From Cyanophora paradoxa CCMP329 (lineage: Eukaryota; Plantae; Glaucophyta): a stretch of 64,000 bases of DNA. The notes below the pieces were generated by a model. It worked only from the letters and a program-made list of their open reading frames with translations. It did not search any database and was not told where the DNA came from. The DNA lies in contig QPMI01000284.1 in the NCBI GenBank assembly GCA_004431415.1, forward strand, positions 224 through 64,223, read 5' to 3'. The first letter of the stretch is position 1. Each line of letters starts with the position of its first letter. Made by a program: the position numbers and the translations under genes. This document shows positions 1 to 64,000 of this stretch, piece after piece.

Positions 1-2779
1 CCATGGCGTGGCGCCTGCGCTCCTCCTCCTCGTGGCGCTGCTTCTCGAGGGCGAGGAGCTCGCGCTCGTGCTTCTTCTCCTCCTTGAAGCCCGTCGCGAA
101 GTTGGCGTGGTCGAAGCGCGGGGCGTCGCCCGCGGCCGCCGCCTCGGCCTCGGCCTCGGGCTCCTCGACGACGAAGATGTGCCGCCGCACCAGCTTCTCC
201 TCCGGCGGCCACGAGACGCGCTTCTTCCCCGACGAGCCCGCCCCGGAGGGCCCCGCCCCCGCCCCCGCCGCCGGTGGCCCCGAGTCGCCCAGGATGCGCT
301 GCAGCTGCTTGGCCTTCTTGACGTCGTCCACGCTGGTCGGCTGCTGGCGGGCGAGGCGCGCGGCCGCGGCCTTGGCGCGCGACTCCTCCAGCATCGGGTC
401 CGCCTCCAGGCCCACGACCCCCGGCCGCACCCGCTTCTTTTCCTCCCGCATTCGCACGTAGTCCGGCTTCAGCGAGGGGGGGCCGGCCTTGCGCGGGATG
501 CGCGCCGGCAGCGCCGCCTGCTTGCCCCCGAAGATGTCCGCGTCCTCCAGGCTCGCCGCCGCCGCCGCCGGCGCCGGCGCGGGCGCGGGGGCCGCCCGGG
601 GCCCCGGCGGGGGCCGGTGCGGGCGGCTTGGCGGTGCCCTTGGGGAGGGGAGGGGCCTCGCAGGGGCCCCCGCCGGGGACTCGTCGCCCTTGGGCGACGC
701 CGCCTCGTCCGTCTTCACGCGCTTCGCCGCCGCCTCTGCGCCACCCTCAGGCGTGCGAGTGCAGGGCACGGGGGCGGCCGCCCCGGCGCACCTTCGGGCC
801 CCGCGGGGTCGCCGGCAGCGGGAGCCGTGTCGATGGTGGGGCGCGGGCGCTTCTTGGGGTCGTCTTGGGAGGGGGCGGGCTTGGAGGCGGGGGTGGGGGA
901 GGTCTTGGGGGCGGGCGGGGCGGGGGCCGGGGGCGGGGCGGCGGCCACCATCTTCTTCCAGCTCTCCACCAGCGCCGCCGCCCGCGCGCTCACGTCTGCC
1001 CCCGCCCCCTCGCCCGTCGGCCCTCGGCCTGCGGGGCGGGGCGGGGCGGGGCGGGGGGGACCGGCGTCGGGGTGGGTCTTGAGGCGGTTGACGGCCTTGC
1101 CGACGTCGGAGGCCTGGAGGGCCTGCACGTCCACGGGGAGGTGCTGCAGCACCTTCATGAACGTCCGCAGCGTCAGCGTCCTGTTCTGCTGCTTCACCAC
1201 CTGCATCGCCCCGCTCACGCTCTTCAGGCCGCCCCGCCCCATGAAGCTGCCCCCGCCTCGTCAGCGGGCCAGGGCCGGGCGGGCGTGCGGGGGGCGGGCG
1301 GGGACGCACTGGCGGAGGAGGTGCGGGGCCTTGGTCTCGAGGAGGACCGTGGCGAGGAGCGAGAGGGTCTCCGACTTGACCCCGCTCGCCACCGCCCTCT
1401 CCAGCAGCGCCGCCAGCTGCTCCATCGACGCCACGCTCGCGATCCCGCCGCCCGGCGACAGGCCAAGCTTGGAGAGCCCCTCCTCTATCTCCTTCCCCTC
1501 CTTCGCGCCGGAGCCCGCGTCAGAGGCCGGCCCCGCGCCATCGCCCCCCGGCGCGCGCGTGCAGCTCCCGTTCGGACTTCGAGAGGCGCCCCTTCGCCCG
1601 CTTCCATTTCTTTCCCCCGACGACATCTCCTGCCCTACCCGCGCGCAGTGCACCTTCGCAGCAACGGCTTCTGCGGCTTCTGCAGCGGGAGTGAGCCGTG
1701 GAAGGGCGCAGGTGCGGCGCAAACAGAGGCGGACCGGCGTTCTCCTTCTTTTTCTTCCGGAGGGTGTTGTAGAAGTTGACGACCTGGTCGGTCCATCAGT
1801 CCTGGAGAGAAATCGACGAGTCAGAAGAGCGCTCACTAGGCTCTCCTCGATTCCAAGAGTCGATACAATTTCCCTGAGCTCCGCGGGCGACGGATTTTCA
1901 TTGAGTTGGAAGCTCTTCGTCAGCATTTCCTTTTGCTGGTTATTGAGCCGCGGCGTCGATTTGCGCGCTGCGCGAGGGCCTTTTGAGAGGACGGGCGGAT
2001 CGGAGGCAGGCGCCACGAGCGCACGGGCGGGCGCTGGCGGTGCGGGGGCTTGAGCCGGTCGCATGGGCATGGATTGCAGCGGGACGAGAGTCTGAGGCCC
2101 CGCATACGGTACGGCGCCGACCATGGGGTGATAAGGAACAGCGCCGGGGGCGGGACGATAAGGAACTGCGCCGGGGACGACGGGAACAGCCCCGGGAACA
2201 ACCGGAACGGCTCCAGGCACGGGTCCCGGGGGCGCTACGATCTGCGCACGTATAAGCTAAGACAAAGCATGAAAGAAACTAGCTGAAAGAAGGGCGCACA
2301 GTGACAGCGAGCGGGTCTTGTCCAGTCCGAAGTTTGTGCGTGTTGACGAGCTGGTGAAGCTCCTGGATTTGACCTTTGAAGATATCTTGCTGGCTCTCCA
2401 TCACGCGGCCCAGCACGATCTCCGGGGACTCTTCCGCTGCGGGTGCTTCATCTGCACTTCGGTCGCCATCGCCACTGTCAAGGAGCGGAGCATCGTCCAC
2501 CATCGGCACTGGATCGACGTCGTCTTCGCTTATACTGAACTCGCCCTCTGACTTCGGCGTCGTGCCCCCAGCCCCTAACAATTCAATGGGGGACTCGGCA
2601 GCCATCGGGGCAATGTCCACACTGTCAATGCTGCTGCTCAGGGGCGGCGGTCCCGAGCTAGACGCTGCGAGGTGGTCGAGGAACAACTGCTGTGGATCGT
2701 GATCCAGTTCGGCCATCGGCCGGTCTTGAGAGTCGCCATCAAGGATCGCCTGGGCGAAAGCATCGCCCGATTCCTCCAT
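1..2779 (-). CDS. LD: LUMINIDEPENDENS/PNUTS-like protein (atypical homeodomain + TFIIS N-terminal domain + PP1-docking RVxW); 3' end runs off window
   Basis: Spliced translation shows a homeodomain-like RKSTPRLNNQQKEMLTKSFQLNENPSPAELREIVSTLGIEESL|VVNFYNTLRKKKK, a TFIIS-N-like LTLRTFMKVLQHLPVDVQALQASDVGKAVNRLKTH...AALVESWKKM, PTSVDDVKKAK (cf. the plant LD xSADDIQKAK motif) and KKRVSWP (RVSW at 209-220). Confidence 0.75.
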
Positions 2780-3194
2780 CTCTACGACAAGAAGAAATCA
2801 GTTTCTCACGTTCATTCTCGCGCGGTCTAGTTCGCGCTGCTTCGGATGATTCATACCACTGGGCTTCCCTCGTCTTCGTTAAACGAGTTCGCGCATTCAA
2901 GCGCGTTTCGGTGAATCGCCCTGCCTCTCCCGCTTTACGCCAAACCGTGATAACCAGGTGGGGGAAGGACTCAGGCTGGGGTACAGCCACCACAAGGGTT
3001 CGAGTTGCGACTTGGCGTGTTGCGACTTGGCAATATGCAATATGCATGCCGCTGCGCCACGTGCAGCGCGCAGCTGTTCGTCTGGCCACTGGAGCTGGCT
3101 GCGCAAGGTTGAACCTGAGCGACCTGATAGACCCTACTCCTTGCAGAGCAGAGAGCGCACCTGAAGGCACCACCTCGCCTATCTTCGCCTCAGC

Positions 3195-4360
3195 ATGTCC
3201 GATGTCGGGAATTCGAAGAGCCTCGTCGTGGATCTAGACCAAGACCGCGCGACGCCAGAGAAGATACCGGTGCGAGTGGACGAGATTGAGAATCCGGACA
3301 GCGTCGTTGAAGTCGACCCTCGCGTGCGTCCGCGCTTGATGCCCTGCTCCCAAAGCCAAGCGCGCCTTCAGCGCATTCTGACAGAAGCACAGCTCTCGCC
3401 CAAATGGGAGCAGGCTATCGTGAAGCTTCGGTGGAGCTGCGCCCTTCTCTGGACATACGCAGTGTAAGTGCCGTTGCTGCGCTCAAGGCGGATCCTGCCT
3501 GATTAGAGTGGATGAAGGTTGAACTCGGCCCACGAAGAAGATTGGGCCTTGTACTTTATAATATTGGTGCCCCCTATACCTCTCCGCCGCCTCCGCTGCC
3601 GGGGTAGGCAGCTGACCATCACTCGGCGTCCGCCGGGGGCCGTGCAGCTGACGAACCTGAGCTGGATCTGGGTCTCCATCTACTGGCTGACCAGCGCCGT
3701 GTGCCAGGACGTCGGGCCCTGCCGCGCCTTCGTCAGGCGGCACAGGTGGGCCCGCAGGCTCCTCAACATCGCCTTCCAGGCACGCCCAGACGGCCCAGCC
3801 GCGGGCTCTGCCTGGCCCGCCGTTCGCGTCGCCCGCAGCGCGCGCTGAGCCGAGCCGATAGGTCTCGTGCACGAACGCGATCGTGGTGGACGTCCTCTAC
3901 TGGGCGCTTGTCTACAGGCCGGGCCAGCGCGTCAAGACCTTCACGATCATGGGGCACCTGCTGCAGCTCGTTCCCCTCGGGGTCGACTTCTGCACGACCT
4001 CCGCGCGCTACTCCTTCCTCGACGGCCTCCTCGTCGCTGCTCTGGACACCGGCTACCTGGGTCTCCTCCTCATCCACTACCGCATCGAGGTGCCCGCACC
4101 CGAGCTCCTTGAGATCTAGATCTCCCCCGCGCGGCGCCACGCTCAGGCTCACGCGCACCGGCCGCCTGCAGAACTACTGGGTGTACCCCTTCATGGCGAA
4201 GCTGACGGGGGCGAGGGTGCTGGTTTACGTCGCCATGATCGCCGGCGGCTACGGCGTCCACTGCATCCTCCTCCTCCTCCAGCGCCTCCTCGCCCGTCAC
4301 CGCGCCCGCCGCGCCGTCGACTTCTCAGCCCGCCCCGCGGTCGCCTCTGCCAACGTCTGA
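3195..4360 (+). CDS. FAR-17a/AIG1-like (ADTRP/rolling-stone-like) multi-pass membrane protein, copy 1
   Basis: Multi-exon; LTNLSWIWVSIYWL, VVDVLYWALVY, conserved His in TIMGHLL, and NYWVYPFM, typical of the AIG1/ADTRP family. Confidence 0.65.
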
Positions 4361-4624
4361 CTTGGTGAACCCGTCTGACCGCGTGCACATGCATCGTCGC
4401 ACCATGGCCATCCTGCGTGTCATGTGAACTTGTTTACGTATATACGCGCGTCTCAAGATCATGGTCAAGTTTGCCAGTACGAGTGGTAAATGTCGAGCAC
4501 GCGAGATAAATTAAACGATTTCGAGTTCGAGCGTGCGCGCGTGACGTCGACGTCGACTGCGCCGGCGCCATGAAAGTTGCCATCACGATATCGATATAGC
4601 TAAATTACACGCCGTGCGGCCGCG

Positions 4625-4800
4625 GCCGTGTACGTGAATCAAATGCGCCGCGGCCGGGCGCCGCGCCGTGCACGTGAATCGAATTCGAGGCCGTCGGCGC
4701 GGCGCGGGCGAACGCTCAGCGGCTTGCGAGTGCGGGTGCACGTGTACCCGGCCCTCTGACCGCCAACTCGCTCAATCCGATGATCGATCGGCTATATAGC
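4625..4800 (+). promoter_or_regulatory. Putative promoter of AIG1-like copy 2: duplicated G-box-like elements and TATA box
   Basis: GCCGTG(T/C)ACGTGAATC at 4625-4640 and 4665-4680, CACGTG at 4739, TATATA at 4793, ~155 nt before ATG 4954. Confidence 0.4.
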
Positions 4801-4953
4801 TAAGGCTGCAGTCTGCATTTATCGCCTGCGCGGAGCTGCTGCACCCGGTGGTCCAGCTGCCCCCTGCAGCACGACAGCCGGCGCCATTGCCGAAGCACGA
4901 CAGCCGGGCTAGTGCGGTGACCGCACTGCACCAGATCTAGAGTCTCTGAACAA

Positions 4954-6187
4954 ATGGCTGTGGCCTCTGATGTCGGAAAGAGCCTAGAGCTGCACGACCT
5001 CTCCAACCGTAACCGTGAGCGTGAGCCCGCGCGCGCTTGGCTTCTGCAGCTTACAGCCCAGCAGATCCGGAGAAAGGCGAACGCGGTATGGATCAAATGA
5101 GCCCTCCCGCCACGCCAGACAAGATATCGGCGCATGTGGACGAGGATTCGGACAGCGTCGTTGAGATCGACCCTCACGTGCGTCCCCGTGTGAAAGCCAA
5201 GCGCGCCTTCAGCGCATTCTGACAGAATTAACCGCAGCTTTCGCCCGTCTGGGAGCAGGTCATTGTGAGGCTGCGATGGAGCTGCTTTGTTCTCTTCACG
5301 TACGCGGTGTACGCGCTGCTGCTGCGCCCTCCCAGTCCCCTGGCGCCTAACGCATGCCGGCGCAGACTGACCTCTGCCCACGAAGAGGACTGGGATAGCT
5401 TTTTCCTGGCTTTCGTGCGCCCCACCGCTCCCCCGCCCCCCGCCGCCGGGGTAGGCAGCTGACCATCACTCGGCGTCCGCCGGGGGCCGTGCAGCTGACG
5501 AACCTGAGCTGGATCTGGGTCTCCATCTACTGGCTGACCAGCGCCGTGTGCCAGGACGTCGGGCCCTGCCGCGCCTTCGTCAGGCGGCACAGGTGGGCCC
5601 GCAGGCTCCTCAACATCGCCTTCCAGGCACGCCCAGACGGCCCAGCCGCGGGCTCTGCCTGGCCCGCCGTTCGCGTCGCCCGCAGCGCGCGCTGAGCCGA
5701 GCCGATAGGTCTCGTGCACGAACGCGATCGCCCTGGACATTCTGTACTGGGCGATGGTGTACACGCCGGGACAGTACGTCAAGACCTTCACGATCATGGC
5801 GCACCTGCTGCAGGTGCTGCCCCTCGGGTTGGACTTCTGCACGACCTCCGCGCGCTACTCCTTCCTCGACGGCCTCCTCGTCATCATCCTCGACATCGGT
5901 TACCTCGGCAGCGCCGCACTCGTCCACGTGGTTCAGGTGCGCCGCCCGCTTGGAGGCCCGGGGAGGCGGCAGCGCCGTTGACAGGCGGCCCGGCCGGCGG
6001 GCAGGAGCGCTGGGTCTACTCGTTTATGGCGAAGCTGACGGGGGCCCGCGTTCTCGTGTACGCCGCCATCCTCGCCGGCGTCTACGCCATACACTGCCTC
6101 CTCCTCCTCCTCCAGCGCCTCCTCGCCCGCCGCCGCGCCCGCCGCCCCGTCTCCGCCCGCTCCGCCCCCGGCCCTCGCGGCGTCTGA
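4954..6187 (+). CDS. FAR-17a/AIG1-like membrane protein, tandem copy 2
   Basis: Paralog of 3195-4360 with shared intron positions; MAVASDVGKSL start; ERWVYSFMAKLTGARVLVY. Confidence 0.65.
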
Positions 6188-6485
6188 CCCGGGTGCGGTG
6201 ACCATCGGACCACGGCTTTTGCCTCTCATATTTTAGATCCATTTAATTTGAATTTCCCTTTTAGTGCCCTCCGCTGGGCTTGTACGCGTAGCGCTATTTG
6301 TATTTAAATGTAGAGTCCGCAGTTCTTTTGCGTTCATTTGATTTCTCTGATCTCTCTAGCTACATTCTTCACGTGTTTTGCTGCAATTGATATTTCAAGC
6401 GGCATGTATGCCTAGAATACACCCTTCAAGCTTCGAGCGTCCACTCACAGGAGCGGGTTGCAGTTGAGGGCGGCGGCGGGGCGGC

Positions 6486-7891
6486 TCAGCGGCTGCTGCC
6501 GTCCGAGGCGACGAGCCAGCGGCCCGGGACGAGGGGCAGGGCGTCGACGTGGTGGGCGCGCAGGGCCGCCCAGTGCCCGGGGCGGCGCGAGGGGCGGAGG
6601 GCGAAGGGCGGGCCGGGGGCCGGCCCCTCCTCGAAGTCGTCCGGTGTGAGGCGCGTCACCTCGAGCGCCCGCACGCCCCGCCCGTACCCGTCCCCGTCCT
6701 CCTGCACGAACCGCACCACCCGCTCCCGCCCCCCCTCGCTCCACGAGAGCACCCGCCCCGCCGGCCGCCCGATGTCTTCCCCCGCCCCGTCAATGTCGGC
6801 CGTGCGCAAAGCCGCCTGGTCGGCGCCGGGCGGGCGCACCGCTGCGGAGCTGGTAGATGGGGCTCAGGCGGTGGGGCAGCCAGGGCCCCTCCAGGCGCTC
6901 GGAGTGGTAGAGCAGCGTGTCGTAGACGTGGCGGTGGTACGCGTGCTTGGACTGCGCCGGCGCGACACGCGTCGGCGGACGGGAGAGTACGGTATGCGGT
7001 GGCTGTCACAGTGTGGGTTGCGAAGGTACCCGGACGGCGACGAACATGAACCAGCGGGCGCCGTGGCGGACGACGCTGGCGTCGACGAAGGCCTCGCCGC
7101 GGAGGAGCACGGCGGCGAGCTCCCAGCGCTCCGGGAAGGCGGCGGCCCGGTACAGCCGCACCTCCCCGCGCTCGTACGTCTCCGGGATCATGTAGCGCGC
7201 CCCGTCCTCCCCCTCGAAGACGTACGGGTACGAGAGGTGGAAGGGCTCCCTGCACCGTCGTCAGGGCCGCCCGGTGGCGGGGGCGCGGGGGCTCGTGGGC
7301 ACTGGAGAACGACGCGGAGGGGGCCCCAGGAGGTGCCCCAGTCGCTCGAGTTGGAGACGGCGATGGCGCCGCGGCGGCGGCGGCCGTCCAGCACCTCCAC
7401 GAAGAGATGCAGCGCGCCCTCTGCGTCTGGCGAGGCCGCCAGGAACGGGTCTGCCACGAAGTGCGACGTGACCGCCCCGCCCTCCACCGGCGTCCGGCAG
7501 TCCAGCGTCTGCCGTCCAACTCAGTGACTTTCGTCCAAGCACTGGGTCGTACGCACGGGCTCAATCCAGTCAGGTGGCTGGCTCTGCGTTGGGTGCCCTG
7601 AGAAATAAACCGCCACCGCCCACGACTCCGCTCCCCCGCACTGTCGAGTGGGCAGGAGGAAGAGCGCGGCGAGGAGAAGCACGATCGCAGCGGTCGCGGC
7701 CGCGAGCTGACGCGCGATGAGCGGTCTTATAGATGGCCTGAAATGCCTAAAGCGCTTCTGCAGCCCCGTGTCCTTCCAGACGCGCCAGGCGGCGTCAAAC
7801 CAACTGACGGAATATGGGTTTCAATTAACTGGGCGTGAGGGTCGGGGGTAACGGCTCGATTTGCGCACATGTCCACGTGCATCGCGCGCAT
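6486..7891 (-). CDS. Type II membrane protein made of the GINT1 N-terminal beta-propeller-like domain only (no GT64 domain)
   Basis: TM AATAAIVLLLAALFLLP followed by CGGAESWAVAVYF, HFVADPFL, EPFHLSYPYVF, YMIPET, FVDASVVRHGARWFMF, RPAGRV, QEDGDGYG, AHHVDA, WLVASDG; start codon uncertain (7891 or 7882). Confidence 0.7.
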
Positions 7892-7980
7892 CCTTAATAT
7901 GCGCAACGGGAAGGCGTCGAAGGCCAGGCCCAGCCGCCCCGGGCCCAGGAAGCGAAGGGGGTAGGGCATTAGTCGACGCC

Positions 7981-10900
7981 ATGGCGCTCTCCGCCCTTCA
8001 GGCGGCCCTGTTTCGCTTCTTTGCGAATTTGGACACCAGTCGACGCAAGCGGCACTCGAACTCGTCGTCCTCTTTCAAGACGATCGTTGAGCGCGTCTCG
8101 CTGCTATTGCTGGCGCTGTCGTACGGCGGTCTTTGCGCTTATCTGTGAGTACAGAGCGCTATTCTTCCAATTTTACGGCTCTGATGGATGCGCAGGCCCA
8201 CCCTCAATGACCTAGGCGTCGACGCGCTCGGAGCGCAGGACCTCGTGCTGGGAACCCCGGCCTCCTCCACCGGCACCTGCGCATGGATATCGCTGTTTCT
8301 TGCCGGCCTCGCTGGCTTCTCCGTATCCTTTCGTACTGTGCGCGGGTTCCCGCAATCTCGCAGCCTGGAGCTGAGCGCGTGCGCTCCTGGCAGTCGGCGA
8401 CCGCGCAGCTCGACGAATCTTGGAATTTTGGAGATCAGAACCTCGCGCGACTCCTGCGGCTGCTTCAATTTCTCTTCGTGCCCGTCTTCTCTCGCCTCCT
8501 CCGTGCGGCGGCCGCGCTCGCGGGCCCCCTGTCGAACGACGCCGCTGGTTCCGGATTCGTACTCGAGCTGCTGCTATTCTTCGCTGCGTCCCTGCTGTTC
8601 CCCCTCGCCCGAATTGCCGCGGCCCTTTGCGTGTACGACTCCGATCCCCGTTCCCGCGCCTTCGATGCCGCGCCGTATTGGACGGGATCCGTTCTGCGAC
8701 CTGCATGGGAAACCGCCGTCGTCTGCATCGTCGTGCTCGCGCGGAGCGAGGGCGCCCGCCTCGCCCTCCTCGGCGCAGCGGGCTTCGCGGTCAGCGCCTT
8801 CACGATCGCAGAGCTCCCGCACACGTCCAAGGCGCGCTCTCTTCGTGTTGCATACCCCCACTCTTATTCCCCCGTACAGGCCGCCAACGAATCGACAGCC
8901 GCGGCGGGGGCTCTCGCGGCCGCCTCGGCGGCGCACGCGCTGGCGGCGGCGGGGAGCGCGGAGCTCCGTGCCGACCCGCGCTTCTCCCTCGGCTTCCTCG
9001 CGCTTGCCTCCGGGCTCTGCGGCGTGGCGGCTGGCCTCGTGGCCTTGCGCTGGCGCGGGCCGTGGCGCTGGAGGGGGGCGGAGGCCGACCCGCGCTCGGC
9101 GTGGGCCGTGGGGCTGCGGGCGCGGGCGCTGTTGGGCCCGTCGCCCACGCCGCAGGCGGTCGACAGGGCGGAGGCCATCTACAAGCTCGGCGTCTCCCGC
9201 TTCCCCCGCTCCTTCCCGCTGCGTATCGCCTACGCCGATTTCCTGCTCGGTGCAGCCCTCTTCACACGCGTTCCGCACCCGCCCCGCCCCGCACGCGTCT
9301 GCCTCACCCCCGCCAGCCTTTCGCGACCCGAGCCACATGATGATCCGTGAGCGCCGCGGCCCGCGCCGGCCGGCGCCGCTCTGCCGCGGCTGATCACGAC
9401 GGGGCGTAGAGCTGCGGAAGGCGGCCAAGCGGGTCTCGTTCTTCGGGGAGGGGTACCGCGTGTACGCGCTGAACAAGCAGCGGATCGCGCGCATCGAGGC
9501 GGCCCTCGGCGAGTCGTCCCTCTCGTTCCAGCAGGAGCTCCGCCTCGCCCAGGCGCCCCCTTCCCCTGAGCCCCCCGCCCCGCCCACCCGCCCCGCGCGA
9601 GGGCGGCGCGCAGGGGTACCACCGGGATGCGCTGGCGCGGCTGGTGACGTTCTGGAAGGCGTGCATGCGGCACGACCTCTCTACGGCGCTGCTCCTCCGC
9701 CTCTCTGCCGCGGTCGGCACCGCTCGTCAGCGCGCCGCCCTCGTCTACCGCCGCCTCCTCGTCCGCCCCACCCTGCCCGCCCCGCCCCGCCCCGCGCCCC
9801 AAGCCCGCCCGCCCGGTGCGATCGCACACTGGCGCAGGGCCGCTTCCCGGCGTCGCGGCGGCTGCTGCAGGCCTACTCGCAGTTCCTTCTCCACGTGCAC
9901 GTGAGCTTGTCGCGCCGCTCCACGCATCTGGAGTTCTCGCCTGATCTCGGATCGGAGCAGGTCGACATCGAGAAGGCTGAGCGCGTTGCCTTCGAGGCTC
10001 GCCTGCCCCCCGCGGCCCTTCGCGGCCTCCCCTCACGATCCCCACGTTCCCCGCAGGCGGAGCAGCTGGACGACAGCTGCTACGCCGCCCCCGCCGCCGG
10101 CCACGGCGCGCCCTACTCCGTCCCCGCCCAGAACGCCGCCGGCGCCCCCGCGGCGTCCGGAGCCCGCGGCTCTCGGCGGTCGGCCTCGCTGCCGCCGACC
10201 GAGGAGGCCGGCCCGCCAGCAACTGCAGCGAGTGCAGCCGGGCCGCGGCCAGCGGCGGCCTTCGCCGTGCCTCGACCGTGCCCGTCGGCCCCGGGGCCGG
10301 TGTGGGCGGGCGGGGCCGGCCGCCGGGGGCCGGCCAGGGCCCACGGCATCGGGCGCTCGACGCGCAGGCGTCATACACCACGGACTCGAACGACGGCCGC
10401 AGCGTGCAGCACCCCTCTTCCCTGTGCGTTCCACCATCCGCCCGCGCCGGCGCGGGCGGCCGGGCGGGCGAGCGGGGGCGGGCGCGGGGGCAGGTTCTCC
10501 GGGGAGCGGGCGGCGGGGGTGCCGGGGAGCGAGAGCTTCAACGCGCTGCTCAAGGAGGAGTCGGGCAAGGGCCGCGCCCGCCGCCTCATGCGCGACTTCC
10601 GCGACTCCCTCGCCGAGGCCTCCCGCAGGCCCGCCCCCCCGCCCCCGCCCGCCTCGCCCCGCCACATCCCCGCCCCGACGCCTCTCGCCCAGCGTCGCCG
10701 TCTTCCGGCTGATGCGGCGCGTCGTGCTGCTCCTCATCGCCGCCGCCGTCCTCGTCTGGGGCTACCGCTGCGCCGTCGCGGCGGCGGCCGACCTCTGCGC
10801 GAGCGACCTGCGCCTCGCCGCCGCCGCCTCGCGCCGGGGCCGCCTCGCGCAGGAGGCGACCCTCCGCGCGCGCGCCCTCCACGCAGCCGCCGCCCTCCCC

Positions 10901-13900
10901 GCCGCCCCCTTCGACCTCAACGCGACCCGCGCCGGCCTCTGGGCCGCCGCGCGCGAGCTGGCCGCCCTCCACGCCTCCCTGCACGCCCCGGCCTCGGGCC
11001 TCGGGCTCGACGCCGTGCGCGGCGTCGCCGGCATCGAGGCGCGCGTGAGGGAGCACCTCGGCCCGGGCGCCCGCCCGCCCTTCCTCGAGCGCTCCCGGCC
11101 CCTCTTCGACCTCGGCAACAAGGTCCGTCTGCCCGCTTGCGTCGCTCGAGCCGCTTGCGGAGGCGCTGTGCAGTTCGCGCGGCGGGCGGCGGACGTGGCG
11201 GCGATGCCGGTTGCGGACCTCGCCTCCGCCCCCTCGAACCCCTACTTCCGCTTCGTCGTCGACGCCGGGCCCCGCGTGCCTGCCCCGCCCTCGCCTCCAG
11301 CCTGCCCGCCCCCGCCTCGCCCGAGAGCGCCGCCAGGCGGTGACCGAGGCGTTCGGGGCGGCGGTGGAGCTGGTGGTGCGGGGGGCGGCGGTGCGGGCGT
11401 GGCGGGAGGCCCTGCTGCTCGCTGCGGCGGCCCTGGCTGCCTGCCTCGCGCTGGCGGCCGTGCGGCGGCACCTGGTGCGGCCCCTCGTCGCCGGCCTCGA
11501 GCAGGAGCGCCGCACCGCCCTCTCCCTCTTCCTCTCCATCCCCCGCCCCGAGTCCGCGCCGCGCGCGCCTCTGGCCCCCGGGCCCCTCCGGCCCGGCTCG
11601 CCTCACGGGGCCGCAGGATGGCGCGGCTGGTGGAGTCGCTGGAGGCGGCGCTGCGGGCGCTGGAGGCCGACCTGCGCGCCTCGGCCCCCGCCGACGAGGC
11701 GGACGAGGGCGACGAGACCGATGCCGAGGCCGACCCCGAGCCGCCGGCCTCGGGGGGCCACGCGCAGGCCACACCCCCGCCCCGACGACCCCGCCGCCAC
11801 GCCTCCCGCCCGGCCCCGCCCCTCGCACCCCGGCCCTCTCCACCGATTCAGACGTGAGAACTAAGCTGTGCTCTCGCCCGCCTTCCTGGGCCGCACCGAT
11901 CGCCGCGCAGGAGGAGGCGCGGCGGCGCGGGAGCGCCGCTGGAGGAGGGCGGCGGGGCTCGACGGAGCGGGCGCTGCTGGGGAGCGGCCCGCGTGGCGGC
12001 CGGCGGCCCCGGCGCCCTCGGCGGGGGCCCTCTCGATCGAGCGGCGGAGCGCGCGGGCCTGCGGGTGGCCGGCGCCGTCCTCGCGCTCATCGCGGCCGCC
12101 ACCCTCGCGCACGCCGCCTTCGCCTCCCTCCGCGGCGCCCGCGCCGTCGCCACCGTCGCCGCCGCCTCCCAGCGGTGCCCGCCCCGCCCGCCCGCCCTGC
12201 ACGCCGGCGGCGACGGCGGCGCAGGGCGGCGACGGCGGGGCGGCTGCACATGCTCGCGGTCGAGCTCGCTGCCTTCGACGCCGCCTCATGGCCTGCCGGC
12301 CCCGAGGAGCTCCGCCTCGAGCTCGCCCGCGCCCTCGCCCCCTGGAGGCCGCCGCCCCGCGCTCGCCCCCGCGCTGGCGCGCAACGCTGCCCTCCGGCCG
12401 CTGCTCTTCGGCCGCTCGCGGAGGCCCCGCCGGAGGGGCCGGGGCGGGCCCGCTGGCGGAGTACGCAGCCCTGGAGCCGCGCCTCTCCCGCCTCGCCGAC
12501 GAGGCCGCCGCCCTCCTCGCCGCCCCAGGCACGCCCCGCGCCCGCGCCCCGCCCCGCCCCTCCACGTCGGCCTCGTCACGTGGCGGGGCGCGCAGGGGCG
12601 GCGGGGAGCCTCGGGGACGGCCGCTTCCGCACCGTGAACGAGATGGCGCCCGCGGTGGGCGAGCAGCTGCAGGCGGCGGCGGGGGCGGCCGAGGGGGAGG
12701 CGGGGCGGGAGCTGCGCCGGGCGCTGGCCGTGCAGGGCGGCCTCTTCCAGCTCTTCGCGGCGGCGGCGCTCTGCTGCTTCTGCTTCTCGCTGCTGCCGTT
12801 CCTGCAGCGGCTGCAGGGGGAGGGGGAGACGACGCTCTCGCTGCTGACGATGATCCCCTTCGAGGTGCTCCAGAGCAACGACCTCCTCCGCAAGTTCCTC
12901 TCCCGCTCCGACGTGCCCCCGCCCGCCCCCCGCCCCTCCGGCCCCGCCCCGAGCGCGAGCCTTGGGCAGAGCCTGGAGGCGGAGAGCGTCGACCGCGCCC
13001 TCGAGGAGTCCCGCCAGGAGGCCCGCGCCCCCGCCCGCCCCGCCCGCCCCGCCCCTGCGCCCCGCGGGGCCGCGAGGCGCGGCGCGGCAGACGCGGATGG
13101 TGATGGAGTCCGTCTTCGTCGCCATCCTCGTCGTCGACAGCGGCGGTCCGGGATCCCACCCCGAGAGACGCCCCTCCCCTCCATCCCCGCACTCCATTCG
13201 CCCACGCCCCCTCCCCGCAGGGAGCGTCCTCTCGGCGAACCGCGCCGCCGAGGCGACCTTCGGCTACTCGCAGAGCGAGCTCGTCGGGTGCGGCCCGCGC
13301 CGGCCGGCCCGCTCGACGCCGGGGGCCGCTGAGGGGGCCTCCCCTTCCCTCCGCGCAGGCTCCCCGTGGACCGCATCCTCCCGCCCCAGTCCCTCCCGGA
13401 CTCGGGCGCCCCGCACTCGTGCCCGCGCACCCCGCGCCCCGCGCCCCGCCGCCTCGCCCGCAGGCCTCACGCAGGGCGCGCAGGGGCCTTCTCGTCGGGC
13501 GCCGCTACGAGCTCACGGGGGTGCGCAAGGAGGGGCAGGCCTTCGCTGCCGGCGTCGCCGTCACCGAGATGCGCCGGTGCGCCCGCGCCTGCCTCCGGCC
13601 CCGCCCGCGGCGCCGGCGGCGGCCGAGGGCGCCGCAGCGGTGAGCGGCTCTCGTACATCGCGTGCGTGGAGGACATCAGCGACCGGAAGGCGGCGGAGGC
13701 GGCGCTGCGGGCGTCGGAGGAGCGGACGCGCTCCATCCTGCAGGCGGCGCAGGACGGCATCGTCACCGCCGACGCCCGCGGCATCGTCTTCCAGGCCAAC
13801 GCCGCCGCGCACGCCATGTTCGGCTACCCCGAGGGGGGCCTCCTGGGGGAGCCCCTCTCCCGCGTCGTCCCCGCCCTCGGCGCGGGGGCGCCCCTCGGCG

Positions 13901-16900
13901 AGGCCCTCGCCGCCGCCGTCGGCGCGCCCCGGCAGCTCCCCGGCCGCCGCCGCAACGGCGACTCCTTCCCCCTCGAGCTCGCCCTCTCCGCCTTCCTCTC
14001 GCCGGTGCGCAGGGCCGCCCGCCCCCCCTGCGACGCCGAGCGGGGCGGGGGCAGGGGGCCGCGGGGCGGGCCTACACGGCCGTCCTGCGCGACGTCTCCG
14101 AGCGCCTCCGCTCCGAGGCCGCCATCCGGTGCCGCCCCCGCCCCGCCGCCCCGCGGGGCCGGGACGAGGGGGCGGGGGCGGTGCAGGGAGGCGGCGCGGC
14201 AGGCGCAGGCGTCGAACGACGCGAAGCGCTCATTTTTGGCGAACATCTCGCACGAGATCCGGACGCCGCTCAACGGGATCATCGGGATGTCGCAGCTGCT
14301 GCTGGAGACGCGGCTCGAGGGGGAGCAGCGGGAGTTCGCGGGGGTCATCCAGTCGTGCGCCACCTCGCTCCTCGGCATCGTCAACGACGTCCTCGACTTC
14401 TCCAAGGCGCGCCCCGCCCCCCGCAAGTCCCTCCCGCCCTCGTTTCTCCTGATCGCGGCGCCAGATCGAGGCGGGTAAGCTGGAGCTGGAGAACATCGGT
14501 GCCGCCGCCCGCACGCCCTCCTCCAGTGCCGTCTCCTCCTTTTCGACCCGGTCCCCTCGCAGAGTTCTCGCTCTCGTCGACGCTGGAGCACATTATGGAC
14601 TGCATCTCGCTGCAGGCGGGACCCCGCTCCCGATCTCCTCCTCCTGCTCGCCAGGGCACGCGAGGGCCTCGAGCGGGCCGGCGCAGGTTTTCCAGAAGGG
14701 ATTGGACGCGTACTGCCTGTGCGACGCCGGCGTGCCCGTGAACCTCCGCGGGGACCCCCAGCGCTTGTCCCAGATCCTGCTCAACTTCCTCAGCAACTCG
14801 TTGAAGTTCACGGTCCGCGCCGCGCCCTCCTCCCCCCGCCCCTTCGCACTGGTTCGAGCGGGGCGGGGTGGCAGAAGCGGGGCCACATCGCGCTGACGGT
14901 GCACGAGGAGCGGCGCGAGGGGGACGCCGCCGTGCTGCTCTTCCGCTGCTCCGACTCGGGGCCCGGCATCAAGGCCGAGGACCGCCAGAAGCTCTTCGTC
15001 CGGTCCCTCCTCCCCGCCCCCCATGTCTTCGCCTCTCGCGGCCCCCTGATGACGGCGGCGCGGCAGCTTCTCGCAGGTCGACTCGTCCGCCTCGCGCCGC
15101 CACGAGGGCACCGGCCTCGGGGTGCGCTGCTTCGACGTTCCCCGTGCGCGCGGCCTGCCGTGAACGCGTCGGGGCAGCTGGCGATCTCCAAGGAGCTGGC
15201 CGTGCTGATGGGGGGCGACATGGGCTGCGACTCCTTCTACGGCGAGGGGAGCGTCTTCTGGTTCACCGCCCGCTTCGCCGTCGTCGCCCCGGGCTGCGCC
15301 CTCGCCCCGCTTGCCGAGCTCGGGGCCCCCGCCGAGCCGGCGTGCGAGCCGTCGCCCGTCCCCGGCCTCGAGGCGGCCGTCCTGCACCCGCACCCGCACG
15401 TCGCCGCCCTAATCCGCGCCTTCCTCGCCTCCCTCGGCATCCCTGCCGCGCCCGCCCCGCCGGGCCCCCCCGAGGACCTCCCCCGCGCCCTCGCCGCCCT
15501 CGTCGCCCAGGCCCCGCCGCCCGCCTCGCGCCGCGCCCTCGTCGCCCTCGTCGACCCGCCGGCCGACCTCGCCCCCGCCCTCGCCGCCGACCTCGCGCGC
15601 GCCTGCGCCGGCCCCCCGGGCGCGCCCCGCCTCGCCGGCATCCTCGCGGCGCCGGCGCTGCAGGACGTGCGGCCGCTGCACCGGACGATGGCGGCGGCGG
15701 CGGCGGCGGCCGCCGTCCTCCGCAAGCCCCTCACCTCGGAGAAGCTGCGCGCCGCCCTCGTCGACGCCGTCCGCCTTGCCCGCGACGCCGCCGCCCCCGC
15801 GCCCCGACCCCGCCCCGCCCCGCCCCCGCGCGACGTCCTCATCGCCGCCGCCGACGACGAGGAGGAGGATGCGGCGTCGCCCGGCCTGGAGCCGGCGCAG
15901 CTCGAGCTCGCGCCGGGCGCCCATGCCTGCTCGCCGCGGCGCGGCTGCGGGCCGCTCCCCGCGGGGGCCTTCCGGAGCCCCGCGGCACGCGCCGCGATGG
16001 AGTCCCTCGCCGACGCCTCCCGCCGCGACTGCGCCCGCGGCGCCGCCGCCGCCGCAACCGCCGCCGCGGCGGCCCGCCTCGGCGCCGCCCCGGGCCCCGC
16101 GGCGCCCACGGCGGGGGGAGAGGCGGGGCGGGGCGGGACGGGCCGGGGAGGAGGTGCCACCCGTGGACGTCGCCCGCGCCGGCGCCTTCCGCACCGGCGG
16201 AGGCTCGCCCATGCGTCCGCCCCGGCGCCCCCGCTGCCCCGCCCCGCCTCTCTCACCCGAGCCGCAGTCCTCGCCGACTCGCACGCGGCGGCGGCGCCGC
16301 AGATGCCGCACCCGTCGCCGCCCTCGGCGCGCTCGGCGCGCTCGAGCAGCGACGGGACGCCCGAGGAGGCGGGGCGGAGCGTGGGCCACGCCGCGGGCGG
16401 CTACGGCGCCCTCTCCCAGGGGTCGCGGCCGGCAAGCGGGGAGGGCGGGGCGGGCGGGGCGGGGGCGACCGAGGGCCTCCGCGTGCTCCTCGCGGAGGAC
16501 AACAAGATCAACGCGAAGGCGCGCCCCTCGCCCTCCCCCACGCGCCCGCGCCCCTCGAGCCGCCGGCGCCGACGCTGGGAGGCGGGCAGATCGCGCGGCT
16601 GATGCTGGAGAAGCTGGGGATCGGGGTGGCGGTGGCGGAGAACGGGGCGCAGGCGGTGCGGGCCTTCCTCGAGGAGGGCCCCTGGGACCTCGTCCTCATG
16701 GACTGCTCCATGCCCGTCCTCGACGGGCCCGCCCCCCGCCCGCCCCCGAGCCGGCCCCGCGCCCCCTCCGACCCTACCCGCAGGTACGCGGCGTCGCGGC
16801 AGATCCGGGAGAGGGAGGCCGAGCTCGGCGCCCCCCGCACCCCCATCATCGCCCTCACGCACGCCCCGTCCCCGCCCCCGCCCGCCCGCCCCGGCCCCGG

Positions 16901-17258
16901 CCGCAGCGCTGACGCCGGTCGGCAGGGCGCATGCCTCGCAGGAGGACCGCAAGAAGTGCCTCGAGGCGTGCATGGACGGTGCGTCGGCCGGCGCGGGCCT
17001 TGCGCGGTGGCGCTCTGACCCTCCGCAGACTTTCTCACCAAGCCCGTCCTAAAGGAGACGATGCGCTCGATGATCGTCCAGTGGGCGCCCCGCAGGGGCC
17101 CCGGCCCCGAACCCGGCCCCACCCCCCCCGAGCCGGCCCCCGCGCACCCGCAGCGGGGCCTCGGCTCTCTCGGCGCCCTCCCCGCCGCCAGCCCCTCCGC
17201 GCAGGCCGAGCCGCCCGCCGCCCGTCCCGGCACCCCGATGGAGATCCACGAGGACTAG
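7981..17258 (+). CDS. Giant multi-TM hybrid histidine kinase: TmcB/C-like TM+TPR region, 2 PAS, HisKA, HATPase, pseudo-receiver, receiver
   Basis: [26 protein letters not shown] and [20 protein letters not shown] (Tmc-like TPR); [19 protein letters not shown] and [14 protein letters not shown]; [19 protein letters not shown] (~14233); [29 protein letters not shown]; [35 protein letters not shown]. Confidence 0.9.
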
Positions 17259-17803
17259 ATATATAGCACGCTCGCGTGGGCGGCGGTAGCGCTGCCGGTG
17301 CAGCCGCTCCGTCAAGCAGATCGCGATCGAGCGCTCTTGTAGAAAGGTTGCTAAGACGGCTTATTCTCGCGATCGTTTATCGAGACAAGCAGACTTGCCC
17401 GCCACCTGTAATTTGGGCCTCGTAGGGAAGAAGGAAAAGGACAAGAAAAGGAAGCATGTTAGCGATGTCCTCTTGCATTTGTACAATTTAGTCGTCGGCA
17501 TGCACACGTGAACGCATAGCTGTGCGAATGCGACCCTTCGCATTGCAGCCGCCCCGAAAGCCCCCGCGGACGACATCCCTCGCGACCGCGCCAAACGTCC
17601 CGTGCCTAGCCGGTGATCCAGAGAGCCGCTGCCGCTCAATCCTGACCCAGCAGAGGAGCCCAGAGCACACGCTGCTGCCCCAACGGCGCGCGCGCGTAAT
17701 GATGAGACGGGATCCCATTGATTGACATCGAATGGGAGGCAGGTGAGCAGTGTTGACAGAGCACGATCGAGAGCGGCGGCAGTCCACTCGAGAGCGGTAG
17801 AGC

Positions 17804-18637
17804 TTACGAGCTGGCGGCGGTGGCGCCCGAGGTGAGGCGCGCCTTCGACGCCTTCTTGGTCTTCTTCTTGCCCTCCTCCTCGGCCTTCTTCACCGGCTTG
17901 TCCTTCTCGGTGAGGATGAGCTCAATGTGAGCGGGGCACGCCATGTACGCTGCGCAATACGGGCAAACCCCGCCCGCACGTCAGCGACGCGAGGGGATGA
18001 CCGCGGCACGCCGGCCGGCCGCAAGTCAGGCCGGGACGCGTGGGGCAGCGCACGGTTGATGCGGCCGTGCGCGCGGTAGGTGCGGCGACGCTGCTTCTGC
18101 GCCTGGTTGACCTGGATGTGGGAGACGGCGAGGCTCTCGACGTCGAGGCCCTTGACCTGCGCAGGGACCCGCTCACGCTCTGCTCCAGCGCAGCTAACGA
18201 TCGCCAATGCCGCCCACCTCGGCGTTGCTCTCGGCGTTCTTCAGGAGGCCAAGAAGGAACTCAGCCGACTTCTTGGGCCACCGGCCCTGAGTCGCGCCGA
18301 ACTGCTTCGCCTGAGCGCAGCGGCCGACACCGCCGTTGTAGCGACGGAAGGGGACAGCCTGCTTCTTCTCGATGACGTCCTCGAGGAACTTCTGAGCCTT
18401 CTTCAGGCCCATGCCGCGGATCGCGAACGCGGTCTCGCGGGTGTTCTGCGTAGATCGCGGCAAGTCAGCTACGGAGGCGAGGACCGCGGCAGGACCGGCG
18501 TGACCTTGAAGTGAACACGGAGCTCAGAGCCCCGCGCCTTGCAGGCTGGGAGCGCATGCGTGAGAGGTGCAACAATGCGGGAGGGCGGTGGCCGTACACT
18601 TCGCCGGATTCTCGGGCTCCTTCGAGTACTTAACCAT
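17804..18637 (-). CDS. RPL17: 60S ribosomal protein L17 (uL22)
   Basis: [13 protein letters not shown]|..[12 protein letters not shown]|[12 protein letters not shown]...[13 protein letters not shown]...[12 protein letters not shown]|[13 protein letters not shown]. Confidence 0.97.
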
Positions 18638-19183
18638 CTTGCCTGCCTGCCTGCACCCCGCTTAGCCCCGAATGGTGCAAGAGATGCCGATCCCGAACCT
18701 TTTACTGCGTACCCCACGGAAAAAAACCGAGTCGGCATCTTCCGACGCCACTGGGCGCGTCGATTGCGTTCCGGTAGCGTTACAGCTACGAGCGCGTACG
18801 TGGAGCCTCAGCGCAGAGTTCTCCCCCCTTGCGCGCAGCTTTGTGAGCAAGCCAGCGTTCGCCCCCCTCAGCTCCTCGGCTGTCCCCCGATATCAATTCC
18901 AGAAGCAGCTGCAGGCAGGCGCCGGCGCGCCTATATCTAGCTATAGGCTTCAAGACCTTCGGCGCGAGCACGCTTACGACGTCGACGAGGAAGTCTCCCA
19001 AGTTTCAAGTCCATCGAAAAGCTCCAGCGAGTGCATACGCACGAGCTGTAGTACTAGAACTGTGGCATGTTCGAATTACACATCGACGACGCCCTGCTGC
19101 CGCTGTGGGGCAGCCTGCACATGCTATGGTACAATCTAAAGTACATATTTGCGAGCGGAGGGGCCTGCTCGAGGCGATTGCGG

Positions 19184-21577
19184 CTAGGCGGCTGGCGGGT
19201 CGGGCGGCGGGGCGTCGACGTCGGGGCCGCTTGCGGGCGGGGTGCGGTAGGGGGCGGCCTCGCGGAGGAACTCGATGGTGAGGTCCACCTCGTCGGCCTC
19301 CATCTTCACAAATCTGCCCGAGCGCGCCCCCTCGAGCTTCCTCCTCGAGTTCCGCCCCGGGGGAGGGGCCGCGGCCGGACTGTGGGCACCTTTCGACGGC
19401 GGAGCGGAGCGGGGCGCTCGTGAGGTAGTGCAGCGAGTGCGTCGCCCTCGGCTCGAAGCCGCGCACGAACTGCTCGCCCCCTCAGGGGGCCGCCAGGGGC
19501 GCAGGGCGCGGCCCGGCGGAGCGGGGGGCGGGGCGGCCGCGTGCCTTGTGGTTCTGGGACTCGCCGCCGGCGCCGGGCTCCATGCGGGCCACGCCGGCCC
19601 CGATGCAGTGCTCGATCGAAGCGTAGTAGCACGCCTCGAAATGTAGGTTCTGATGACCGCGTTAGCGCTCCAAATCTACGTGTTAGCGCTCGCTTCTGCC
19701 TAAGGCTGCCACGCGCACCTTGATCTCCTCGTAGGCGCCCCAGTAGCGGCCTGCGCGGCGGCTCGGACGGGAGGGCGGGGCGGGCGGGCGGGGCGGGGCG
19801 GGCCGTAGAGGACGCCGGCCTTGGAGAAGTTGACGGTGCCGGCGATGACCTCGCCGTCCCGCCGCGCCCGCAGGAACCGCACGTTGTGCCGGAAGCGCTC
19901 GTGCAGCAGCTCGAAGAAGCGCCGGCTCAGGTACTGCCGGCCCCATTGCTGCGCCCCGCGTCAGAGGCGGCGAGGGACGAGGAGGGGGATGCAGGGGCGC
20001 GCCTTCGCGACGGTCGTTCGGTAGAGCCTGCGGGGAGACGTGCGGCGCGGGAGTAAGTATCAGAGACCAGGAAAATTCGAGCGCACCCCCTCCCCCCGCA
20101 GAAGCAGACGCGGGTACCGGTACATCTCGTCGAAGTCGGCGGGGGTGAGGTCGTCCCCCCCGAGGACGTCGATCTCGATGCCGGCCTCGGCCACCGACCG
20201 CCGCTCCCGCTTCACCGCGATCCGCTTCTTGCTCTTGTACGTCCCGAGGTAGTCTGCCGCGGAGCTGCGGCGGGGGCGCCGGGCGAGGGGAGGGGCGTCG
20301 AGGGGCGCGCACCGTCGAAGGTCTCGTAGCTGCGGTTGTGCCAGTGGTACTGGATGCCCTGCCGGTGGAGAAAGCCGGCGGCCTCGAGCGGCTCGATCTC
20401 GTCCTGCGCCGCCCGTCAGCCGAGCGAGCCTCGGGGCGCAGCGGCCGGGGCGGGGCGGGGCGGGGCGGGGCGGGGTCGCCTCCTCGCAGAAGTTGACGTG
20501 CACGCCCGACATCCCGTTCGACTCGCACGCCTGCGCCCCCCCGCCGCCTCGTCCCGCGCGCCGGGCGCCGCGCGGGCCGGCGCGGCGGGGCCGCACGTGA
20601 CGCAGGGCCACCGCGACGAGCTTCAAGAACGCGGGGCGATCGACCTAGGGCCCGGCTCCGGGTGTCAGTCCCTCCTCGCGGGGCCCGAGGAGGGGGCGGC
20701 GGCGCACCTCGGGGTGCGTGAGGATGCGGCGGGCGGCCTGCAGAGGGCGGTGAGGGGCCGCAGAGAAGGGCAGAGGGGGGGTGGTGCGGGGCGCGCACGT
20801 GGGGGGTGAAGGGGACGCCGACGAGGAGCTTCGGGTAGTACTCGACCCCGAGCTGGTAGACCGCCGCCTGCGCCCACATTTGGTCGAACACGAACTCCCC
20901 TGCGCCCCCCGCGTCGGCGCCGGGGAGCAAGGGGCGGGGCGGGGCGGAGGCCAAGGGTCGCCGAGTCGTTGACCTTGTGAGTGCATCTTCGCGTACATGG
21001 GACAAGCGGCGACGAGGCGGCCGCCCTTCTTCTCGCGCACGAGCAGGTGGTTGGGGCTCCAGCCCGTGCGCGGCTCGGCGCAGCCGGCCTCCTCCAGCGA
21101 GAGCAAGAACGAGTGCTCGAGGAAGCAGGAGCCCTGGGGGCCGACCATCACGTCCCACTCCGCGGCAGCCACGTCGCCCATGGCATTGACCACGCCTATC
21201 TCGTACGCGTCGACGTCGATGCCGAGGCCGCCCTCTTCCGCCTTGGCCGGCTTTAAACGCGCCTCGTCCACCGCCGCCGCAGCTTCCTCCACCTTAGCGC
21301 GCCTTATTTCATCGGACGCCGACGCTGTGGCTTTCTGCTCCTTCCGCCCGGCGTCGGCCGAACAGACCAGCACGCGGCGGACGGCCAGCGGCGCGCTCGC
21401 GGTCGGCAGGCGCGCCGATGCCAGCGCTGCGCTGAAGCTGAGCGCTGTGCGCCTCCGTGCCGTCGAGGCGCGCAGGGCCCGGCTCGCTGGAGCCGCTGGA
21501 GCCGACGCCGCCGTCGCGCGGACGACGGCATGCCCACGGGCCAGCGCCGGCGCCGGCGCGACGGTCACGAACGCCAT
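19184..21577 (-). CDS. Plastid-targeted FemAB-like GNAT-fold protein (PF04339-type, peptidoglycan biosynthesis/recognition family)
   Basis: MAFV transit peptide; FLEHSFLLSLEEAGC..TGWSPNHL, PMYAKMHSQGEFVFDQMWA, YYPKLLVGVPFTP, QYHWHNRSY, YGRYWG, HFEACYY, EPGAGG..HK..RGFEP. Confidence 0.88.
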
Positions 21578-21821
21578 CTAGACTACAGCTATAGCGATAG
21601 CCCGCCGCCACCGGTAGCACCGCTCTGTCCGCGCGCCTTGTTCCCCCTTCACTCCTTCCCCCACTCCGTTCCTCCCCCCGCCCAGTATTTCCCCCCCTGC
21701 GATCTCCAGGGCGCGACGTCGACGAGCGCATGCGGGCCGCACTGTCGGATCGTGCAGCAGGTTGCAAAGAGGAAAGGGTTCCAAAAGAAGAGGGCGGGAG
21801 TGGGGGGGAGCGGGGCGGGGG

Positions 21822-24167
21822 CTAGGAGCCGAGGCGGGTCTGGCGCATGATGAGGTTGGTGACCCAGGGCTTGGTCTGCGGGCGCCGCTCGGCGACGGCG
21901 GTGACGCGGCACATGAGCTGGACGACCTCCTCGGGCAGCTCCCGCTCGTGGTACGTCCGCGTCGCCGCCTCCAGGTTCTCCCACACCCGCTTCAGGTTCT
22001 CCGGGTCCACCTTCCGCGCCAGCTGCGCGTCCGCCGCCAGCACCGCCGCGTACTGCGACGCCTGCGCCGACGCCGCCCCCGCCCCGTGCGCCGCCATGCC
22101 GCCGGCGTACCCCACGGGCGGCGCCACCGGCTGCGGCATCGGGAGCCCCGCCGGCGCCGGCGCCATCGGGGCTGTGCCCGGGCCGGGATGGCCCCGCTCA
22201 TGTGCGGCGGTTGGTGGTACCCGTGCGGCGGCCCGGGAGCGAGGCCCGGCGGCCCAGGGCGAGGCCCGGCGGCGCGTGCCCGGCGATGGGGGCCGGCATC
22301 GGCGCGGCCGGCGCTCCCGGCGCAGCGCCCTGTGCCGGGACGGGGCAGAGGCGAACGCCGGGGCAGGGGCGCCGGCATTCGGGGCGGGGCCGGTGGGGAC
22401 GGGGGCTGCGGGAAGGCGGGCCGGGTGCGGGGACGGCCGGTGACGGGGCGCGGACGGGCTGCGCGCCGGCGGGGCCGGGGCGGAAGGGACGGCGAGGGTC
22501 GCGCCCGGACGGGTACCGGGGCGGTGAAGGGGTTTGACTGGGGCGGCGCGGCGCCGGGGAGGCCGACGGGGGGCGGAGGGGGCGGGGCGGCGGGGATGGG
22601 GCCGGGGGCGGGAGCGGGGGCCGGGGCGGGGCGGGGGCGGGGGCCGGGGCGCGCGGGTGGTGGTGGTGGGCGACGTGGGGGTGGAGCTCGAGGTAGCAGC
22701 GGACCATGAAGCGGGAGACCTCCTCCCAGCGCTCCGTCCCGAACGCCACCACCCCGTTCAGCAGCGCGTCCACCTCCTTCGTCGTCAGCGGCCGGATCTT
22801 CTCCGCCAGCCACTCGCACTGCGCCGCCCGGTTCCCCTTCCCCGTCCCCGACCGCTCCCGCGGCGGCGACGAGCCGTCGGCGCCGTCGCTGTAGGGGCGG
22901 TTCCGCTGGGCGGCGGCGCGGCGGGGCCGGGCCTTGGACTTGGCGACGGGGCTGTCGTCGCGCGAGGCGAACTCCATGAGGAGGTCGGCGTTCTCCTCGG
23001 GGTCCTCGTCGTCGTCGTCGTCCTCGTCCTCGTCGTCCGAATCGCTCTCCACCAGCGCCTGCACCACTTTCGCCGCCCCCGCCGACGCCGCCCGCCGGTT
23101 CCGGCCCGTCGCCGACACCCTCCCTCCCACCGCCTGCTGAGCCGGCGCCGGCGCCGGCGCCGGCGCCTCCTCCGGCAAGGGCACCTGCACGGGCACCACC
23201 TCCGGCAGCACCTGCGCCGGCGGCGGCACGGCCGGCGGCGGCATCTCCAGCTCTACCGCCGCCAGCGCCGCGGCGTGCGCGGCGGCAGAGGCGCCCGTCG
23301 TCGACGCCGGGGCGATGAGCGGATCGTCCATCAGGCCCAGCGCCAGCTTGTAGTGGTCGTACGACTCCGGCCAGAGCACTTCATTGATGCCCCTCCGCGC
23401 GCTCGAGCTCCTCGCGCTCCTGTTCCCGCTCGGCGTGCACCGCGCAGAGCTCGGGCTCCCCTGCGGCGGCCCTCAACGGGCCGTCCCTGCGTGCCGCGCG
23501 AGCGCGAAGCGGTGCGCACGATTGCGAGGAGCATCTCGGCGACGTCTTCCTCCTTCTTGGGGATGGCAAGGCCCGCGGCGCTCGGCGGCGGTGTCGATGT
23601 GGCCGGAGACGAAGCTGGTTCGGATTTGATGTCGGAGAGGACGACCGCTTTCACGCTCGCTGCACTCTTTGGCGTCGCTGCCTTGCGCTTTCCGGCTACT
23701 GCCCTGACGGGTGGCGGCGCTGGCATCGTAACGGGGACGGCTGCAGCCACGGCCGCCGTCACGAGCGGCACCGCGGCGGATGCGGCTCGGCTGGAGCGCG
23801 TTCTAACGGGCACTACAACTGCAGGCTTTGGCGGCGTCTCCTCCGTGACGACTGCGCAATGCGGCCGTCAGGTGCTGTCAAGGGACCGCGCAAGGGGTCG
23901 CATACACTCTTCCTCCTCGAAGCGCTTCGCAGATTTGCCATCACGGGCTCTCAAACGACGTGAGCCACCCGCGGCAAGCTCCTTCTCCAAGATCTCGCGC
24001 TCCTCCGCCCGCAGCTCCTTACTTGCCGATGCCGACTGCGCTAACAGTCAAGACGAGCCGCAGGGCGCTGGGAGGGCCATTTCCGCGCGAAAAGTATCGA
24101 TGCTCACCGCGCTCGTCCGCCGCCGCTTTGCCCCGGAATCGGGGCTCTGAGCGGGGCCGCCGGCCAT
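21822..24167 (-). CDS. Low-complexity nuclear protein with Myb/SANT-like segment
   Basis: NLS-like AKRRRT, acidic tract, KIRPLTTKEVDALLNGVVAFGTERWEEVSRFM (SANT/Myb-like), Pro/Ala-rich; exon joins only partly resolved. Confidence 0.5.
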
Positions 24168-24369
24168 TGATGCTGTTCGCGCTGGCCCAACTCGGCGGAC
24201 CGCGGTTGAGAAGTTTGTTGATGCCTGAGATCTCCGGAGCGATTTCCGCAGGTTGGAACTTGCGGTGATTCCGCAGCGAACGGAAGCCAGAGAAGAGTGG
24301 GGTACCCCTCCAGAGGGCAGCCTGGCCGCCGCAGCCAGCCAGAGCGTGGGCTCCGGCCCCATCGGGGCG

Positions 24370-26537
24370 ATGCTGCCGATTACGGTCCCTCGCGCGAGGC
24401 CTCCCTCGCGGGGCGGGCGGCGGGGGACCCAGTCGAAGCTCCTGCCGACCTTCGTCATTTCCTTCTTCTTCGTCGGCCTCGGCCACCTCATGTATCCGGG
24501 CATGGTCATGATGTCGCGCTCGCAAGTTACACTCGTCCTGCACCTCCGGCTCGATCAGCTGCAGGCGCTCGAGGACATTGTGCAGCGCTGGCAGGGCCCC
24601 GTGGCCGCGGCGGTCCTCACGCAGCAGCGACAGCCTAGCGCGACGGTGCTCAAGCGCTGGCAGGTCGAGTTCCCGGAGGTGCGGATCGCCTGGGTGGAGG
24701 TCGGGGACAACGCGGCAATGCAGGCGTCCCAGCTGCGCGCCCGCGCGCTGGATCTCGTCGACTCGGCGTTCGCCCTTGTCGCGGACATTGACTTCGTGCC
24801 GAGCTACGGCCTGTACGAGTGGCTCGTGCGGAAGGCGACGCTGCAGAAGTACGCCTATGTCATTCCCGCGTTCGAGGCGGACGAGGCGCTCGGGCCGCGG
24901 GAAGCGAGGGAGGTGCCGCGGGAGAAGCGGGAGCTGCTGGAGGCTGTGCGTGCGGGCCGCGCGCGTCCGATGCTGCAGCACGACCACCCTGCCGCGCACT
25001 ACTGGTACACCGCCTTCCACCGCTTCTACCGCTCCCTCGGCAGGTGCCTGCCCCCGGCCGCCGCGCCGCCGGCCGCCATGCGAGAGGCGGGGCGGCAGCT
25101 ACGAGATCGAGGCGGGGGAGGGCTACGAGCCGTACGTGGCGGCGGCTGTGGAGGTCCTCCGCTCGCCGGAGCGTGGCCACAGGTGGTACTGTACGGAGCC
25201 CGAGGAAGGCGCCGGGGAGGGCGGGCTGCCCGCCGGCGAGGGCCACCGCGCCCTTGTCTCCCGCCGCCTCCGCCGCTCCCGCTGGGGCCTCCGCGTCGCC
25301 GCCGAGCACTTCGGCGTCCGCCTCGCGCCCTCGCGCGCCGGGGCCGCCCCCGCGCCGCACTGGCGGGGCCGCTCGGGGGCCACGCTGGTGCTGCAGGCCG
25401 CGAGCGACGAGCTGGAGCGGGTCGGCGAGATCGCAGTGCGCTGGGGCGGGCCCGTCACGGCCGCCGTCTGCGTGCAGATGGAGGAGGAGGGCCGCGCCTA
25501 CGTCGAGTGGGAGCGCAAGCGGGCGAGGACGCGGGCCGGGGAGCCCGACTCGGTGCGGCTGGTGCGGGTGGCGGCCCCCGGGGAGGACTCGCCCTGCCTC
25601 CCCGAGGAGCTCGTGCGCGCGGCGGTCGAGGCGGCCGGCACCGCCTTCCTCCTCGTCTCCCACGTCTCCTGGCTCCCCTCCCCCGACTTCGCCGCCCACT
25701 TCGGGCCCCTCCTGCGCTCCCCGCTCCTCGTCCCCGGGGCCGCCCGCCCCCCCGCCCTCGCCTTCGCCGCCTTCTTCGAGGACACGCGCGTGCCCCTCTC
25801 CCGTGCGCCCCTCCGCTGACCCCGCCCGGCCCCGCCCCGCCTCCGAGCGACCCGAGGGCGGGGCGGGCAGGGGAGCAGCGGTACGACCTGGACGAGGCGG
25901 GGCGGGGCGACCTGCCGGCCCTCCTCGCCACCCGCCGCGCCGTCCCCTGGAGCGGCCTCGCGAGCCCCGAGGACGAGGCGCGGCGCCCTCGCGCCCCTGC
26001 GCCCCGCGCTGAGCGCCGCTGAGGCGCGGCGCAGGCAGGGGAGCTGGCGCGGGAGGGGAAGCCGGCGCGCCCCGTCGACTGCCTCGACCTGCCCCGCTGG
26101 CTCAAGACCCGTTCGGGGGCCGGCGGCTCCGGCACCTACCGCCCCTCGTGCCCGTACCCCTGGCACCCTCTCGCCCTCCTCCCCGCTGCCTTCCTGCGGG
26201 GCCAGCCCGTGCACGACTGGCCGCGCGTGGCGGCGGCGGCGCGCGAGGCGGGGCACGCGGCGGCGGTCGTGCCCGGGGCCTTCTTCACGTGGGGCGAGCT
26301 CCCGGCGCCGCCGCCCATCCGCTCCCTCGACCTCGTCTTCCCCGACACGCCGCTGGAGTTCCGCCCGCGGGCGCCGGCGCTCAACGCGGGGCTGCGCCGC
26401 GATGTGACCCTCGCCGTCGTCCTCCCCGGGGACCGCCTCGACCTGCTGCGCGCCCTCGCCGAGCGCTGGGCGGGGCCCCTCGCCGCCGCCCTCTTCTACC
26501 CCCCTCCCGCCCTCCCACCCCGCCCCGAGGCCCCGAG

Positions 26538-26571
<34 letters not shown>

Positions 26572-29500
26572 GCGCCGAGTGGGAGGAGGAGCTGGGCCCG
26601 GCGCCGACGCCGACGCCGCCGCCGCTGCCGCCGGCGAAGGGGAGGCGCGAGAAGGGCTACGTCTCGCCACACCTCGCGCCGCTGCCGGTGGGCCCCGTGC
26701 CGGCGGCGCTGACGGAGGAGTGGAGCCGGGAGCCGGCGCGGCGGCTGCAGCGGGAGTTCGGGCAGCGCCTGCAGCTCGCCTTCGTCGAGGGCCGCCGCGC
26801 CGCCGACGAGATCCCCGTCTCGCACCCGCCCCCGACGCGCACGCGGCGGCAGCGGAGCTACTACGACGAGGGGGCGCCGGGCGGGGTGGTGCTGGAGTAC
26901 TACAACAGCTTCTACCCGCTGAACGAGCTCCGGGCGGAGGCCCTCAAGCTCGTCGCCTCCGACCTCGTCCTCTTCGTCGACCCCGACACCCTCCCCAGGC
27001 CCGCCCCCGCCCCGCCCCGCCCCGCCCCGCCCCGCCCCTCGCCGACCGGCGGCGCAGCGCGGGGATGTACGAGGAGCTGACGACGGCGGCGGCGACGCGG
27101 GCGCTGCGGCGGCACGCGGCGCTCGGCCCGGTCGCCTTCGTGGTGCCGGCCTTCGAGACGGACTTCGGGCACGCGGCGCCGGCGGACAAGGCGGAGCTGC
27201 TGCGGCGCCTCTCGCGGGAGCCGACCGTCCTCCGCCTCGACGGGAGCGGGGCGCGGCACGGCGAGGACGTCCGCCCGCTCCTCTCCCGCACGCACCCCTC
27301 CGCCCACTACTGGACCACCAACTACACCACCTGGTACGCCGCCTCGGCGCCCTACGCCGTGCGGCACCAGTACCCGTACGCGCCCTACGTCGTGGCCCCG
27401 CTGGGGATGCACCAGGCGCTGCTCGACGTGACGCCCGTCGGGGAGCGCTCGCCTGCCCGCGACGTCGCCGTCCAGCGCGCCCGCTGGGTCGCCGCCCTCC
27501 GCCGCGAGGTCCCGCCCCCCTGCCTGCCGCCTCCGCGCGCCCCGCCGGGGCCTGACGCGCGCCAGGGCTGCGCCTTCCTCGTCCTCCCCGACGTCTTCGT
27601 GACCCACGTGCCCCTCGTCCCTTTCGGCTCCCCCACCCCCTACTTCGGCCTGCCCCTCGCCCGCGTCCGCCCCGCCCCGCCCCGCTTCGCCCCGCCCCGC
27701 CCTGCGCCCCCGCCCCCGCTGACGGCGAGCAGGCCGGCATCACGATGACTGTGCACCTCACCGCCGACCGGTGCGCGCGTACCCCGGCGGCCGCGCCGGC
27801 CCCGCTGACGAGGGCGGGGGCGGGGTGTGGCAGCATGGAGCGTCTGGAGGTGCTTGCGGAGCGCTGGCCCGGTGCGCCCCGCGCCCCCGCCGCCCCCCGG
27901 CCGCTGACGCTGACGCGCGGCAGGCCCGCTGGTGGCTGTCCTCTTCTACAACCTCGACCTCAAGCCCGTCAACGGCTCGGGCCCGACGCGCGAGCAGTTC
28001 CCCCACACGCAGCTCCAGTGGCGGGTCTGCCCCGCCCCGGCCCGCCCCATCTCCCTGTCTCTGCCGCCCCGCGGACGCCGGGGGCGCAGCAAAAGCACCC
28101 GCACGTGAGCCTGGGCATGCTGGCGATGGCCAAGCCGCCCACGAAGTACCCCGCGAACATCGTGCGGGGCGCGGGCGGGGCGCGTCGGTGCGGGGCGCTG
28201 AGGGGTCGGGGGCAGGTGCGGAACGCGGGGCTGCGGGCGGCGCAGACGGACTTCGTCTTCCCCGTCGACGTCGACTTCGTCCCCGACACCGGCCTCCACG
28301 AGTTCCTCGTCCGCACCCGCCCCGCCCCGCCCCGCCCCGGCCCCGCCGGTGCTGACGGGGGGCAGGACCGGAGCATGCCGGAGCTGCTCGCCCGCGCCTC
28401 CTTCGCCTCCTACATCGTCCCCGCCTTCGAGATCGACGCCAACGCCACCCAGGTGCCCCGCCCCCGCCCCTGCCCCCGCCTCGGGGGCCGACCTCGTGCG
28501 CCCCCCCCTCCAGGTCTGGCGCGACGAGGACTTCGACGAGAAGGGGCACTCGAAGGTCAAGCAGGACTACCGGGCGGCGCGTACCCCCCGCCCCCCTGCC
28601 CCCCGCCCTCCCCGCTCTGAGGTGGCTTCGCTCGCAGGTGCCGCAGGACAAGGCGGAGCTGATGGGCTTCGTGCAGAACCGGAGCGCGCGGCCCTTCCGC
28701 GAGATCGAGTCGATCTACGCGCACGTGCACACGCAGTTCTCGCGCTGGTTCTTCGCCACGCGGGAGTACCGGGTGCGCTACAAGTACCCCTTCGAGCCGT
28801 GGGTGGTGGTCGCCAAGGACTACGCGCCCCTCTTCGACGAGCGCTTCATCTACCACGGGGAGGACAAGGCACGCGCCGCCCCCGCCCCCGGGCCGCCCTC
28901 CTGGCCTGAGGCCGCCGCAGGTCCAGTGGGTCTTCCACATCAGCAAGCTCCACTTCCGCCTGCAGGTCGGCCCCCGCCCCCGCCCCCCCCCTCCCCCCCC
29001 TTCCCCCCCCCCCCATCCCCCCCCCCTTCCTCCCCTCCCGCCCCAGCGGGGCCGGGCCTCACGGGGCGGGGGCGCAGGTCGTCCCGTACCACTTCGTGAT
29101 CCACCTGAACCACCCCGTGGCCGCCTGGGCCGCCACCGAGTGCGCCCGCCCCGCTCCCCGCCGGCCGGCGCGCCTTGGGCGGGGGGCGTGACGGGGCGGT
29201 GGGCAGGTACACGGAGGCGCTGTTCGAGGAGGAGGCCTTTCTCTTCGAGGCGCGCCCCGCCCGCCCGCCCGCCGCGCCCCCCAGGGCCCCCGCCTGACGC
29301 GCGCGCCCCCGCAGACCTTCGTGCTCGAGGTCGACCCCGCCGACTGGGACCGCCGCAACGCCCAGGTCTTCGAGGGGTACAACCCCGACCAGGGCTCCCA
29401 CGAGCCCGTCCTCCTCCCCCCCGGCGTCCACGCGGTCCTCGACGCCGTCGCGGTACCCCCCCCCTCCCCCGGGGTGAGCGCCGGCGTGACGCGGGGCAGG

Positions 29501-29685
29501 CGGAGCGGGGCCTGTACCACTTCGCGGGGTGGGAGGAGGACCCGGACACAGGGGAGGAGGCGCTGGAGGCGTTCGAGGAGCCGATCACGGACCGGGAGCT
29601 CTACGACCTCCAGCTCCGCTTCGAGCACGAGTTCCCCGAGCACGCCACCCCCGAGGCCGACCAGTGGTCCCTCGCCCGCTCCTAG
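24370..29685 (+). CDS. Type II membrane glycosyltransferase with four tandem GT49 (LARGE C-terminal/B4GAT1-like) domains
   Basis: N-terminal TM LLPTFVISFFFVGLGHL; four repeats of VTL...RWxGP(V/L)xA, with DIDFVP/SHVSWLP/DPDTLP/DVDFVP, VxPAFE, YEPYV/YAPYVV/FEPWVV, PLFDERF and FVxH motifs. Confidence 0.82.
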
Positions 29686-29831
29686 CTTCCATCCCATCGC
29701 GCCACCCCCGCCCCCGGCCCCCGGCCCCCGCTCCCCGCCCTGGCAGCCCTCTCTGGCCCTTCCCCTCCCGCTCCTGTGAGAACGGGCTTCGAGAGTCTCC
29801 GAGTTGGGCGGCTCAGAGGGGGGCGGGGGGG

Positions 29832-31642
29832 CTAGGCGGCGCCGACGAGGGGGTTGATGCCGAAGTAGACGTAGGGGAAGAACTCGCCCTGGCCGGCCCC
29901 CGCGCCCCCGGCCTCCCGCTCCTCGGCGCTCGTGCTGTGCGCCGCCCCCCCGAGGTGCGAGTAGAGCATGTGGAGAGTCTCCCGCAGCTGCCCCCGCCCG
30001 CCGGCCCCGTCACGTGGGGAAGAGAGCAAAAGGAAGGGAAAGGAAGGCGGCGTGCCTTCTTCTCGGTCTTGGCCTTGGGCTTGAGGAGCATGGCCTGGAA
30101 GTTGACGGGGAGGCCGTAGCGGAGCACGGACTCGACGAAGACGCGGATCGCCTTCAGGTGGATCCACGCCACGAACGCGTCCGCGAAGGCGACCCTGCAG
30201 AACTTCACCAGCGCCGCCTGCGAGCCGAGGAGGAGGCGGGGGTCCTCGGGTCAGCGCAGCTGCGGGGCGGGGCGGGGCGGGGCGGGGCGGGGCGGGGCGG
30301 GGCGGGGCGGACCCAGAGCTTCTCGACCTCGGCCTCGAGCTTGGAGCGCTCGCCCTTGCTCTCCTCCAGCGTGTTCTCGTCGAACTTGAAGTCGCGCACC
30401 GTGAACCTGCGCCCCGTCAGGCCCCGCCCCGGCCCCGCGCGAGCGCCCCGCCCCCGGCCCCGCGCACTTCTTCTCGCGCGCCGCGTTCTTGTAGTCGTCC
30501 GCCACGCGCTTGAAGCACACCACTCGCCACAGCTCGAAGTCGTTGTCCTCTGCTATCCGCCTGCGCCCGCCACGCCGTCAGTCCCGCCGGCCGGTTGGGG
30601 ACCTCTCCCCCGGGCGGGCGCGCACAGGCCGGAGCGCGGGACGACGTAGTCCGTGAGCGACTCGTAGCTCGTCTGGAACTCCTTCGCGGCCGCCCTGCGC
30701 GCGGCGGTCACGCCGCCGGCGCGGCGTCCGGCGCCGGCAGCCGCACTTGGGGACGGCGACGAGGCAGGTGGTCAGGTTCTCCGACTCGACAAAGTGCTCG
30801 GGCTTGACCACCTCGGCCAGGTTCTTCACGAGGAGGTTGCCCCTGCCGAGCGAGACCACGCCTCGGTCACCGGCCCCGCCCGGAAAGACGCGACGCGTCG
30901 CCGCCCCACACGCACGCGGCTTTCCGCTTGACCGCGCCGAGGTTGCTCTTCACAACGTTGTACTCCGAAGCCTTCAGCTTCAACTCCTCATCCAGCTTCG
31001 TCACGTCCTGTGCGGCGCTCTCAGCTCCCGCACTCCGCGGCGAGGCCCGCGCACGCGGCGCGAGGCGGACCTCCGAGATGGAGCTAACTATCTCCCGAAG
31101 CGGCTTCTTCAGGCTATACTTGCCTTCGTCCCACTGGAACCGCTCCAGGAACTGATTGACGGGAACTGGCGGAGGGCATCGGCGCGCGGCACCAGGGACG
31201 GGCCAAGCGCGCGCGGATAGGACGTGCTAGCTCACCCTGGTTGATCGTGATGCTCTCCTCCGGGTTGAGGTCGTGGAGCTGGCGCTCAATCTGCGGTGGG
31301 CGGGCAGGCGTTCAGTCGGCGGACGGCCACGACGGTACAAACGTTGGCAGCACCTTGTGAACCGCGCCCTCGACGTAAATGTCCGTCTTCGCGAGCTCGT
31401 CGCTCAGCTCCAGGAGCGCATCGAGTGTGCCGACACGCAAGTCAGGCACATTGAACTTGAAATTCGTTGCTAGGTCAGTCGCTCGGGATTGCTGCGCTCC
31501 CCGAGCGCGCGGCGCGCCAAGGGTCGGCTTCGCTGCCGGACAGACGGGCGGGGGTGCGGACCAGCCTCTGCCATGTGGCCTCTTTCGTGTCTTCTGCAGG
31601 CGCCGAGATAAGCCAGTACGCACAGGAGATCTCTCGCGCCAT
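29832..31642 (-). CDS. ATP6V1C: V-type H+-ATPase V1 subunit C
   Basis: [85 protein letters not shown]. Confidence 0.96.
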
Positions 31643-31724
31643 CCTGACTGAACAACTTCGCTGCCTTAATCCGCTGGTACCCCTCTCCGCGGTTTGCGGC
31701 GTTTGCCGCTTGCGGCGTTTGCCA

Positions 31725-32739
31725 ATGCCAAAACTCCTCATCTCGTGGGCTGCGGACGTGGAGGGGTTGTCTGAAATCAAGGTGCGCTGTCCCCGTCGCC
31801 CCGCCGCCGGCGCGCCGCCACACAACCACAAACCCGGTGTCGGCACTCTAGATAACGCCCGATGCGCGCTATTATGTCAAGTTAAAATGCACGAACTGCG
31901 GCGAGGAGAGCAAGGAGGTGTACTTCAACGCACAGGACAAGGTGGAGCTCTCCACCGGTCGCGGCGACGCCACGTTCGTCCTAAAATGCAAGGGATGCAA
32001 GCGGGAGAACAGCGTGCGTGCCGGACGCATTTGAGCGTCGGGAAACCGGCCAGCTTCGGGTCGAGAGCTAGAGCGGCGCCGGTCGTCGCGCCGCAGCTGA
32101 GCGCGGCCCCCGCAGCTTGACGTCGTGCCGGGACACGGAAGGTCCTGGACGGAGGTGCGTTCGCAGTCCGTTCGAACCGCTTCGCGCGGCTGCAGCTCGC
32201 CCCCGGCGCCCGCGCGCGCGGCGCCGCGGCCGGCGCCGCTCAGGCGGCTTCTCGTCGCCGACGTTCCGGCGCAGGCGGACGAGACGAAGTTCGTCCCTCT
32301 TATCGCCTGCGATTGCCGAGGTGCGCGTCGGCCGCGCAGCCTATCGACGTCTCCGATCCCCTGCCGGCCTGGCATGGGGCCCCACGCGGCGCCACGCGAA
32401 CCCTGACCTGCGGCACATCCCGCGGCCGCAGGCCTGGAGATCGTGAGCTGGGAGCCGAGGGTACGCCCATCGCCTCCGCCTCTCTCCCCGCGGGCGTGCG
32501 CGGCAGGCGACGAGGCGGCAGGCCGGCTTCACGGCTGTGGGGACGACGGGCAAGCCCTTCGAGGACGTCAACCTAGGGGAGGATTTTGCCGACTACGATG
32601 AAGCCGCCGGTGCGGCCATGCCTGAGCCTCCGGTCCCCTGGCCTCGGACGTGCGATGGCGAGGCGTGACCAGCCTCCTGCGCGCAGGCTGCAGTGTGTCG
32701 GTCATGAACGTCAAGCACAAGATCGAGAAGATAAAGTGA
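31725..32739 (+). CDS. CZIB: CXXC motif zinc-binding protein (DUF866/UPF0587/C1orf123)
   Basis: VKCTNCGE, GRGDATFVLKCKGCKRENS, CDCRGLE, FEDVNLGEDFADYDE. Confidence 0.9.
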
Positions 32740-33365
32740 GCAGGCGAGGCGGCGTCGGCGCGACGCGTACGCTCGCCATCTCCGATCGCGAGGTATGCAT
32801 GCATATCCATGGCAAGCCGCGAAACTCGGTATCCCCAAGAATCGTATGCATCGGCTGGACCATGGGGCCGGCCGCGCGCCCCGGGCCCCTCGTCAAGTCG
32901 AGCTCCCCCTCCCCCGCCCCCGTCGCGCCCCCCCCCCCCTCCCAGCCTCGCCCCCGTACCCCTCCCATCCCCGTACCCCTCCCCTCCCCCCTCCCCCTCC
33001 CCTGAAAGCACCGATATTCACGCGAGTCTTTGGATTCTACGTGTGTCGGTACCAATTTACATTAAGACCCTGATCATTATCATGAAGTCAAGATCTAGAT
33101 TTAGAGATCGCAGGTCGCGGGGGGCGCGGGCCCCGGCGGGCCGGGGGCACTGGGGGCATGCGCAGGGGCAGATTGCAGCTGTACAAGTATTAAGAGTCTT
33201 GCAGTGGAGTCAACGTTTATCTAAATCTGCGTGGGAAAGGCCAGAGAATCAACTTTCGAATCAAGAACTTGGAAGCCCTTATCATGAAGCGAAACTGATC
33301 ATGACGGCCCGCGGCGGGGGCGCACCCATCAATTCTGTCTTGGAGCTGCCGCCTCGAGCTCGTCT

Positions 33366-34533
33366 TTACTTGAGGATGCTGTCGGGCGAGTTGAAGAGCT
33401 GGCCGGGCGTGCGGTCCTCCACCGCGCGCTCCCGGTAGATCATCTTGCCCTCCTCTGCGAAAAAGGGTCGAATTTACTAGTTAAAGAAGCCATAGCCGGC
33501 GCCAGCCGCGGGCAGATCTAGACGAGCCATCGCGCGGCCTTCGAAATGAAACCGCACCGGTGCCGATGGCTTGCTCCTGCGCCGGCGCCGGCACAGCATG
33601 CGCATGCGCACGTCAGATCTAGATCTAAAGCGTGTGAAGATTTAGACTAGAACTCTAGTAGACTTGTCGCACCGGCAGGGTCGCCGCCTTGCCGCCGTAG
33701 GTCTCCGTTCCCGACGCTGGCATGTGCATCGGATTCGCGCCCCCCAAAGTCGTGCCGGCGCCGGCGCCGGAATACGTAGTCCCGCCCATCGGGGCCGACT
33801 GGAAGCCAGACGTGCCCTGCAGCCGCGAAACACAGGGTCAAACAGGCCCTCAAACAAGACCCGAGCTCGCGATATCGATTGAGACTCCGCCGCCCGCGGC
33901 GCGTTTTGCGAAATTGAACGCACGAGGTTGGAGCCCGCGAAGCCGGTCGACGGCGGGTGCGTGTACACCGCCCCAGTCGCGCCGAGGGGAGTCTTCGATG
34001 TCGTGCCGGGCGGGAGGGTCTCTACGGTAAAACCGGCAAGCACCGCAGTCAATTAATATTGCAAGAGGCGTTCAAACTTGGCAAATTCGATTTTCGCGGC
34101 GGCGCGCTCGACCGCGAATTCGCCGATCGCGAGTTCGAATGAATCACTGAGCGCACCCGGAGCGTAGTAGGCCGTGCTCTCGGCTCCTGCGAATTTTTAA
34201 AATTTGAAGTACCGATGGCTCGTGTCAGATCCTAATATTACAACTGCACAGGGCTCGCCACCATCGATATCCCCGGCCCGGCCACGCCTCGATTAACGCA
34301 CCGAGGGCGCTGGTGTTCAGGCGCTCGCCGCGCGTCTCCGCGATATCGGGAATGAGGTGCCGAACGTGCTCGGCCTGCGGGAAAAACATCAGAAAGCCGG
34401 GAAAGCCCGAGGAGATCGCACGCACCGCAGGGGCCGCCGGCTGCGCCGGAGGGCAGACGCAGACGGTAGCGGGCTGAACGCACGTCACGCACGTCGTCCC
34501 AGCGGTCGTCGTGGTAGGATTGAGCGGGTTCAT
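33366..34533 (-). CDS. Small orphan Thr/Gly/Pro-rich protein, 6 exons including a 19-nt micro-exon
   Basis: Phase-consistent GT-AG splicing gives MNPLNPTTTTAGTTCVTCVQPATVCVCPPAQPAAPA|AEHVRHLIPDIAETRGERLNTSAL|ETLPPG..SNL|GTSGFQSAPM..ATLP|EQAIGT|EEGKMIYRERAVEDRTPGQLFNSPDSILK*. Confidence 0.6.
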
Positions 34534-35295
34534 TTTGCTGCTCGCCGGGGTCTAGATCTGCGAATTCGAAACGATCGGCAGGTCAAAATAAGCAGCTCCA
34601 AGAGGCCGCACCCGCGCACAGCGGCGCCGCGCGAATTAAATTTCCACAGAAACTAGAAAGATCCCGCGCGCGAAATCGGTCGCCGCGCGGTTGAGCGGGG
34701 AGAGAAAAATTGAAAGAGAACGCGTGCGGCGGCGCGCGCGCGCCGGCCTGGCAGCGATCTCTCCGGATCCTCGCCGTGTGGCATGCGCCGTGCCCATTGC
34801 GCGCGCGCGGGGGAGAGCGGGGGGACGGACCTGTCGTGCTGAACACGTTTAATTTCCGAACTGTGCACCCCCACCCTGTGGATGTGTACCCCCACCCCGA
34901 CCTCCAGAGGAGAACCTATATATATAGCTATAGGCTATAAAGCTAGCTAGAGGGCAGCTAATTTAGTTTCTCAAGGAGAAAACAGAAATTAAAGGGAGCT
35001 CTGCAGATTATTCGGCCGGAGATCTAGATCTGGCCCGGAGAATTAAGCTGAGCTCATGATCAGTTTCGATCAAGAGGACACGCACATACGAGGGGGGCGC
35101 TGCATGCCCAATCAAGCCTTAAAGAGGAGGCTTCTACCCGGCGCACATGTACGGGGTCGGGGGATCGTAAACGCTCGATAGATTGCAAGCACAACCGTAT
35201 CGACCTATCCACCCGTACGCGTACAGCCGACAGGGGACCCCGCTCCACTCCCCTCGCCGCCTCCGACGCAGGCCCCGCGCGCGACGGTTCGCCGA

Positions 35296-38062
35296 CTAGT
35301 CGTCAGTGTCTGCCGGAGCGCCCCGACCCGCGTCAGAGGTCGCCGGAGGGGGTACGGCGCGGGGCCGCGCACCGCCTCCCCCCTCCTCGAGGGCATCCGC
35401 AAAGGCCTCGGCGAAACTGTACCCATCCGCCTCTCCTGCGGGCGGGTGAGACGGGGCGAGGCGGGGGGCGGGGCGGGGCGGGGCGGGGCGGGGCGGACCG
35501 TCGGCGTCGGGGGCGCGGGGCGCGGGGCGCTCCGGGGCGATGGCCTTGCCGCGGCGGACGTCGCGCTTGAGCTTCTTGGCCGACTTCTTCCGCGCCGCGT
35601 TCGTCTGCGGGTTCACCGCCGCCTCCTCCCCCGTCAGCGCCCGCTGCTGCGCCGCCTGCACCGCCCCCGCCGCCCCGCCCGCCGCCGCTGCCGCCGCCGC
35701 TGCTGCCGCCGCCTCCCCTTTCCGCTTCTTGTTCTGCGGGGCGGGCTCGCCTGGTGCGGGGGCGGGGGCGGGGGCGGGGCGGGGGCGACCTTAGGACCCT
35801 CGAGGGCGACGCTGCCGCTCGTCGCCTGCGCCCCGCGCGCCTTCCCCGCCCCCTTCCCCGCCGCCGCCGGCGCCGCCTCCTCCTCCTCCTCGCCCTCGTC
35901 CTCCATCGCGCTCCCGCTGCCCTCACCCTCGTCGTCCTCCTCCTCCTCGTCCTCGTCGTCCTCCATCGCGTCCTCCTCCTCCGGCTGTCCGCTTGCGGCG
36001 GCGAGCACGTGCGCGTCCGCCTCGAGAGGCGCCGAGGACTCCTGCGGGGAGGGGATCAGCGGGGGGGCGCGGGGGGGCGCCGCGCGGCGCGTGGGGCGGA
36101 CGATGGCCATGGCGGCGTCGGGGTCGGCGGAGGGGAGCCCGGCGAGCATGGCCTTCTCGCCGGCCTCCAGGGCCGCGACGTCGAACTCCTTGCCCCACTG
36201 CGCCACGACGCTCGCCTCGAGGTGGACCCCCGGCGCCTCAGCCGGGGGCAGGCAGTAGAAGCGGATGCGGCCCGAGTTCCAGTCTTGCAGCACCAGCCGC
36301 GCCGCCGCCACGGGGTCCGGCACGCCCCCCTGCCCGCCCCTCAGCACCCGGCGCGGGGCGGGGCGGGGCGGGGCGGGGCGGGTGGGCGGACGCGGCGGAG
36401 CTTGCCGCGCTTGCGGGCGACGTGGGCGAGGAACTCGAGGGGCTCCTTGAAGGCCGGCACCTCGTACACCTTCACCACGTCCTCCACCCGGCACCGCTGC
36501 AGCAGCACCTGCCCCCGCCCCCGCCTCAGCGCCCGCCGCGGGGCACCGCGGGGCGGGGCGGAGCGGGGCGGGCCTGGACGGGGACGACGGGGTCGGCGAT
36601 GGTCTCGACGCGGACGGCGTTGCGGAGGACGACGGCGGGGTCGGTGTCGTTGGAGGAGAAGACGATGCCCGGGCAGTCGAGCAGCTTGATCTGCTTGTCG
36701 ATGTGCACCTCCTGCATCGCCTTGGTCGAGCCCGGCGCGTTCGCCACCCCCGCCGCCTTGGACCGCTTCAGCGAGTTGATCACAGAGGACTTGCCCACGT
36801 TCGGGAAGCCGATGATCCCCACCGTGATCGCCGTCTTCACCTTGGCGTTCCGGCAGTAGTTCTTCAGCAGCTGCGCCCCAGCCCGCCCCGGGCCGTCAGC
36901 GGCCCCGAAGACGAGCGCCGGCGCGAGCGCGGGGCGGGGCGGGGCGGGGCGGGGCGGACGGAGAGGAGGTTCTCGGCGCCGAGGCACTGGTGGCTGGAGA
37001 GGAGGTCGGAGCTGGCGTGGAGGGCCCCGACCTGGCTCTGCTGGATGTGCGCCTTCTGGTGCGTCGCCGCCTTGAACGCGATCGTCGGGTACTCGTTCCG
37101 CAGCCGCGTCAGCCACTTCTCCACCACCTGCCCCCGCCCTCGGCCGCCGCGGCGCGGGGGGAGGCGCGGGGGCGGCGCGGGCACCTCCTTGGGGACGAGG
37201 TCGATCTTGTTGAGGAGGAGGATGATGCGCTTCGAGGGGTCCTGCTTCAGGATCGCCTTCTCCACCTCGGGGCAGCGGCAGCCCATCGGGTCCCGCGCGT
37301 CTAGCACCTGCGCATCGCGGTTCCTGAGCAACACGCCTGCGAGCCCCGCCCCCGCCCGCCGGCCGGGCGGGCGAGCACGCACCTCGAGGATCACGTCCGC
37401 CGCCTCGACGACCTTCCGGAACTCCTTGAAGTACGCCCGCCGCGACGCGTCTGCCAGCAGCGCGCGTGAGCCGGCCGCCGCGCGCCGGAGCCCCGCCCCG
37501 CCCCGCCCCGCGCACCGCGGTTGCGCCCGCCGGCCTGCGCCGCCTCCGAAGACGACGAGCGCTTGTTGAACTCCTTCGCCCGGCTGGACGCGTCCTTCGT
37601 CATCTGCGCCAGCGTCTTCTGATCCGAGTTGCGTTTCCGCTTCCGCTCCTGCGCCCCGCCGCCGTCAGCTAGCGCGAGCGCGCGGGTCGGGCCGGCGACC
37701 TCGGCAGCGCGCTGCTTAGCCTTCTGCCGTTCCTCCTCCTTCTGCTGCTTCTGCTTCTCGATCTGTTGCAGCAGCTCCTCCTTGAACGGCCATGAGTTCG
37801 GGATCCCCGGATCCTTCTTCGGCCCTGCGCCGCGTACGCGTGAGCGCGATCGCGCGGGGCGCCGCCGCGGCGGGGCGCACTGAAGGCGCCCTTGGGGTTT
37901 TTCTTCGAATCCTTCTCGAGCTTCTTCTTGTGCTCCTTAACCTTGCGCGTGATCTTGTACTTCTTGTTCAAGCTCACCCGCTTGGACATGCGCTCTGCGG
38001 CGGATCAGCCAGCCGCCCAGCCTGCGCCGCGCGAGCTCGAACGCACTCTTTGCCTTCACCAT
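35296..38062 (-). CDS. GNL3: Nucleostemin/GNL3/Nug1 circularly permuted nucleolar GTPase
   Basis: [87 protein letters not shown]. Confidence 0.95.
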
Positions 38063-38179
38063 GGCTGCGGGCTGATGCGGACGAACAGAGCAGGCGGGGG
38101 GAGATCGTGAGGGGGGTAGACTGTGTAGAAACGTTTGCGCGAGGCAGCACTGCCAGCGCCCGTCCCGAGCTAGTGCGGC

Positions 38180-39834
38180 ATGCCAAAGAGTAGGAGCAGA
38201 TCCTCCGCTGCAGGCGCGCGTGCTGAGCACAGCCTGCGGCGATGACGGTCCAGCTGGTGAGCTGCGACACGCTATGCAACGTGCCCCTGGACCCTGCGGT
38301 CGCATGCATCTCGCCTACAATCTCCCGCATCCTCCAAGCGAGCGGCGGTCAGCGGTAACGCCCGGCGCGGCGCCCTCGCGCACGCGTACGAGCCCTGCCG
38401 CGCAGGCACCTCGCGGGAGGCGCAGCAGGGCGTCGTGCGCTTTCCCGGGATTCGCTCGGACGCGCTGGCAGACGTCGTGCGGTACCTGCTGCACGCGCAT
38501 GCCGCCAATTGCGAGGATGGGGCCGGAGCCCGCGCGGGGGCGTTCGCGCCGGAGCTGCCGTATGCGCTGGAGACGATGTCGGCGGCTGCGTACCTCGAGC
38601 TGCCGGGCCTCGTCGCCGCCTGCGCCGCCGCCGTCGCCGCGCACTTCGACGGTCCCCGCCCCGCCCCGCCCTGCGCCACGCCGTGCCGCGGGGCGCGTGA
38701 CGCGGGGCAGAGCTGCCGGCGTTCGGGGACCTGGAAGAGGATCTGGTGGGGGAGATCGTGGCCCGCCTGGACGCCCCCGGCCTCTTCCGCGCCGAGCGCC
38801 TCGCCGCCGAGGAGGGCCGCCCTGGGGGCCCCCGCGCCCTCCTCCCCGCCTGGCGCCGCCTCCACGTGCGCGCCCTCGGCTGGGCGGCGCCCTCGCGGCG
38901 AGCGCGCGGGAGCGGCTGCTGCGTTCGCACCTCGAGGGCCTCGCGGCGCGGGCGGCCCCGAGCTCCCCGCCGCCGCCGCCGCCATCGGGCCCAGCTCGCC
39001 GCCTTTGCCCTCCGCCCCGGCGGGCGGCCCTCGCGCGGGCCCCTTCTCCGCCCTCGTGGGCTCGCTGCGCGCGGCCCGGCGGATCGAGGCGGGCGGGGCG
39101 GCCTGGGCAGCGGGCGGGTGGCGGCGCTGGCGGGGCGCTGCGGGGCGGCCCGTCTCGGCCTCGACCTCGCGGAGAACGGCCTGGGACCCGCCTCCGCCGC
39201 CTCCTCGCCGCCGCCCTCCGCGGTCTCGCCCCGGGCCTCTCCCCGGCCCCGCGCCCCCGCGCGCCCTCCCCGCCCTCCCCTCCCGCCCGGCCCTCCCGCC
39301 CCCGGCCCCGCGGGGATCCGCCCTGGAGCGAGCGCGCGGGGCGCGGCGGCCGCACGTGTCCCTCCCGAGCCTCGCCCTCCGCGCCCTCGACCTCCCCTCC
39401 CGCGCCACGCCGCCCCCGCCGCCCCGCACCGCCCGCCCGCGCCCCGCCCTCGCCGCCCCTCGCCTCGCCTCGCCCACTCGAGCCGGCGGCCGCCCAGCCG
39501 GGCCCTCCCTCCTCGTCGCACCCACCGGCCGCCCGCCGTCTGACCCGCCGACCGCCCAGCGGGCCCGCCGCGGGGCCGGCGCTCGCCCCCGGCAAGGAGG
39601 GGCCGCGCGGGGCCCGCCGGTGGCGCTGCGGCTGCGTGGCTGTGGGGCGGGCGAGGTGGGCGCCGCCGCCCTCGCCGACGCCCTCGCCGCCGGGTGCCCG
39701 CCCCGCGAAACGGACCCCGCCGGCGCGGCGCGGGCGGCGCCGACGGAAGCGCAGGGCGTGCCCCACGGAGCTCGACCTGTCCGGGAACGCGCTCGGCGAG
39801 GCCGGCGCCGCCGCCCTCTCCGAGTCGTGCGCCG

Positions 39835-39869
<35 letters not shown>

Positions 39870-41352
39870 CCCCCCCCCCCCCCCCCCCTCCTTCCCTCCC
39901 CCCCCCCCCCCCCCTGCTCCGCGCCGCCCGCCTTCTGACAGAGTCTCCGCGCCGGGCAGGCTCCGCTGGCGCGGCTGCGCGCTGCGGCGCCTCGGGCTGG
40001 CGCGCTGTGGGCTGGGCGGGGCGGGGCTGCGCGCGGTGGCGGTGGCGCTGGCGGCGGGCCCGCAGGCGCTGCACGCGGTGGACCTCTCGGGCAACGTGGC
40101 GGCGATGGACGGCGCATGCCCCGCGGACGCCCTCGCCGCCCTCCTCGCCGCCCCGTGCGCGTGGCGCCCCTCGCGCCGCCGCCCGCTCCTCACCGCCGCG
40201 CAGCACCTGCCCGCCTCCCTCCGCCTCGCCCGCAACCGCCTCCGCCCCGCCTCGTTCGCCGCCGTGCGCCCCCCCCCCCCCCCGCCTCTGCCGCGGCGGC
40301 CGAGGGGGCGCGGCGCAGCTCGCGCAGGCGGCGGCCGCCAGCGAGCGCCTCACGGCGCTGGACCTCTCCGCCTCGGAGCTGCCGCCGCCCGCCGCCCGCC
40401 TCCTTCTCCCCGCCCTCCGCCCCGCCCGGCCCTCGCCGCCCTCGCCCTCGCCCGCTGCCCCCTCGGCCCCCCTTCCGTGCGCCCCGCCGCAGCGCGCCCC
40501 TCGCGCTGCCGGTGACGGGGGCACGATGCGCAGTGCAGGCGCTGGCGGGGGCCCTCGAGAAGAGCACGAACCTGACGGCGCGGCCCCGCCGCGCCGGCCC
40601 CCCAGGCACCGCCCCTCACCCGCCCGCCCCTCCCCGCAGCTGCTCGACCTCTCGCAGAGCGGCGTCGACGGCCCGGCGGCCGTCGCCCTCGCCCGCGCCG
40701 CCGCCCGCTGCCCTCTCCGCGCCCTCCTCCTCGACGTGCCTGCCCCCGCCCCCGCGCCCGTCCCTGGGAGGGCGGCGGGGCGACGGGGCGCGCGCAGGGG
40801 AGCGAGGGTGCGCCCCAGATCGGGAGCGCCGCCTGCGCCGACCTCCTCGCAGAGCTCCGCGTCCGTCGGCCCCCCGCCCCCTCTCCTTCCCCGGCGACGC
40901 TGCGGCAGGGCCAGGGGGCGCTGCGGGTGCTCGGGCTGGGGGCGCAGGGCCTGCGGGACGCGGCGGGGCCGGCGCTGCTGGCGCTGCTCGCCGGGGGCGC
41001 CGTGCGCCGGCTCGAGCTCCGCGACAACTTCCTCTCCGCCGCCACCGCGGGGCCCCTCCTCGACCTCCTCGCCGCCTCCGCCCCGGCCCCGCCTCCAGAG
41101 GCCCAGGGCGAGACAGAGGAGGGGGAGGGGGAGGAGGGGGAGCAGGGGGAGGGGGAGGGCGGGGCTGGGGGCTCGGGCGGGGGCCCCGGGGGCTGGGACT
41201 GGGGCCGGGCGGCCTGGGAGGAGCCGCCGACGCTCCACGTCTCCCTCCTCAACAACCCCCTCCCCGACGACTTCCCCCCCGCCGCCCGCGCCCGCCTCGC
41301 GCCCCTCGCCGCCCGCCTGCCCCCGCACCTCCGGCCCCAGCTCCGCTGCTAG
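38180..41352 (+). CDS. SKP1/ElonginC(BTB)-like domain fused to RNI-type leucine-rich repeats
   Basis: FPGIRSDALADVVRYL...FAPELPYALETMSAAAYLELPGLVAACA; LRRs LDLAENGLG, LDLSGNALGEAGA, VDLSGN, LRLARNRL, LDLSQSGVD, LELRDNFL; 5' exons uncertain. Confidence 0.65.
39835..39914. repeat. Long poly-C tract in an intron of the LRR gene
   Basis: ~80 nt of almost pure C interrupted by a few T. Confidence 0.85.
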
Positions 41353-41782
41353 CGCCCTCCCCGCCCCCCTCTCGTGCCCAACGCTCACCCGAGAGCTCCG
41401 GTCCGGATAAAAAATTTGACAGACTGGAAATCGGATCGTATCGATTCTTCTTGCCGGAGCGAGACACCGCGAAGTCCAAGCAGATCTAGAGCTGGGGGAG
41501 ATGAGAACCGGGAAGTAGGCCTGAGCCTGCGGGCCAAAGTCAGCTGGCTGGACTCGGGCTGAGAAATGGGCGAGCCGCGCCGGGGGGCACCTCCAAGCTG
41601 GGGGAAAGCTGGAGGCGGGGATCGGGGCGAAGAGATGCGGAGCCTTGGCTGTCACTGCGGAGTCCGTGTTCCTGCCCCTGCTGCTAGAGCACCCTTCTCC
41701 CCGCGCGCCCACGCGCCCACGCGCCCACGCGCCCAACTGCTCCACTCTCGAGAATACGCGCGCGAGTCGCCCATCCATTGGC

Positions 41783-42202
41783 TCACTTTGGCTTCGCCTT
41801 ATCTAAGATCTCGGGGTGTTCTTTGATGAACTGCGCTCGCCGCTCGGCCAGGATGGCATCCGTCATCCTCGGCTTCAAGCACGCGCTCATGTCGCTCGCC
41901 TGCGTTCGGCACGTCCAGGCGACCGAAACCGTGCGCCCGCGCTGCGTAGGCTCGCGTCAGAGCACACGCGGACAGGCACACGCGGACGCACGGCGCATTC
42001 GGCATAGGCTTTGAGGAAGTCGTCGCACTCTGCCAAACGTCAGTGCTAGACCAAGGAAAGCATACGCGGAGAGCGCATGCGTGCGGTATGCGGGGCGCGC
42101 AGCACCTTTCCTCGCCTGATCCTGCATCTCGCGCTCGAGCCGACGCTCGACCCGATGCGGCAGCAAGATGCCGGCCGGCTCGACCTTGCCCGCTTGCGCC
42201 AT
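41783..42202 (-). CDS. CMC1: Twin CX9C COX assembly mitochondrial protein
   Basis: Three exons: ...EMQDQARK|ECDDFLKAYAECA|RGRTVSVAWTCRTQASDMSACLK..., giving two exact CX9C motifs. Confidence 0.88.
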
Positions 42203-43016
42203 CTTCACCTATACGCACAGCCGCTAAGCTGCCAGGCTGCTGCGCAGTGTTGCGACGAGTGAGCTTTCAGGGGGTACGGAATTCTTCTCACTTGCGAGCC
42301 TGCAGCTGGACGCCGCCACGCGCGGGCATATCATAGTATGCGGATGCGCATGCGAAGAGCTCCCGGCTGCGTGTGCATGAAAAGACGAATTTGAAGCAAA
42401 CTCTCGGCCATCTGCAGCTGTGAAGCTGTGAATTTCCTACGTCATAAAAGGAGTGCGAATTCGAATGAAAAAGAAGCGATCGCGAGCGTCATTCGCCTTC
42501 ACAACGCCCGATAACTCGAACATGATCTGCATCACTGCATCAAGAATTCCAAGGGCAAAACCGTTGAACTGATCGAGGAGTGCAGCTGGATCGAAAGCGC
42601 TAGCGGGTGCTGCTCATCCGCGTCTCGTTACGTATACGGCCTGCTCGGTCTCGTAAAACGAAGGCAGAAAAACGCGGGCACTGTACAGCGGCTAAGTACA
42701 ATAACTACTCTAGGGGTCCTTTCAACACTACACGCTTATCATGAATTGAGTAAATTACTTAATGCTTAAGCATCTCATATCGACCAGCGTCTCAAATGAG
42801 CACTGTCACTGTAACGGGGAGAAGTCTCCCCAAAGGAAGCTGCGCTGAAACGCAGCCTGCGTTTCTACAGTAAACGTTCAATACATAGCGAAGGGTTAAA
42901 CGAGGGGCGCCAGGCAGCATACGAATCTGCCGATCAAAATCTCACGAGATTTTGCCGAATTCGAATGGGCTGATCTACACGTTTTACAGGAGCCCAGCAG
43001 GAAGCGGAAAAAGAAG

Positions 43017-44541
43017 CTAGGCGAGAGTGTCCGGCGGGGGCTCGTAGGGGGCGGGGGGTCGCCCGCGGGGGACGGCGGTGGGGGAGGGGGCCTGGACGAC
43101 GACGCGCGGGACGGCCTCGGGGAGGAGGCGGGCGCGCTTGGCCGGCGGCTCGGGGGCGGCGAGGCAGGCCGGCAGCGGGAATACAGGAGGCGCCTCCCAC
43201 GCCTCCTCCCGCCCCTCGTGGATGCGCGGCGTGCTGCGCCGCGACGAGGCCGAGGAGGCGGAGGAGGCGGAGGAGGAGGAGGCGGTGGAGGCGGCGGAGG
43301 AGGCGGAGCTCCAGCCGGACTGCGAGCGGCGCCGCTCGAGCAGCTTGTTCACCAGCAGGCTCCGGTAGAGCGAGAGGTCCCCCTCCCGGCCCGCCGCCGC
43401 CGCCCCGCCCCGCCCCCCCCGCAGCGGCGCCGGCAGCGGGATGCCCGACGCCAGCGCCGCTGGCGCCACGCTCGGCGGCGGCGGCGGAGCCAGGGGCGCC
43501 GGCGGAACGAAGGCGGGCGGCGGGGCCAGGGTGGCGGGGCGAGGGCCGCCAGCAGCGGCGCGGTCGGGGCGGCGGGAGGGGCGCGGGGAGGGGCGGCCCC
43601 GGGGCGACGGGGGACGGGGAGCGGGAACCGAGGGCGATGGCGAGGTCGGCGGGAGGCGGCGCGGCGGGGCCGGGCGGGCGGCGGCGAAGGCGTCGGGCTC
43701 GAGCACGTCCGGCGGGCGCGCGGGGCCGCCGCCGCCGCCGTCGGCGAGGCGCACGAGCGCCTGCGCCGCGTCCTTCTCGGGCGACGCCGAGGCCGGCGCA
43801 GCGGCCGGGCCCGGGCTGGGGCCGGGGCCGGGGATGTGGAGAGGCGGGAGCGACGGGGCGCGGGCCATGGAGTCGGAGAGGTGGAAGAGCCAGGCGAGGA
43901 GCGGGGCGCCCTCCTCGGGGCTCCGCTGCCGCGGCGCCAGCACCTCCGCCAGCACCGTCGGGTCCGTCCCCATCTTCACCGCGTGCGCCATCAGCTGCTG
44001 CGCCCACGCCTGTCCCCGCCTTCTTTCTCAGCCTCCTCCGCGCGCGGGCACCGGCGTGCGGCGCGGAGGCGGACCGAGAACGCGATGGGGTTGATGGGCG
44101 GCAGGGAGGGCCCGTCCTGCCAGGGCGGCGAAGGTGCCGATCGCGCCTCCGGAGCGTCCTCTGAGGGCGCGCTGCCGTGGCTCGCGGGGCTGACGTGCGA
44201 GCTGCCCATGCTCGCCCGTGGGCTGCTCCCGCCAGAGCGCGACGATCCGGTGGAACCACCCTCCTCCCCATCCTCGAATTCTGCAGCAATCCACTGAGCG
44301 CGGCGTACACGCGAAGCTCTCGATTGCGAGGCGACCCACCTTTAGTAGTTCGCTTGCGGCCTTCGCGGGAACCAGTCGCCTCTTCAGGAGATGGCTCGTG
44401 CGGGCTCCGCTCGCGTTCACTTTCGCAAGGTAATATGCCCTTGGTATCTCTCGATACGCCATCTTTTCTGTGTTCGCCTTGCGGGCCAGCCACCGCGTCT
44501 TCGAGGATCATCCGCGCATCACTCCCGGCGTCTGAAGGCAT
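43017..44541 (-). CDS. Hypothetical Pro/Ser/Ala-rich protein
   Basis: Coding-like exons (QLMAHAVKMGTDPTVLAEVL, LSLYRSLLVNKLLERRR) joined by typical short introns; no domain recognised. Confidence 0.5.
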
Positions 44542-45311
44542 GCCTGGTTGCTTGATCCACTGCTACAGGCACCCAGGTCTGTAAACACATCGAATGAACT
44601 GGCGCAAGACTGGCCTGGGGGCCTGGCACCCAACTGTAAAACAAATGGGACTCACCGCCCGTGCACCGACCTAGCTGCGGGCCAGCATCCCGCCCGACTG
44701 CTTCCAATCCTCGGATTTATTGCCAGCTGATCAGCAAAGCACTCAGCGAGCGCGGGGGACTTGGGCGCCGTGGAGCGGGAGCTGGGGACGCGCGAAACTG
44801 GCTCTGCGGCCGATCCAGCACACTCCCCGCAAGATGCGGGCCCGATGAGGAGTCCGCCGCGCCCTCCCGCACCGCGTCGAGTGCGCGCGCGCGGGCTGCC
44901 CTCACGTGGTTGGCCGATTCCCTAGCGTACCCCTCCGAGGCTCCCGCTGCAGGAATACACGAGAATCCCGCTCACGTGCTTGGGCGATCCGGTACCCAGC
45001 TCGAGCTTGGTCGCGCGCAGCGGGGCGTACGCGTGCCGCGGCCGCAACGTAGAGCTCGAGCGCTGGCACAGGAGACGGACAGCAGGGCCCGGCCGCGTTG
45101 GCGCGGCGCGGGTCTGTTGCAGAGGGCAGGGGGGTACCAAATCAAAGTCATAATGTTAGGGCCGCTGTTCAAGCCGGAGATTTAGCGGGAGAAGTAAAGG
45201 AGTCTCAATAGCTGGGCGACCTGCTTCCCTGGTTGCGTCTATAGCTAGCTTGTGGGAGTGCTCCGATCGACTTCGCTAGCGGGGCGAACTTAGTGAGCTC
45301 AGCAGGCTGCA

Positions 45312-46551
45312 ATGCCAGCGGCGAAGAAACCTGGAAAGAAAAAGAAGACGAGGCGTCGGAAGACGCTGGAGCCCGAGTTTGTTCCGAAGAGCGTAGTGGA
45401 GAGCCTCGAGCAGCGGCTGAAGGTGCAGCAAGCTGAGCTGGAGAATGCAAGGACGCAGCTGAATTTTTACAGACTGGAAAGCGGTGCGGTGATAGATAGC
45501 TACGTCCCGCGGCCCTTCACCCGCCGCTTGCGACGGGGGCCCGGGCCCCGTTCTCGCAGAAAAGCTGACGTCGGAGTTGATGCACCAGAAGAGAAGTCTC
45601 GAGCTGCAGGGGGTGGAGCACAGGAATCGCCTGAAGGACGTGGAGTGGTCGGAACGGCGGCATCGCGACGAAATCAAGGTCCTTCGCGAGAAGGTCAAGC
45701 TCTGATCCATGCTCCCGATACGCAGCTTACATGCGCCCAGCTGAGGACCGTCGAGAGCGAACGGAACAGTACGATTGCGAGCATAAAGGCGAGCGATCAG
45801 GAGTAGTACGCAGCTTTGTCTCTTGGCCTCGGGCGAGCGCCTGCTGACGCGCACGCAGCATTCGGCTGCTTACGGAACAGTACAAGGCGCGAGAGAAGGA
45901 GCTTAAAGAGGACAAGGCGATGCTGGAGCAACGGTGGGTGGGGCGGGGCGGGGCGGCGCCGGGGGGTCGCGGGCGCAGGCTGACTCGGAGGGGCGGGGCA
46001 GGCTGCGGGAGATCGAGATCAGCCACGACGCGCACGTGCAGTCGATCACGGAGTCGTTCGAGCAGGAGATCGCGCGGCTGAAGCACGAGATGGAGGAGCC
46101 CGTCCTGCTCGGCGTCTTCCGAGGATCCGTCCGCCCCTCCCCCGCCCCGCGCCCCGCGCCCCGCCCCCCCGCACGCCGTGACCGAGCGGCGCAGGGCGGG
46201 GGCGGGCCGGGCGTGTGGGAGTTCATGCGGCCGCGCCCGGGCTCGGACGAGACGCTCTCGAAGAGCCGCGTGCGGGCGCTCGTGTACCCCCGCCAGCGCC
46301 CCGGGGACGGGGCGCTGGAGCTCAGCTTCCGCACCGCGGCGCCCAGCCCGCTGGCGAGCCCGCCCAGCGCCGCCACCCCGGACTACACCGCCGGCACCGT
46401 CGGCCCGAGCCTGCCCCCGGCCGCCAACAACCGGCCCTCCTCCGCCGGCCCTGGCCGGCCCAAGGAGCCATTCTTCGCGCCGCGCCCGCCGGAGGGGCCG
46501 AGGCCCGACCGGCCGCAATCTGCCGGCCCCCGTATGCTGCTCGCCAAGTGA
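45312..46551 (+). CDS. Coiled-coil protein with basic N-terminus (possibly flagellar/basal-body)
   Basis: MPAAKKPGKKKK start followed by heptad-rich E/K/R/Q/L exons and a Pro-rich tail; family not identified. Confidence 0.6.
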
Positions 46552-46946
46552 GCCCCAGCGGCGGGGCCTCCATGTATACGTAGATCTCCTTTTTAAAGTA
46601 CGGTAATTGCATTTGGACAGGACACGTGCTAGCTGACGCCAACTATCGGCGCCCTGTGCGACGTGCCGAGCGTGGCGAGCTAGGAGCAGCGGCCGCGAAA
46701 GAGGCTAGCTCGCACAGAGGTCGCGATCGAGGGCGCCGTGGTCGGCCGTGGGGGCGGCGGAAGAGGGGGGTGGCCGGGGCGGGGGGGTACCGGGTGCAGA
46801 AGCTTACACGTCCCGCGGCCGCCCACGTGCACGTGCAAGTTCAACTCTCAATTGCACGTCGGCTACGGCGTTTGGCACTGCGCCGCGGCGCGAGCCCGGC
46901 CAGCGCTCCGCCGGGCCGCGCACGCTCGATCTAAGAGCCTGAAAAG

Positions 46947-49819
46947 ATGGACATCGACCCGGAACTCGCGTCGCGCGAGCATCTGTTCGGGCAGGATGTG
47001 CACATTACCCTCGCGCGGGCGCTGGGAGAAACGAGCAAACCGCCGGAGCTCATCTCCTTCATCCAGCGCAAGTTCGGCCTGCAGGAGCCAGCCTCCGACC
47101 CCGTCCTCCCGCTGCTGGACCTGCTGGGTGCAAGCCGGGCCGAGTCGTACTCCTATGTGAGCGTGCCCGCAGCCGGGGCGCGCGCTGCGTGCGCCGACGC
47201 TCTGCAGGTCCTTCACCACCTCCTCGAGAAGCTGCGCGAGCGCCTCTCGAAGATGTCGTCCTCGGAGTGCGAGTCCCGCGCCGCCGCCCGCCGCGGCGGC
47301 CTGAGTCGCGCTCAGGCAGCTGGAGCCCTTCCTGCAGCTGACTTTCCCGTACATCGGCGTGGAAGAGCTGAAGTCGGTGCCGATAGCGATCCTGGAGCGC
47401 ATCCCGCGCGTGCCGGAGGCCTTGCTGCGGACCCTCTCCTCGCCGGACTACCGGGCCGTCTACCGCGTGCGCCGGCGGCCACCGCGCGCGGGATCGGCGT
47501 GGTGCGGGCGCTGAGGGAGGGCGCAGGAGCTGCCGATCGCGGTGAAGCGGCAGGTGTGGGAGTCGAGCGAGGGGACGGCGCTCTTCCGCGAGCATGTCCT
47601 GCCCCTCATCGACCGCTACGCCTCCGAGGCCGCCGCCGCCCGCGCCCACCTCGAGCTCCTCAACTCTCCCGGGCCGCCCCGCAAGCGGTGCCGCCCCGCC
47701 CCCGCCCGCCCGAGGGGCCACCCTTCGCCCCGCGGCGGCCGACGGGAGGGCGGGGGGCGGGCAGGCGGGGGGAGAGTGGGGCGCTGCGGGAGCTGTGCGA
47801 GGCGGTGGGGGCCTCGGGGCCGCTGTACGAGCGGGTGGTGGGCCTGCTGCGGCAGCGCTACGCCGAGGCCCCGAGCGGCGCCCTCTGCACCCTCCGCTCC
47901 GACCTCGTCATGGCCGCCCACGAGGCCGGCGCCTCCGCCGTGCGCCGCGCCCCCCGCCCGAGGCCCTCCGGGCGCGTGGCCGAGCGCGGGCGCAGCTGTA
48001 CGAGCGGGACGCGTGCCACAAGCTCGCCTGGTGCCTGGACGCCTGCCTCGGCCTCAAGGACGGCCTCCTCGACGCCCGCCAAGTCCGCGAGATCGAGGTC
48101 CCCCCGCCCCGCCCCCCGCCCCTGCGCCGGCCGCCGGGTCGCTGATGGTGGGGCAGGGGTTCCTCGCGGGGTGCGGGCGGGAGGCGGTCGCCGACGCGGC
48201 GCTCGTGCTCCACGACCCGCACGTCGAGGCGAGGCCGCGCGCGCCGCCCGCCGCCGGCTCCTCGCGCTGAGGGCAGGCGCAGCACGCGCTGGTGCGGAAC
48301 GTCCTCGCGGGGCTCCACGAGTGCGCCCGCCGCGCCGCCCTCCCCCGCTTCAGGTGCCCCGCCCCGCCCCCGCCCCGCCTCCCCGCCCCACGCCGCCCGC
48401 AGCGCCCGCCTCGTGCACGTCACGCGCCTCCTCGCCCTCGCCGCCCGCGCCGTCCCCGGCTTCGTGCGCCCCGCCCCCGCCCCCGCCCCCGCGGCGGCGG
48501 CGAGCGCCGGCCCCGCAGAAGGCGCCCGAGAGAGGAGACAAGGAGCCGACCCGGGCAGCCCCTGACCCTGCGGCGCGCCCCGCCCCGCCCGCACTCTCTC
48601 CCCGCGCCCCTGACGGGCCGTGCGCGCCCCGACAGCTGCTGCGGGAGCTGTACCCCGCGCTGGTGGGCGTTCTGGTCGACTCGGCCGTCGCGCGCGCGGT
48701 GCGGCCGGCACCGCGGCCCGCCCCGGCCCGCTGCGGCCAGCCGCGCCTCACTTCCTCCTCCGGGGGCAGGGCAAGGCGCGCGGGGACGGGACGCTGAACC
48801 CCGCGGTGCGCCCCCGCACGCCGGCCAGCTCCGGCGGCGACCGGCGCGCAGGAGCTGCGCCAGATCGACCTCGGGCCGCCGCCGGCCGCCCTCGCGCCCC
48901 TCGTCGCCGCCAGCGGCCACGCACGCAAGGCGCCCCCTCCCGCCCCCTCGCCCTCGCCCTCGGCCGTGCTCGCTCTGAGGGGCGGGCTCGCTCAGATCGT
49001 GGGTGCGCTGGCGCTCGCGGGGCTGCGGCGGGGCGACGTGCCCCTCTTCCTCCACCTCGCCCCGCTCCTCGCGCCCCCGCCCGGGGAGCCCCGCGGCTGG
49101 GCCTCCGAGGAGGCCCTCGTCTTCGGCTACAGCCTCGCCTCCGAGCTCGTCGCCCCCGGCCCCGTGCCTCAGTTCCTCCGCGCCGGCGGCGGGGGCGGGG
49201 CGGCGGGGGCCGGCGGGGAGGAGGAGGAGGCGGGGAGGGGGACGCCGAGGAGGCGCGGCGCGGGGCCTGGGTGCAGCGCCTCCTCGCCCCGGGCCCGGCC
49301 GCCCCGGGGCGCGCCTCCTCGGCGACGCCCGCCTCCGGGCGGCCGCGCTGCCGGCCTTCCTCCTGCCCCTCTCCCGCGCCTGCGCGCTCGGCCACGAGGC
49401 CGCCCTCCGCGTCCTCCTCGTCGCCGCCACCCTCCCCGCCCGCGCCGGGGGGTACGTCGTCAAGGACCCAGGTGCCCTCGCCGACGACGCGCAGCGTGCG
49501 CGGTCGCCTCACGAGCGCGCCCGCCCTTCGACAGAGCTCCTCTCGCTCCTGCGCGAGGCCACAGAGCGCGGGCGCCTCACGGACCCCGTCGGCTCCGCCG
49601 CCCGCACCTGGGCTTCCGGGTACCCCTCGACCCTCCCGCCCGGCCCCCTGCCGCCGCCGGGGGCCGAGGGCGGGGCGCAGGGCGGGGGCGACGACGGCGC
49701 GGACGGCGCTGGCGGCGTACCGCGCGCTGCTGGAGCGGGCGCCCGACCGCCTGCACGACAACTCCGCCCAGTTCATCATGTCCTACATCAAGGCACACGC
49801 TTCCCTCGCCGCCCCCTAG
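46947..49819 (+). CDS. NELFB: Negative elongation factor B (COBRA1) homolog
   Basis: LPLLDLLG, FPYIGVEELKSVP, VKRQVW, PRKRR, LYERVVGLLR, CTLRSDLVMAAH, DACHKLAWCLDAC, ARQVREIEGFL; these match metazoan NELF-B motifs (CTLRAELLMSLH, DPCHKFTWCLDAC) in order. Confidence 0.9.
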
Positions 49820-49964
49820 CGGCCCCCGCCCCCCGCTCTCCGCCCCGCCCGCCCCGCCCCGTGCCTGCCCAAGAAAAGAGAAGCCAGCCGCTGAGCGACG
49901 CGCCGTGACGTCCTTCTCCCGACCCATGCATTCGGGCTGGGCGCTGGGGGGCGGTGCGGGGCGG

Positions 49965-52900
49965 CTAGCTGCCGAGGGGGTAGATGCGGAGGCAGGTGGT
50001 GTCGCCGTCGCCGACGCGGACGGCGCGGAGCCGGTACTCCGCCGCCAGCGCCGCCTGCCGCGCCGCCGGTGAGAAACTGCAACGCCGGGGCGGCGGGGGG
50101 CCGGGGCGGCCGGGCGCGGTGGGGGCGGGGGCGGGGGGACCTGGAGGTCGACGAGGGGGGCGGGGCGGGGCAGGAGCTCGACGCGCTGCTGCTTGGGGAT
50201 CACCACCCGCTCCACCGCCAGCCGCGCCTCCTCCAGCGCCTCGATCTGACCCCCCGCCGCGAGATCAGCGGCGCCCCCGGGGGGAGGGGGGCGGTGCGCG
50301 CGCCTCCTCCTCGCACGCCGCGCCCCTCCGCGTCCTGCCGGCCGCCGGCCCCGCCCCGCCCTGCGCCTCCCGCAGCGGCGCCGACGAGGCCGCCCCGAGC
50401 GCCGCGCCGCGCCCGACCTGCTCCTGCCGGCGCTCCTCGAGGCGGCGGCAACGGCGGCGGCGGCCTCCGCCGCCTCCGCCGCCTCGGCGGCCTCCGCGGA
50501 ACGGCGGGCGGCGCGGCGGGCGGCGTGGCTGGGCGCCGGCGGCTCGGGCTCAGCGGACGGCTCCTCCTCCTCGAGCTCCTCCCTGCGGGGGGCGCTGAGG
50601 CGGCAGGGAGGGCGCGCGGGGCGGGGCCGGGGCGGACGCGTCGAGGCCGCAGAGGGCGCGGAGGGCGCGGGAGACGTGCGGCATCGTCCCGCTCTTGACC
50701 GTGTAGATCGGCAGGTCGTGCTGCGCCGCGTCAGCGGGAGGGGCCGGGGGCGGGGCCGGGGGCGGCGGGGGCGCCTGGCGGGCGAGGGAGCGGAGGCGGG
50801 CGTTGGCGCGGGCGTAGCTGCGGAGGGCGAGGAGGGCGTCGGCGCGGGCCGGCTCGCCGGTGACCACCACGGGGAGGCCCAGCGAGGAGACCGCCTGCTC
50901 CACCGCCGCCCGGCTCAGCTCGTACGGGTACACGTACACGCGCCCCTCCTCCGCCTCCTCCACCCCCAGCTGCTCCCACTGCGGGGAGCCGGGCACGATG
51001 GGCCGCTCGTCGAGGGGGATGCGCGCGGGGGCGGACGGGCGGGGCAGGCTGGCGAAGGGCGGCGGGGGGAAGGCAGCGGCGGGGGGGTCGAGGGGCGCGA
51101 GGGGTACGGGCAGCATCTTCCCCGAGGAGCGGAAGCCCCCGGAGCGCCCGGAGGCCGGCGCCCCGCCGGGTCCCGAGGAGGGCCGCAGCGAGCCGCCCCA
51201 CTGGGCCGCCGTCGCCGCGTTGCCGAGCATCAGCGGCTGGCCCCGCCCTCAGCGACGAGCATTGGAACGAAGGCGAGGGGGGTACGCGCGCGCCTGGGGG
51301 GTCTCGTAGGCGGTTTCCACGCGCCCGTCGGCCGCGAGGGAGCGGACCTGCGGGGAGGCTCGGCGGGGGGGCGGGGGGCGGGGCGGGGCGGGGGCCGGGG
51401 GCGGGCCTGGACGGTGGGGTGGCGGCCCTGGAGGAGGCAGTCGACGGTGAAGGAGACGTTCTCGTGCACCGTCCACCGCTCCCGCTCCGCCATCTCCACC
51501 GCCACCTGCCCCCCGCCCCGGGCCCCCGTCACCCTCCCCGCCCCCTCGCCCCCGCGGCCGTGGCCTCGCCTCAAAGGTTGGGGGGCCCTTGCGCTCGAGG
51601 ATGGACTTCTGCGTGCCGCGGCGCCTGGCCTCGTCGTCGCCGAGGGTGACGCTCTGGATGCCGCCGACGAGGTCGCTGAGGGTCGGGTTCTTGATGAGGT
51701 TCTCGAGGTAGTTGCCGTGCGCGGTCCCCACGAGCACCACGCCCCGCTCCGCGATCGTCCGCGCCGCCTGCGCCTCCAGCTCCGTCCCGATCTCGTCAAT
51801 CACGATCACCTGCGCCCCCGGCCCCGCTCGGCCCCGCCCAGCCCCGGCGCCCCCGCGGGGGGCGGGCGGCGGGGGCGCGCCTCGGGCATGTGGTTCTCGA
51901 CGGCCTCGATCATCACCCGGTGCTGCTCCTCCGGCGTCTGCACCTGCGCTGGCGGGGTCGCCGGGGCCGGCGCGCCGCGCGCCGGCGCGGGCGGCCTCGC
52001 CTGCATGCGGCGGGCGCGGCCGATGGCGGGGTGGGGCACGTCCCCGTCCCCCGCGATCTCGTTCGACGTGTCGATGATCACGACGCGCTTGTTCAGCTCG
52101 TCGGCGAAGACGCGCGCGATCTCCCTGCGCGGAGGCTCGCGCCGGCGGACGAGGGCCGGGGGCGAGCGGAGGCGGCGCTGGGCACCGGATGGCGGTCGTC
52201 TTGCCGACGCCGGGCCGCCCGAGCAGCAGGATGCTCTTGCCGGCCGTCACCAGGTCCCGGATGATCTCGACCGTCCCCTCGATGTGCCGCCCCGCGCGGC
52301 ACGTGAGCCCGACGATCTTGCCCTGCCGGTTGCGCATGCACGAGATGCGGTGCAGCGTCGCCTCGATGCCGGCCCGGTTGTCCCCTCCGAACTCACCGAT
52401 CTGCTCCACCACCGAGTCCAGGTCGCCCTGCGAGACGACCCCCGGCATGTACCTGCCAGTGCGCGCCCCCGATCTCAGCGCCCGCCCGCCCGCCCGCGGC
52501 GCCCTGCGAGCGGCGGCCGCACTCGGACACGCCACCGGCGAATCGAATCTCGCACGGCCGCCCCAGATCGAGTACCTGCACCGGTTAAGGCCGAGGCGCG
52601 CGCGCGTCGTGTACTGTGCTCACCACCTGCGCGGCCGGATCAGCGGATCGAGGTGGAAAGCGATGCGACGGACCTCAATAAGGGCGTTTCGCATCTTATG
52701 CTCCTCTACATGCAGGTGGATCCTGTCTGGGAGAACGCGAAGCAGCTTCCCGACGTCGTCTACCGACTCCTCTAGATTGGCGGCCCCGCGGGAGGCCTTG
52801 CGTATCGCCGCATATACTTCGAACGCGGCGACGGAGATCGCTTGGCGGGCCGCCGCAGGGACGGCGGCACCGAAGAAGCGCCGAGCCCACAGCGCGTCCT

Positions 52901-53066
52901 GCAGGGCCGCGGGTGCCTTGGACGCCGTTCGCGATGTCCTTCTTAGCGCAACTGAACAAGCCCGCGGCCGACGCTGCGGCATCATCATGCTCGATGGGCC
53001 GGCCGGCGCGTGCGCATCCTCGTGGACGCCTGCGGCCGGTCGCAGAGCGGCCGATGTGAATGCCAT
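49965..53066 (-). CDS. ycf45: Plastid-targeted Ycf45 (SpoIIIAA-like AAA ATPase with C-terminal R3H-like region)
   Basis: MAFTSA transit peptide; [94 protein letters not shown]. Confidence 0.94.
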
Positions 53067-53129
53067 CGGCTTAAAAAGCTTCTCCTGTACTGCAGAGGCG
53101 AAGTGGCCGCTCTGTTGGACGAATCGGCC

Positions 53130-53551
53130 TAGGGTTTGGCCTTGGTACCCCTCCTCACCTTGACAAGGGACCTTGAACGCCCTTGGTGACCTAGGCCTCG
53201 GCAAGGTTGCCTTAAGGTCCCGCCATACAAATTTTGCACCATACAAATCGTGCACCGAGGTCATAAATAACCTGATCTACCACCAAATCCTGCATCTTCA
53301 ACTCGATCTGTGTGTTAGATCAAGTTGCTCTTTACTACGATTTGTCGCAAAACACAGTTTTCCACCAATACGGCGCCGCGGCGCCAGAAGGGGGGGGTCA
53401 GCCGAGGCTGCCCTGGCCGCTCCCATACAAAAAGTTTGTATGGGCGGACCTTGACCCTTTCCTTGAGCACCCGGACACCTTGGCAAGGGCACCTTGAACG
53501 GCCTAAAAAGGTACCTTGAAGCAAGGGCTTTCCTTACAAGGCCAATCCCTA
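53130..53551. mobile_element. Non-autonomous hAT-type MITE (422 bp)
   Basis: 15-bp TIRs TAGGGTTTGGCCTTG (53130-53144) and CAAGGCCAATCCCTA (53537-53551, one mismatch); perfect 8-bp TSD AATCGGCC at 53122-53129 and 53552-53559; many subterminal CCTTG/CAAGG motifs. Confidence 0.85.
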
Positions 53552-53667
53552 AATCGGCCGCTCTGCGGGGTACCGTGATTGCGACAGACGTTTGCGACAG
53601 ATTGAGGGGTACCGTGATGGATCGGCGGGGCGGGTACTTATACGAATTTCGTCCCTTTCGTCATGTA

Positions 53668-54107
53668 CGAAAGTTGGACGAATTCGACAAGTTGGACGAT
53701 GCGCAACCTTCGTCCAACTTTCGTCCAACTTTCGTCCAACTAGTACCAGCACTCCGACTGGTACTTCGAATTCGTCCAACTTTCGTCCAACTTTCAAGTT
53801 TCGTCCAACTAGTACTAGTACCAGCACTCCGACTGGTACTTCAATTTCGTCCAACTTTCGTCCAACTTTCGTCCAACTTTCGTCCAACAAGTACCAGCAC
53901 TCCGACTGGTATACGTATACGTACGTATATACGTATATATACCGTAGTACAGGTCCGATGTCCGAAAGGCTTAGTCCCGTAGGTTCATCTCTCGACTTGA
54001 CACAGATGGACACCTCAGTTATATCTCTAGCCATTTGTCTCGGTGTGTGCGAATTCATTGATTAATGGTATACGTACGTATACTTCGTCCAACTTTCGTC
54101 CAACTTT
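53668..54107. repeat. Modular array of 11-bp TTCGTCCAACT repeats and AGTACCAG-CACTCCGA-CTGGTACT hairpins
   Basis: 12 forward and 2 inverted copies of the 11-mer core; three hairpin copies at ~53742, ~53817 and ~53890; TATACGTA palindromic runs. Confidence 0.9.
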
Positions 54108-54422
54108 CCTTCAGCCCGTACCCAGGCGCGGCTGCAGATCTAGAGCGCCGCGCTGTTCTGACTTCACGACTGTCAGCAGGTACAAAGCTTATGCCGAGCG
54201 CGCGCGGACCGCCGCTGCCAGCGGGCTGCAGCTGCATGCACGGCGCAGCGGCGGCGGTACCGGTGGTGGTGGGGGCGGTGGCGGCCACGGCAAGAGCGGC
54301 GCCGGCAGGCGACTGAACGAGAGAAACCTGCTTTTGAGATGGACCAAGGAGATACAAGTAAAGAGCGGACAATGGAGGCGAAGTAGGGGGAAACGGGATG
54401 AGGCAGACTAAGCTCACAAGAG

Positions 54423-55073
54423 TCACAACTCGCCGCGCTGGTACAAAACCTGCAGCGCGCGGTGAACGCATATCCGCTCGCTTAAAAGCGACAATGCTCA
54501 CGTATTGCGCGTAGAGCCACACAAGGACAGCGACGACGCCGGCTGCGCCCGGATGATTAGACGGGAAGGCGACGGGCGTGGACGGCAAACGCCATGCGCG
54601 GACAGCCCCGTGCACGGACCTCCCTGCGTAATCTTCACGGAGAGGTCCAAGAGCTTCTGGTACGGGGTCTTCTGGGTGTCTCGCGCGGGCATATCGTTTC
54701 CGTCCAGACCGGCGCGCCGGCGGTAGCCGTCCTTGATAACCTTGGAAGTCGGCTGCACTGCAATGTGCGTTAGCTATTGCTTGCCCGGCTAGCGGCGGCG
54801 CAGGGTGAGCGCACTCGATGCACGGCGCTTCTTCGCTTCGATGAAGAAGGGCGTTGCGCTGGCTGGCTGGGCCGGAGCGTGCGCGACGAACAGAGGCGAA
54901 GGCTGCTCCTCGCCGGCCACAAACAGGCGCCGGCGGGCCTGCACGGCGGCGAGGGCTGTGCACGCCGTCGGCCGCGCTGCCACGCGCGACGAGCTCGAGC
55001 TCGCCGCGGGCAGTCCGCGTGCCTCAGCTGTCACAGGCACCGATGCCCCGACGAACGCTGGTGCTAGAGACAT
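54423..55073 (-). CDS. Small plastid-targeted single-TM protein of unknown function
   Basis: Four exons: MSLAPAFVGASVPV...PFFIEA presequence, then KKRLQPTSKVIKDGYRRRAGLDG...KLLDLSVKITQGAGVVAVLVWLYAQYVLYQRGEL*. Confidence 0.65.
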
Positions 55074-55279
55074 CGATCTGTGCGTCGATTTCAACCGGGG
55101 GCGAAATCTGGGTAGGGTACAGAGCTCTTCGTTCCCGGGCAGGGCGAGCAAGTTCAAGATCGCGAAGCGGAAGTCGAAAGTTGAAAAAAGTGCATTATGG
55201 CATCGACGTCTAGGGCTATCGAGGGAGGGAGCGTAGAATCTCATGTCCTGCCTAGTCTGCGGGAACGCAAGATTGGGCC

Positions 55280-58200
55280 CTAGCTACTGAAAAACTCGGA
55301 GGAGTCGCCGCCCTGGGGTCCCGGCGGAGGCGCGGGGGGCCCGGGGGGCGCCTGGCCCCACTGCTCGCCCTCGCCTGCGGCGGGAGCGGCGGGGGCGCTA
55401 GTGCCCTCGCCGGCGGGGGCGCCGGCCTCGGGCGCCGGGGCGATGGGCTTCGGGATGAAGACGTTGACCTTGGGGGGGAGAGCTGCGCGCGCCGACCGGT
55501 TCACAAGGGGCGCCCGCGCGCCGCGCGGGGCGGGGCGGGGCGGGCGCACGTTTGCGGGGGGCGGTGGCGGGGGCGGGGGCGGGGGCGGCGGGGCCGGCGG
55601 GGGCGTCGCCGGAGGCGAAGGTGTCGACGTAGCGGGAGCGGACGCTGCGGACAGCCTGGCGCTGGAAGCGGTTCGCGCCGCCGCCGGGGGCCGTCGGGAT
55701 GGCCGAGAGGGAGGCGTAGGGGTCGTGGCCGCCGAAGCCGCCCCCGGGGGCCGAGGGGCCGGCGGGGGCCATGTGCATCGGGGCGGTCGGGATGGGGCCC
55801 GAGAGGTAGTGCGAGGGGGGCGGGGGCGGCGCCTCGTCCATCTTGGGGGGCGCCTGCCCCCGCTTGAGCCACATCTTGTGCTCCTTGTCGTAGTAGAACT
55901 GGGCGGGCGTGAGGGGCTCCGGTGCGAGGAGGGGCCGGGGCGGGGCACCTGGTTCTCCTCGCCGAGCTTGGCCTCGATGGACTTGACGCCGAAGACGCCG
56001 CGGATGAGCGAGCCGAAGCGCGCCAGCGCCGGGTTCGACGCCGTCGGCACGCCCCCGCTCCCGCTGCCCCCGGCCCCGGCCCCGCCCTCGCCAAGCCCGG
56101 AGGCACCGCCACCACCACCACCGCCACCACGGCCCCTGCTCTCGTCCTCGGTGGCCCTCCTGCGCGGACAGATGAGGGGGTCGACGGACGAGGCCGAGGG
56201 CGCGGCGCCGACCTCGGCTTGTTCGCCAGGTCGCTCAGCGCGTCGCCGCCCGAGGAGGAGCCGGCGGCGGCGGCGCCCTGCGAGGAGCGGCCCTGCTGGG
56301 GCCCCTCCGCGGCGGCGGCGGCGCCGGCGGCGGCGCCGACGACCTTGCCGAGGGCGCCGCCGACGAGGCCAACGAGGCCGCCGAGCTTGGGGAGGAGGGA
56401 GAAGGCGGCCCCGACGCCCCCGCGGGAGCCGACGGCCGCCTTCAGCGTCGCCTCCGCGTCCGCCAGCTGCGCCAGGAACGCCGGGCTGCGCGCCGCCGTC
56501 AGGGGCGCGGCGGGGGGCAGGGGGGCGGGGCGGGGCGGGGCGGGGCGCCTGTAGCGGAACTCGTGGGCGGAGCGCTTGACGGCGGCGACGAGGGCCTCGA
56601 CGTAGCGCGCGGCCGCCTCGACGCGGCCGGCCTCGGCGAGCGAGAGCGCGAGGTAGAGCTTGTACGGCTGCAGCGCCGGCAGCACGAACTGCGAGTTCGC
56701 CGCCTGCCGCCCGTACTCCAGCGCCTCCGTCCGCAGGATCGCCTCGAACGCCCTGCCGACCCGGCGTCGGGCCCCGCGCGGCGCGGGGGCGGGGGGCGGG
56801 GCGGGGGGCGGACGGGAAGGAGCGGCGGGCGGGGCTGGAGGGGTCGCGGTGGTCGGCGCCGAGGAGGACGAGGCGCGCCTCGGGGCGGTCCGCCTCGAAG
56901 GGCGCCTCGGCGAGGAGGTAGCACACGTGCGCCGCCGCCGAGTTGCCGGCGCCCCACAGCGCGTCCCCCATCTTGCTGATCGCCCCCCGGTCGTCCTGCG
57001 CCCCCTCAGCGCCGCCCGGCAAAGGCGGCCTCGCGGCGGCGGGGCGCGCCTGGGTGCGGTTGGCGAGGAGGATGCAGAGGTTCTCCTGCCAGTTCTCTAG
57101 CACGGCGCTCGAGCCGGAGCCCTCGCCGGCCCCCGGCGGCCCCGCCCCGTCCATGCCGCCGGCCCCGTAGCTGCTCCAGCCGTCCGCCGAGGGCCCCTGG
57201 CTGGCGGCTCCGGCGGGGAGCTCCTTGAAGAGCTCTGCGGGAGGGCGGGGGTGAGGCGGGGCGGGGCGGGCGATGGGCGGGGCGCGCGCCGTCGGTGCGG
57301 TGCGCGAAGGCGTAGTGAAGGGTGCGGAGGGGGGCCCCCGGGGCGAAGGCGCGGGCGGCGAACTGGGCGATGGTCTCGTGGTAGGTGTTGAGGTCGACGA
57401 AGGAGGCGACGAGGAGGGCGACGCCCCAGAGCTCCGCCTCCACCGCCTTCCTGCACGCCTCCGCCCGCCGGCCCCGCAGGAGCAGCGACTGCACCTCCGC
57501 CGCCGCCCGCTGCTGCTCCCCGTCGCCGGCGCCGCGGTGCGCGGCGGCCGGCTGCAGCACGGGGGCCTGGTAGGCCGTCGCCCAGGCGGAGCTCTCCTCC
57601 GACTTGGAGGCGGCGAGGAGCTCGAGGACGGCCTTGAGGGCGGCCCCGTCGCCGCCCTCGCTGGCGAGCGCCCCGTAGTGCTCCACGGCGACCCGCAGAA
57701 GCGCGTAGAGGAGGCGCAGGCCCTCCCCGGAGCGCCCCGCGGCGGCCGCCTCGTCGAAGGCGGGGCCGCGGCCCTTGGCGCCCTCCTCCAGCCAGCGGAG
57801 GAGCGCCTCCTTGGGGGAGGAGGCGAGGGGCCCCGCCACGCGCGCCAGGGCCGCCATGTGCGGCGTCCCCTCCAGCAGCCGCCCCAGCTGGTGCACCGTC
57901 ACCGGACCCCCCGTGAGCTTGTCCGTCTCCCCGCCCGCCGCCGCGAAGGCGCTGCGAGGGGGTCAAGAGGGCGGGGCGGGGCGGGGCGGGGCGGGCGGGC
58001 CTGAAGGAGGAGCGCGGCTGGGGAAACATGACGGCGAGGCGCCCGCCGAAGCCGAAGCGCACGAGCGGGTGGCCCGGCCGCCTCAGCATGTACTCCCCCG
58101 CGTTCGGGGGCGCCGGCTGCTGCTGCTGCTGCCCGTACCCCTGGCCGGGGTAGAAGTCGCGCGGCCCGGCGTAGCGCTCGGGCTGGTAGGCCCCCGAGGG

Positions 58201-61200
58201 CGCCGGCGCCTGCCCGTAGCCGCCCTGCCCGCCGTACTGCAGCCCCTCGTTGGCGAAGGAGGAGAAGCCGCCCTGCGCGCCCGCCTGCTGGTAGGCCCCG
58301 TACGGCTGCGGCGGTTGCCGCTGCGAGCCGTACCCCGCCTGCTGCGGCTGCGATGGATGTCCGAACCCGTCGGCGAAGCCCTGAGGGGGCCCGGCGCGCG
58401 GGTCTTGGCCGGCCCACTGGCCCCCGTAGCCGCCCTGCTGCTGCGGCTGGCGCCAGTCGCCCTGCTGCGGCACTTGCCGCCAGTCGCCCTGCTGTTGCGG
58501 CTGCTGTTGCCAGCCCTGCTGCGGCTGCTGCGGCTGCTGCGGCTGCTGCGGCCAGCCCTGCTGCTGATGCTGCCAGCCCGGTTGTTGCTGTTGCCAGCCC
58601 TGTTGCTGTTGTTGCCAGGCCTGCTGCTGCGACTGCGGCTGCTGCGGCTGCTGCGGCTGCTGCTGCGACGGCCCCTGTCCCGGCTGGGCGGGCCCCTGTT
58701 GCCGGCCGTGATGCTGCTCCTGTTGCTGCGGGTGCTGCCACTGGCTGTGGCCCTGCTGCGGCTGCGGCTGTTGTTGCCAGGCCTGCTGCTGCTGCTGCTG
58801 CTGCTGGGGCGCGTGGGCGGCGCTGGGGTCCTGGGGCCAGCCGCTGGGCGTCCCCGGCTGCCTCCAGTCCTGCTGCGGCTGCTGTGGCGGCTGCTGGGGA
58901 GGCTGGGGGGCGGGCGCCGCGTACTGCTCCCACTGTTTGCCCATGTCCTGCCCCGCGGGGATGGGCTGCTGCCAGCCCCCCGCCGCCCTGCGCGCCCCTG
59001 CCGCCGCCTCCGCCGGGCCTCCCTGCCCGTGCGGGACCTGCCCCTCCGCCGCCGCCGGCTGCGGCGGCTGCGGCTGCTCCGGAGCGCCAAACGGCTGCTG
59101 CTGCGGCGGCGGCGGCGGGGCGTCCCGGTGCTGCCCGCCGCTAGTTGCCCGCGGAAGCGGCTGCTCCGCGACCCCAAACGGCTGCTGCTGCTGCTGCTGC
59201 TGCTGCCCTCCGCTCGTCGCCCGCGGCAGCGCCTGCGGCCGCGACTCCTGCCAAGGGCCGGCCGAGGGCACAGGCCCCGCCGCGCCCTCCGGGAGAGAGC
59301 TCCCCGGCGCAGCCGCCTGCAGAGGGGATCAGAGGGGCGTGGGAGAGGGGCGGAGGGGCGCGGACGGAGTGCGGGCTCGGGGGCGGCTGTCCTTGCTGCC
59401 CGCCGAAGGCCTGGCTGGCGAGCTGGTCGAAGAACCCGACGTCCTCCCCGCCAGACGCCGGCGCCCCTGCCGCGCCCGCCCTCAGCGCGCGCCGAGCGGG
59501 CACCTCGAGGCCTGCGCACCGAAACCGGCAAAGTTCGGCGAGAACGCGCCGTTCTGCCCCGACCGCGCCGCCGGCGGCTTCGGCGACTGCGGCGGCGGGT
59601 TGTGCGGGGAGGGCGGCTGCGAGGGCGGCCGTGCAGGCGGGTGCGGCGGCGGGTGGGCCGGCGGGTGCGGGGGAGGGCGGGCGCCCCACTGGGGAGAGGT
59701 GGCGCCACCGGCGGGGGGCGAGTGCGGCTGATTGGCCCACGCGGAGGCGTCGGGTGGCGGCGGGGCGGCCGGCGGGCTGCCTCCTTCGAGCGAGCCGCGC
59801 CGCCCCTCGGCGCCGAGACCCCGCTGCAGGGGTGTCGCTCCTTGCGACATGGAGCCCTGCGCCTGGCGCGGCGTGTGCTCTCGCGGCGTCTGCTGCTGCG
59901 GCGGCCCCGAGGTGGCGCGGGAGAGGGGCGGAGGGTCCTCCGCTCCGGCGGCCTCCGGCGCGGCGCCGATGGCGGCGGCGGGGTGGCCGTCGAAGCCGCG
60001 GCCCGACGCCTGCCGCGGGAGCGGCGGCGGCGCGGCGTGACCGTCCGCCGGGCGCTGCTGCGGCGAGCGCATCGACGCTGCCGGCGGGCCGGCGCTATCC
60101 AGCGGGCGCATGGGCGGCGATAGGGGCGCTCCTTCGCCGGACCCGAGCGGAGTGGGGCCCGGCGGTGACTTCGCTGCGGCCGACGCGCTGAAGTTCGGCG
60201 TGCTGCTGCCGGGCGCCGAGGGGCGGCGCTCTGCGCTGGCGCCGGACACAGAGGGGCGACGCTCCGCACTGGCGCCGGGCAAAGAGGGGCGGCGCTCTGC
60301 GGGGGCAGGGTGCTGGGAGGGGGCGGGGGCGGGAGGGGGCGGGGGCGGCTGGGGCGGCTCTGGGCTGACGGCGGCGGAGAGGCTGTCGAAGAAGGCGTTG
60401 GGGTCGTCGGTAAAGCCGCCGAGCGTGTGGCCCGTCGGCCGCGTCTGCTGCGCCGGCGGCGGCATCCCCGCCCCCGCCGCCCCGTTCTCAACCGGCGCGG
60501 CCGCCGCCCGCTCCTGCGGCGGCGTCTCCGGCACCGACGACAGCTGCGGCAGGCTCAGGCGCACGGGGGTACCTCGGGAGAATGCGTGGGCAGTACCGGG
60601 GCAGGGTTCGGGGAGGGTTGCGGAGCGTGTGACGACGCAGCATGCAAAGGCGCAGGCTGTGAGAAATGCTGCCCGTATGCACTGTAGTACCGGCTGGCAT
60701 CTACCTGTTGTTGCTCATACCATCCATACCCCGCTTGCTGTGAAGGATACCCGCTAGGCTGCTGATACGCCTGCGCTGGCTGATAAGAAGCCTGCGACAC
60801 GGGCAGCTGGTGCGCCTGCGCCGCCGGCTGCTGGTACGCCTGCGCCACGGGCTGCTGATACGCCTGCGCCGCCGGCTGCTGGTACGCCTGCGCCGCCGGC
60901 TGCTGGTACGCCTGCGCTGCTGGCTGCTGGTACGCCTGTGCCGCGGGCTGCTGGTACGCCTGCGCCGCCGGCTGCTGGTACGCCTGCGCCGCGGGCTGCT
61001 GGTACGCCTGCGCCGCCGGCTGCTGGTACGCCTGCGCCGCCGGTTGCTGGTACGCCTGCGCCGCCGGCTGCTGGTACGCCTGCGCCGCGGGCTGCTGGTA
61101 CGCCTGCGCCGCGGGCTGCTGGTACGCCTGCGCCGCGGGCTGCTGGTACGCCTGTGCCGCCGGCTGCTGGTACGCCTGCGTCGTCGGCTGCTGGTAAACC

Positions 61201-62868
61201 TGCGCCACGGGCTGCTGGTACGCCTGTGCCGCCGGCTGCTGGTACGCCTGCGCCGCCGGCTGCTGGTACGCCTGCGCCGCCGGCTGCTGGTACGCCTGCG
61301 CCGCCGGCTGCTGGTACGCTTGCGCCGCCGGCTGCTGGTACGCCTGCGACGCGGTCTGCTGGTGCGCCTGCATCGTCGGCTGTTGGTACGCCTGCGCCGC
61401 CGGCTGCTGGTACGCCTGCGCCGCGGGCTGCTGGTACGCATGCGTCGTGGGCTGCTGATAAGCCTGCGCCGCTGGTTGCTGGTACGCCTGCGCCGCGGGC
61501 TGCTGGTACGCCTGCGCCGCCGGCTGCTGGTACGCCTGCGACGCGGGCTGCTGGTACGCCTGCGATGCGGGCTGCTGGTACGCCTGCGCCGCCGGCTGCT
61601 GGTACGCCTGCGCCGCCGGCTGCTGGTACGCATGCGTCGTGGGCTGCTGATAAGCCTGCGCCGCCGGCTGCTGGTACGCCTGCGCCGCGGGCTGCTGGTA
61701 CGCCTGCGCAGCCGGATGCTGATGCTGCTGCTGCTGCCACGATGTGCTATGTTGATGCGCAACGGTTGCTTGCGCTTGCGCTGGGTGCGCTTGCGGCTAC
61801 GCAGGAGGGGCGTCACGCTGGTATCAGAGTGGACATTAGTGAGCCAACGAAAGGGAAACGCACCTGCCCCGGCTGATGCGGCATGGAGCCTGCACCATGC
61901 GCGTTTCCCTGATGCGTGTTGGCAGAAGTTGCACCAAACAAAGATGGCGAGGGCCGCACGGGTGCGGTCGTCGGTGGCGCAGGCGAAGTAGAAGTCAGGT
62001 TGGACTGTTCCAAGAACCCCTGTCCGAACGACGCGTCGTGCAGGCCCGCTTGCACCGGTGAATTAGCGAAAAGAGAGTCCGGAACTGGTGGACCGGCTGC
62101 CTTCACAGCGGGAGCAGCTGGGGCAGGGGGACTGAAGAGGCTGCTGGCAGAGCTGTCGTCCGCTCCGAAGAGCGAGTCTGGGATGGCCGCAGCAACAGCT
62201 GCAGCTGAGGGCGCCGATGGAGGAGGGCCAAACAACGAGCTGTCGTCTCCCGGCCCGCCAAAAAGAGATTCCGGAATGCTCTCGGCTGGAAGAGGAGCTG
62301 AGCTTGACGAGGAGCGCGCCGGCTTCGCAGGCGCGACTGGGAAAAGGCTGGTTGTGTCCGCCTCGTTTCCGTACTTGGACGAGAAGAGGGAGTCCGGGAG
62401 CGCCTGCGGAGTATCCTTCTTCACAGACTTCGGGGCCTCTGGCGCGTTCACCACGATGGGCGATTTCTTGGAAATCGGGACCGGAAGTGGTGGGGCGGAG
62501 TCAGGCCCATCGGAGAAGAACGGGATGGCGCCCTCGATGACTCCCTTCTTGGTTTTGGACGGTGGGGGCTCAATGGCAGGCGATGGAGGCGCTGCAGGCG
62601 CCGGCTCTGGGGCGGGGACGGCTGGAGGTGGTTGGGGAGTAGGATCGGACGTGCGATTGGGCTCGGGCGCATCGGCGACGGCGGGTGGCTTCGCATTCGA
62701 TGCGCTCGCGTCCTCGACCGCTGCGGCCGGCGCACTCAGCGGAGATGATTCGGGCGCACTCGGGTCGGCGGCAGCGGGCTCGGCGGGAGCTGGCTCTGCT
62801 TGCTCATCCTCCGCCTCCGGAGCAGCTCTCGCAGCGGCGGCTCCCTTGCCGCCCTTCTTCTTGGTCAT
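55280..62868 (-). CDS. SEC16: COPII scaffold Sec16
   Basis: Long disordered N-terminus; HPLVRFGFGGRL, ELWGVALLVAS, LENWQENLCILLANRT, MGDALW, AAHVCYLLA, RLVLLGADH, RTEALEY, LQPYKLYLA, AKLGEENQFYYDKEHKMW, RSRYVDTF. Confidence 0.92.
60805..61710 (-). repeat. Coding 24-bp minisatellite, ~37 units encoding QQPAAQAY inside Sec16
   Basis: Plus-strand unit CTGCTGGTACGCCTGCGCCGCCGG; open frame on the minus strand continuous with the Sec16 exon. Confidence 0.95.
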
Positions 62869-63367
62869 CGCAAGATTTATTCTACCCCTTCGACAAAAAA
62901 ACCGCTGTCATCGCATCTCGGCGCGGTCGGCGGTGAAGCCGGCAATCGGCTAATCGGCTTAGCGATCGAGGCACTGAGTGTGTCGAGGCTCCATTGCAGT
63001 CGGCTTTCCGTGAAGAGCCGAGAGCCTCGGAGGGCGCATCGATCGTACATCCCGCGGCCGCTCATGGCAAACTGAGCTTTCTTCGAGCCCAACCGCCTCC
63101 GGTTCTCTCCCCTTCTCCCTAGACGTTGGCGTCGCATCGTGGTGTGCGCTCCGACCGGCCGCCGCTTCTCTAACCCTCGCGTTCTGACGGCTCTTGCGTG
63201 CTCAGTTGAGCTAGTGACGCGAACCCTTCCGTCATCTCGGGCGAGCTCGGTCACCGTCGGCCAGCTCGGCGCGAAGACTGAAGGCGGACACGTTCGCTTG
63301 CCCTACAGCCCAGAGCTGCATTGTCTCCACTTTGGAGCACCTCCCGCGCGACGCGCTCACCAAAGCC

Positions 63368-64000
63368 ATGGGAGCAGCGGACACAAGTCCCGGTGAGCCG
63401 AGCTCCAGATCGCTGCGTCCACTCCAGTTTCTCCCTAGTTGCAAAGAGTTTACAGCTAAGAAGCTCTGCTTAAACGAAGGGACACCGCCCTCGTGCTAGA
63501 CCCAGCAGAATCCGGCGATTGACCCTTACGTCCCGCGCTTCGTGCATCCTTTCCGAGCCCTTCTCTCAGCTGATCAAGATATTTTATTGCAGGCTCGTTA
63601 TTGATAACAAGAGATGCTTCCGGAAAGGTTGCTTTTTTCTTGCTTACAATGTTCTGTCTTTCTTGCTCGCTCACCGCGTCCCCTCACACACCAGTTTGCG
63701 GTCTGCGTCATTCAAGGTACAATCCGTTCTTCATTTTGCTCTCTTTCGGACCGCTCACGGCGCCATGCAGTGGACGACGATGCCGCGCACTCTCTGCTTT
63801 CTGTGCGTCCGCCACTCGGGGCTTCAGCGGCGCACGATCGGTCGATTTCTCGCTCTGACTCCTCTTTCTAGCGTCTTCTGGACGTCCTGGTGTCGCAAAG
63901 GCTGCATTGCATGGCGCTCAGGTACTTCTTGGACGAAGGGACGCCGACGCTGGTGTGCAAGGTGACGGGCATCGGGGGCATCGGTGCGCGGGCGTTCGCG
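63368..64000 (+). CDS. Possible 5' part of a gene running off the window
   Basis: ATG followed by a GTGAGC donor at ~63393, and a later coding-like exon RLLDVLVSQRLHCMALRYFLDEGTPTLVCKVTGIG; exon chain not resolved. Confidence 0.3.

What the first reader, a model, noticed from the sequence alone, without database searches (positions are those of the whole stretch)
7981..17258. TmcB/C-like membrane-TPR-PAS scaffold fused to a complete hybrid histidine kinase
Seen: an N-terminal multi-TM block, two TPR-like motifs ([22 protein letters not shown]; RRLL|[15 protein letters not shown]), two further TM-bounded helical sensor-like modules ending in the same motif ([13 protein letters not shown]; [13 protein letters not shown]), two PAS domains, intact HisKA (SHEIRTP), HATPase, a degenerate receiver (~15370-15780) and an intact receiver. 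Known: this N-terminal scaffold resembles Dictyostelium tiny-macrocyst TmcB/C proteins and related protist PAS and cyclase membrane proteins. Inference: here the scaffold drives a His-Asp phosphorelay, so it may be a class of eukaryotic two-component receptor that I do not recognise as characterised. This is the best candidate for a new system in the window.
Basis: partly seen in the sequence, partly recalled or inferred. Interest (0 to 1): 0.8.

Follow-up and report, generated by a model that had tools for sequence, protein, structure and literature searches.

The report
TmcB-like membrane scaffold fused to histidine kinase
One many-exon gene of the alga Cyanophora paradoxa joins a large membrane scaffold of the barely studied TmcB family to a complete bacterial-style sensor kinase; I found this pairing nowhere else, and it hints that TmcB-type proteins are signal receptors.

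Summary
Window 7981-17258 (+) is one intron-dense gene of Cyanophora paradoxa. A public model exists (tig00001215_g7570.t1, 2362 aa), and my own model has 38 exons and 2242 aa.

The C-terminal half is an intact hybrid histidine kinase:
- two PAS domains, HisKA with the phospho-accepting His, and HATPase with all boxes;
- a weakly supported pseudo-receiver;
- a full receiver with its Asp.

The N-terminal half has about 7 hydrophobic segments, TPR/HAT-like repeats, and a significantly duplicated TM-helical loop-TM module.

The TmcB likeness is supported by three results:
- Pfam TPR_TmcB gives 22 bits, below its 27-bit cut-off, on one exon and on the public model.
- Protein-language-model neighbours of residues 330-560 are TPR_TmcB clusters.
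- The same search on the whole 1340-aa scaffold scores 0.97 against TmcB clusters.

No relative of the scaffold's first 270 aa exists among 1.84 billion representative proteins. The nearest long kinase relatives are bacterial-type and lack the scaffold. No paper I found describes the fusion.

Single-transcript status rests on gene structure (largest internal gap 168 nt) and on the public model. That the scaffold senses and drives the kinase is inference.

Verdict: a real, apparently unique new variant of a hybrid histidine kinase, not a shown new class. The scan noted this stretch before only as the same first reading.

The parts
7981..17258 (+). Whole gene. My model has 38 exons, 37 introns of 48-168 nt and a 2242-aa product. 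It corresponds to the public model tig00001215_g7570.t1 (P0001, 2362 aa) of Cyanophora paradoxa.
   Evidence: The dynamic-programming gene model was refined by hand and with P0001's exon map. It gives a single open frame with GC3 0.94. The two models share 2159 identical residues.
7981..9100 (+). N-terminal polytopic block with about 7 hydrophobic segments (aa 35-303), over exons 7981-8144, 8196-8337, 8394-8831 and 8880-9249.
   Evidence: Kyte-Doolittle scan. The exon ends match P0001. The 48-nt stretch 8832-8879 is probably an intron (GC3 about 50%, donor AAG|GCGCGC). HMMER over 1.84 billion representatives finds only the protein itself.
9168..9996 (+). TPR/HAT-like repeat region holding the TPR_TmcB domain. 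Repeat motif 1 is at 9168-9249. The further exons are 9317-9346, 9410-9552, 9614-9760 and 9838-9996, and repeat motif 2 starts at 9838.
   Evidence: Pfam PF25474 hits exon 9614-9760 at 22.2 bits, E 1.4e-4, profile positions 34-81 of 125. It hits P0001:380-700 at 22.8 bits, E 8.9e-5, profile positions 58-101. ESM features of P0001:330-560 have TPR_TmcB clusters as nearest neighbours at 0.92.
9997..10628 (+). Low-complexity linker. Splicing here is uncertain and the two models differ.
   Evidence: GC3 is ambiguous between frames up to about 10420. Exon 10494-10628 has GC3 1.0, but the public model skips part of it (10558-10628).
10693..11560 (+). Module 1: TM (10700-10756), all-helical loop of about 180 aa, TM (11406-11462), then motif [13 protein letters not shown] (11505-11543).
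   Evidence: Hydropathy. No Pfam family. The AlphaFold single-sequence model is all-helical but has pLDDT 54. Similar to module 2.
12042..12912 (+). Module 2, a diverged copy of module 1: TM (12065-12121), helical loop of about 130 aa, TM (12739-12795), then motif [13 protein letters not shown] (12820-12858).
   Evidence: Local alignment with module 1 scores 103 against 55 +/- 8 for shuffles (z 5.7, 0 of 1000). The TM-plus-motif tails alone give z 5.1.
12970..14128 (+). Linker helix (12970-13020) and two PAS domains. PAS1 covers exons 13091-13145, 13221-13287, 13359-13418 and 13484-13576. PAS2 covers exons 13638-14004 and 14055-14128.
   Evidence: Pfam PAS_9, PAS, PAS_8 and PAS_4 each give 2 stretches on P0001, at residues 1368-1464 and 1478-1588. 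Exon 13359-13418 was taken from P0001 and checked by eye.
14187..15260 (+). Transmitter. HisKA holds the phospho-accepting His at 14251-14253 (SHEIRTP). HATPase_c has the N box (14777), G1 (DSGPGI, 14953), F box and G2 (GTGLGLAIS, 15107). It is split over 7 exons.
   Evidence: Pfam HisKA 1.1e-22 and HATPase_c 8.3e-24. Splice junctions were read by eye and recovered by the model.
15373..15780 (+). Possible pseudo-receiver. The Asp position (15553-15555) and the RKP lysine are kept. The acidic pair is replaced (HPHPH) and Thr is replaced by Ala.
   Evidence: hhalign against a receiver profile aligns 111 columns in register, with E 0.004 and probability 8%. The local HMM gives 7.5 bits on the KP motif only. 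No Pfam hit. The fold prediction is unusable.
16471..17084 (+). Complete receiver domain: acidic pair in LLAEDN (16480), phospho-accepting Asp at 16701-16703, Thr in IIALTAH, Lys in LTKP (17031). No HPt domain follows.
   Evidence: Pfam Response_reg 7.6e-21 on P0001, starting at profile position 12. Ending the exon at 16518 restores strand beta-1. A local receiver profile then matches positions 1-125 at 157.9 bits, against positions 16-125 at 132 bits for P0001.

Best explanation
This is one gene of the glaucophyte Cyanophora paradoxa. It encodes a polytopic membrane protein of about 2240 aa.

Shown: the first ~1200 aa are a TmcB/TmcC-type scaffold. It has a block of about 7 TM segments, then TPR_TmcB repeats. 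Two copies of a TM-helical loop-TM module follow.

Shown: the last ~1000 aa are a complete hybrid histidine kinase of bacterial type. It has PAS-PAS-HisKA-HATPase, a possible pseudo-receiver and a receiver.

Inferred topology: the TPR repeats and the kinase are cytosolic, and the two helical loops face outside.

Inferred mechanism:
1. A stimulus is sensed by the scaffold, either at the outside helical loops or in the membrane block.
2. The signal passes through the last TM helix and its conserved E..T.LSL..IP segment, then through the linker helix and the PAS domains, to the dimerisation (DHp) helices.
3. This sets autophosphorylation of the His in SHEIRTP.
4. The phosphate moves to the Asp of the C-terminal receiver. 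From there it would go to a separate HPt protein and a response regulator encoded elsewhere.
For: One gene:
- A single open frame runs through 38 exons with GC3 0.94. There are 37 short introns (22 GT, 15 GC donors; 35 CAG acceptors), and the largest internal gap is 168 nt.
- The scaffold-to-PAS junction is bridged by exon 12970-13020, with introns of 57 and 70 nt.
- GC falls to 0.48-0.58 only outside the gene, at 7720-7900 and 17260-17560.
- An independent public model joins the same exons.

Kinase intact: Pfam hits, all catalytic motifs and a full receiver.

TmcB likeness.

Module duplication.

Four TM segments lie between the TPR region and PAS, an even number, so both can be cytosolic.
Against: - No RNA evidence.
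- Pfam TPR_TmcB stays below its 27-bit cut-off.
- ESM 'recognition' values (1946 and 2257) are under the tool's 2300 mark, which weakens high scores.
- The helical modules match no known sensor fold, and their models have low confidence.
- Nothing shows that the scaffold, and not the PAS domains, is the sensing part.
- No HPt or response regulator lies in the window.
- No orthologue shows that the fusion is conserved.
Confidence: 0.62

Rival explanations
1. Same single gene, but the scaffold is not the sensor. It anchors, targets or clusters the kinase, for example in the flagellar or plasma membrane, with the TPR repeats as a docking platform. The two cytosolic PAS domains would sense an internal cue such as redox state, a metabolite or a gas.
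For: Two well-formed PAS domains sit directly before HisKA, the usual sensing position in bacterial relatives. A Chlamydomonas 'Tiny macrocysts protein B-related' protein is listed in a cilia protein set (PMC11244166). TPR repeats are typical protein-docking surfaces (general knowledge).
Against: The duplicated TM-loop-TM modules with a conserved post-TM motif look like receptor input modules, not a mere anchor. The PAS domains show no cofactor signature that I could recognise by eye.
Confidence: 0.22
2. The TmcB likeness is not homology. The N-terminal half would be a lineage-specific membrane protein whose generic TPR/HAT-like helices and Ala-rich composition mimic the family.
For: Pfam scores are below the gathering cut-off. 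TPR_14 also gives a weak hit on the same stretch. HMMER and the word search find no relative at all. ESM recognition values are under the tool's mark.
Against: TPR_TmcB is the best Pfam family on two different renderings of the region. It covers profile positions 34-101 in all. One of the two hits falls on an exon predicted without any knowledge of the family. The three listed ESM neighbours of the 1340-aa scaffold are TmcB/TmcC clusters of similar length, and the tool credits 17 of its 30 hits to that family set, at 0.95-0.97. Shuffled proteins reach such a score about once in 100.
Confidence: 0.1
3. Two adjacent genes, a TmcB-like membrane protein and a soluble PAS hybrid kinase, were wrongly merged by gene prediction.
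For: No RNA evidence was obtained. The public model has several local splice errors. The nearest kinase relatives lack any such N-terminus.
Against: No gap longer than 168 nt exists in the gene, and the junction introns are 57 and 70 nt with standard G|GT or G|GC donors and CAG acceptors. Unspliced, the upstream frame runs on to 13332, over the first PAS exons, so two genes would have to overlap. There is no GC dip like those at the gene's ends.
Confidence: 0.06

Closest known systems
Dictyostelium TmcB/TmcC ('tiny macrocysts' proteins; Pfam PF25474 TPR_TmcB) and their protist relatives
   Same: Large polytopic membrane proteins with the TPR_TmcB repeat region. The scaffold's nearest ESM-feature neighbours are TmcB/TmcC clusters of 1107-1701 aa, and Pfam gives TPR_TmcB as the best family.
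   Different: Those clusters show no other common Pfam domain, whereas this protein carries a full PAS-HisKA-HATPase-receiver output. The tmcB family is linked in the literature to cAMP signalling in sexual development (PMC8516963; PMC12750705), not to His-Asp phosphorelay. Sequence similarity is too low for HMMER single-sequence detection.
Bacterial PAS-containing hybrid sensor histidine kinases ('PAS domain S-box protein' type)
   Same: The PAS-PAS-HisKA-HATPase part is 31-53% identical to them, with E down to 1e-136. The catalytic motifs and the order kinase-then-receiver are the same.
   Different: None of the best 120 carries PF25474 or a comparable scaffold, and many carry an HPt domain (PF01627), which this protein lacks. 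This gene is nuclear, with 37 spliceosomal-type introns.
Plant AHK/CKI1-type and other eukaryotic hybrid histidine kinases (survey: PMC6324907)
   Same: A membrane-bound hybrid kinase that must use a separate HPt protein. There is possibly a receiver-like pseudo-domain between kinase and true receiver, as I recall for plant AHKs (from memory, not tested here).
   Different: The input is not CHASE, ethylene-binding, phytochrome or any group named in that survey. The survey text has no TPR term and counted only one HK in Cyanophora, from the old assembly.

Membership tests
Hybrid histidine kinase (two-component system) | HisKA/DHp domain with the phospho-accepting His in an H box | tested here: met
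   Pfam HisKA 1.1e-22 and 6.8e-22 on the exon ORF. SHEIRTP has its His at nt 14251-14253.
Hybrid histidine kinase (two-component system) | HATPase_c catalytic domain with N, G1, F and G2 boxes | tested here: met
   Pfam HATPase_c 8.3e-24, covering profile positions 1-108 of 111. The motifs NSLKF, DSGPGI, FVRFSQVD and GTGLGL are read in the spliced model.
Hybrid histidine kinase (two-component system) | C-terminal receiver with acidic pair, phospho-accepting Asp, Thr/Ser and Lys | tested here: met
   Pfam Response_reg 7.6e-21. With the exon ending at 16518, the local receiver profile matches positions 1-125 at 157.9 bits. The Asp is at 16701-16703.
Hybrid histidine kinase (two-component system) | Kinase and phosphotransfer activity | not testable with these tools
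   Needs autophosphorylation and HPt-transfer assays.
TmcB/TmcC family (Pfam PF25474 TPR_TmcB) | TPR_TmcB domain at or above Pfam's gathering score (27 bits) | tested here: inconclusive
   Exon 9614-9760 scores 22.2 bits and the mis-spliced public model scores 22.8 bits. Together they cover profile positions 34-101 of 125. The domain is split over four exons, and the correctly joined sequence was not sent to the tool, by rule.
TmcB/TmcC family (Pfam PF25474 TPR_TmcB) | Overall likeness of the whole large polytopic scaffold to family members | tested here: met
   ESM Atlas features of P0001:1-1340 score 0.97, 0.96 and 0.95 with 223-234 of 256 features shared. The three listed neighbours are TmcB/TmcC clusters, and the tool credits 17 of its 30 hits to that family set. 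No alignment or E-value comes with this, so it is support and not proof.
TmcB/TmcC family (Pfam PF25474 TPR_TmcB) | Detectable pairwise sequence homology to a named member (Dictyostelium TmcB or TmcC) | not tested
   No TmcB/TmcC sequence could be fetched. HMMER and word searches with the scaffold returned only the protein itself.
Receiver-like pseudo-domain between kinase and receiver | Receiver (flavodoxin-like) fold with degenerate active site | tested here: inconclusive
   hhalign aligns 111 columns in register at E 0.004 and probability 8%. The HMM gives 7.5 bits on the KP motif only. No Pfam hit. AlphaFold pLDDT is 45.

The most novel reading that the evidence does not exclude
The TmcB/TmcC scaffold is an ancient eukaryotic membrane input module. 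Cyanophora has wired it directly to a His-Asp phosphorelay. This would be the first case in which a TmcB-type protein carries a defined enzymatic output. It would define a new input class of eukaryotic histidine-kinase receptor, and by 'Rosetta stone' logic it would predict that output-less TmcB proteins in amoebae, metamonads and green algae are receptors that signal through partner enzymes.
Probability: 0.35. Interest if true: 0.65.

Novelty: new variant of a known kind. Interest (0 to 1): 0.5.

Why it matters
TmcB-family proteins occur in several eukaryotic lineages. Their biochemical role is essentially unknown beyond a genetic link to cAMP signalling in Dictyostelium sexual development.

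A natural fusion of the whole scaffold to a complete sensor kinase is a functional clue. It places the scaffold upstream of a signalling enzyme, as an input or organising module. It also offers a tractable readout, His autophosphorylation, for finding what the scaffold responds to.

The gene also adds to evidence that Cyanophora holds many more, and more varied, histidine kinases than the single one counted in the main eukaryotic survey (PMC6324907).

The limits are plain. There is one gene in one species, no orthologue, no RNA or biochemical data, and a family assignment that is well supported but not yet at curated threshold.

Tried and rejected
- Pfam on raw ORFs of the N-terminal half gave nothing. 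Only after exon modelling did one exon hit TPR_TmcB.
- HMMER over 1.84 billion representatives with the N-terminal 270 aa found only the protein itself.
- The word search on the TPR region found only self. The word search across the scaffold-PAS junction for transcript-derived fragments found only unrelated short PAS proteins.
- Pfam at relaxed E-values gave nothing credible on the TM block, either module or the pseudo-receiver. Tir_receptor_N, SdpI and NolX scored 7-16 bits and are chance.
- AlphaFold without an alignment gave pLDDT 45 for the pseudo-receiver and pLDDT 54, all-helical, for module 1. Both are too poor for a fold search, so none was run.
- tblastn of the model against the window found no paralogue. 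No second receiver domain lies in the window.
- My first gene models were wrong in places: 5' start, missed micro-exons, a missed PAS exon. They were corrected against the public model and by eye.
- Literature searches for TmcB plus kinase, PF25474, PTHR31600 and Cyanophora hybrid kinases found no description of this architecture.
- The joined spliced model was not sent to any search tool, by rule. It was used only inside local scripts (hydropathy, shuffling, a receiver profile built from fetched proteins).
Full report
**What the window is.** The stretch is very GC-rich, 70-80% in 2-kb windows. Third codon positions are close to 100% G+C in one frame, and that frame switches every 50-400 nt. 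This is the signature of a eukaryotic gene cut by many short introns. Reading the kinase region by eye gave the splice rules: donors G|GT or G|GC, acceptors CAG|, and C-rich introns of about 50-75 nt.

I wrote a small dynamic-programming gene finder using codon log-odds and splice weight matrices trained on the gene itself. It returned one open frame from the 5' region to the stop at 17256-17258.

**Organism and public model.** I ran HMMER over 1.84 billion representative proteins with the ORF piece 8439-9248, which holds the membrane block and the first TPR-like motif. It found exactly one protein, P0001, of 2362 aa. Identity was 94%, and the shortfall is a 48-nt intron that the query reads through.

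P0001 is EukProt EP00741_Cyanophora_paradoxa_P007824, gene tig00001215_g7570.t1, so the window is from the glaucophyte Cyanophora paradoxa. Earlier notes of this scan on the same genome say the same and list many histidine-kinase genes.

**The gene model.** Mapping P0001 onto the window gives 34 exons from 7981 to 17255, nearly the same as my model. Each model corrects the other.

- P0001 supplies the start at 7981, which is the first ATG after an in-frame stop, and the acceptor at 8394. It also supplies a 30-nt exon at 9317-9346 and a PAS exon at 13359-13418.
- My model removes read-through introns at 8832-8879 and 9553-9613. The second removal restores residues that extend the TPR_TmcB match.
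- My model keeps exon 10494-10628 whole.
- My model ends an exon at 16518 instead of 16482, which restores strand beta-1 of the receiver. A local receiver profile then matches positions 1-125 at 157.9 bits, against positions 16-125 at 132 bits for P0001.

The merged model has 38 exons, 2242 aa and GC3 0.94. Its 37 introns are 48-168 nt long, with 22 GT and 15 GC donors and 35 CAG acceptors. It shares 2159 identical residues with P0001. Splicing in the low-complexity linkers remains uncertain (9997-10493, 11560-11911, 12328-12596, 17084-17154).

By rule, the joined model was not sent to any search tool. Exons were searched by reference, and P0001 served as the referenceable joined proxy. The joined model was used only inside local scripts.

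**The kinase half.** Pfam on P0001 gives two PAS domains, HisKA at 1.1e-22, HATPase_c at 8.3e-24 and Response_reg at 7.6e-21. In the spliced reading all catalytic motifs are intact:
- the His in SHEIRTP (14251-14253);
- the N, G1, F and G2 boxes;
- the receiver's acidic pair, its Asp (16701-16703), Thr and Lys.

There is no HPt domain.

The stretch 15373-15780 aligns in register with a receiver profile. It keeps the Asp and Lys positions but lacks the acidic pair and the Thr. The statistics are weak, however: hhalign E 0.004 with probability 8%, an HMM score of 7.5 bits, no Pfam hit, and an AlphaFold pLDDT of 45. I call it a possible pseudo-receiver.

The nearest long relatives of the PAS-kinase part are bacterial-type PAS hybrid kinases, at 31-53% identity. 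None of the best 120 carries PF25474.

**The scaffold half.** Hydropathy shows about 7 hydrophobic segments in aa 35-303, then four more at nt 10700, 11406, 12065 and 12739. Four is an even number, so the TPR region and the PAS-kinase part can both be cytosolic, with two helical loops of about 180 and 130 aa outside.

The two TM-loop-TM units are collinearly similar beyond composition (score 103 against 55 +/- 8 for shuffles, z 5.7, 0 of 1000). This is an internal duplication.

Neither unit matches any Pfam family. A single-sequence AlphaFold model is all-helical but of low confidence.

**Is it TmcB-like?**
It hits Pfam PF25474 TPR_TmcB at 22.2 bits, E 1.4e-4, profile positions 34-81.
- P0001:380-700 hits the same family at 22.8 bits, E 8.9e-5, profile positions 58-101.
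- Both scores are under the 27-bit cut-off, but the domain is split over four exons and the public model mis-splices it.
- The ESM Atlas search on P0001:330-560 has TPR_TmcB clusters as its nearest named neighbours, at 0.92.
- For the whole scaffold P0001:1-1340, the three listed neighbours are 'TmcB/TmcC TPR repeats domain-containing protein' clusters of 1107-1701 aa, at 0.95-0.97, from Parabasalia and Preaxostyla. The tool credits 17 of its 30 hits to that family set. These clusters have no other common Pfam domain.

I take the likeness as real, with about 85-90% confidence. Formal membership is still to be confirmed.

**Is it one gene?** I have no RNA evidence. No transcript-derived fragments were in the protein collection. 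The case therefore rests on structure:
- The frame stays open through all exons.
- The largest internal gap is 168 nt.
- The junction is bridged by exon 12970-13020, with introns of 57 and 70 nt.
- Unspliced, the upstream frame would run over the first PAS exons, to 13332.
- GC dips like those flanking the gene are absent inside it.
- An independent annotation joins the same exons.

**Novelty.**
- No other protein shares the scaffold's N-terminus among 1.84 billion representatives.
- The word search on the TPR region found only self.
- The window holds no paralogue.
- The main survey of eukaryotic histidine kinases counted one HK in Cyanophora and has no TPR or TmcB group.
- The few papers that mention tmcB tie it to cAMP signalling in Dictyostelium sexual development, or list a Chlamydomonas cilia homologue.

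This is a new variant of a known kind: a hybrid histidine kinase with a new input scaffold. It is apparently a singleton. I could not survey PF25474 proteins for other outputs, so 'a class of receptors' is not shown.

**Mechanism.** The domain order is shown. The flow is inferred: a stimulus at the scaffold's outside loops or membrane block, passed through the last TM helix, the post-TM motif, the linker helix and the PAS domains to His autophosphorylation, then to the receiver Asp and a separate HPt protein.

The main rival keeps the gene but makes the scaffold an anchor or docking platform and the PAS domains the sensors.

Noticed in passing
window 7981-17258 (introns of the gene): 15 of 37 introns start with GC instead of GT. 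Introns cluster tightly at 48-77 nt and are about 50% C. The donor AAG|GCGCGC recurs at 8831, 14406 and 16518.
   Followed up: partly
window 8832-8879, 9553-9613, 10558-10628, 16483-16518: The public gene model (tig00001215_g7570.t1) has local splice errors. It reads through two introns, skips part of a high-GC3 exon, and drops the 12 codons that encode strand beta-1 and the acidic pair of the receiver.
   Followed up: yes
window 7720-7900 and 17260-17560: G+C drops to 0.48-0.58 just outside both ends of the gene, while no 120-nt window from 8200 to 17258 falls below 0.59. This is a handy marker of gene borders in this genome.
   Followed up: partly
whole window: No second receiver domain lies anywhere in the 64-kb window, so no response-regulator partner sits next to the kinase. 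No paralogue of the gene was found in the window either.
   Followed up: yes
literature versus genome: The main survey of eukaryotic histidine kinases (PMC6324907) counted one HK in Cyanophora from the 2012 assembly. This scan's notes on the same genome hold 76 entries that match 'histidine kinase', so the repertoire looks strongly under-reported.
   Followed up: no
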